A stretch of DNA of 55,472 nucleotides, counting the filler, from Dirinaria sp. TL-2023a (lineage: Eukaryota): the NCBI GenBank assembly GCA_051941275.1. It is 5 parts of 5 records of this genome, joined end to end, with 100 filler letters (N's around TTAATTAATTAA, not from the genome) between each part and the next. Parts side by side here need not be neighbours in the genome. Positions count along the whole stretch, not along the records: positions 22,278 to 33,308 come from JAVEBF010000882.1; 4 more parts are not named here. One strand, written 5' to 3'. A program made the translations under genes and the position numbers. Positions 1 to 55,472 of the stretch are shown here, in pieces; the stretch's first letter is position 1, and the number at the start of each line of letters is the position of its first letter. Under the pieces are notes generated by a model that worked only from the letters and a program-made list of their open reading frames with translations, searched no databases and had not been told where the DNA came from.

Positions 1-387
1 TTTTTTTTTTTTTTTTTTTTTTTTGAGGTGTGTGTGGTAATGAATCAGTGCAGTTGGTGTTTAGGATTATATTCTCTGGGTCTGGACTTTTTTTTAAGGA
101 AACAGAAAAGATAAGATAGAATCAATCTGGAAAGAGATATGATCGGATACAGCCACTACTTGAAAGTACGATGCACTGGACGAAAGTCCAACCAAAAAAA
201 TCAATCAAAAATTTCTAAGTTGAATGAATGAAAGTGTCACAACGTGTAAAGAATTTCTAGAAGTCGATTATGTGATTCGGGTAGATCAGGATCCAGTTTG
301 CATTTGGCGAAAAATGACTTTCAATTTCCACAACCAGAAGAGAGATAAAAAAAAGGGTAATATGCTATGATGACCGCGAACTTTTCC

Positions 388-906
388 CTAGCGGCTCGTG
401 TCGCGTGGTCTCGAATATCCTCTGACCGTGATTTTAATAGCTTTCGTTCTGCCCGCATACGTGGTTCCGCCGTAGCTAGAGGAATGTTCGTTCGAGCACG
501 CCATGATCAATTCCGTCGTCGCGAGCCCGACCTCCGTCCAGCTGCTCCTTGAAGTCGCATGCGGTCCCACGGGCTCGACGAGGATTTCGCAGTTTCCGGA
601 CCGTTCGAATGTCGGGATCTTGTATCCATCATCTGAACCGTCCCCGTGGAAGGTGGCGATATCGGGCACGGAGGGGAAGGCACGCAGGGCGGTGAAGCAG
701 CTGAAGGTGTCTGTCGAGGGGGACCAGCGTGGTGGGTTCTTGATGCAGGCGACGGCTTGGTTGTCAGACGCTGTCAAGGTCAAGTTGCCGCCGTTTTCGG
801 TTGTCGTCGAGGGCAATCCCAACGAAGGGGCGGGCAGTGCCGCTGCAGAGACGGAAAAAGAAAATAGAGCTGGAAGGAGGAGCAAAAAAGAAGTGATTGC
901 TTTCAT
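388..906 (-). CDS. Small secreted Cys-containing protein (candidate effector)
   Basis: 172-aa ORF with hydrophobic signal peptide MKAITSFLLLLPALFSFSVSAAALP; pattern C..C..IP..GNCEI..SSW.EV..L..AC..GG is shared with the genes at 48992 and 50122. Confidence 0.8.
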   Translation of the reverse strand: MKAITSFLLLLPALFSFSVSAAALPAPSLGLPSTTTENGGNLTLTASDNQAVACIKNPPRWSPSTDTFSCFTALRAFPSVPDIATFHGDGSDDGYKIPTFERSGNCEILVEPVGPHATSRSSWTEVGLATTELIMACSNEHSSSYGGTTYAGRTKAIKITVRGYSRPRDTSR

Positions 907-2456
907 GGTGAGTTTTTTCGATGGTGGTAATAGAGACAGGTCGACAATGCTTCCTGGGTAATCAGAGCAGGTGAACTGTAGAAGAAACGCTGCCTACCTA
1001 GATTGATCCCGGATGGCATGGCGCTTTTAAAGGCTTCATGAGTCGGCAACAAAACTGCCATCGTAAAAAAAAGCGACTTCAATTCGAGATCACAGCGGGA
1101 TCTGACCCTTTCTGCCGTGGGCTCAGCCTTGAGCGTTCCTGAATGGAAAATACCAAGCATACATAACCGACCGTCGACCGGTCGGACTAGGAAATTAGAA
1201 CAGATATGTGCAGTGTTTTTAGAATCATTTCCCTTCTCAGGCCGCGGCTCAGAGCAGAACGTTGGAACATTTCCCGTGCTAAATCAGATGCGCCAGGGGT
1301 CGCGACTTGACGCGCATGCGCAAACACATCCTGACGATAGGAAAGACTAGACACTTTTGGATTGCCTATCGTCGCCGTACCTTGGAATAATGTGCTCATG
1401 GGAGTAGCTTCGAGACACCTAGATAAGCCAACCAAAAAATCACTTCACTCTTTGAACCAGCTCTGTCCGAAGGTTGGATTCAGACATTGCAGAGCGGAAG
1501 AGGTGCGTGTGTCGTAGATAGAAGTAGTTTCTAGTGAAGAAGCCTTGACTTATCATGTACAGTATCTTACATGACTAGAGTCAAAGACCCAGGCAGTGCA
1601 AAGCCTGAAGTCTTGCAGCACTTCCATGAGCTGCGATCTTTGAGTGACTCAGGCATGATAACGGGTAGTCGGATATTCGAAGGCCGGCACGTACGCCTAG
1701 GCCAGTCAATGTGTGCGCTATGAACCTCACTCTGACATGTAGGCTCTTGCTGCTTGCCATCCATGTCCATGTGGGAGAAGGTCTGGATGAAAAGGTGGGT
1801 ATGAAAAGGTATCAACTGGAAGCTGGTGGGAGCTTTAGGGGGCAGCGATCACTGTTGATTGCCTTGGCTGTTCTGGGCCGATAGCATCGTCGTGTAGAGG
1901 ATGCATGGTACCTGCGCATATGGTAAGCACATTCGTTGCAGCAGAGCACGGCACGCATGTCGCCTGCTTGTCTGGCCTATGGTATTTCTTGCATGTATCA
2001 TCTACTCGTGCGATGATCGCTTGTTGCCTTCCAAGAGTTAGCGGTCCGACTCCTTGGCGCCTTCTGTTGCCAACACTGAAAGCACTGCGGCACTTGCTTG
2101 TATATGTCTACTACGGTACGGGGAGGTCAGAACGAAAGGCTCTGCATGCCATCCATCGAACGTATGTAAAGTATGCCTATGTACACGCTGAGCCTCCTCG
2201 ATGGTATCTCCCTCATCACAACGTAGGATAAAATCCCATTGCCTATTCATTGTCTGATAAATACCTCTACGGTGCCATGCCAATCAGGATTGGCACGTTG
2301 AGTAAGCCAATCGATAAAGACAGCGAACTTTGAACAAGCCATGATCCTGCACTTCACCTTGACTTCACGCCCATCGAATATGGACCAGAGAACAGGCAGA
2401 AACAGCGGGCCCGGTGCCAATTTCCCCCCAGCTTCTATGCTACCGGCGCATCGCTC

Positions 2457-2855
2457 TCAAGGTGGAGGGCTCTGCTCATATCTTTCCCTGCCTTCCGGTA
2501 TTCCAACGATTGCCTCTTGGGACCATATGTGAATTGCATTATCCAGATTCAGCGTATCTAAACAGCCTCCTTTCACGCTGACCGTGGTGAGCGCACTACT
2601 CTTGTGTACCAGCCGGCTGCCGCATTTGGTACAGAAGTAGCCATCTTTAGTGGCCCCCGACTTGGTTTGGTAGGTGTAGACGCCAATGGCATCTTTACTA
2701 GGCGGTGTGATATCGAAATCGGGAAAGGTAGCCGTTACTCCAAATGCAGAGGAGGATTGATGTCGGCACTGGGTGCAGTGGCAGATGTAGACCGCCATGG
2801 GTTCGGGCAAAGGCGTAGTAAACCGAATCAAGCCGCATTGACAGCGACCCTCCAT
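2457..2855 (-). CDS. GFA/CENP-V (Mss4-like) zinc-binding protein
   Basis: MEGRCQCG, CHCTQCR and FCTKCGS motifs diagnostic of the GFA family; intronless, 132 aa. Confidence 0.9.
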   Translation of the reverse strand: MEGRCQCGLIRFTTPLPEPMAVYICHCTQCRHQSSSAFGVTATFPDFDITPPSKDAIGVYTYQTKSGATKDGYFCTKCGSRLVHKSSALTTVSVKGGCLDTLNLDNAIHIWSQEAIVGIPEGRERYEQSPPP

Positions 2856-3358
2856 GATTTCAGGATTATTATTGGCAAACGGAGCACGATCTGCTTCTTA
2901 AATTCTATCTACCTTAAGTGTGGAGTATGTCGTACTTCCTCTTCCAAGAGTTCCTGTACAGATTTCCCTGCCAAGAAACCCCCTGCGACAATAGGGTCAG
3001 GTCGGTCATACCTTAGGTAGTATCTACTCCGTAAGGTACTTCGATACGGCAATTACCCGTTATCAAGGTGCCGATAACCACTCCGCGTTTACCCCGCGGT
3101 TAGAGAAGGCATTATTGTTTTTTTTTTTCCCTTCACAAAATGGTCTGGCAAAGCTTCCGTTGCTCCATTTCGGGACCATGGAACTCACAGTCACATGTCA
3201 ACCCGTGCAATTATCGCCCTTCACTTCTCACTTATCCCTCATTTTCTTCTGGCACAACACTCCTTCGAAAGCGTCCTCCTTGACTGTCGACTTATCCTAC
3301 CCAATCGCTTCTTGATTTACCAACTGAGAGCTTCGCTGGCATCCTTCTGTCTTACATC

Positions 3359-5230
3359 ATGGCGAACATTGATTCGATCATCCAAGGTGTCTCCATCCTT
3401 GGACATCTGAATGACCGAACTTCCAAGATATTGAACAAGGAGGCGACGGCTTTTCTCGCGCTGCTGCATCGATCCTTCAATGCTCGGCGCCAGGAACTAT
3501 TGGAGCGCCGTAAAACTCGCCAGGCAGAGCTCGACAAGGGTGTCCTTCCAGATTTCTTGCCACAGACGAAGCACATACGGGACAACGATGCGTGGAAAGG
3601 CGCTCCGCCTGCTCCAGGCTTGATAGACAGAAGAGTAGAGATCACGGGTCCGACCGATAGGAAGATGGTCGTCAATGCCCTGAATGCTAATGTCTGGACA
3701 TACATGGCCGACTTTGAGGGTAAGGAACCGCACTGGTTCAAAAAACGAAGAATCTGATTGACCACTACAGATTCTAATGCGCCGACGTGGGAGAATATGA
3801 TCAATGGCCAGGTTAATCTGTATGATGCCATACGGAAACAAGTCGATTTCAAGCAAGGAGAAAAAGACTACAAGCTGCGGACGGACAGAATTTTACCGAC
3901 CCTCATTGCGCGATCCCGTGGCTGGCATCTTGAGGAAAAGCACTTCACGGTAGACGGTGAGCCCATTTCGGGCGCCTTGTTTGACTTTGGCCTTTACTTC
4001 TTTCATAACGCGCGGGAGCTTGTCAAGGCCGGTACTGGTCCGTATTTCTACTTGCCAAAAATGGAGTCGCACCTTGAAGCCCGGTTGTGGAACGACGTCT
4101 TCAATCTGGGCCAGGACTACATAGGCATGCCACGCGGCACCATCCGAGCGACAGTCTTGATTGAGACCATCCTAGCAGCGTTTGAGATGGACGAGGTATG
4201 GTAGTCCCATGATATGCCACGCAGAGCTGATGCAAATAGATCATATACGAACTTCGTGATCACAGCGCCGGCTTAAACTGTGGCAGGTGGGATTATATTT
4301 TCAGCGTCATCAAGAAGTTCCGTCAAAATCCCAACTTCGTGCTACCCGATCGGTCTGCTGTCACAATGAAGGTTCCGTTCATGGACGCGTACGTTCGATT
4401 GCTGATCAAAACATGCCACCGCCGTGGAGTGCACGCCATGGTAAGAATCTCACCAATAGAGCTGGGCCGTCGTATGCTCACTTTATCTAGGGCGGTATGG
4501 CTGCGCAAATTCCGATCAAAGACGATAAGAAAGCCAACGATGCCGCGATGAACAGCGTATATGAAGACAAACTTCGTGAAGTCCGCGCTGGCCATGACGG
4601 TACCTGGGTGGCTCATCCCGCGCTGGCGACGATCGCCACCGAAGTTTTCAACAAGTACATGCCTACTCCGAATCAGCTCTTTCTCCGAAGAGAAGATATT
4701 AACGTGGCCGGCAACGATCTGCTGAATATGAATATGCCTGGTACCGTGACTGAAGATGGAATCCGTAAAAATCTTAATATCGGTCTTGGATACATGGAGG
4801 GATGGTTGAAAGGAATTGGTTGTGTACCCATTAATTATCTGATGGTATGGTGATAGAACAATTTAGAAGCGATGACTGGGCAGACTAACAGTGACACAGG
4901 AGGATGCCGCAACTGCCGAGGTCAGCCGGAGTCAGCTTTGGCAATGGTGCCGTCATGGCATCACAACGGCTGAAGGAAAGAGGGTCGACAAGGCTTATGC
5001 GCAAACACTTCTCAAGGAACAAGCGGATGAGCTAGCTTCGAAAGGTCCTAAAGGCAACAAATACCAGCTTGCAGCGCAATATTTCTCCGGCCAAGTCACA
5101 GGAGAAGACTATGCGGATTTCTTGACATCGTAAGTTGACGGATCTGGGGAAACTTACATTGCAAAAACTGAACGAGTTTAGGCTCTTATATAACGAGATC
5201 ACGTCCATTGGTTCTGCCGCCAAGCTGTAG
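3359..5230 (+). CDS. MLS1: Malate synthase, glyoxysomal/peroxisomal
   Basis: [67 protein letters not shown]. Introns about 3720-3770, 4196-4239, 4441-4490, 4845-4899, 5130-5181. Spliced C-terminus ends -AAKL* (PTS1). Confidence 0.97.
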
Positions 5231-5621
5231 GGGAAGCGAGAGCTGGTACGGGCAGCTGGTATTCACTATTTGCCATCCCTGTGTTGGCAGCTAAAAGGGC
5301 TTCTGCAAGATCTCGTAGACTCCTGGAATTGATCATTCCGCCTGACCTTGGGGCCTGGAGCTACTTCCATGATCTATATGCTTTTCCACTCCTGTTGAAT
5401 TTGGTGTATCATTGTAAATATGGCCGTACTGTTTTAAACAATAAAAGCTGTTCTGTGATTTAAGACATCTTACATACCAGTACAAATCCTTCTGCTGTGT
5501 TTATTCCTATATCACAATCGCGGCTGCGCCCATACATTATAACAAGCCTCAAGTCCAACACGTAGGGGAATTCAACCCAAGGCCGATTACTTGATAGAAT
5601 ACGCCAACCAAGGGCCAAATA

Positions 5622-6146
5622 CTACCGGCCGCTGATGGAGTGCCTCTTGATTTCTTCCCTCCGTTTCTGCATTTCCTCTGCCACCCTCCGTTGTTCCTGG
5701 ACGGCATTGGCCTTTGTGCGAGCCTCATCATCTGCTGCAACATCCCAAACTGGAGAGGCATGCGTACTTTAGCCGGAATTTGATAGTCGTATCATCATAG
5801 GAATGACCTTACCCGGCTTGTCTGATCTAGAGTAATCCTTGAGCTTAGCAACAAAACTATCGAAGTCTTGTTGCTTGCCTTGCCTATTCTCGAGCGACCT
5901 CCTTTGAAGATCGGGATTGTACCGCTACAGATCTTCATGTCAGCCACACCGGACAGGTGGATACAAATCACGTGAATACTTTGAATAGCTCTTCCTCCGC
6001 AGGTGTCACCCAGTAGATCAGGAAAGGGCCTCCAATACTCAGAATACCGCCTCTGCGCTTGGATTAGTGGTATTATTTTAGGACGGCCAGTTTGACCTGT
6101 CTTCTTACGCAGCGATCATCTTGATCCATAGGCCAGCCTTGGACAT
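5622..6146 (-). CDS. CBP4: Cytochrome bc1 complex assembly factor Cbp4
   Basis: Spliced by hand (introns 6053-6108, 5925-5979, 5750-5812): [87 protein letters not shown]...SGR*; matches the CBP4 signature TP.EEEL.KRY.P.L and SDKP.W. Confidence 0.9.
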
Positions 6147-6946
6147 CTTGGCCCCTTCTAGCAGTAAAGCACGACAAACACGTCTCCAGGAGCTCTAGCG
6201 CCAAGAGCTATAAAGGATCGTAGGGTCCAAGAACTTCAGGAGTCGAATGTAGTTCTCTCATCGATTTCTTGATTGTTCATGATAGGCTGCTACGATATTG
6301 CCACAGCCACACGCTATCTAAATGCCCAGTCGTTATAGTGAGGGTTAGGGTTACTAAGCCACAGAAATCATTGCATGAGCCACATCAAGCACGTACGCGA
6401 CGTACGATTCGAGAATCGAATATGTCGGTCTCCAGCTATTCAGAGCTCGTCTCACTCTCTCGTATTGCCTCAGTAGCCCTGGACGGAGGCTGAGACAACT
6501 GCTGCACATGCCACTGGCTGAACTTCCGCAGCTGCTAGACCTAATCCACCGTCTCCGAAATTGCGAGTGGATCAACCCCTGCAAGCAAGTTGCGCCAATC
6601 AAGTATATGTCATTCGTAGTATTCGATCTTCGTGAAGATCATGGCTTTGCACAGCGACATATGAGCTTTCTTGATTCTTGCGCGGCAGCTCCGTTGTTTT
6701 TTCTACTGTACGAGCTCCCATCGCTTCATTACGACAGTCACGGATGAAGCGCATTTTATTGTTCACGCTGAGAATCAACAACCACAGCTGCCGGCCTTCA
6801 CACCTTGACCAATGGAGAATCAGAGCCGCAAAGACTATCACTACGCGTAATACGCTGCTGCTGTGGCGTAGGCTCCATGAAATTTGACATCGCTGCGAAG
6901 TTACCAGTTTGAATTGAAGGATCATTGAGTAAGGTACAGCAGCAGC

Positions 6947-9900
6947 ATGGCCTACGAGCGACAGCGTGAGACTCCAAGCGGACGTATGCCGGCGCAGAGA
7001 AACGCTCAGCAATACCATGGGAGCCGGAATAATTACGGCGAACCACTTCCCGATTTTCAAGGCTACAGAAATCACGTCCACGAGCCGTTGCGGCAAAACG
7101 AGCAATATGTCTACCCTCCTGATCAAGAATATGTTCGAGAAGCCCCCTCTCGTCAGGTCGGAAGCCATAGTCCAGCACTCTATGATCATTCTCAAGGGTC
7201 TCAAAGCCCTCCTGTTCAGTATGACGCAAAGAGCTACACCGTGTTAGGGGAACGAAGGCCGCCTGGTCAGTCGCAGATTGCTTCATTTGGTCCTTCGCCT
7301 GGCGTAGCCCCTGGTAGTCGAGCGGCTCGTTTCGCTGGGAAGAATGAAGGTGCCAGCATGCGATATCCACCAGATCGTATCCGTGAGCGTGAGCATAATC
7401 AGCGAGAACGGCCATCCCATGTTGGGCCTGCAAGCCCGCCCCTCAACGATCTCCAGGCGTATAACAGATATGAAAGGGCAGAGGGCTATCATGAGCCTCG
7501 GCATGGTGGCCCAGACGAGCGGCCTTATCACGTACGCAACGATCCACAGCCACCAACGCAAAGCCAGGGGCGATCAGAGAGATACGGACAAATGGACAAC
7601 ATCAATCAAAATGGTCCATCTCGTTCCAATGGATGGGACAACTCACAGGCACAGCGATCAGACGGTGACCATAATGCGCACAGTTCCAACCCAAGACAAA
7701 ACTTTGACAAGAGAAAAGTATTCGATGATCCAATATCCCCAGAGGCGGTCAGCTGGGACAACCCCTTTCCAACGTTTCCTGCGGTCAAAAAAAAGGGAAC
7801 ACCCCTTGATGGAAAATCCAAGAGATCTATGGTCGATTTGCGGACAAGCAACGCCCCTCAGGAAACTCCAAGTGCCAGGCCTCGCTCAGCTGACGGCACG
7901 GTAGGGCAACGTAGAGATCAAGCCCAACATCCAATGGTCGGCGTTCAGCCAGACGTCCAGAGTGCTCAGGAGGGCTTTCACGGTGTAGGAGAGGTAACAC
8001 CTGCAGGGCAAATACGAGCTGCAGAGGAGAGACGTGGTACAAACATTGGACAGAGCAGACCCGGTCCTTCCACAAGCAGACACTCAGAAGAAGCTCCGCA
8101 TAGAGCACTGCCCCAATCGAATGGGATGTACGGCACACTCGATCCTGGACGTAGCAAAACCATGCCGAGCGCAGTTTCCGATGCTGTGGTACGCGGTGTG
8201 CAAAATGGGCATACCGATCTAGCTACTTGGCAGGAGCCCGGACCTACCGCAGGGTATCACGGACCTGAAGGTAAAGCCTATTTGCCTGGCGAGACTTCCA
8301 CCACCTCTGGTTCTAGGCCTTGGGGTCCCAGTAGATCGCGTTCGGACGAGGTCTCACAAACACGCAAGAACCCAACGTCAAGGATGCAGTATACTCAGGC
8401 TCGGCCTCAAGCCCCTCGGCAGGATAGCATTGCAGATGTTTACGACTCCTATTATGACACGTCGTCTCCTACAACTACTCATCAAGCTCACAGCGGCGGG
8501 TACGGGCATCAGTCGCCAGTACGAGAGAAGATGCCGAATTTCGATGCGACCCCAAACTTATCTGGTTCCCGTCATTATCGCGGCATGACAATAGACGATC
8601 ATCTACAACCTCAAATGAGATCGCCAGAGATGCCAGCTATGCCGATTCGATATCAACAAGAACATCCTGACACGTTCGGCAGTGGTCAAGGTGATAAGCA
8701 AGTTGTCCATAGCCGATCGCAGGCAGATTTCCATCCCCAAAACAATTCCAAAAATGACTTCAATTTTGGTCCACTAGAAACCTCCGAGAAGCCTTCAAGC
8801 AGCCATAGACAGTACGATGCATGGGGCCAGCATCAACGTCCCTCTGGAGGACCGCCACGTAGACCGGGCTATGACCACCAACAAAGCGCTTTGGATAAGA
8901 ATTTCTACCGGCAACCAAAACCTCATCATGCTAATGGAGGACCACACACGCAACAATCCGCAAACCGCGTGTTACCTGATCGCAGTGGACCGTCGCCCCA
9001 AAGACGGAACCGTGGAGCAAACGATAATCCTGTCGCTGACATCCGAGTCAGGTCAGCTTCGCCGCCGTCAAGATCTCCCCTGAATCCGGATGCATTGCCA
9101 GCTCATCCTGCCCCAGTACGTGCAGGTTTGAATTCGGGTCCCTCAGCAAAACAGCCGCCGAAACCCGCTCCTGTCAGAAATTATAACAGTAATGGCTCGC
9201 CGCTTCAGACATCAAACCCTACTCAAGTACCTACGGCATCGCCGTCTGCCGGCAGGAATGAGACTGGCCAAGTCACGCAGCAGGACCTTGATAGGCTTCG
9301 GCATGGCATGAAAATGAATCCCTCTGATCAGAAAATCCAAATGGATTTAGCTAAGAAGCTCGTTGAAGCAGCCGCCGCTTTAGACCACGGTGTCCCACGG
9401 ATCGACCAGAGGACCATTCAGAAAACGAAGGAAAAATATTTCGCTGAGTCACACAAGATCGCAAAGCGACTTGTGTCAAGTGGGAACGCGGACGGGATGT
9501 TCTTCCTTGGCGATTGCTATAGCCAGGGAATGCTCGGCCTTGAGAAAGACCCCAAGGAAGCCTTCATGTTGTATCAATCTGCAGCGAAGATGGGCCATGC
9601 GCAAGCTGCCTTTAGAGTAGCGGTATGCTGTGAGCTGGGGCTCGAACAGGATGGCGGCACCAAACGAGACCTAGGGAAGGCTGTCCAGTGGTACAAGCGC
9701 GCTGCTCAATTGGGAGACACCCCCGCCATGTATAAGATCGGTGTGATTCAGTTGAAAGGTCTGCTGGGTCAGCCAAAAGACTCGGGAGAAGCGATTCAGT
9801 GGTTGAGAAAAGCGGCCGACAAAGCTGACAAGGATAATCCACATGCTTTGCATGAACTGGTAAGTTCTCCCTTCATCAGCTAAACAGGGCACTTTGGATG

Positions 9901-10589
9901 GACTAGAGCAACTCACTGATCCGATTACTCTCTCAAGGCTCTCTGGCATGAAGCGGCCGGCGAAAACGGTAGAGCTGGGAACGACGAGGCGTACGCGTGG
10001 CAGCTGTTCCAGCAAGCCGCGGAGCTCGGCTACAAATTTTCCCAATACCGCCTGGGCCGTGCTTTCGAGTACGGCATGATGCGGTGTCCCATCGACCCTC
10101 GACAGTCGATAGCGTGGTACAGCAAAGCCGCCGTGCAGGAAGAGCACCAGAGCGAGCTTGCCCTGAGCGGCTGGTACCTCACGGGCTCCGAGGGCGTGCT
10201 TCAGCAGAGCGACACGGAAGCGTATCTCTGGGCGCGGAAAGCCGCGACGGCGGGGCTGGCGAAGGCGGAGTTCGCAATGGGATACTTCACCGAGGTCGGC
10301 ATCGGCTGCCCGCCCAGCTCCGAAGAGGCCAAACGATGGTATTGGAGAGCTGCCTGTAAGTTTTGAGTCCTTTTCTTTTCTTTTCCTTCTTTTCATTTCC
10401 TTGGCCCCCCCTAACACTGATATAATGCATGGTTTATTTACTGACATGGAAAAAAACAAAAAAACAGCGCAAAACTTCCCCAAAGCTCGGGACCGGCTGG
10501 AGGAGCTGAGGAAGGGCGGTGCGAAGATGAAAAAGGAACGCGTTTCGCGCTCGGCCATGAAGCAGGAGAGTGAATGCTCGCTCATGTGA
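6947..10589 (+). CDS. Sel1-repeat chitin synthase activator (Chs4/Skt5-like) with long disordered N-terminus
   Basis: Several SEL1 repeats (AFMLYQSAAKMGH, AVQWYKRAAQLGD, EAYLWARKAATAGLAKAEFAMGYF); introns about 9860-9937 and 10356-10467; ends in CaaX box CSLM. Confidence 0.88.
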
Positions 10590-10994
10590 ATGAAGCACAA
10601 AAATCTACGGTTATCTTTTGATTATTGATTGCATCGTTTACCTTAGGTTTTCAGGCCCGGATGTCATGGATCCAATTTGTAAACCCTTTCCTGTTTTTTT
10701 TTTTTTTTTTTTTTTTTTTTCTTTTTTTTTTTCGGGGCGTGTTCGCTTAGGTAGGATACCCACTGGTTTGAACGGGCAGGCGTGGATAGATAGGTACACG
10801 CTCTTCTTGTGTTTGAAATAAGGTACCTTACCCTATCCTATGTACATACATGTAGGTAGTAAAATTCCAGAACGACGAGTTCTTTAAGTCCCAATGGGCA
10901 CTTTTCATGAGAGAAGAAAAAAAAGAAAATTGGAATCACCGCGGTATCGTACTTTATATACGCAGATACTGCTATCCAGTCAGATTTCCAACAA

Positions 10995-11039
<45 letters not shown>

Positions 11040-11139
11040 NNNNNNNNNNNNNNNNNNNNNNNNNNNNNNNNNNNNNNNNNNNNTTAATTAATTAANNNNN
11101 NNNNNNNNNNNNNNNNNNNNNNNNNNNNNNNNNNNNNNN
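11040..11139. other. Artificial contig linker (N-run, TTAATTAATTAA, N-run)
   Basis: 100-nt spacer with stops in all six frames, identical at four positions. Confidence 0.98.
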
Positions 11140-12297
11140 GCTCCAATCTATAGTTACTCCACACACATGTATCCATATATACCCTTCCTTCCCTTCCTCC
11201 ATCCCTCCTCCCTTTCTTATCTTCTTTCTCACTGCTATATACCGACCTCCAACCAAACAACCAAATAAATCGATGAAACCATCACTTATCATTTCATTAA
11301 ATAAAAATACCGATCTATTATATAATTTCATATGATATCATAAGATCATGGAAGGGCTGGGAATATCTACTGCGCTTTTTGTCCAATTTTAATTTTTTGT
11401 TTCTTTTTTTGGAGAAAGAGGGGAAAGGGTATAGATGTATATGTAGATGTTATATGTGGGCGAAGGGAGAGGGAGAAAGAAGGGGTCTGGTGGTTATTGT
11501 GGGATGTGGGTTTTAGGGATATATTACATGTTCAGAACCTTTTTTTTTTTAACAAGGAAAATGGAGGGAGAAAACATGCTCCGTGTGAGGTTGTGTTGCC
11601 TCAGGAGACAAGTAAGGTAAGGTCTTGAGATCGTGAAACCCGGGGAGTTGATTTGCATGAGGGAATAGAAAGCATAGGGGTAATGAGTTTATATATTCCA
11701 TTCCCCTTCACTTCACTGATAATATACAGTACACCAAAAGCATTCCCCCCCTCCGCCAATATATACCTTACAAACCACGTAAAAAACAACATCGATCTAG
11801 AATTTTTCATACATAATCTCTCTCCCTCTTTCTCTTTCGAAACCGTGTCTCATCGTACATCGCTCAAAAACGGGACAACTTCCTATTTAAAAAAAAAAAA
11901 AAAAAAATGAAAAGATATGTGAGGACTGATATATATATATATATCTCCGCTTACACGAAAGAAAAAAAATTACAATGTAAAATAATGCGAAAATTATCAT
12001 CTAGCTAAGAGTTTTAACTCCTCATCATAATAAGCCGTGAAACAGACACATCGTGGCGGATTCCTTCGGAAGCAAACATATAAAAGGCCATGAGTACTAA
12101 GTAGGTATCGTCGAAGGGTATTTCTGAACACCCTTTTCTCTCTCTCTCTTTCTCTCATATCGAAATCTTACAGGCAAGGAAAAGGTCGAAGAATGGTTTT
12201 TCGCTTTTGAAAAAAATCTTTTTTTTCGTGATTGGTGTCTTGGTGGAACGTTGGTGGGTAAGTAGAGTAGATAGTCTGTAGAATGAGGTAGGGCCCT

Positions 12298-14492
12298 TTA
12301 ATTCCCTGTATGCGTGGCAATAACGGCAAGCGCGATCTGATTTTCACATGGGTAAGTACATCATCAGCGTAGCTGAAAGGGAAAGACAAGACACTTACAA
12401 TGGCAGCGATGATGCAAACCCCAACCACCATCATCAAACGGTTCAGATTGCGCCACCACCTTGCGTTTTCGTACTGCGCCTCATCCACAGGCGCGAGTCT
12501 GTCCTCGAGATCTTGTGCGATAGATGCTCTGCTTCCTGGCCGTTCTCGACCTTTATCCATTTTTCCTGTCCCCGGACGAGGTGGGAGAGGAAGAACAGCA
12601 GCTACAAACCAGCCGATGGGAAAGACAAACCCCACCGTGAACAGTACGACCTGGATGTTTCTCCGTTTGGGAGTTTTGGAGACTACGTCTCGGTCGAGGG
12701 CCGGTGCTATGAACAGGCTCCTGCGCTTCGGGACACTACTCCGGTGTTGCCATAGATGCGGAGACCAAGTCTGTGAGACTCTGGCCCGGGGCGCGCCTCG
12801 AACTTCGACGAGGTTGATCTCGGAACGCCGTACGCGGGTGATAGGAACGGAGTCATTTCGGGTGTGGCCGAAGTGGTGTTCGTGAGGTCTGGTCCGGGAC
12901 TGCTGGATGGTGAGAGAAGTCTCGGATGCGGAAGGCTCACTCGTGTAGGCACCAGTACTGTGGTCGGTATAATAGGGCCCGGTACTGTATGAATGATTTT
13001 GGCCGTTTTCCGTAGTGTAAAATCCTCCGGTGGTTGCGGTGTTTTGGATATTGTCTGTTGAGCAATTCTGCGGCAGCATAGAATTACGAGCTCCACGGCC
13101 ATAGTATGTTCTAGCCCACGCTGGTATGCTATCACGGAAAAAGCTGCCTCGTGAGCTTGGTCTTGCGGAGCCTGGCAGTTCATTTCTGCGATTATTTCCC
13201 CATGAGTTTCGAGAAAATATACTAAAACGACCCGAGCCTCGGGAGCCTGGTATTGGGGCAAGATCGCTATCAAATGTGTCCTGATGTTCTCGGACAACGC
13301 GAATCGTCGATCTGCTGACTTCTCTTCGTGGTGGGTGGGTAGACCTTGGGAAGGCAGGGAGGGGCGGGGTTTGTGATGGTGAATTAGCAGCTACAGTAGA
13401 AGTTTTACTGGCACGAGAGGAATCTGGGAGATGTTGACTTCCACTGCTTCGGTCCGTCATTCCCACCGATTCAACAGTGGACAATGGGTTTTTCCAACGG
13501 AAACGGAGGGGGTTTCGGGGAGGTGGTTGACTGGGCAGAGGTTCTGTGCTTTCCGCCCATGATCCTGAAGCAGTGGGAGGTCTAACAATGGGATACTGGA
13601 CATTGGCAACGTTGGCGGCTTCCGACCGAGAGACTGAAACTGCACGGTGACTGGTCGAAGGTTGTTCAGATAACGATGTCTGTGACTGTTGAGAAAATTG
13701 AGGGGTGGGACTCGCCCGTTCACGATTATGCCTTAAATTTGCATTGACGGGTGTGGAAAAAGAGGTTGTCGAGTTGGTTGTAGACGAGCCGGGACGTATG
13801 GGGCTAGGAAAAGCGGAGTAGAAAGGTCGAGCTGGTCGCTCAGATGACTTTCTGATGACAGTCCCAGTAGAATCGTTTGATGAAAGAGAGTTGTCAGATG
13901 CCTTCTGGGCCACGGGTTGCCGATAGTACGCTTCCGTGACGTTTGGGGTAAACGATTGTGAGTCAAGCATGTTAGATCCATCCCCAACGCTAGGCAATTG
14001 TACGATCTCATCAGAGGGACGCTCTTCCTCAGCGGGATCTGCGAGGAAAGTTTGGCTAGTGGGATTATATCCTTCGTCGGCCTCTGGTGTGACATGATGG
14101 GTAGGGGATAGGTGCTCAGAGGTGCTCAGTAGCCATGGCTCCGCGACCGACCCGCTGGAGGTTTCTTCTATATCAGGTTGGCTTTTGCTATTCGCCGTTG
14201 GGCTCGATGTCTGCTCACGTGGCGGGCTTTTGTAAACCTCCGTCGGGCCATGCTCGTCCGAAACACCAACCTTATCTGGCACAGCTCCAGAAGCACGAGC
14301 TGATTTCGGCGGAAGGACATGCGATGGGTGAGTAGGAAACGGGGAACTGGCGTAGATCGGCGCATGAGGATCGCCAATTATGCGTAATGTAGGTGAGACT
14401 CTCTCGTTGGTAGAAGCTTCGGAGCGGTCGTGGAGTGGTCGTCGGGGAGGGGATCGCCTCAACGGGCGAGGCGGTGATGGCATTATGGGCAT
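12298..14492 (-). CDS. Ser/Pro-rich fungal protein with two C-terminal transmembrane segments
   Basis: Long ORF; FTVGFVFPIGWFVAAVLPLP and ENARWWRNLNRLM followed by a TM segment; intron 12337-12398 (GTAAGT..CAG) gives the end IALAVIATHTGN* instead of the ORF-track tail. Confidence 0.8.
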
Positions 14493-15512
14493 TGGTGTAG
14501 GTCATAACGGTCGCAGTGGTGCAGATTCCTGATCTTTGCTTCGTATAATTATGTTGTAGAGTCCATATACAGGTCCGGTGGAGAAGGGTCTCTCGTAGGG
14601 CGTTGATTAAAAGGAGTGCGCTGGTGGTTTTACCGCATGGAATGAAGGAGTGGCTGGGCAACAACGTTCCCTAATGAGTATAATTCAATGAATGACAAGA
14701 AAAGAATCAACAAAAATATTAAAAACAGATCGGGGTATGAAAGAAAAGGGATATGTGTGAAGAAGGCTAAAGTTGAATGATGGTGAAGTGGGATGGACGG
14801 GGGGTTAGGGGGGTTTCTCCGGGTCAGCTAAGAGAGCGCTTTGGTGTGCTAATGCAGGAACGAAAGGCGGGAGCTGAACAAGGTCAATCAATGGCCAGCC
14901 ATGCGACGGCCACTAATTAATAAGTAGGATACTTGGTCTGAAAAATCACCAACTTAAGACGATGGAGGATGGAAGGATAGACTTGAGAAAGACGACTACT
15001 ATTATTCATAGCGATCAAGATACACCAAAAGCCCCAAACTCCATGAATGGCTCGAACGAGGTCAGAACTGGAATACTCCCACTCGCGGCAGTAAGGGCTC
15101 ATTCGGCCCCATTTGCCAATCCGCCCACATAGAAGAAGAAAAAACAAATTTGCAAGAGCAATTTCCAGCTTATCGATAGGGATGTGATTGTTCGATGCTG
15201 ATACGCGTGTCAGAAGCACAGGAGCGCGTTTCGTTTTCTATTTATTCACCCGCGACTTTAATTGATTTCGCTACTTGGAGTTTAGTGCAGGAGTCAATAG
15301 GCAGTCCTGATAGGCAGTCCCTATCTCTCTAAGCGAGTCCAATGGAGATGCAGAAACCAAATGCAGCCTAATCACCAATCAATCGTCACTCCGCATGCAG
15401 TCGTGAAATACGTCGCTCTCGGCCGACTCCAGGCCTCGTCTTGAGACTTGGTTTGAGACAGGAGCACGTTAACGAACAGTGACCTGAAGAAAAGCAAAAG
15501 TGTGCTGTGGAG

Positions 15513-16990
15513 ATGGCTCCTACTGGCGTTTATCACCGCGTTTCCAATTACATCCGCGGAGCTAAAGGTCGGTCATCCCTTCGCTACCTTATTGCGCATT
15601 CATGTAGAGAGAGAAAACACCCCCATATACGCGCTACCTTATGCTTTCCAAAGGCGGTACCACATGTCTTGGACCTTCTTTCTGTATTCCATAGTGGCTT
15701 AAGCTGATATCTTACGGGGTCAGGCAAGGAAGATCCTGTCCCGATGCTTACCACTACCACTGCAGCCGTTCTTTCTGTAGGTATACCCTTCTTTCTTGCA
15801 GTCTAGCGCCGTTGAGGATATCCCAAGATGGGATGCGGTTTTTGCTGTTCATTTTGGGATTGCAAAACTTTTGCGACATCTGTTATGAATGCCGTCGCCC
15901 TCTTTACGCCAGACGGAGTCTCACTGCTGTGCACTGTCGAATGAATATGTTAAAATCTACTGTAAATGGCCGAAGCAGTAGCTAAATCAAACTGTGAACG
16001 ACTAGATAGCCTACACAGTCGTTTACGTCTTCCCATTCTATCTCTCCAAGACAACCCGTCCGTCTCCAAGCCTTTCCCGTGATGCTCCATCTGTCATCCG
16101 GGCTCGCATACGCTTCGTAAGTGCTTCGGTCATCGCTGCCGCAATCTCGACAATCTACATACTTGACGTTTACGCCAAACATTCGATTTTTGAAACACTG
16201 CGCCTCCTTGGATGGTATCCTATCGCTATCCCAGAGATAGCGAAAGTTTTACTTTTGACTGGGATTCTATTCTCCGGCCCCCTTTTTGAAAGGGGAATCG
16301 TGGAGTCGGGATGGCGGGAGTGGCTTCGAGGGAAGAGCCTCCATGAGACTTTGAGCAGCTGGATAGGATGGCGCAATTTTGTCGCTGTATGTTGCTTCAG
16401 GGAACCGTCTTCCTGGTGGAGTTGGTTCGGCGTTAATTGTTGCTAATAGTGGTCTATGCTAGGGTCCCATCACTGAAGAGCTGACATTCCGATCCATGAT
16501 GATCCCCCTCCATCTCTTGGCTTGCGTATCACCGACACGTATAGTTTTGCTTACTCCTCTCTATTTTGGCATTGCCCACGTACATCACTTTTACGAATTC
16601 TCCCTTACTCATCCCCACACGCCACTGCTTCCCGCCTTGCTACGGTCACTGGTCCAATTCACGTATACCACCCTCTTTGGATGGTTTGCTACCTTCGTCT
16701 TTTTGAGGACAGGCAGTCTCTATGCCGTCATCCTCACGCATAGCTTCTGCAACTGGACAGGTCTCCCAAGAGTCTGGGGGAGGGTCGAGCGTAGTGCATT
16801 CATCGGCCCTGTAGGCAGGGAAAGGCCAGACCGAGGGAAGGAAGATCGGGATAAGGTACAGGTAGCCGATGGTCGCTTGGGGTTGCACTGGACTATAGCG
16901 TACTACGTTCTTCTGGTCGCTGGCGCAGTGGGTTTTTATAAGGGGCTGTGGCCATTGACTGAATCCAGAAGGGCTCTGGCAAAGTTATGA
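15513..16990 (+). CDS. RCE1: CaaX prenyl protease 2 (Rce1/Abi family)
   Basis: GWRNFVA|GPITEELTFRS, FGIAHVHH and HSFCN catalytic motifs; introns about 15568-15723, 15777-16005, 16113-ca.16140 (uncertain) and 16387-16462. Confidence 0.9.
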
Positions 16991-17299
16991 CCGCTTATGA
17001 CTACCTTATGCTCTCTACAGCGATGAGGCGCCCTATCAGCAGGCGTCCTATCAGCAATTGTTCATTTACCCATGCCCTCAAGTTGAACCCTCTACATAAT
17101 ACTCCTACAGGGCTGCGGAAGCTGCTACGTGAGGTTTAACTCTTATCAATCTCAGAATAATATTCTGCTTTCGTGGATACAGCCGGACCGGACATTGCAT
17201 ATAGTAGATTTCCTCAAAATCCATCCCCCTATCTACATTGCCCATCAACGCCTCAGCTCCTAATCCATTCGCTAGCCCATTTGATCTCCTCGCCCCATC

Positions 17300-18399
17300 T
17301 TAAGGCGCCACGAAAAGACTCGGTTTCATGTTGATTTTACACAGTTTCGCCACACAGCCTAACAGCTGCACGAGGGTCTGCACACCCTCTAACACTCGCA
17401 TATGGCAGAAGCCAATCTCTCTTATAAATTCCAGCCTGGCATGCTCGCTCAACCCGGGTACCGTCTTCGTAACCCTAAACATGGTGCTGACGATATCGTG
17501 GCAGCTGTATCCCAGATTCCACAGCTCTTGCACGCCTTCCACCGCGTTGTCCACTCTTCCCTCCCAACAAGCCTTGATGACCGCCTGGACCTTGACCGGA
17601 TGCGGAGAGTCCACAACCTTGAAGACATTCTCTCCAGACACGAACCCGAAGCCTGCGGCGGTACTCTGCAGGTTGTTGATGGCTTGCCTCATGTCTCCCT
17701 CGGCACTGAAGACCAAGGCCGCAATGCCGTCATCCGAGTATTTGACATCTTCCGCCTCGCAAATCTTCAACAGCCGGTTGACCAGTTGCTGATCGGTCAG
17801 GCGCGCATACCTCAGGATCGCGCACCTCGACTGCAGCGGCTCGATGATTTTGTTGCTCTGATTGCACGCGAACGCGAACCGTGTCGTGCTCGAGTAGATC
17901 TCCATCGTCCTTCGCAGCGCCTGCTGCGCGCCGCTTGTCATGCTATCTGCCTCATCCAGAATCACCAGTTTATGCCTTCCCTGCGGCAGCGTCACCTTCT
18001 TTTGCGCGAAACCTTTGATCCGATTCCTCACGACATCGATCCCGCGCTCGTCGCTGGCGTTGAGCTCTAGGACTGCTTCTTTGTAGGCGTCGCCGAGGAG
18101 TTGGCGTGCAAGGCAGAGGATCGAGGTCGTCTTGCCGATGCCAGGCATCCCGGAGATGATGACGTGCGGCATGTTGCCATCTTTGGCAATTATTTTGAGC
18201 CGCTCGACGGTCTCTTCGTTGCCGACTATGTCGGAAAGGTAGATGGGACGGTACTTCTCGACCCTGCCGAGGTACATAAGGTCGGGTTTGAGGACAAGAT
18301 GGGGAAAGGTACTTACCAAGGTAGGTCGTAGACTGCACCGTTGGCGTTGGGCTTGATGCCATTACTGGCGGCAGCAGACGATGACTCTGCTTTCGTCAT
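17300..18399 (-). CDS. RFC4: Replication factor C small subunit (yeast Rfc4 / human RFC2 type)
   Basis: LPW|VEKYRP, Walker [37 protein letters not shown]; first exon 18317-18399, intron about 18264-18316. Confidence 0.95.
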
Positions 18400-19985
18400 T
18401 GAGAAATATTGGGTAGATTATTGCATCGTGCTTGGCAAGTGCGTCTTTCAAGTGAAAGACGTGACGCGCTAAAGTAGAGCATCAGATTTACGCGAGCTCG
18501 CAGAGGACTGCGATTGAAGGGAATTGCTGTCTCACTGTCTCAGGCAGTCTGCCGCGAAGCTTGGCAATGATCGGCAAACGTATTAATACCATCATTATTG
18601 CAGAGTTCGCCAGCACTCCGATGCATTATTTTCATGGCTCTCATATGTTGAGCCTGGCTCAAAGATGATGGCACTTCAGTGGACCTTCGATCCTCCGACA
18701 GCGAAAGGACTTGCTCGCGCAATAGCCAGCCCCTGCCCATCGGAGCGCAGGAACGACGCGCGCTTATGCCTGGAGGGGAATTTTCTCCTTTGATCCAAAA
18801 TGGACGTCTGCCTTGTCTTACGCTGGACCTACTATTCGGATGAATTCAGTTGGCTTGCTGAGGCTCTCTGCCTGAGACACGACCCGTCAGGAAACAGGAG
18901 GTGCATGAGTGCATGAGTGCATGACCAATAATGCACTCTTCAACCATGCAAATCGCCCGTATGTTTCAACTATGCTACTACAGCATTCATCATGGGCTGC
19001 TACAGACTCCACGTACTCTCGTCAATGCTGCCGCAAGATTCTCGTTCACGCAAACTGTGATAATTCGTTGCGATTGCGAGGGCAAGCAATGTTTGTCTCA
19101 TGCAACACGTCTTGGCACAGGCTCGGTTTGGGGCGGAGATGCAAAGTCACGAATGACTCGTGTCAGCTAAAGGTAACAACGATGATGATCTTCTGTGTCA
19201 GACAATAACAAGCTGGATCCATCGGATTATTATTCCCTCAAAATTGAAAAACGGTCCAGTCTGGAGCATTTGCGACCACTCAGTTGCCGTTCACCTCTGA
19301 ATCTGCCAAAACAAGCATCGCCTGGCATCCTCCCGTCACGGGCGCTAAGGTACCTAGGGACTATCCACATGTAGCTAGTGTCTAGGTACCTCATCCTTAA
19401 AGCTCCGGGGCAACTTGGCAAGGGTCCGGATTCCAGATCAGTTGCATCATTCACCATCCGCCACTTCCTCAACGATACATACTTTGCAAAAGCTGGAAGG
19501 CCTCTTGTTTCGGCAAGTCAAAGTGCTCTTCCTCCACTCTCTTTCTCTTCTTTCTTTCTTATTATTGATACTTTACTTTTCTTTCCCTTCTCCCCTTCAG
19601 TCTGTGACTAATCGCCTTTTGCAACTTGCCGCCTACCCTCATCAGCCTCGGTACTAGTATTCACCGAATCCTGCACACCTCACGCGTACGTCAGCTTTCT
19701 GACGTACTCCGCCACCCTCAGTCCACCGTCTACCTTCCCTTATTACGACCTGCCGCTATAGTCTTATCCTTCGGTTCAAGCGGATGACTTTGAAAGTCAC
19801 CGAACTCGAGACCAAATCCTAGCTCTAGTCCGCGTCAGCTCCTCTGTCCGGCTTATATCCTGTCGTTCCCCACAGCACCGTACTTACATTCACTCTGCGT
19901 GCTTCAGTTGGCCATTTGTACCAAGTCCAGGAGTTTTTTTGGCGAATAATTACTAGCTTAGAGCTTTTTGATTGTTGCGCACGTT

Positions 19986-21512
19986 ATGAGAATATCTTCA
20001 ACAGCGGCAGTCGCTGCAGCGCTATCAGCTACTGCTTCCTCCGCACTCCACCTGATAGAACGGGATGGATCAAAAGCCGTCGTGGGCATTAATATCAACA
20101 GGAAGCACGTGCAGCACCCAGTGGAAAGAGATCGATTGCGGCGAAGGCAGACGCAAACGGTCTCAGAGACTCTAGACAATGAGGTCAGTATCCTGGTTCT
20201 GACAGCGTCGCAATCATGACTAATGCATTATCAGGAAACGCTCTACTTCGCGAACGTCAGCATAGGTACGCCAGGCCAGCCGTTGCGGCTGCACATCGAC
20301 ACCGGCAGTAGTGACCTGTGGGCAAATTCTCCCAATTCACAGCTTTGCCAAAGTTTCCAAAACCCTTGCCAGGTCTCAGGCACCTACGACCCCAATCAAT
20401 CATCTTCCGCCAAGCTGATCTCAAACGACTTCAATATCTCGTATGTAGACGGCTCCGGGGCCGTAGGTGACTACGTATCAGATACGCTGCACATTGGTGG
20501 TCAAAGCCTCGAAGGTCTGCAGTTTGGCCTTGGGTTAGCCTCCTCATCGCCCGAAGGCATCCTTGGAATTGGATACCCAAGCAACGAAGTTCAGGTCAAC
20601 CGCAACAACAAAAAATCATATGCCAATCTTCCTCAAGCGTTATCAAACGCCAAGCTGACCCAGTCATCCGCATACAGCTTGTGGCTTGATGATCTCGAAT
20701 CGAGCACTGGCTCCATTTTATTTGGGGGAGTGGACACCGACAAATTCCACGGGACACTGTCAACTCTGCCAATTCAGCAAGAGTTTGGGACATTTTCAGA
20801 ATTCATCATAACCCTCTCCGGCCTTTCTCTGACCAAAGGCGGCAAATCTCAGACCTTCTCCACAGATTTGCCCATACCCGTTCTTCTTGACTCCGGGAGC
20901 AGTCTCACCTATCTTCCGAATGACCTCACTCAAAAGGTCTACAGCGCTGTTAACGCCCAATTTAACGGCCAGGACCAGACAGCCATCGTTTCGTGCGATC
21001 TTGCCCAGTCCACTGACACTCTTGACTTTACGTTCACCGACCCCAAAATCTCTGTTCCGATGAGCGAACTGACCATCAATCCTGGCCCTGGAGAAGATGG
21101 TAGCATCGCGACGCTCGCTGATGGCTCCCCACTGTGTATTTTCGGTGTCTCCCCGGCGGATGGCACTACAGCAGTCCTTGGGGATACCTTCATCCGAAGC
21201 GCATACCTTGTCTACGACTTAAGTAATAATGAGATATCGATGGCGCAAACCAACTTCAATGCTACCGACAGCCATGTTATTGAGATTGGTACCGGTACCG
21301 CCGCCGTGCCAAGTGCAACCGTCGTTCCGAGCCCGATCCAGGCGTCAGTGAGTCAGACGGGCGGCGCAAGGTTGTTGGCGCCTACGGCGACCTCGACAAA
21401 AAGCAGTGGTGGAAGTTCGAATAATAGAGACAGTGCCGCCCCTTATGTAGGGGTTGCATACTCCACGTTGGTGGTTTTTGGCAGCGCGGCAGTGGGTTTC
21501 TTTCTAGCATAG
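19986..21512 (+). CDS. GPI-anchored aspartic endopeptidase (yapsin/OpsB-like)
   Basis: Signal peptide, propeptide ending RLRRR, catalytic DTGS and DSGS, LGDTFIRSAY, Ser/Thr linker and hydrophobic C-terminus; intron about 20184-20234. Confidence 0.93.
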
Positions 21513-21829
21513 CGGCGGTTTGAGGGTTTTATGCATAGCGAATTCGAGGTCCAGCCAGGTCTGGTGGCGTCTTTTTTTTGTGGTGCTGCAGGCATATGAA
21601 CCCCTGGCACAAGCTATAAACGAAGAGCTCGCAGGCCCGCCGTTCGGGTCTCTCTGTACATAAAGTACTCCTAGACTAAAGTATTCTTATTCTGATTTTT
21701 CTCAACCTGTGCTCCACTAGATGACCCTTGTTAAGGATCTATACATATAAGGTATAATGAATACGATGTGGGAGATTGACGGGAGCTATATGTTGATTCT
21801 TCCTTTTGATGAAGGCTTGGAAGGGTTTT

Positions 21830-22090
21830 CGGTCCTTGAAGGTAAGGTAGAAGGTACTTTAGGTACATGAGGTAGAGATGAATAAGGTAGATCTTATCTT
21901 ATCTGGCGTAATCTTTTTGGAGATTACTCGCGGGGTGAAAGTGCATAAAGTGTACCTTAAGGTATTGAATAGATATTACGTCATACCATCTTCTCCATCT
22001 CTACCTTAAGGTACCTTAAGGTATTTACCTTATTGTACCTTACCTTACCGGGCATTCCACTTAAGGTACCCTATTCAGATACAGTACCTC
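21830..22090. repeat. Dense cluster of TAAGGTA/TACCTTA motifs including palindromic TACCTTAAGGTA
   Basis: For example ctaccttaaggtaccttaaggtatttaccttattgtaccttaccttacc at about 22001-22049 and gtaccttaaggta at about 21952. Confidence 0.7.
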
Positions 22091-22177
22091 TTTACTCGAT
22101 TAACCAATCGACTACAATCATTCGATACTCAAAAGCCCGATCCCGAGCCTTAAAACCCTAAATCTTTTCCTCTTCGT

Positions 22178-22277
22178 NNNNNNNNNNNNNNNNNNNNNNN
22201 NNNNNNNNNNNNNNNNNNNNNTTAATTAATTAANNNNNNNNNNNNNNNNNNNNNNNNNNNNNNNNNNNNNNNNNNNN
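22178..22277. other. Artificial contig linker
   Basis: N-run, TTAATTAATTAA, N-run. Confidence 0.98.
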
Positions 22278-22788
22278 CGGTGGCGTGGTGGGGTAGCGAA
22301 AGGGGAGGTGGTGTGCCGGTAGTAGTGGTTGCCATATGAAAAAGTAGTTTGGGGATTAAGGATGTAGGGAAGGGAAGGAAGGGTGGAGTTTAGGGATGCT
22401 GGGGTTTTGTGATATACATGTATATGTATATGTTAAGGGATTGAATCGTTTTTTTTTTTCTTTTTTTTCTTCTTCTTCTTTTTTTTTTTTGGACGGATGG
22501 CTGGGTAGGGTTCGTTGAAGAATGGGAAGGTTCGTGGGGGATATATAGTTCATGGATCTTTTTTTGAGAGTTGACGGGACTGATGTATCTACTATGTCCC
22601 ATTTTTTTTTTCTCAGCCTCGGCTCTGATTTGTTATCCGGGCGGAGACATGCAGATTCCATCCAGAGATGGAATGGAGACGACCTACGCGTCACCCTATC
22701 AATCCTTTGAGATCGTGAAGTCGAAAACGATGCCTGTGTCTCCTGTCCCTTACAGCTGGCTCGATTGATAGCACCACATATTCTATTC

Positions 22789-23681
22789 TTATGTTGGGGA
22801 CGGTATAGCTTTTCCCTTACAAGCCGTTGGGAAAGCGGTGAAGTACCTGGTCGGCGTAGGGGCTTGCTGTCCGGGCTTCACGTTGTATCCGTCGTTGGGA
22901 TAGAATCCCATGCGCAAACAGCCGACATCGTACCATCCGCCCAGGCCAGCATTGGCGATACCTGTCACAGAACGATTTTTATTAGCTTCATCTGGCTTAT
23001 CTTTACGATAATAGTGTAGGGGGGGGGAAGGTTACATTTTTCATAGGTGTTGATGATGATCTGTTGATAGGCGAGCGGCTGCCCGCCTCCAGACGGGGGA
23101 TACTCTTTCGTTGGATCCTGGTTCGGGAACAGATTGCAGCCGGGGATCCAGCCCACGTTCGATATATAGTTTACCCCGCGGTTGGTGACTTCGGTGAAGT
23201 TCGGCGAGGAGCTGGACATGGGATTTACAGGGACGTTGGTCATGAAGGAGACCACTTCGCTCACGTCCTTGGAGTGGACGTCTCCCAAGCAGGATTGGCT
23301 GGGTATGCAGTTCAATGCGCCGATGGTTGCTGTGGGCGGTGGCGGTGTCGTCGTCGGTGGTGCGATCGTCGTACTTGGTGCTCTTGACGTACTTGGCGGC
23401 GCTGCAACGGATGATGAAGTGCTTGAGGTAGAACACGCGTCTGGAAGTATCGTGCAGTTGACCCAGCTCCAGTCGGCTATATCGCAGTCCGCACCCCAGT
23501 CTGTGCAATCGCAGTCGCCATCATCAGGACATCCGGGGTCTGTTTGGCGATATGTCAGGCTACGCGGGCTCAGTCTCATGTCGGAGTGTGCAAATCGTGC
23601 GATGTCGACCATGGAGGCTGTGGCCTTGAGCGAGAGTGTGGCGAACCAAACGGCTAAAAGGAGGCGATGGGAAAAAGCCAT
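22789..23681 (-). CDS. Secreted Cys-rich modular protein (small Cys module, Ser/Thr/Pro linker, C-terminal globular domain)
   Basis: Signal peptide; intron about 22962-23035 (GTAACC..ACAG) extends the ORF with C-IANAGLGGWYDVGCLRMGFYPN...PSPT*. Confidence 0.8.
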
Positions 23682-24798
23682 ATTGTAGATTTGAGAGGTT
23701 GCCTGAGAAATCTTTGTCGGTTCGATTGTTGTGCTCTCAGAAACCGGGCGGGAAGAGCGGATCCTTTAAGAGCCATTCGACAGCACACGCTAGAAATCAG
23801 AAAATGCTTCTGCTAGCGTCCCCGGCCAGACCAGGTGTAGGTCATGGATTAACGTAGCATGAGACATGGGTCCAAAGTTGCTGGCTCGAAGCTATCGAGT
23901 TGATTTGGCCCCCTTTTGCTAGGTTGAAGTTTGCTACAATCCCTAAACCCACTCTTACGCGAGTTTTTAGCTAGCATTACGTAGAAATTGCGACTGCGCC
24001 TTCAAGAGGCTGAGCCTTGATTGGAAATAGTTAGAAGGGTATGCTGGATGGGAGGTAGCGCCGGCCGGTATTATTGCCGTGCGGATAGTACCGTATATAT
24101 CAGCTTCGGAACTCGGGCTTAGTAATTTATGCTTGTCGAATGACGGCCTCCTCTAGACACACCAAACACATTCGAAATCGAAATTTTTATTGAATGCGGC
24201 GTCGAAGGATGCATCGATCGACATCTGAAACACAATTAAAATTGGCCTGCGAGCATTGAATGATTGACGGGACGAGCCGCAGCCCCAGCTTGCACGACTC
24301 CGATTGGCTGCGCGCCTGCAGGAATGCTTCCTTATTAGGCTTATTTCCACCTTCATTCAAAGCATCAACGTTAATGAAACGACGATGCTGTATTTTTGCA
24401 GACTAGTGGCGCCGTCACTGCTTGGACACTTTCAGCTTTGGTTTTAGGCTGTTTCCACGAGATGAGAGAAATAGGTACGAGATTTTTAATTACCTGGTTC
24501 TTTCGCAAGCACGATCCCTTGCGAGGAACAGGAAATCGGTGTCTCAGATCTCTTAGAGCAGAGTTGGTAGAGGGCGCAGCACTCAACTTGATAGATTAGA
24601 TGGCGAGAAGAAGACGACCGGGGGTGTCTTTCATGACTACTTACGTAATTTGCTCACAATTAATGTAGCTTTTTAAGGAGCTCTTTTCCCACTCATTCAA
24701 TATGATCCAGACAAGGAGAGCTCACCTCTATATTTCTGTCCCTTAGCGTTTGGATTCTGGTTGTTTAATCCCGCAGCTTCTGCTACTCATCCGCAACC

Positions 24799-25813
24799 AT
24801 GAGGGTCAATGGCAACTTAGGCCTTCTGGCGCTCCTAGCCACAATTATGACCACTGCGTATGGGCACGACGGTATCACAGTCGCTCCTCATAGGTACAAC
24901 AAACTACTACCGAGGCAAACGACGAGTGCAGCCCCAGCCGCCACCTCCTCTGCCGGAGTATGTAAAAGAGATAATGACCCACCACCTTACCTCGTTGTTC
25001 GTGAGCCGAAGCCACACCGCTTGGCCAAAAGGGTCGAGAAAAACATACCCGGTACGTTGAAACCACTTCTCATTTAATATCTCCCCAAACAAAATATCAA
25101 CCTTTTTTCCTCTAACGTTCATGATCAGGGACAAGCCCACTGGTATCGGCACTGAAAAATATCCCCAATTTCGCCAAATATGCTACCGGGATCGTCACGA
25201 ACCGCCTCGCGCACGGCGGTATACAGAAACACAGCATGGTGACCGGGTTGAAGGGTGTCTACGAGTTTAGCGGAAAATTGATCATCGACGGACAACAGAT
25301 GAAATCGCCTATGCCGTGGATCATTCGATGGGACTATGATCCGGACAAGCTGACGTAAGTTCCCATCCACATCCTCATCCCACTTCCGCCTGGTTATCTG
25401 TGTTATATCTGTCTATAACTCGAAGCCCCTTGCCATGATCTCCAAGGTCGCAAGGCTGCGTGGAACTCGCCCTAGTCCATTAGCAAGACTAATGTACCAA
25501 CCTGAACAGACACGTCAACGCCGAATTCGGCAAGGGCTCCGACAACCCTACATTCGCATACACCTTTGCCTCCAACACCGCCGAATACGGCATCAACTAC
25601 ATGTGGGACGCCGTCTCCAACCTCATCAAGTATGCCGAGTACGACGTCGGCACGTCCGCGTCGACGGGAACACCGAGCTTCGTGCCCGGAACCTCGGAGC
25701 AAGACGCCGTCAATGCCATTGCCGGGCTGTGGAACCAACTGTTGAATTATGGTTGCGGAGCGGGTGGGGTGCCGATTGATAATCCGTTGAACCCGAACGC
25801 GCCGCCGACTTAG
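24799..25813 (+). CDS. Secreted preproprotein with dibasic (Kex2-type) sites; candidate toxin/effector
   Basis: Signal peptide, CKR and LAKR sites; introns about 25052-25128 and 25355-25509 give a continuous frame including WIIRWDYDPDKLTHVNAEFGKG and ending NPNAPPT*. Confidence 0.78.
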
Positions 25814-26620
25814 CGCAGGTGAATTTTGAGCGTGCTGATGCTTTTTGCAATTTTGGGCATGGGATAATGAACCCGGGAATTCGATCTTGCGTTCATTTGA
25901 TCACTGAGACTATCTGTAGATCATCAAAAAGCGTATTTTCAGTGAATTACAACAATTAACGGTATATACCTGATGAATCTTTCTCCAAATTTTTTTCATA
26001 TAACTAGGAGTCTGCTTTCGAATGCTAGTATATGAAACCAATCAGATCTTGGCGCACTAGATGCTATTTTCTCCAGCGAAGTGCTTTCGATGCCTCATGC
26101 ACCAGAATTGTCAAAGGACTTATATTTGGCAGTCTTGAGCCTCTTCTGCGCCACATAGGAAATATATAAAAAGCCAAAACTGCATTCAAACGCTGTCTCT
26201 TACGCACCGGCTATTCTGCATCAGCAACTGCAAGTGGTGAGAATGGACTTTCAGCTTGTTGCTGTGCCACAAAGTATTGCGGCGGAGTTAGAACGGTGTT
26301 CTCTGCCTGGAGTTTCAATGACGCAAATCGACAGCCGATCTGCTGCTGTGAGTATTGCCGCCGATTTTGCAAGAGACAGGAAGCCAGAAGTTAATGTAAG
26401 GTGGTCGATGAGGGGTTTTTCGAATACTACCTCCATCAGTTGAGTTGTGGAATGAGGGTGCCTGCGTTAAGTTCCTGCAAGGGAACTAAATGTCGTGGTT
26501 GCCTGATACGCGGGACACGTGAGTGTATACTGTAGAGTAGGGGCAAGGAGGAAAAGGCATGAGGAAAACAGCGAACCGGCGACAAGAGTGTTTCCCAGCC
26601 AGGTAGCCACTCCAGCTGTG

Positions 26621-27230
26621 CTACAACTCAGAATACCATTCAACACCCAGTGTAATCTTGCACGGCAAGACATCGACGAAAAGCCTGCCCTTCGGGCTTC
26701 CAAGTTGAAAAGACATATCTCTCATGTCTTGCTCCAAATCCAACCAATCTCGCTGCAAAGGGCGTAGATCATACTTTAGCGCAAACAGTGCAATGAAGAC
26801 AGCAATGCCTTCTATCGCAAAATGCTTGCCCGGGCAGATCGTGGCTCCTCCTCCGAAGCCCCGATAAGCCGCAAGCGGCACTTTCGCCTTGTTTGAGGAT
26901 TTGTTGAATCTATCTTTGTCGAAAATATCGACAGATTCACCCCAGGTCCTTTCATCGAAATGGATTGTGCGGTTGGGAATGATCACGGTAGGGCCTTTTT
27001 CTCAGCAGGTACTGTTCGTGCAGAACGACGTCTTAACGGACCAGTCTTGGACCGATGCCCGTGGTGCGAAGCCGTATCACCTCCTGGATTATCGACTCAA
27101 TCTCCAGTGATTGTTGGCTTTTGAGAATGTTGATTTTTCTTCTTTCAACTCCTGCATGCCAGTATTGTGTTTGACTAGCTTTTCCTGCTTCCTGACTCGT
27201 GGTTTACAGGCTTCAAGCCTTGCAGCCCAT
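26621..27230 (-). pseudogene. Cytochrome P450 C-terminal fragment (pseudogene)
   Basis: K-helix IQEVIRL, heme motif GFGGGATICPGKHFA, FDKDRF; in-frame TAA at 27033-27035 and a frameshift near 26995; N-terminal part absent. Confidence 0.85.
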
Positions 27231-27244
27231 CCGTTGTTTTTAAA

Positions 27245-28528
27245 ACCATCCTTCCTTGAAATCGGCGCTTGGGTGATAGTTGAGCCTTTGTCTCGCTTTC
27301 TCAATCTGATAAGTATGCTCGAAACAAGCGAATATAATTTCCTGCCCGGCGAAAGTTGTAGGAAGCTGTTGCCCTAAACTGGAAATCCACCAAAATAGCT
27401 CAAAAATCAAAACCATGATATGAAGTAGCCAAGGGGCAAGTTTGAGAGGTTTTTACGTCTGTGGACGTTGCCAGCCAGCAGCCTCCCAAATAAGATGCGG
27501 ATAATCCCAGAACTTGTGTCTCTCTCCGTTCGTGATATTGCAAGTCTCGCCATCGAGCTTAGGTAGCGAAGGATCAGCGCGGTTGACAAGACGGTCATTC
27601 AGACCCGATCCTAAGAGGAAATGCGCATTGGCAGCGTTTTCGACGCTTAAGAAGTTGCATTCGTTATAGCCGTCTCCAAGAACGACGCCCGTTTGATTTC
27701 TCTCGAGCGCCCTTAGGCAGCCTGGAACGGATAGCAGATCCCTCTCCCCGGAGACCAAAGGCAGTCGGAGGCACGCGGTCAAGAGCACCTTTTCTCGTTT
27801 GTCTGTTGCAGTCGGATTATTTGCGTCAAGGGCCATTCTGTCTGCGATGGCTTTGCACTTTCCGTAAGGGTGCGCCCAGATATCATTATGTTCAATCAAG
27901 GGAGCCGATTCGTCAAGATTCTTGTGCTCCGAGCCAGCAGCTACCGTAGTCGAAGAGACATAAATGAATATCTTAACTGATTCAACGGTGCGAGAGATGT
28001 CAAGCAATGTCCTCGTTCCTCCGACGATGGTCTTGTGGTGAGTCTTGATATGGCTGGATGTCGACGGTGGGCACGCAGCGTGAATAATGATCTCCGGACG
28101 AATCTCGGTCACAGTTTTGCGCAAAGATTCGGGGCATAACAAATCGCCAGTATGATAGGAAACTCCAGGTATCATGTCCTGGTAAGGATCCCGACTTAGT
28201 GTCGAGGTAGGTCTGACGTCAATGGGGCAGGCAGCATCGGCATGTATGATGGTCAACTTGCATGCTTATTATTAAAAGAGGAAGGATGCCAGTGTGGCCT
28301 AAATACCTTACATGATAATAATACGCTAGCGGCCCTAAGGATAAGTCCCGAGGTATAGCCGAGAAGATCCCGAGGTCTAGCCGAAAGATAACTGCAACCT
28401 CCAACACTTAGAACGGCTATCGAGCTGCATTTTGCTTTCTCTTGGAAGCATTTGGTGATATGGTGACCCACGAAACCAGCGCCCCCTACAACTAGCACAC
28501 GGCCGAATATCGTATTCAATTCTTCCAT
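27245..28528 (-). pseudogene. 3-beta-hydroxysteroid dehydrogenase / ERG26-like extended SDR, disrupted
   Basis: VLVVGGAGFVGHHI Rossmann motif, YVSST, catalytic YGKCK, C-terminal IEKARQRLNYHP; interrupted by the insertion at 28200-28406 and frameshifted/stopped near 27453. Confidence 0.85.
28200..28406. mobile_element. Solo-LTR-like insertion (207 bp) with 5-bp target-site duplication CTTAG
   Basis: CTTAG(28195-28199)|TGTCGAGGTAG...CAACCTCCAACA|CTTAG(28407-28411); TG...CA ends with imperfect inverted termini; removing it plus one TSD restores IAVLS-RDPYQ in frame. Confidence 0.85.
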
Positions 28529-29688
28529 TTCCTTCACTTGTGGAGAAATGCACCAGTGTGCTATGAGAATGGAAGAATAAAGCACAGGACTGTCGATGAG
28601 CGGGGCAGGAACTGTTAGCTAAGGTACAGTATTTTGAGGGTGCATAAGCGCGGGTCCCTTGTTTCCGCTGCTCCCCAGCTCCCCCGCTTATCCTACCTTA
28701 CCTTAGGACAAGAAGCCCTGATTAGGACTGCATCAGTACGCGTACTGTAAAGAGCTTGCAGATCATGCAAAATCGATGCAATGACAGACTCCTCATTCTT
28801 CTTGCGCGCCGCAACAAGCTGGCTCGCTCGATCAATGCCACCAATGGGTGCGGTCGACTCAAATTTACTCGAGGGACCGCCCAAATGTGACAGTGACCAC
28901 CAGGGCGTGCCGACTTGCTTTGGCTCGATTGGGGCTGTTGTAAGTACAGTACATGTACCAGTACATAATCACGTGGACAACTAAGGTAAGGCAGTCTTGG
29001 CCCACAGAGCGCTAGTCAGAACTTTTGACGTCAACCTCCGGCCAACGCTCTTGCGCATGCAAAATCTTCCTGTAGTAAGTCTAATCTGGTGTGAATGCCT
29101 GATCGCCTTGTTTTTTTCCGTTGACATGCATGAAGTATATGCGCTACGAAAAGACGATGTATATGCCAAAGCATTCAGATAATTCTGATTAAGCCAGGCT
29201 ATCAAAGCGAGAACGCGGCTCAGCAGCAACATAAATGAGAAGGTTCAAGCTTGCAGATCCTTTGTTTTGATAGATCTCACTGTGCATACATGTCACGATA
29301 ACGGGACGGAGATCATTTCCTAACTTGATTTCCGTGGTTGCCTGGTCGCATCGCTTTGATACAAGGATGCAGTCCAGCAGGCCCCGATAAGGATAGAAGG
29401 TGTCATGATTGTAGCAGCACTGGTATTGTGAACCGTGCCTGCATGCACCTCACCGCGATAACATCGAGAACACCTCGCTCCTCGGTGTGTATGGTTGCCT
29501 TATTCCTGTGCATTCAGGCGAGAATGCGACTCAGCGGCATCAGATTTGCATAGGAGCCGTCAAACTCACGGGTCCAACGATTTCTCGGCTCCAATTCGCA
29601 TGGAATTCGTTTTGGTGATGGGTAGCACGACGCGCTGTCTTTAAAGCTTGCTTCCTTCCGGAGACATGGATCACCGTCAATTTGATTC

Positions 29689-31262
29689 ATGTCGACCTCC
29701 TCCGATATGTCTTCACAAAACCTGCCAAATCTTTCAGACCTCACTCCACAAGAGCTGCAAACTCTAGCAAATACACCAGCAGGTCCAACGCCTCATGGCA
29801 CCACTCCTGATTTTAGTGATCCGCAAACAAATTATGGTCCTTTGTACTCAGTATCATCGCTGCTGCTAGCCTTATCAATTATTTTTGCCAGCAGCCGTAT
29901 TTACCAGAAGTTGAGGGTCATTCGGAAGCCTACTATCGATGATAGTATGTCTGAATGAGTCTACGACCTTGCAGGCCGACTGACTGATATTTCAACAGTA
30001 ACTCTGCTTGTGGGCTTTGTAAGACCTATTCAAGTACTAATACTTGGAGATCTTGATTGACTTGGGCTGTGGTCGCAGTTTGGAGCAGTTGCTTATTATG
30101 TAGCATGTATTTGGGGTAAGTCGAACAAAGCGAGGTTACGGTTTAAACTCTGATTAAACCAGGTGTTAAATATGGGAAGTTCGGGCGACACATTTGGGAC
30201 ATCAGCATGCTGCAAGCAGCCAGCCTGGACTTGCTAGTCGTAAGTTGATTCCACTGTGGAATAAAATCAATTACGGAGTCTATTCTTACTCGCAATAGCC
30301 GGCTTACCTTTCCAGCGTTCTGACACCGCCGACCATGCTTTTCACAAAGGTGACATTCTTCATAATGTACCTTAGTATCTTCGGACAGTGGCGCTGGATG
30401 AGAATTGCCGCCACCTTGGGCGGTAGCGTCACAGTGATCTTCTATACTGCAATGACCGCAAGCATGTTTGCCTTTTCGACACCTGGGCGACATGAGACAT
30501 GGGTAGAACATCAATATAGCCGCGGACTGAGGCTTGCCGCACGATTTGGACCAGCCCAATCTGCCGTTGGGCTTGGGATCGACTTTTACGTGCTGGTGCT
30601 CCCATTCATTGGGGTCTCAAAGCTACAAATGCCCTTTCCCCGGAAAGTTGGGGTCACTGTCATCTTCATGAGCGCTATACTGTATGGAATCTCCCTCTCC
30701 CCAAATCCGGGTGCGTTATCACCTTGGCGGAACACTGACTTCAACAGAGCATGCTTAGGCTCGATACTGAGCCTCATTTATCGATTGAGACTTGCTGCAA
30801 CATATGATACGACATGGCTTGCAACCCCCGTCTTCATCACAACGTAAGTAGTCTGATTTGATGATACACGGAAGTCTAGGCCTGATTTCCCCATCTCACA
30901 GCCTCCTAGAACTACAGGTGGGAATCATGATTGCGTGTATGCCCGCAATGAGCCTCACATGCCGACACCTCGGTCCTACATACGGCGAAATCAAGAGTAA
31001 ACTCTCACGCTACTATAATACTCGTCTATTTTCAATTACAAGATCAAAGGAGTCGAAGACTCACAAGGACACTCTCGCTGATGTCATTGAGCTTTACGAC
31101 GGCGGCGGCGCAAAGTCCGGTCATCCCACGAACAAGGACCAGTACGAAATTTCAAGCACGGTACCAGCAAGAAGTCCAGGTTCCAATATTGGTAAACATA
31201 GCCACACCGCTACCGAAACAGACACTAGCCAATTGATTCACGGTACGCATTGGTACAGCTAA
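29689..31262 (+). CDS. Pth11-like GPCR / fungal rhodopsin-domain integral membrane protein
   Basis: PAGPTPHGTTPDFSDP N-terminus, first TM helix then IDD, FGRHIWDI, FTKVTFFIMYLSIF, IDFYVLVLPF, LELQVGIMIACMP; many short introns, exon borders approximate. Confidence 0.85.
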
Positions 31263-31909
31263 CGCAGGAGGAGTTGAGTTGACAAGGCCTAAGTGAAGAT
31301 TTGGACTCAATCACATGCTGGTGGTGTGTTGGATGGCAAAGATATAGATTGAGTTTACCGTGTTTGTATCGTCACATCTGGCCAGGCTCTCCTACTATAT
31401 ACGCGTTTTTTCCATACTTGTCAAGTACGTCTATCCATGCTATCTTCGGACGAAGGTCAACCAACGATGTCCTTCACCAATAGCTTCGCCGAAATGCTGT
31501 CTTCATGCGAGTCTTGCTAGGCATTCGTCAAAGACCTTGAACCTTGGTTAGATAGGTTTCCCATGGTAAAAGTCCCGTCAGCGACTTGGTTGCCTATCTT
31601 ACTACTTGGTGTTGCAGGGTCGTAACAGCATTACGCTCCGCATTCAACGCCGATGTAGACAGTACTCTGGCTCCGAACTAGTATAATCACCACGCATAAT
31701 ATTTACTGCATGGTTTGCACCGTGATCCGGATTTGGAGGTTGTTTTTTCTAAAGTAATGTATAAACGTCGTACCTATAATACAAGCTTACCAATCGCCAC
31801 ACTCTACTCGGCATGCAAACCCCCCTCCCCCCAGAGAGCGATAATCGATATTAAGATAGTATAATACCCTCTTTGTTTCTTAAATAAGCTCACCTTCCCG
31901 AATGAAACG

Positions 31910-31942
<33 letters not shown>

Positions 31943-33308
31943 TACCGCTCTCGCGGGGCCCAAAAAAACCCGGAAATCTCGACACCCCCGACATATATTT
32001 GATGTACCAACTGAATAACTTCAAAATGCTTTTTCAAGAGCAACTTCCAACAATAATTAATATTGAGTCTTACTCTCGTCACATAATCGCTCTACACCAA
32101 GGTACTCACAACATCACTCTCTTCCTTCGCTTAATACTTCATATTTCGCGTGATATTGTATCTCGATCTTTTTGATGCTTCTTCGCATTCATGTATATTA
32201 TAAGCGTATTTTTAAGTACTTCAGATCATCTTAGGAACTAATTCAAAAAGAGGCAGAATATATAATGATAAAGTATCAAGAATCATCACGATCGTCACTT
32301 CAACTCCATTCTACTGCCACATCATTTACTCTGTCACGTCTCGCTCCTAACTTATTGTTGCTTTCAACTACTAGTGCCCCTCTCTCTCTCTCAAGTTTTT
32401 TCCCTTTACGTTTTCAAGCTCCTTTAACGATTTATGGCATTTGAGGACGACATGTTCCTGAAGAGTGAAGGGATCAGTTTTGATCGTCACATCTCGTGAA
32501 AAGCCGGCGTTGCTTTGAAAAATACTCGTATCTCTGTCAGAGCAAAGAGCAAGATCAATGGCATGAGATAGCAGTGTAGAGAGAATTAAATCGTGGCGGG
32601 TGCCTAGTTTCTCATTGAATTTTTCATCTGTGAGCTACTACTCTCCCAGCTTATGAAGAAAGTTTTTTTTTTTTCAATAGTTTTCAGCACATATACGCCC
32701 ACTTATCCTTTTCCAAACCTCTCCAAACCTCATAAGAATATTAAAAATTCTCCTGTTCGTCCACAACAATACGACCCCAGAATATACCATCCCCCAACTT
32801 GCCCAACAAGCGATTGTTCTTCGATCAATCGCCAGCCAATGCCGCTTTCAACCCGAATATACGATAAGATCAACACTCGGATTCGGATCTTGACGACTTC
32901 CGATTGACAACCGCCTGTTGAAGGATCGTGAAGAAACTACGTCTCATCGCTCAAGCAGCGAAGTGGGCGCGGCGTTCTTTTCGCAAGTGATTGTAGGTTT
33001 CAAATCCGACAAGAAGACCTTGACAATTTGATTTCTCGAAATGCTCTTGCAATTGAGGCTTCGCATATCAAGAATCTTCCCATGCTGTTGATCTGGACTC
33101 GCTGTACCTCTTATACGGAACTGGCGGCAAGAGCTAACTCCAGTCAGATTCAATTAATAAGTGGCACACAAACCTGATTATACCCAGCACAACGTAAGCT
33201 CAAGTGCAGCCGATACCTTTCCGGTATAGATGAAGAGGCCCCAAATTTCCTGAGTTTCAGATTTAGTCCACCTCCACAGTTCAAAGATTCTTCCATGCTT
33301 CGCAGCCC

Positions 33309-33408
33309 NNNNNNNNNNNNNNNNNNNNNNNNNNNNNNNNNNNNNNNNNNNNTTAATTAATTAANNNNNNNNNNNNNNNNNNNNNNNNNNNNNNNNNNNN
33401 NNNNNNNN
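33309..33408. other. Artificial contig linker
   Basis: N-run, TTAATTAATTAA, N-run. Confidence 0.98.
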
Positions 33409-34447
33409 CTTCAAGGGCAAAGTGAACGGGAATGCCTGGAAATGCACGCGCGTTAAGCGCAACAACCAGGACATGGGCTCGCTGTTTGAAATCCGCGAAG
33501 AGCATTTTGTCTACAAAAGGGCAAAGTAGGAGTTCCGTATGCGCGAGAGAGAGGAAGCGAAGTGCTTATCAAGTTTGTAGTTGACATCTGACCAGGCGTT
33601 CGGGAGCGAGGAAAGATACCCCACACAGCGGTAACCAAGCATAGAAGCGTTCAACATTTCGATCCAATTCCAGGTTTCAAGCAGAGCTCGGTTCACGGGA
33701 TGGTGAGACTTAATCTTATATATTTACTCTCTTTGTACTCTCGTTCTGCGTACCAGGGTTCAATGATTTGTAGGACCCCGGTAAGGTCCATGCGTAACAT
33801 CTAACTCCGTACTGTAGATGGTGCCAAGGCCCGGCCCGGGCAGGACGGATACCCCTTGCAGACTAGCTTGACGATCTAGCCAGATCGCGGAGAAACACGC
33901 GACAAAGCAAGACTTCATGCAGTAAAGACTGTAAAGTAAGGTATGTACGATATGTTGTAAGTAGGTATCTTGATGTAAGGCTTACATTAACGTACATTAG
34001 AGACATGTGGTCAATCGACCAGGGGGCGACCAGGGGGCCCAAGGCTGACAACTGGTGGTCTCGTTGGTCTAGACACGCCAAAGCACCACCATCCCGAACA
34101 CCATCTCTTCTACCTCCGTCTCCCCCCTAAGGCCGTAACCCAGTTGATCCAGTCGTCTCTCCACGATTCGCCCATGCCTGCCTAAACAGCATCCAGATTA
34201 GGTTACGAATCGCAGACATGGCGAGGCTGTCGGCTTGGCTTCCTGACTTGCAGACAATAATGATAATATCACTTGAGTCGGGTCTGGCGCCATCTATGGG
34301 GGGGAAGGGAAAAGGCCGTCGTATCGTAAGGTACATCATGACTGAATTCCTCTTCTCTTCCATCCCTCCCGTAGACACTGCTACTGCCAATCGTGCTTTG
34401 CTTGCGAGCACCTCAATCCTCAGCGCTGCGTTCGAATTCCAGCAGCC

Positions 34448-35869
34448 ATGTCACCATCTGTTGCCTGGGCCATTGCACTGCTCAGCAGCCTTCAGCCTTG
34501 TCTCGCCATGCCATGGATAGGACCAATGGAGACCCCAATAGGCCTGATGGCTTCCGCAGGGATTACTCCTATGCCCACCGAAGCTCCTGGTCTGAATGGT
34601 ATACCAAAGGAGCTCAAACCGCGACAGAATGCCCTCACCTACCCCCCTCCCAAAAACTGGTGTGGCCTAATTGGGGGCTTGACAAGTGCGCGACGACTGT
34701 AGACATTGATGACGAAAACCATGCTAAATTTTGGATACAGACAATATTCTATCCTGCTCAACAAGCCTGTCTTGCGTTCTTGACAATACAGCCGGCGCGG
34801 CCGGATGTTGTCCAGCTACTGATGGCCTATGCACGGGAATCCACACAACTTGCTATGGTTATTATGATACCTGCACCGGTGCCTGCGCGGCCGATACTAG
34901 TATCCTCAAATGGTAAACTTCGCCTTGACTCTGACCATGTTTGACTATCCACTAATCATACCCTGAACCATTAGCCCCGGACTGTTGCCGTATTGCGGTA
35001 CCTACTCCTTCGACGGCACGAACGGTGGAACCTATCTCTACAATTGCCAGGCAACGAGCATGTTATTCGAATCCTCTGTCGAGTTTCTGGCCGACTATTA
35101 TCTTACCGCTATCGGTTCCACGCTTATTTCCGCTTCCAACTCCTTCCCTTCCAGAACCACTGGTTCGGCTGCCACCGCAAACACAGGCTTGAACGTACAG
35201 CCTACATCTTCATTCACCACGAGTTCTGATGACGACAGCACTGGCCTCGCAGCAGCCGCTATCGGAGGTATCGCCGCGGGGGTGGGCTTACTCGTTTGCT
35301 TCGTTGCTGGCCTGATCATCTTTTTCTGCCTCCGCTCCCGGAAACGCAAGCGGATCGCTGCTTCGCAAAGTATGGCCGGACATGCACCGCCAACATATCA
35401 GTCACCCCCAGTGATGCAGCAGCCGCAGCAGCAGCAGCAACAGACTGAAGCCCAGCCTATCCCTCAAAAAGATGATCAGTTTCAAGGTTCGCCCAATCAG
35501 CAACCCCCCCAATTTGGGTATTTTGGCGGCCCCACGGATCCCGTGAAGGATGGCGTATACTCTCATGTCTCCCCTGTAGCATCACCGTCACCCAGCAACA
35601 TGACGCCCCGGCCATTTTCAACGGTCAGCAGCCAGCACCCAGGTGAGCAACGGCCGGCTAGCGTAAGCCCACCAATCCCTGAGAATGTGGGCCAAGGTTA
35701 CTATAAGCCGCCCAACTCTTCAACGACGGCGGAGGTGGATGGTACACAAGGAAACCGCGGCGTTCCACAGGGGCAGCAACCTGGGAGGATGGAGGTTGAC
35801 GGGACGCAAGGTAATCCAGGCGTTCCACACGATCAGCACCAGTACAGAGGCCCTTATGAGATGCGCTAA
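34448..35869 (+). CDS. Type I single-pass membrane protein with Cys-rich ectodomain, Ser/Thr stalk and Pro/Gln-rich cytoplasmic tail
   Basis: Signal peptide, Cys-rich exons (WCG..CSTSLSC..GCC..TTC), TM AIGGIAAGVGLLVCFVAGLIIFFCL followed by RSRKRKR; introns about 34686-34740 and 34913-34973. Confidence 0.82.
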
Positions 35870-36746
35870 ATAGCTTCCGGTACAGGACTTTGTGCAGTTC
35901 GTGAGTGGTGTGGCTTCTGAAGGCGTTTTGGCTTGGGATGGGTCGGAAAGAGGGCAACTGGGTGATTGGCAGTGGGCGGATCTAATATTGCGTGCGCGCA
36001 GGGTCACTCAAGGGTATTGGGCTGCCTTGGATTTCGAGAAGGATAATCCATGACTACGCATTTAATATATCTGTTGAATTTGAAGCACGGAGCTGCGCAG
36101 TCCACGACAGCTGAGGCTGGCATATAAAGAGCAAAGCGTAGAATTGATAGCCCGCAAATGAGCGTAAAGCCATCCTACTTGTCCAGTAGAAGATGTGATT
36201 GCCCTGTCACAATACCCTACCAAAGGCTCCAGCCTCCCTTCATCGATAGTGGTGGTACTTACTCGAGCTACTTGTTCGAGCCTGCGAGCCTTGCGAGGTA
36301 CTCGTTCGTAAGGTAAGGTACGCTTCGATCTCTTGGTCGGGGCTTTGGGAGAGGACTGAATGACGGTCATATCCGGACAGATGCATCCGCTGATCGCCAA
36401 GGGAATGACTAATGCGCTTTTCCCACCGCGACGCGATATTTGGTCCGATCTTGCAGCGTATCAATTGCGAAGATATCATGGATAAGCTTTGAATCGTTGC
36501 TTCGTGCGCTACAGCTGCAAGGTGTGAACATGCTCGCTTCCATTGGGCTTGACGAACACGGTCCATATAGCGCGCATCCTTCTACGCTTACGAAACTGTA
36601 AAGTCCGTTCCACTGTTGTCCACCTTCGATCGGCTCTTTCAATATGGCGGCTGCTCATTTGTGTAATCTTCAAGCTCACCATCTCACCTGTTCTTCCATT
36701 GCAGGGGTTGCATGTGTTGCCTCAAGGGCTGCGAGACGAGGATCAT

Positions 36747-39470
36747 ATGATGTCCACTAGCTCGGCTCCGAGGATCCTCTTCATTGACGCTTACGACTCT
36801 TTCTCAAACAATATTATTTCCCTTCTGGAAACCGATCTTGAAATCAGTGTCACTTCAATAAAGATTGATGCGCCCATTCATGATTTCCCTTCGTTTCTTA
36901 AATCTTTCTCGGCCGTCGTCGCTGGGCCAGGGCCAGGCCATCCCATGAACAAGAAAGACGTAGGTCTATTCAATGAGCTATGGAAACTTAGAGACGAAGA
37001 CCTGATTCCAGTCCTTGGAATCTGTCTGGGCTTTCAGAGCCTGGTCTATGCCTTCGGAGGCGATATCAAGCCGCTCCCGGAGCCGAGACATGGGATTTCC
37101 ACTACTATCCGCTCATGTGGAACATCTATCTTTCAGACCTCCGAGACGTGTGACTCTGTGCAGTACCACTCCCTCTGCGCATACTTAGGACATGTTCCAC
37201 TTTCCTCGAGCGAAGATTCGCGGGATGGATATGACCTGTGGAGCCCAACCAAGCTCTGTCCGGACCTGGTACCGCTCGCCTGGGACTTCTCATACGATAG
37301 CGAGAAACATGCTGACGCAAGCTCGTATGCTATTTTGATGGGAGTGGCCCATCTGACAAAGCCTTTTCATGGTATACAGTTCCATCCAGAATCAATCTGC
37401 TCTAGCGCCCGAGCAAGAACTGTGATTGCCAGTTGGTGGAAGGAAGTCATGACCTGGTGGTGTCATAACCCCCTATCAGGGTCATCAGCCGGATCCACTC
37501 AGACTCCTAAGTCAAATGATACAGCGCTGAAATCTCCTGATGGGGGCCCATCTCAAACCCGAATCGAGAAGCCTAAACGTTGGGTCACGACAAAAATGGA
37601 AGAGATGCAAAGCTTAGAGAGGGGCTTGTCTGCTCCCTGTGAAATAACCTCGACGCTTCTTACCCCTCCTCGGACGCCCCCCAAGGTTTCGAGTATAGTG
37701 ACACAAGTTGATCAGTGGTCAGTTGCTAGTATTTGCGAACGGCTCGACTTAGCTGAGACGGAAGTCATCGTTCTTGATTCTGAAATGCATCAGAGGGCAG
37801 AGGTCGGTGAATACAGCATTATCGGTGTCGTGCTGCCGGAGTCGTTGAAGCTGGAATATTACACGGGCATTGACCACGTCTTACTCAGAAGACGCAATGA
37901 TGTCTCACTGATCGATTTGGTCCCATATGGAAACTCTATATACCGCTATCTGCAAGTCTTCCTAGATGAGAATCGTGCAACAGAAGGACATCCGAATGTC
38001 CCATTTTGGGGCGGTTTGATCGGTTACTTCACCTACGAAGCATGCCTTGAAACCATTGATATAGCGCCAAGTGCAAGGTCGAGATATGGGAGCAGGAATC
38101 CTGATCTAAGTTTTGTTATGATAGAACGCAGTATCGTCGTCTCCCATCAAACCAACACCATCCATGTCCAGAGTATCAAACCAAAAGACCATGAGTGGGT
38201 GGCTGGGATGGCGAGGCTCCTTCAATCCGCATCCAGGCCCCAGCTGCCACCTCGAGTCCCATGCTTTACCTCGAACATAATCTATCCTGACAAAGCAGCA
38301 TATCAAGCCGCAATCCGTTACTGCCAGGACTCCATTCGCAAAGGGGACGCTTACGAGCTATGCTTGACATCCAAAGCATACATTACGACCAATCCACCTC
38401 AATCTTCTCCATGGGCACTTTATCTGCAGCTGCGCAAGCTCAACCCTGCGCCCTTTGGGGCTTACGTTCGCTTGGGCGGTTTGAGCTTGCTTTCTAGCTC
38501 GCCAGAGCGCTTCCTTCGCTGGTCGCGACCTCAGAAATCCCAGTCTAACCCCCAATCCGAGGTCATCAGATGCCAATTCCGACCTATCAAAGGGACGGTA
38601 AAAAAGCAGCTCGGTGAGCAAGGTCTCTCGGATATTACGCTTGAAGAAGCAACTGAGATCCTGGCCACGGAGAAGGAGAGAGCGGAGAATTTAATGATCG
38701 TGGATTTGATAAGACACGATCTCCATGGGGTCGTAGGATCTGGCATGGTGCACGTGCCGAAGCTGATGGTTGTCGAGGAGTACGAGACTGTCTTTCAGCT
38801 TGTCACTGTTGTGGAAGGAGAGCTTTGGCTCGATGACAATAAGCCCGAAGGACAGCCTGCAAAAGCACGCATCAATCGAGAGCAGTGCAATCGGCGTCTA
38901 CACAACCGCCATGGATCGAAGCGTGACATGCGTCCAGGGACACCGGCTTCAGGCTCCCGCAACAGCTCGAAGGTCAACGGCGGATCTAAGTCAGGCATCG
39001 ACATACTCGCTTCTTCCCTGCCACCAGGCTCCATGACCGGTGCTCCCAAACGACGTGCATGTCGCATACTTCAGGGGCTTGAGGACAATAAGCCTCGGGG
39101 GGTCTACTCCGGCGTCGTCGGTTACTTGGATGTTGGTGGGGGCGGAGATTTCAGTGTGGTCATCCGCAGCGCTGTTCGGTGGGATCGGCGGGCCACGGAG
39201 CAGCACATCAATCACAGCCTCGGACCTTCAGCGAGGGCCAACCAATCAGATGATACGACGGCGCACCGTGGTGACGAGCTCTGCGATGAAGCTGGCTGGA
39301 GACGGGGAGGCGAGGTAGAGCCTGAATGGACTGTGGGGGCTGGCGGAGCGATCACGAGTCTTAGCACCGAGGAAGGGGAATGGGAGGAGATGATGACTAA
39401 ACTGAGGAGCACTTTACGGGTATTCGATGGGGCGACGGTGTCAGGGGAAGGGAAAGGGGGCTTGGGATAA
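36747..39470 (+). CDS. ABZ1: Aminodeoxychorismate (PABA) synthase, fused glutamine amidotransferase + chorismate-binding domains
   Basis: ILFIDAYDSFSNN, GPGPG, LGICLGFQ, QFHPES, SSSPERF, RPIKGT, KERAENLMIVDLIRHD, PPGSMTGAPK; start placed at the ATG at 36747/36750. Confidence 0.95.
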   Translation: MMSTSSAPRILFIDAYDSFSNNIISLLETDLEISVTSIKIDAPIHDFPSFLKSFSAVVAGPGPGHPMNKKDVGLFNELWKLRDEDLIPVLGICLGFQSLVYAFGGDIKPLPEPRHGISTTIRSCGTSIFQTSETCDSVQYHSLCAYLGHVPLSSSEDSRDGYDLWSPTKLCPDLVPLAWDFSYDSEKHADASSYAILMGVAHLTKPFHGIQFHPESICSSARARTVIASWWKEVMTWWCHNPLSGSSAGSTQTPKSNDTALKSPDGGPSQTRIEKPKRWVTTKMEEMQSLERGLSAPCEITSTLLTPPRTPPKVSSIVTQVDQWSVASICERLDLAETEVIVLDSEMHQRAEVGEYSIIGVVLPESLKLEYYTGIDHVLLRRRNDVSLIDLVPYGNSIYRYLQVFLDENRATEGHPNVPFWGGLIGYFTYEACLETIDIAPSARSRYGSRNPDLSFVMIERSIVVSHQTNTIHVQSIKPKDHEWVAGMARLLQSASRPQLPPRVPCFTSNIIYPDKAAYQAAIRYCQDSIRKGDAYELCLTSKAYITTNPPQSSPWALYLQLRKLNPAPFGAYVRLGGLSLLSSSPERFLRWSRPQKSQSNPQSEVIRCQFRPIKGTVKKQLGEQGLSDITLEEATEILATEKERAENLMIVDLIRHDLHGVVGSGMVHVPKLMVVEEYETVFQLVTVVEGELWLDDNKPEGQPAKARINREQCNRRLHNRHGSKRDMRPGTPASGSRNSSKVNGGSKSGIDILASSLPPGSMTGAPKRRACRILQGLEDNKPRGVYSGVVGYLDVGGGGDFSVVIRSAVRWDRRATEQHINHSLGPSARANQSDDTTAHRGDELCDEAGWRRGGEVEPEWTVGAGGAITSLSTEEGEWEEMMTKLRSTLRVFDGATVSGEGKGGLG

Positions 39471-40052
39471 TCAGGAGTTGGAACATGGAGGGGGTAAGGT
39501 GCCGGGGTTAGCCTTCAACAGGTCCATGATGGATTATGGGTTTAAAATGAGGATAGAGACGTCCAATCCAGCTCAGAGCGAGATTATCGAGGCTCTTGTG
39601 GATCAATACATCAGGTGGGAACAGAAATATTGGAGAACCAATGCAAGTTCTCAGTAAAGCGGAAGCTTCCTTTTCATGGCGTTCAATCGGCGCAGCTTCA
39701 ATGTGGACAATCGTAAGGCCAACGAGGATAGATATAGCAGGCTGGGGTAAGGTAAGAGTCTACCTTATGGGATGTATGGAAATGTTCTTTGTAGGCAGAG
39801 TAATAAGGTATCAATCACTATTTCACAGCCGAGGCATTGCACTGTATTAGTCAGCAGTGGCTGGTGATGGAAGCCTCCCCTTGCTCGCACGCTTTTGGAT
39901 CAACAGATTCGACAAAAGCCCGCTATTATGTGACCCGATCTTTGGCCAAGGGTGTTCCACTCCATCACACACTATCATGGCTTCAGCCGCACGAATCTCC
40001 ATGTTTGTCGGCCCACTAGACCCCAAATTGAGGCCTTGAAGTACGCTGCATC

Positions 40053-41143
40053 ATGGCAAACAACCAGGAGCAAGCGTTGGACGAGGTGGTATGGCGTGCA
40101 CCTCAGATCGCGCAGCAAATGGGCGGGATTCATACGAATACCAGTGCGCAGGCACACGCTTCAAGAATGACGAGCGCAGCTGATGAATCTAGTCCAGCCA
40201 TACTTTTCACAATCCCCGTTCTTCGATCAGACCTCCAACAATGCCACCATTAGTACCCAGGCCATGTACAATCCGAATCTTTACTACCTGATCCAAACCC
40301 GAGAAGCCTTCGAAGGACGTCTTCGGAATATGCAAGGGCTAGAATTCATGGTCACTCAAGATCCATCAGAGAATGATACCAAGCAGGAACATAGCGGGAT
40401 CTGGGTCATAAGGAAACAGAACCGGCGGAAGAGACCAGGAGGCGAGGACGAGATCACGCCGATCAGCTCGTATTTCATTTTTGGGGAGAATGTGTACATG
40501 GCGCCCACCATCTCGAGTATTTTAAGCAGCCGGCTAGTGAGCAAAACACCTCCATGAGCGATGCGACATTCCTAATGAAAACCAGATATCTACATGTTCT
40601 TCCCTCATCAAGTACCTCTCCGTAGCCTCACCACTCCCTCTATTCACGCCCTCCGTCGGCCACACCTACTTCCCTCCCACGGCCAAAGTTCCCAGCTCCG
40701 CCCCTTCCACTCAAGCTACCCAAACGAGCAAAGAAAACACCCCCATGCCCGGAACCCAAGAAAGCACCCCTCTGCCAAGATCCTCCTCCTTCAAAGCACC
40801 CACCGCAAGTACCAACGCGCTGCAAACGCTGGCCGAATCTCTCACCCTCTCCCTCACCTACGGCAACGAGTACATGGATACCAATCCCCTCGTGGGCGAG
40901 CCGGGAAGCTTCAGAGTCACGAAGTCGAGGGAGGAGAAGCCGAAAGCGATTGCGAAGACTGAGACGCCATTCAAGGCTGCTGAGCGGCCAAAGGAGATTC
41001 AGACACAGGGGTTGGGAAAGGAGGCAAGGAAGGGGAGTAAGGGAGGGGAGAAGAGTCCGATCACGCCCGGAGCGGCAACCAAAGGGGATAAGAAGAGAAG
41101 GAAGAGCAAAGCTGCTGGGGCGACGACCACGACGCCGAAATAA
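40053..41143 (+). CDS. MED6: Mediator complex subunit 6
   Basis: LDEVVWR..GGIHTNT|..PYFSQSPFFDQTSNNA, GLEFMV, WVIRKQNR, YFIFGENVYMAP; introns about 40144-40191 and 40537-40585. Confidence 0.92.
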
Positions 41144-41565
41144 GAACAGTGAAGGAAGTCGCTGCATAAGGAGCTGCCGCCGTGCGTTGAAGAAGTTCGC
41201 CTACCGGTGAATTATTGTCGATGGGCCGAGGAAAATATTGGATCCATTTTCATCTAACCAATCTATCATTGCTGCTAGAACTAGGTAGAGCAGCTTATGA
41301 AGATCCAAATGCACCTCATGTTGTAGAGGAGAGGAACACACTCATCCATCAAAAGTAGTTTGGTATATCTTGGCATCTTGGCATCAGGAGAACGCGTGAT
41401 GGCTTGGCATTCGCGTTGCGCGTATCCAAGTCTGGCGGCGTATATCTCTTCACTTCTGTGTATGACCAAGTACACTGTGAAACCAGCAATCGAGATTTTG
41501 CTTGAGAGGATAACGCGATGATTGCATCGCGCCTCTGAAGGCTCTGTAAGTCTGAAGAATGAAGA

Positions 41566-43065
41566 ATGGATCGCTGGCACGGCGACATCCGCTCAATTGA
41601 CTCCCAACCCCAACTTCAAGGTCGGTAAATGTTGCCCTGTACCAAGGACTATGATTGAGGCTGGGCAGATATCCATTTGCACGGCACTTTCTCTCTATCT
41701 AGGACCGCAAGACTAACGTTTCTTTCTTTTGTCGACGTAACCTCTATCCCAATATACTTCGCTGCAGGAGCCCCTTTGGACGTCTGGACCAGCCATCAAG
41801 ACACTGAGGAGATCTTGAATAGAGTACTACTTGATCAAGATGATAGCGACGAGGGCTCTCATATAGCAAGAGAACCCTGGTGGGAAAGACCTCAGAGGCA
41901 ATCCGACCTGGGCATCCTCGTAAAGACTGAGGAGGACTTGAGTGACACTGATACGGCCTCGCTGACAGCGCCAAGGGCGACTGAGCTATTGTTCTATGCT
42001 GCCGCATTGCCGAGGCCGAATATCGAAGGGCTGCCCACGCCACCAAGATCTTCCTCGCCAATCCAATCTCAATTCGACGCAAGTTCCCGGAGTGACGTTG
42101 GCCAACAGCTGAGACTGTACGCTCTGCCAATCTCACACAATGTTGATTTGAAAGGTGGCCTTCGGAGCAGTAGTGTTTCTTCGATCTGTCCTGGAGAGGG
42201 CGGTTCCCCCACGCTGCAGCAGCGCGGTCTAGATCCTGCTCACAGGCCGTCATCTCCAAAACGACGTAAGCTATCGAATGTATTCGACAGTGCAACACAA
42301 CAGCGACGTAGGCTTAAAGGCCATGGTGGAGAACGGATTTCGAAGGCTATGGCTCTGGCTAGTGATTCGAGTATTAGCAATTCTAATCCCGCATTACCAC
42401 CGAGTGAAATGACAGCGCCATCAATCGAGCAGCGTGATGAGAGCGCCCACTCATATAACCCAGACAGACCCAGCTTATCAAGAGCGACGAGCATAGCATC
42501 TTTGCCCAGCGTTGAACCCCCGCAACCAGGTTCGAGACAAAGCTCATTTGCGCCGAACAAGAGATCTTCGCTTTATCGCGTGGAAAGCGTTGCTTCCGGA
42601 ATGCGCAGCCCTTCCCTCACAGCAGACAGTGAGAACAGCATCGAACAGCAGAACAGGACCAGTCTTTCCCGGACCGTCATGGCTGGGATGCGTATTTACG
42701 GTCTGCAACAGCGAAAATCACCAGCTAAACCCTCAGATGCCCCGCCGGATACTCGGCCGGAAGAGGAAGAGTACAAGCTCATCTACCACCAAACCTTCAA
42801 AGCCGCTTCTTTTGTTTTCCGGTCTCAATTTTCGTTGAAGCAAGTACCACCCGATGTGGTGCGGGAGGTTGTCGATCGCTTGCTCTCGATGTTCTGCACC
42901 GATCCTTTATCAAAGAGCGTTGAGGAGAATACGACTCATACCTTTGGCAGCCAGGACGCTGAAAAGCGGCTGAATCCGTTTGATGAATCAAAAACAGCTG
43001 GTGGAGCGGTGAAGCTGGCAACACAGGCTATGCCTTTGTCCAAGAAAGAGAAGCGTTGCGGCTAG
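41566..43065 (+). CDS. SLD7: Sld7 C-terminal-domain protein (putative replication initiation factor)
   Basis: C-terminal QNRTSLSRTVMAGMRIYGL...EYKLIYHQTFKAASFVFR...VDRLLSMFC; inferred first exon 41566-41620, intron 41621-41668. Confidence 0.7.
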
Positions 43066-43205
43066 AGCTATGAAATAGACCAATCATACTCCCAGCTGTT
43101 TTCGAATGAAGACATCCGTGGGTCTCCTGGATCGACAAAACTCAATAGCGGAGACGTCATTGCAACATCGGTCGCTCTTCCGATACCCAGCTTACCGACA
43201 ATCGG

Positions 43206-44391
43206 CTAAATCTCATCTTCCTCCTCATCAAAATCATCCTCTGCTCCCATCTCGTACAGAATCCTTCCTCCGCCTCCACCGCCTTCCGCCTTCTGCGCAT
43301 CAAAATATGGCAGTACCACGCCATCCCTCGCTCGCCGCTGTCTCTCTGTTAGTCCCAAATCAAACGTCGGTGGCATTTGCCCTTCATCTTCCACTCTATC
43401 ATCCTCTTTCTGATCTGGTTTTCGGAATAGTGCATGGTCTTCCAGCATCACAGCCTTCTCCGGAGCGAATTCGGGCGCAGTAGGCACAAAAATCTTCGCA
43501 TGGTCCCCCATCGACCTCCCTGATTTTCGCCGGTGCTCCATTTCCACGACCATGCCCGGCGCACCAGCGTCCACGACAGGAAGTCCTACGATCACACCTT
43601 CAAGCTCTTCTTCCATGCCAAATACCGGCTCCGGCAGACTTCGCTCCCTTGCCCTTTTCTTTGCCAATAGGTGTGATACAGAATGCGTTGTCAGAATTGT
43701 CGTTGCCAGATATCGTAGAACCGTTAGCGGTAAAGGCGCATAAACGTCAGCATCCGTATGCGGAGCTTCATAGTGAGGCAGGCGGGGGATCGGGATGTCG
43801 AGATGGTAGACTGCTACCAGTGATAGATTTGCGGCGAGGGAGATGAGAGTTGAGAGGTAGGTGGACAGGTTAAAGGGACTTGGAAGGGTGCAGAGAGGGT
43901 ACAAAGTGTCGAATATCAATAGTGCTCCTGAGGAGAGATGGATTTTAGTGGACGTGCAGCTGATCCAAAGTCGATGTTGAAAGGCACACGAATGGAGTGG
44001 GGAGACGTACGCTGGGCAGGGCTTTGCTTCACTGCTTGCTCGATCTCGGCCAGGAGCGCAGCAGGCGATTTGCGTCGGGCACGAATGTAAGTGCCGGCGG
44101 TGGACGGTGGAGGGTGCGTCTCGTAGGAGACGTAGATCGTATTGGTCTTCGACGCCTGCCAATTTTGGATCCTTAGCTCTGCTACACAGAACACGGAGTA
44201 GAATAAAATCAAGGAAATTGTACAGAGAGATAAGAAAAAAATAATCAGCTAAATGGTCTGACGACCTCGCAAAACCACTACACTCTCAAGCGCATCGGAA
44301 ATCAACTCGAAAAAAATCCGTCTTCCGCACATGCTATCAATCCCTACTCATATTGGCCCATATCACGACCTCAAAACATCTAGCCTACCTT
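43206..44391 (-). CDS. ELP5: Elongator complex subunit 5 (5'-truncated at contig end)
   Basis: C-terminal TFDLGLTERQRRARDGVVLPYFDAQ..GGRILYEMGAEDDFDEEED, EHRRKSGR; intron about 43930-44012; exon ASKTNTIYVSYET; splice donor AAG|GTAGGC at the contig edge. Confidence 0.88.
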
Positions 44392-44491
44392 NNNNNNNNN
44401 NNNNNNNNNNNNNNNNNNNNNNNNNNNNNNNNNNNTTAATTAATTAANNNNNNNNNNNNNNNNNNNNNNNNNNNNNNNNNNNNNNNNNNNN
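44392..44491. other. Artificial contig linker
   Basis: N-run, TTAATTAATTAA, N-run. Confidence 0.98.
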
Positions 44492-45559
44492 GGGTTGGAG
44501 CTAGAGCGTATATTTAGTGAGTGTATATTTACATGTATTTAGATGTATAACCGGGTCATGTTTGTTCGGACATATATATAAGCACGAAGAGACTTTCGAG
44601 TAGAAGAAGTCTCTTTGGGGAGGGCGGGGGCAAATGATGAGTTATGTAAGTGTTTTTTTCTTATTGCTCCATCTCTACCTTATCTCTGATCTGACTTGGT
44701 AATATATTTACATAATTATATCTCATGAGGAGTTTCCGAATTCGTTCACCACTTCTCCACAAGAAAAAAGTTTCAAAAAATAAATAAATCCATGCATGTA
44801 TTGTTAATATCCTGGAGACCTCATTAATTTCAACACTTACTTAGTAAAGCTAATAACCGAGAAACTCACATGTAACATCTGATATCACGATAAGTGTTAA
44901 GGGATAGGTAGTCTTGACTATAGTACAGATTCCGGCGCTGTTTTTGGGGGGGGATTGAAGCAGTACTGCTATCAAAATTGTCGTGATGTAACTTATTACA
45001 GCTTAAGTAGAACGCCCAAACAACTTTCGTCCACACGGCCACTCTAACCTGGTTCCAATAAGAGTGATGGGAATTGAAGCAAAAACAAAAGTTTCGAATG
45101 CCATACCACCTCCCAAGACAAATCAATATAAAGTAGATGCGAAAAAAAATTGCTACTCATACTCCGGCAAAAAAGAAAACAGAGTTCGACGGTTTCGGAT
45201 CCCAACATCTGCCAGCAGACGTCTTTCAGAGCGTTTCTACTAAAAAGCATTGAGCGAAAACGATAAAAACGCAGAAAAAAAAAAACCGAAAATCGCGACG
45301 ATGAGCAGGACGCATAATAATCGTTTTCGTCATCCGCTAGTTTCTGTGATCCTTGCAATGAGAATTGCTACGGAAACCTTGCTGATTGAAATCACGAAGA
45401 TGCAGACGACCTGTAAAGTCCAGTTATATTTGAAGACTTGTCTCGTTTGAGTCTGGGAGAGGTATGCGATGTGGCGCGCATTGTTTTTCATGATGTAGAG
45501 CGTGAAAAGGACGGAATATATTAAGATAAGGCTCTATTAGCCAGGAATGATAAGCGGAA

Positions 45560-45779
45560 CAAGGTAATTTTGGACAGCGAAAGCGAGCAATTTCATAGAC
45601 CATGGTGACGCATATGACTCAATCATCCCATCACCATCAGAGATTCTCGAGTATACGCATTGAGGGTACAGTCTGACGATAACGAAGACTATAGATGTGC
45701 CACAGCCTACGCAGGTTACAATTAGAAGCGCAGTAGCTCTGTCCACGTCTTCTCCTGGATGAAGAAAACCATTCTCCAT
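45560..45779 (-). pseudogene. Possible N-terminal remnant of a Pth11-like membrane protein
   Basis: EDVDRATALLIVTCVGCGTSIVFVIVRLY resembles TM1 of fungal rhodopsin-domain proteins; no downstream exons recognised. Confidence 0.35.
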
Positions 45780-46375
45780 GTTTGCAGTTTAATATCGAAG
45801 GTCAGATAAACGCGAAATTTTTTAGGTTTGTGTAGCAGTAATTGCAGAAACAGTAAATCGTGGATTCGATCGAGTTGCCTTAGATCGCTTCGTGCCTCCC
45901 TGAAAGAAATGTAGGAATCGTAGCCTAGAAGGTTGGATCTTCAGCACGGATGATGTAATTCCGACCGCATAGTGGAGCTTTCGGTGAATTTTGGGGTGTA
46001 CCTCATGTAATAACGGCAAGTGAGTCATCTACATACATCTTTTCTCGGTGTAATGTGATGATATAAAGCTGTGCAGCTGAGAGATTGCGTCAATGCTTAG
46101 GCGTGAAATCAAAAAGACTCAGGATCTGGATGCGAAGCATCCTTAATGCCTCAGCATACTCGATACTGCATGACAATACATGCTACTCGCATTTCGAATC
46201 AGAATCAGACTGTAGCCCTAGCTGCGAAACAACGTGTCCACATCCAGTCAGCAGCTGCAAAGGACCTTCAGAGAGTTTTAGCTCACGGAGCTGAGTATTG
46301 CACATGGTAAGATATTAGAAATCAACCACTGCCTGCCTTCTTGCCTTGCCAGACAATACCTATACCCTGAGGCTT

Positions 46376-48181
46376 TCACAAGGTGCTGTTCGCGCCTCCT
46401 GTCCCGTGTCCCTTGCGACTTTGCAATTTTGTAAAGCCTGATTGCTTGACCGTAACCTCGTCATTCCCGCTCGAAGTCGTCGAAACGCAAACATCGTACT
46501 TCGACAGCGGCGCTTCGTTCATCTCATCAGTAACCGGCTGCGACTGACTCAGGAACTCTGTGGAAAATCGAGCCTTGACTTGGCAATCTACGGCCGTTTC
46601 CAGAGACCGGGCCCCAAGTTCCGGCATATAGAAATCCTTTGCCAAAGAGGAACAAATCTTTCCGTCGTCCACAAAGTTCAGGTGCAAGTGGCCAGCGAGC
46701 TTCTTAGTCGCAATATTGATCGGTTCTCGCACGCTGTTGGCTAGCTGAAGAAGGAATCTGTAGACCACGACCGCTTGTTCACCTTCTGTGAACGGGAAGA
46801 AGGGTACAATGTAAGTCACTCGGCCTGTAAGTGGTGCTCCGATAGTTGGGGTGAAAGTCTCTTTGAGCCTAGTATGGAGCTCTTTGAACAGGGCAATACG
46901 CTGCTGCTCCTCAGTGCGATGTTCGATATGGTCCACCCAAAATTTGCCGATTGTCTCCTCACCGTGATTAGTTGCCAAAATCCAAATTACCTTCGAGCAG
47001 TCCAGCTTCTTCTTGTCGCGGCGGTCTCTGTAATCACCGCACTGAAAAAGGAGAAGTAGGCTCTGGCGAACTTCTTTGGAGGTCTTGTCGAACTCGTCAA
47101 GAAAGACAACACTGCCCTGGCCAGCCCATTTGGCAAGGTGGTTGTTCAGGGGACTTCCCTCCTCGTAGCCACGATAGGGCGCCTTCCGACCGAAAAGATC
47201 TGTCTCGCACTCCATCTCTGTGCAGTCGACTGACATAGATTCCAGAGACATAAGTTCTCCCATTCGCATCGCCAGTTCGGTCTTGCCGTGACCGCTTGGG
47301 CCAGCGAAGAGCAAGACAAGTGGCTTGGGATTCTCGAACAGAAGTTGGCTCGTGATAGATTCCAATACGTCGTTTATTGCTGGATGCTGCCCAACTATAT
47401 GGAACGGTATTCCAAACAACGCCGTAGCATCGTGCAGCTTTGCGAGCTGCTCTCGCTTAGGCGAGGGTTTGGGAAACTTCTCTGCTTTCCATAGCGAATA
47501 CCGTTGCATTAGGTTCAGAGACCGGCAAAGGGCGTTCTGGACCTCCAGTGTGCACCAAGCAAGCGGATCAATAGATTCTGTGGCTGGCGTGGTCTGAAGC
47601 CTGGCTGGGGATTTTCGGTAGTCTCTCCACATTTCCTCGGGTATGTCCCGTGGGTTTGCTCCGCTAGCAAGCAGTGCAATTACTGTTGGCGTGGTATCTA
47701 GGACCTGATTTTCAGCACTGATCACAGCGTAGGCCAAAACCGGCAGTTTGGACAATAGCGCTCTCTGTTTTGAACACGCTCCTAGGCTGCAGAGCAATTT
47801 AATGAGCTTCGGAGAATTGCGTTCAACAGCGAAGAACAAAATTGGATATCCAGGGTCCAGTGTCTTGGTCTCCACAGCCACTCCAAGCTCATACTCGATG
47901 GAAGTTGCGGGCTCCTTTCTCACATAACGTTCGATGCATGGTACACTGATACCATTTTGAATGGCCCACGCTAAGATCTCCACGGAAAATTCAGAATTGT
48001 CTTTCAAATAGTCTAAGGTCGCGTCCACAGCCTCCTTGTTGTCCAAAACATCCACAGCTTTTGCTCGGATCTTCGGCAGGATAAAAGGCAGGGTGATTTT
48101 CTATCACCATGGGATCAGTGGCTGTCTCCATGGCCCTAAGAATGATCATCGGACCGGCTTGCCACCTCCACTTTCTCCCAT
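46376..48181 (-). CDS. AAA+ ATPase with a single ClpA/B NBD2-type domain and an N-terminal ankyrin-like region
   Basis: HIVGQHPAI, LLFAGPSGHGKTELA (Walker A), VVFLDEFDK (Walker B), ILATN, GARSL (sensor 2); ankyrin-like PILFFAVERNSPKLIKLLCSLGA and ALLASGANP; start at 48181 with intron about 48102-48154 is inferred. Confidence 0.85.
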
Positions 48182-48991
48182 GTTTGCTTCGACCCAGCCC
48201 CGTCTTGGTTTTCGTTGCAGCAAAAGGGTGTGACTCTAGTAAGAGCGCTGCTCTACAATGTGATCATGCAATCTACTTAGTTCCAATTGAAGCCCACGTA
48301 TAGAAACGTGGGAGGTAGTCATCTGGAATAAGTGTAGATTCCGAAACCGATTTTAAGTCAGAGGAGGACCAGACAACGCCAGCTGCGTGCCATCTCAAGC
48401 CTGCTTCCATTTTAGAGTAATCGATGAACAAAGAAGCTGCAAAAGTGCTAAAGGCTTGATGCAGCTGCTAGCTGCTGCAGCGCATTCGTGAAAATTGGTA
48501 GATAGTATATCGACTTCAGCGCGAGATCATTATTCATCGAGGTAGTAATGGTCATTTGCGTCAACGGATGGGAGCTCTTCAAAGATAAGGAATATCACAA
48601 CATTGAGAAATCTGATACCATATTATGTAATCTGGAGCAGCTCAAGTGTAGGTTCAGTGCGTTGTGCTTCGCCAGACAGGCAGCACCTTGCTGGATCCGA
48701 TTCAGGCACAGCTGGTTTCGGCATGGGCTACATGCTTGAGGACGGCACGATCCAAGATTCTCAGCATGCACCTAAGTGTACATGGACTCATGGAGGTCCA
48801 CAGTCAAGAGTCATAAGCGACACTAGCTGAATCTTGGTGGGGAACGTACGGTCACATATGCGCAAAGCTGCTTTGTGCCTGCAAGCGACGCATCTTAAGT
48901 TTCATCCCACATCAGAAGAGGTTTTCAGAAGTGCAGCTGCCAGATCCTCAGAACAGCATCGGAGCCAAATCTCTTTCATTTTCGTGTTGCG

Positions 48992-49736
48992 ATGAAATTT
49001 CTTGTGGCGTTTGAGATCGTACTCAGCTGTTTGCTTCTGACACAGGTCTGCGTCCATCGAGTTGACGCCGGACCGGTATGCGCGACAAGAAAGATAGGCA
49101 AGCCACTGCTGCAAGACTGTCGTATCCTGTACGACAGGCTGCCGTTCATTAATTCGGCACCTGGCGATACACCTGGACTCGTTGCCCCCAGATTGTTTGT
49201 CGAGCCTCAGTTCCTCTTCGTACCTTTTGGCTCGGTGAGGAACCCTTACTCTGAATCTAGTATGGTACAGCTCCCAAAGACATGGCGATTCAGTAAGTAG
49301 TCATCCAAACTCGAGAAAGCGGAAAGAAATCACTCATGTGTTCTGTGGCAATGTCTCAGACACTTGTCGTATCGCGTTGATGAGCTACCCGGACCCCACT
49401 GGTTTTGTTCGGAGGCCAATCGTTACCTCGGCATGGAATCTTGTGTTGAGCGACCTTTCGCCAGCTATTGACTTATGTGTGGGGCGCGAACAACAAGGCG
49501 TAGTCCAATTCATTAATGGTGGGCCTCTCAACTGTTTTTTTTTTCGGACGATTGGAATTGTTCGCTGATGGAAAGAAGACCCACTCGGTCATATCCTGAT
49601 GATGGCGTACATTTACGAGAGTGGCTCGGACTTCGAGACTGAAATGAATGCGTACATGAGCGGTTTCAAGGCTCTTAGGCCGGACGATATTCTCCAAAGA
49701 GCTATAGCTGATAACATGACCAGCTCCACCACTTGA
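48992..49736 (+). CDS. Small secreted Cys-containing protein, tandem paralog A
   Basis: Signal peptide; PRLFVEPQF..NPY..QLPKTWRF|.TCRIALMS..SAW..C..G; introns about 49293-49359 and 49519-49579. Confidence 0.8.
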
Positions 49737-50121
49737 AGTCCAAAAACTGCATTTTGACAATAAAAATAACAAATCGTCATTTCTGAGACATCTACCGGTG
49801 CCCTTTTGAAACTTTCTATTATTCACTTCGATGATTTCAATGTGGCTGTGAATACGCTGTCAAAGGAGATACACTCTGGGTCCTGAGAGTTTTGATGGCC
49901 AGCTAATAGTTGGCTAATCTGGGAATGTAGTTCTATGATAAATTCCGACCCGCTGACTTGCGGCTGTCGCATCTGGAATATGGTTAGGAGCCTAGAATCC
50001 CACGCTTTGGCGGATGGAATTGGAGGAATGCCATCTGCGGTTGTATACGCGGTCGCATAAAGCACGCTGGCTTGACCTACTCAGGTGGTTTCAATGAGCA
50101 GACATTCGTTATTTTTATTCA

Positions 50122-50901
50122 ATGGCTATTGTCATTCAACTTGCCGCTGTCGCTGCCTTATTCTCTGCCTGGGTGACCGCCAATGGCCATGGACAAACGA
50201 TATGTAACGTAGCACCCTATGGCAGACCTCATCCTATAAAATGTATTGCGTTATGGAGGAACTTCGCAGATGGACGGGATGATGCGCTCCGAGTTTTCGA
50301 TGAAGAGCAGCTTCGTGAGGATGAAGGTCGATCGTGGCCAGGCATTGTGAACCCATTCAAACCTCGGGTTATACAACTGCCTCGATCATGGACCAACGGT
50401 AAGTCTTGTGTGGTATTTGTATACTGTATCGCTGAAGCCTATCGCTGATGTAAGGATATCCAGGCGACTGCAATTTCGCACTGATGAGCTTTGCCAGTGT
50501 CTCTATGCTCAATGAAACGTCCGCCCCGAATGATGTATCGGGCGTAGGAGCTACAAGCTGGCAGAAAATTGTAAACGGAGTAGGTCTCTTGATAAGCAAG
50601 TGCATTGAACATCGTGCAACAGGTGGAGCAGTCATCCTCTTCTCTTGTGAGTTCCGGTATCCAAGGAAAAAGGTTGCGTGCCGTAGTGCTTATTAATTCA
50701 TATTTTGAAGCACTTATGCCAGTACGTCCCATCTTGACAATGTTCATTTGGCGATCGGGCTCGGAGTTTGATACGATTTTCGATGGCTATCAAACCAATC
50801 CACATGGTGTTCGTCCTTTCGATCCTGGCTTATTGAATATCAACGGCACAAATGTCTTGCAGATTGGTAGGAACACTTCGAGTAATGTTTCGGTAGCTTA
50901 G
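50122..50901 (+). CDS. Small secreted Cys-containing protein, tandem paralog B
   Basis: Signal peptide; LRVFDEEQL..NPF..QLPRSWTN|GDCNFALMS..TSW..C..GG; introns about 50399-50463 and 50647-50711. Confidence 0.8.
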
Positions 50902-51980
50902 GCTTGGACGTGGCCCTGTTGGCTCTTCCGCTTGGGTTCTTAAATATACCAATAAATAGAGCAGGCATGGGTTCGCTTTGGATGAGGCTGGCGTGATGTA
51001 TAGTGTACACCGATAAAAGCTCGATCTAGTCTAGTAAGTTCTACGACACAAATAGGTATTAACAAAAGATTATCCAAGCAAAAAGGCTCACCTTCTAGAT
51101 AGCATCGGAGCGTCTCAGCTGTGTCATGAGCTTTACTCAACTTTTTCTCCTTGTACAGTATCGCCTTTACGTCGTCACTGTCAAGGTACCCTGTTATCGT
51201 TCTACAGGTCAAAAGGACAGGCACAATATGCCAACCATTCAGACACGCTTCTGTGTTCATAATGCAAGCTAATTCTTTTATCCTTCTTCGCTCTCTCTGC
51301 GAAACAATTTCGGCATTTATCGATGCTCTCGCGGTCGAAAAGTAGTTGAAGCTCTTACTTGAGCTTGCACTGAAATCAATCTTCGGGGGTAGAAATTGAA
51401 TACATCACGGAAGCGCGATCTTGGGCAAGTAGAATACCAGCATTTTCGAGATAATCGGCTTTATAGCTCTGGCTTTCATCGAAGTCCTTTGGTAGTGGCT
51501 TCCTTACCGTGACTATTGGTAAGGTAAGCGTAAAGATTTATAATCATCAGTATTCCGCGTTGCTGTTTCTGTGCTCGAATTCATTTCGAAGTTTGCGAAG
51601 AAAAGTTTGAATGCTGGTTGGGTTTTGCGGTCGATCTGTTAGATCCCTTAAGCAAATCCATGCTCGTCTCTTTAGCCGAATATAACGAGAGCAAAGTCCT
51701 CGTGCTGAATGATAGCTTTGCTCAGTTGGTGGCTTGGTTCATGCACGATATAGTGGATTGTCATGCTGAGCCGTGGATGCAAGCTAGTTCACTGTCTCAA
51801 CGACCGTATGAATCGCAGTGCTAATATAGACTAAGGTATAATTCTGGATCTTCTCAGACAATATAAAATCGAGGACAAAGAGCGGTTAAGGTACTGTCGG
51901 TGACGTGTCAGACACGAAGAACCCCATTAATGATGTACCCGAGTAAAGCCCTGGCAACATATGTACGAGTACAGGTGTGA

Positions 51981-53740
51981 TCACACCATGGCTTCATGAT
52001 CCTCGGGGATTTCATTTTCCGACAGGTCGTCCATATGCTGCTTCGCCCAAGGCGAATGAAGCCGCAAAGTACGTCCATACTTCGACAATACGAAAGGTAT
52101 TGGAATGAGAAAAAGTGACAGGAAGCCGAGAATGCTACTAGCCCATTCAAAGCCTACATTGTTGTACATTTGTCGCCCGAAGAGTGGAAACCCAGCACCG
52201 GCTATGTTTCGGAGAAGACCGATGCCGGCGAGTGCCGAAGCACTGAAAACCTTTGGTGGATATCAATCCATGTCGAGCTTCTATGTAAATAGTAAGGGGC
52301 TTGCATACCTTGTACGAGTCTTCCGTATAGGTGTAAGTCATCAGAATCAATGTATAGAACGACCAGCCCCACATTGATGATGCTAAGATGGGCACTATCC
52401 AGTGTACGCTTCGGAAAGACGTCCAAGCAAACCAAAACAGCGAAACAGGAAGCGCTAAGATGTCAATATCAGTAGAGGAGCATTATAGCGTAGCTTTCAA
52501 CTCACTAATAGCCGCTACCTTCCCAGCTTCAACTCTAGCTTCTGGTAAATTCTTGCCTCCTGCTTCCGCGACTCTCTTTTGGTAATGACGCTCCTGCCGA
52601 AGGTTCGTGACGATACCTGAAGTTATACCAACACAGATACCCAAGAAGGAAAGTCCAACGCCCGAAACTTCGAAGTCATGGCCTCCAGGTCCGAAGACGA
52701 GGGCAAATGCATCATTAAAGAGAAAGCTTAGCCCATATAAATACCCATTGTACAATGCCGCGAAGATCACGATTGCCTCGGTGAAGAGGAATCTGAATGG
52801 TCTCAGTAGTGCGTCATTATATAATTCCCGTCCTCCCTTTCGCTTCAAGGCGTCAGGAACCTCAATAGCTTGGTTTCCAGTCTCCTTTCGCTGGCGAGCT
52901 GCACGTCGAAGGAGCAGAGTACTATGTCTTGTCTCCTTAATTGTCAGGATAAGGATCAACCATACACCGCCACATACTCCAAGAAGGGCCCAAAAGATAT
53001 CTCGCCAGCCCCGATGCTGAGCCACAAACGAGAATAAGAAATAGCCAAGGGGGCTTCCGACTGTAGCAGCCCATAGGAAAACACTCATGGGTATACCTGT
53101 GGCATGCGGTTCGAAGAGATCTGCGATAGTACCTCCAAAGTTGGCTGTAGAATGATCACTTGGTTAGCCGATAGGTCTACCACAGCTCCTTGGCTTACCT
53201 ATGGTCACTGCGGCGAACCAGCCGGACAAAAAGCGAAGCACCAGAAAACCACCGAGGGATGGCACCAACGCTGAACCAAGAAGAAACAGGAGATTTATGC
53301 CATAGGATATTATATAAATTGGAGATCGCCCATAGTACTGCAGTTTTTCGTTACTTCAATCCCCCAGTGCCTTGCAATGCGCTCACCTCTGATAAAGGAG
53401 CCAATGTCATGGGTCCAAAAGCGAAACCTAACACGCACAGACTCAATCCCAACGTCGCAACCTCAGCAGAGACGCCTAGATCTTTGGCAAATTTTGTGCT
53501 CGCTGGGGAGAAGCCTGAAGCGATGAAGCTCACAGTGAGATCGATGAGGGCAATAGCCATGACAATAGACCACTTCCGCCATAGTGGCCAATTGCGTGGG
53601 TTTTCACGGTCGCCTGGTAGAAATGTGACCCGTTTGACATCGGCGCTGCCGGATATCTGAGTTGGTCCTCTTAATGCCCCTCCGGTCTCAGTGTTGATGC
53701 CGCTGTCGTCAGCCTTCCTGTCCTTGTTGCGGTCTGCCAT
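51981..53740 (-). CDS. MFS multidrug transporter (DHA1 family)
   Basis: PGDRENPRNWPLWRKW, GPMTLAPLSE|YYGR, GGTIADLF, GWRDIFW, PEAR, MYNNVGFEWASSILGF; at least four introns. Confidence 0.93.
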
Positions 53741-55472
53741 CTTCAATGTTCTATTTGACTTGACGAGATATTTCGTTTGTCACGAGCATCATCGGAGCAA
53801 AGCAAATCGAGCTCCAGGCATTCTCGGATGATCAGTGAACAGCTTGTTTGGTCTCTGCCTCAAATGCACTGAAAACCCGAAATGACGTAACCGATCATAT
53901 CCCATGCACCTTTACATGTTATATGTGCATCAGTTTTTGCGACAAGCTTTTCCTTACGTACTTACCGAGATACGTATGTTCTCAAAGTAACTACTAAACA
54001 AGCCATCGAGCGTCAAGGCCGAGTATGACCGACACTCATGGCCGCCTGCGGCTAAAGGCAGCAGAGATCTCCATGTCGTCATTATATCTACTCAGGGTTC
54101 AAACAGGTTTGTGTTGACCGGCGTGCACTACTGAGGTTCTCCGTCCTTCAAGTCGTTCCTGGGCAACAATTAAGTTCTTTTGGGCACAGGTGCAGCAGCG
54201 TGAACATGACACTGATATTCCGCCTGATCATGTTTTTGAGGGTTGAATACTCAGTACTCATCAAGCAACTTGTGAACGCCGTGGCAAAACAATTAATCTC
54301 TACGGAAGACCACACCAAAAGCCCTGGCTAGCGTCATGTACGCCCAAACTAGTCGTCCAAGTCACCAAGGTCCAGGTACGGAAGCTTCGAAGAGCAAAGT
54401 GTTGGAAATTGAGATTTTTGATGACACTAAGGATACCTTAGAATTGCCAGGAGGATTTGGCCCATTAAATAAGGTAGGTACCTTACACATAAACATGCCA
54501 AGACGCTAGGTATAAGCGAAATTCCAACACAAAGTTGGCAGTTAAACAGTTTGAGTTGACCCCAACATGTAAAAACCAAAGCTCAGACCTATTCGTATCC
54601 ATTTCCCGAAGGACGCTGAGCGCTAATAATTTCCATCGAAATTGGAGGCGAAGGAAAGATTGAAAGCGTGGTCTTCGGCCGACTGCGGGATGGTAGCATT
54701 TACTCGCTTGCAGTACGGGAAGTAACAGCTAGAAGAATCAGTACACTCAAACTTTTATACTTTGAGGAACAAACATCATAGTGTAAGGTACCTACCTTAT
54801 TTATGTAGTCTATTTTATCTTAGTGTCTGCACCGAACCTAAGTATGCACGTGAGTCTCTCAGCTATATCGAGTACTTGAATGTCAACAGAGCAAACCAAT
54901 AACGAACCAACAGTCAAGCACTGGATGTGAGCGTCCATCAAGGGTGAAAATATTAGCGTGTCTGGCCGAAATGCTGCCCAATCTTGGTTGAAGCCACGTC
55001 CAGACGAAATATGAGACCCCCTCATCTCCTAAAGTGTAAACATTCTTATAATCCTCAGTCGTATCTAGCAGTCACATCGTGACATGCATAAGTAGACTTT
55101 TGTGCTTGGCTGTGGCCTGGGGTTACTAAATGAATATTTACTCATGCTCCTGAGTAGCGCGAGTAAACAATCAAAAGATTAATATGTAGCTGGGGGGATT
55201 TGTCGTCAGTTCGTCCGCGCGAGACATCTTGTGAGTCCTTGCTCAGTCTTGCGTAGCATTTTCATGGGTTTTCTCTGGCGGACTGAGGTCGATCGACTCG
55301 AGTAAATGCTTGTTAAGCAAATTATCTTGTGTCTACGCTCAAAACTTTAGCCAGAAGTGACGTCTGCAACTTGTGCATCGCTGTAGAGGTTGAAGTAAGG
55401 TATTGTTGTGCGTCACAGGCGGGAGGGTTTGAGGGGTTTCAATGGAACATGTTAGTGGGTTCTGAGCTATGT

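What the first reader, a model, noticed from the sequence alone, without database searches (positions are those of the whole stretch)
24799..25813. Kex2-processed secreted protein carrying a bacterial-toxin-like R-x-D-Y-D-P-x-K-x-x-H-x-N motif
Seen: splicing three exons that the ORF track splits gives a signal peptide, a Thr/Ala pro-region with CKR and LAKR sites, and a mature domain of roughly 180 aa containing WIIRWDYDPDKLT|HVNAEFG. Established: signal peptide plus Kex2-cleaved propeptide is the layout of fungal killer toxins and ribotoxins. Inference, from memory and not searched: the motif resembles the RLDYDPxKGxHxN pattern in C-terminal tips of bacterial Rhs/CdiA-type polymorphic toxins (predicted RNases). 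It may be an intron-containing fungal antimicrobial nuclease of bacterial ancestry. Best candidate for an undescribed system in the window.
Basis: partly seen in the sequence, partly recalled or inferred. Interest (0 to 1): 0.72.

Follow-up and report, generated by a model that had tools for sequence, protein, structure and literature searches.

The report
Lichen-fungus relative of bacterial RNase toxins
A lichen fungus has an intron-containing gene for a secreted precursor that is built to release a domain related to a family of bacterial competition toxins, with the predicted RNA-cutting residues intact, which suggests that some fungi took up a bacterial weapon, although its activity and target are untested.

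Summary
The gene is real: three exons give 260 aa, identical to an NCBI-annotated hypothetical protein of a Dirinaria lichen MAG. The layout is signal peptide, pro-region, Kex2-type KR, then a 182-aa domain.

That domain is homologous to the E. coli A0 34/86 CdiA toxin tip (PDB 5T86). It is the top hit both by family profile (E 0.0074) and by fold (Z 8.1, 95 of 104 residues, next Z 3.9).

It defines an unannotated ascomycete family (30 hits) that keeps R-x-D...H-x-N. This is the catalytic set of the BECR-like RNase SRLase1. Bacterial relatives are Rhs, HINT and CdiA toxin tips followed by an immunity gene, which the fungal loci lack.

In other fungi the domain tips a long secreted carrier, which in this genome carries unrelated tips. 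A head-to-head secreted partner gene also recurs.

Best reading: a Kex2-released antimicrobial RNase of bacterial origin (0.6). Expression, activity, target and cell entry are unshown, and the donor is unresolved. Verdict: new variant of a known kind.

The parts
24799..25051 (+). exon 1: signal peptide (about aa 1-22), Thr/Ala pro-region, two dibasic sites, first 6 residues of the mature domain
   Evidence: signal peptide judged from hydropathy only
24961..24969 (+). CKR (aa 55-57), first Kex2-type site; a Cys at about this place recurs in homologues
25021..25032 (+). LAKR (aa 75-78), Kex2-type site directly before the toxin-like domain
   Evidence: KR/RR at this place in 20 of 38 motif-bearing proteins; 17 others start inside the domain, 1 has an unrelated N-terminus
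25052..25128 (+). intron 1, 77 nt, GT..AG
   Evidence: same break point in five exon fragments from other assemblies
25129..25354 (+). exon 2: helix, strands, fungal beta-hairpin insertion (about aa 128-147), strand ending in R151-W-D153-Y-D155
25326..25340 (+). R151-W152-D153-Y154-D155; D153 corresponds to 5T86 D209 (numbering inferred) and, by pattern, to SRLase1 D72
25355..25509 (+). intron 2, 155 nt, GT..AG, splits the motif loop
   Evidence: same break point in four exon fragments
25510..25813 (+). exon 3: H161-V-N163 (25511-25519), last strand and helix of the 5T86-like core (to aa 200, about 25630), then a fungal helical, acidic extension (aa 201-260) and stop
22789..23681 (-). divergent partner gene: predicted secreted 272-aa protein (intron 23035-22962), start 1118 bp from the toxin-like gene's start; four-Cys module at about 23457-23573
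   Evidence: module shared with the divergent neighbour in 5 of 7 homologous loci

Best explanation
A secreted, Kex2-released RNase toxin of the BECR-like superfamily (5T86 CdiA-CT family), acquired from bacteria by an ascomycete ancestor and used against competing microbes. Steps: (1) The gene is spliced to a 260-aa precursor (sequence-level evidence). (2) The signal peptide sends it into the secretory pathway, away from the fungus's own cytosolic RNA, so no immunity gene is needed (inferred). (3) Kex2 cuts after K77-R78 and frees a domain starting at the conserved Glu80 strand, close to where bacteria release the tip by HINT or Rhs self-cleavage (conserved site shown, cleavage inferred). (4) R151, D153, H161 and N163 cut RNA by metal-free acid-base chemistry, as proposed for SRLase1 (conservation shown, activity inferred). 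(5) The likeliest target is translation RNA (rRNA or tRNA) in a neighbouring microbe (inferred; bacterial, fungal or algal victim unresolved, entry route unknown). This gene is the carrier-less short form. In other fungi the same tip sits on a long secreted carrier.
For: Fold: the AlphaFold2 model is confident over aa 81-240. Among 48,161 PDB chains the only match at Z >= 5 is 5T86_A (Z 8.1, rmsd 3.0, 95 of 104 aligned, model 80-200; next Z 3.9). Sequence, independently: the fungal profile's top hit among 177,635 PDB sequences is 5T86_A, with DYDPxKxxH[IV]N aligned (E 0.0074). Profile-profile fungal vs bacterial: 97%, E 1e-10. Conservation: of 30 phmmer hits, 20 span the first half of the motif and 20 of 20 keep R-W-D-x-D; 17 of 18 that span it keep H-x-N, at 29-73% identity. 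Bacterial relatives are toxin tips: 105 of 118 end within 40 aa of the motif; Rhs, PT-HINT and PT-VENN lie upstream in the three checked; 68 of 80 loci carry one downstream immunity-like family. Tested relatives: SRLase1 has conserved R70, D72, H85, H97, its H97A mutant is dead, and it cuts 23S rRNA (bioRxiv 10.64898/2026.09.18.752725). Rhs2 D192, placed at 5T86 D209, is needed for toxicity (bioRxiv 10.64898/2026.05.10.723254). The dibasic site before the domain is conserved.
Against: [quoted passage not shown] Foldseek alone gave 5T86 only rank 2, E 0.11, and the tool warns that a best Z of 7-8 is common. The bacterial set was chosen by the motif; with the motif masked the profile match falls to 6%, E 0.006, though in the same register. 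No bacterial protein passed in searches from the fungal side. The bacterial helix motif E-x-A-R-N is replaced by a conserved P-L-x-x-A-L, and a hairpin and two helices are added, so cofactor or substrate may have changed. The short form has no evident uptake domain. One homologue has Arg for His (P0029). Three short homologues (P0030, P0043, P0044) show no signal peptide or KR as annotated.
Confidence: 0.6

Rival explanations
1. An active RNase that works outside cells: it scavenges phosphate and nitrogen from extracellular RNA in the thallus, or destroys foreign RNA, like RNase T1-type enzymes, without entering a victim.
For: No uptake domain in the short form; long forms have Ser/Thr/Gly-rich stalks that could tether the enzyme to the wall; the loss of the bacterial E-x-A-R-N helix motif could reflect loss of a host-factor need.
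Against: Patchy spread, variable carriers with swapped tips and proteolytic release fit conflict genes better than housekeeping. SRLase1 does not cut free RNA.
Confidence: 0.17
2. A secreted effector aimed at eukaryotic partners or rivals (photobiont alga, other fungi) by RNA cleavage, functionally parallel to alpha-sarcin-type ribotoxins or yeast killer toxins. This overlaps the best explanation in chemistry and differs in victim.
For: Signal peptide plus Kex2 pro-region is the layout of fungal killer toxins (established knowledge); four of the six named relatives are lichen-forming fungi or a lichen-derived MAG (ecology from my own knowledge); fungal-specific additions could serve uptake.
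Against: The one characterised relative did not cut eukaryotic ribosomes; a eukaryote-active form would need self-protection, and no immunity-family homologue was found.
Confidence: 0.13
3. A domesticated, non-catalytic binding or signalling domain that keeps the fold.
For: Precedent for a toxin domain turned signalling molecule (teneurin GHH; PMC3482391 passage); one homologue lacks the His.
Against: The most invariant polar residues are exactly R, D, D, H, N, the pattern of a working active site.
Confidence: 0.07
4. The likeness to 5T86 is chance or convergence on a short hairpin motif.
For: Twilight-zone scores (10-35 bits); weak match once the motif is masked.
Against: Sequence profile and fold search pick the same single PDB chain independently; 95 of 104 residues superpose; the match extends to the N-terminal Glu strand and the GKG...FAY strand.
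Confidence: 0.03

Closest known systems
CdiA-CT of E. coli A0 34/86 (PDB 5T86) and its unnamed bacterial toxin-tip family (no Pfam or NCBIfam model hit)
   Same: Fold over aa 80-200; N-terminal Glu strand; R-x-D-[YF]-D-P-x-K-x-x-H-[IV]-N; following G-K and last strand; position as a proteolytically released C-terminal tip.
   Different: Fungal, with introns, signal peptide and Kex2 sites instead of CdiA, Rhs or HINT delivery; no adjacent immunity gene; E-x-A-R-N helix motif replaced; about 20-aa hairpin insertion and 60-aa C-terminal extension; 21% identity.
SRLase1 (STox_4), BECR-like RNase, EF-Tu-dependent cutter of the 23S sarcin-ricin loop (bioRxiv 10.64898/2026.09.18.752725)
   Same: R-x-D at the end of one strand and H-x-N at the start of the next; helix, beta3, loop, beta4, beta5 order with an extra N-terminal strand.
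   Different: Loop between D and H is 7 residues here against 24, and the second His (H85) has no counterpart. No sequence or structure comparison could be made here. EF-Tu need and target are unknown for the fungal protein.
Salmonella Rhs2 / Ntox47
   Same: Its closest solved structure is also 5T86; essential Asp at the equivalent place.
   Different: No Pfam Ntox47 match for the fungal protein or for the 5T86 family; different motif (Ntox47: RT, PH).
Fungal ribotoxins (alpha-sarcin, barnase-like group) and yeast killer toxins
   Same: Secreted, pro-peptide-processed fungal proteins that attack RNA or rival cells (established knowledge).
   Different: Different fold group: no sequence match, and none listed in the fold searches; likeness is in layout and role only.

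Membership tests
BECR-like RNase superfamily (as described in bioRxiv 10.64898/2026.08.28.747851, section 17) | Optional N-terminal strand, central helix, beta3 - loop - beta4, C-terminal beta5 | tested here: met
   Model elements E81-85, H88-93, E146-155, E159-166, E174-179; superposes on 5T86
BECR-like RNase superfamily | Conserved catalytic residues at the end of beta3 and start of beta4 | tested here: met
   R151, D153, D155 end strand 146-155; H161, N163 lie on strand 159-166; invariant in 27 of 27 aligned (11 of 38 left out, among them P0029 with His to Arg)
BECR-like RNase superfamily | RNase activity | not testable with these tools
   needs a bench assay
5T86 toxin-tip family | Profile-level homology | tested here: met
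   hhalign 97%, E 1e-10; profile vs PDB E 0.0074; weak outside the motif
5T86 toxin-tip family | E-x-A-R-N helix motif conserved in bacterial members | tested here: not met
   Replaced by P88-L89-x-x-A92-L93 in the global profile alignment
Bacterial polymorphic toxin system | Cognate immunity gene next to the toxin | tested here: not met
   Profile of the 68-member downstream family finds nothing in the window or 7 fungal loci, best E 4 among 2733 frames; only these loci were searched, not the whole genome
Bacterial polymorphic toxin system | Conserved carrier with interchangeable C-terminal tips | tested here: met
   By analogy in fungi: carriers of P0050, P0046, P0004, P0003 match G000:C1340 at 46-66% and G000:C377 at 31-44%, and those genes have unrelated domains after KR sites; this gene itself has no carrier
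Ntox47 (Pfam) | Match to the Pfam model | tested here: not met
   No Pfam family at E <= 10 for P0001
EF-Tu-dependent toxins (SRLase1, Rhs2) | Binds or needs EF-Tu | not tested
Kex2-processed fungal killer or ribotoxin precursors | Signal peptide plus dibasic site directly before the mature domain | tested here: met
   sequence features only, processing not shown
Barnase-like fungal ribotoxins (RNase T1, alpha-sarcin) | Barnase-like fold and sequence | tested here: inconclusive
   Not listed in fold searches; no sequence hit

The most novel reading that the evidence does not exclude
Lichen-forming and other ascomycete fungi run their own polymorphic toxin system: shared secreted carriers with Kex2-released, interchangeable enzymatic tips and a head-to-head partner gene. 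This tip is a bacterial-derived BECR-like ribotoxin that still needs a bacterial translation factor such as EF-Tu. It would then be harmless to the fungus and its alga without an immunity gene and would shape the lichen's bacterial community.
Probability: 0.22. Interest if true: 0.87.

Novelty: new variant of a known kind. Interest (0 to 1): 0.68.

Why it matters
The BECR-like RNases were first functionally characterised in 2026, and only in bacteria; the homologue survey in that preprint names bacteria and archaea. A spliced, Kex2-processed fungal branch with intact catalytic residues would be a eukaryotic secreted use of this weapon. It offers a testable protein candidate for how lichen fungi control the microbes on their thalli. 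It also allows a clean test of whether host-factor dependence can replace an immunity gene. Transfer of bacterial toxin domains to fungi is known in general (at least 13 domains; PMC3482391 passage), so the concept is not new. The family, its release mechanism and the carrier/tip swapping were not found in my searches.

Tried and rejected

Family and sequence scans: Pfam and NCBIfam on the exons, P0001 and 17 homologues gave no family. A Kp4 match at E 0.21 on exon 3 alone vanished on the full protein and was rejected. Single-sequence PDB search gave only E about 7 noise. ESM Atlas gave no usable hit for aa 79-260 or P0030.

Fold searches: the viral library had nothing at E <= 0.001; the top row A0A6G5YDG1 (prob 0.82, 105 aa, unnamed) was not followed. 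No barnase, RelE or colicin-type chain was listed.

Other searches: the search for long fusions found one protein, P0050, among the 8000 candidates scored.

Tree (23 fungal + 33 bacterial representatives, 99 columns, FastTree): the fungal sequences form one clade (0.98). But they were gathered by likeness to the query, the N-terminal half is visibly misaligned across the hairpin insertion, and the sister group has support 0.60-0.68, so no donor is claimed.

My recalled link to CdiA-CT O32:H37 was rejected: its abstract says colicin D-like (PMC12585627). The alternative tip of G000:C1340 could not be identified (Pfam, PDB, single-sequence model pLDDT 33); nor that of C377. Earlier findings: nothing by sequence or words.

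Full report
Observation. The window is several contigs joined by N spacers; the gene lies on G000:C882. Three exons (24799-25051, 25129-25354, 25510-25813) with canonical introns of 77 and 155 nt give 260 aa, identical to P0001, an NCBI hypothetical protein labelled Dirinaria sp. TL-2023a MAG. That record is a prediction. Independent support comes from exon fragments in other assemblies, which break at the same two junctions. No RNA run was listed. The protein has a hydrophobic N-terminus, CKR at 55-57, LAKR at 75-78 and a 182-aa mature part with the stated motif split by intron 2. It is single copy and sits among fungal genes.

Fungal family. phmmer over 1.84 billion representatives gave 30 hits at E <= 0.001. 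A profile search gave 17 proteins at E <= 0.1, 11 of them new; a long-protein search gave one more; a metagenome scan gave 7 loci from 61 candidates. I looked up 20 of these proteins and 6 clusters carry organism names, all ascomycetes: Mycoblastus sanguinarius, Loxospora ochrophaea, Cirrosporium novae-zelandiae, Aspergillus ibericus, Alectoria sarmentosa and Exophiala spinifera. The rest are unnamed, and their fungal origin is inferred from architecture and exon-like fragments.

Conservation. Of the 30 phmmer hits, 20 span R-W-D-x-D and all 20 keep it; 17 of the 18 that span H-x-N keep it, P0029 having Arg for His. In a 27-sequence alignment (11 of 38 left out: fragments, near-duplicates and P0029) the invariant columns inside the core are P88, L89, A92, G127, R151, W152, D153, D155, H161 and N163. 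A KR or RR lies just before the domain in 20 of 38 motif-bearing proteins; 17 start inside the domain and one has an unrelated N-terminus. Six of the seven metagenome loci also show KR there. No Pfam or NCBIfam family matches.

Link to bacterial toxins. Two independent searches pick the same PDB chain. The fungal profile's best hit among 177,635 sequences is 5T86_A, the CdiA toxin tip of E. coli A0 34/86 (E 0.0074). The AlphaFold2 model (block pLDDT 83-98 over aa 81-240) has 5T86_A as its only match at Z >= 5 among 48,161 chains: Z 8.1, rmsd 3.0, 95 of 104 residues, next 3.9 (same). Foldseek alone was weak (rank 2, E 0.11), and the tool warns that a best Z of 7-8 is common, so the gap, the coverage and the agreement with the sequence hit carry the weight.

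The bacterial family. 105 of 118 end within 40 aa of the motif, and 65 of the 80 long-flank loci have 200 aa or more of open frame upstream. The three whose upstream part I scanned carry PT-HINT, RHS or PT-VENN. 68 of 80 have one downstream immunity-like family. The profile of 39 of them finds 5T86 at E 5e-38. Fungal versus bacterial profiles match at 97%, E 1e-10. Because the bacterial set was chosen by the motif I masked it: the match drops to 6%, E 0.006, in the same register. A global alignment pairs Glu80 with the bacterial conserved Glu, and shows the bacterial E-x-A-R-N helix motif replaced, a hairpin inserted and a helical extension added.

What relatives do. The Rhs2 preprint (10.64898/2026.05.10.723254; abstract, section 6 and passages read) says 5T86 has no mechanistic paper. 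It places Rhs2 D192 on 5T86 D209 and shows D192A and H204A abolish toxicity; Rhs2 binds EF-Tu. By the chain numbering (106 residues ending at 255) D209 is the first Asp of R-V-D-Y-D, which is D153 here (my inference). The BECR classification preprint (10.64898/2026.08.28.747851; abstract, sections 6, 7, 17, 19, first part of 8 and passages read) describes a BECR-like superfamily whose topology and catalytic positions match the model. Its only fungal mention is RNase T1 and alpha-sarcin; its figures and supplements were not visible and could list fungal members. The SRLase1 preprint (10.64898/2026.09.18.752725; parts 1-4 of 7 read) reports conserved R70, D72, H85, H97 and flanking N99, a dead H97A mutant, and EF-Tu-dependent cleavage of the 23S sarcin-ricin loop, with no cleavage of free RNA or eukaryotic ribosomes. 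R151-x-D153...H161-x-N163 repeats that pattern with a shorter loop; this is pattern likeness, since I could not align SRLase1.

In other fungi the domain is the tip of long secreted proteins (up to 965 aa) with a Cys-containing N-domain, Ser/Thr/Gly-rich repeats and a stalk domain. This genome has two genes with that carrier, G000:C1340 (46-66% identity over matched blocks) and C377 (31-44%), followed after KR sites by domains unrelated to this one. This resembles polymorphic toxins, but those other tips were not identified, so it may also be ordinary domain shuffling among secreted proteins.

The divergent upstream gene (23681-22789) encodes a predicted secreted protein whose four-Cys module matches the divergent neighbour in 5 of 7 homologous loci (scores 60-80; 0 of 1000 shuffles reached them). 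Three of the five are near-identical alleles, so there are about three independent cases, and I chose the 60-aa query after seeing the likeness. The module has no other copy in this genome. Its role is unknown: partner for delivery, or a co-regulated effector. No homologue of the bacterial immunity family was found in the window or these loci.

Mechanism and odds (my estimates). Real gene 0.97; true homology to the 5T86 family 0.95; active RNase about 0.85; RNase toxin against microbes 0.6; bacteria-specific and EF-Tu-dependent about 0.25. Transfer from bacteria is inferred from wide bacterial spread against a patchy ascomycete one; the tree cannot name a donor. The main gap is entry into a target cell.

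Novelty. Paper searches and term look-ups in PMC12994826 (passages and one supplement search), PMC13224477 (passages), PMC3482391 (passages), PMC13483458 (no term hits) and a Peltigera pangenome preprint (10.64898/2026.06.16.732702; passages) found no description of this fungal family; the library lacks most subscription papers. Toxin-domain transfer to fungi is known in general. Verdict: new variant of a known kind, interest 0.68.

Noticed in passing
window 11040-11139, 22178-22277, 33309-33408, 44392-44491: N spacers join separate contigs (C880 at the start, C882 holding the gene); genes across a spacer are not true neighbours.
   Followed up: yes
L133:657-4875 (G000:C1340), - strand: Long secreted carrier gene with PPGTNT-type repeats and an unidentified domain after KR sites; it has a Gly-Cys and a downstream His-x-Trp-Glu that recall CNF1/CheD-type deamidases (recalled, not confirmed by any search).
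   Followed up: partly
L134:313-3990 (G000:C377), - strand: Second carrier gene, multi-exon, with another unidentified domain after a KR site; no Pfam or PDB sequence hit.
   Followed up: partly
L019, L030, L052, L055, L059, L065, L115, L024, L049: A bacterial subgroup with the same motif, mostly in short stand-alone frames, with a C-terminal extension and, in most, no long carrier; not examined.
   Followed up: no
P0030, P0043, P0044, P0029: Short homologues without signal peptide or KR as annotated (Exophiala spinifera and unnamed): truncated gene models or intracellular forms.
   Followed up: no
L120:400-963, L121:1186-1743, L125:1267-1719: A further similar-looking frame of 150-190 aa lies upstream in several homologous loci; no Pfam hit for the L121 copy; no match in the window's contig.
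   Followed up: partly
window 26624-28265 (-) and 30299-30844 (+): P450, 3-beta-HSD and fungal-rhodopsin (PTH11-like) frames downstream on the same contig; no link to the finding seen.
   Followed up: partly
window 391-993 (-) and 48899-49297 (+): Two frames that look like small secreted proteins, no Pfam hit.
   Followed up: no
window 46379-48100 (-): 574-aa uninterrupted frame with a ClpB-like AAA ATPase domain.
   Followed up: no
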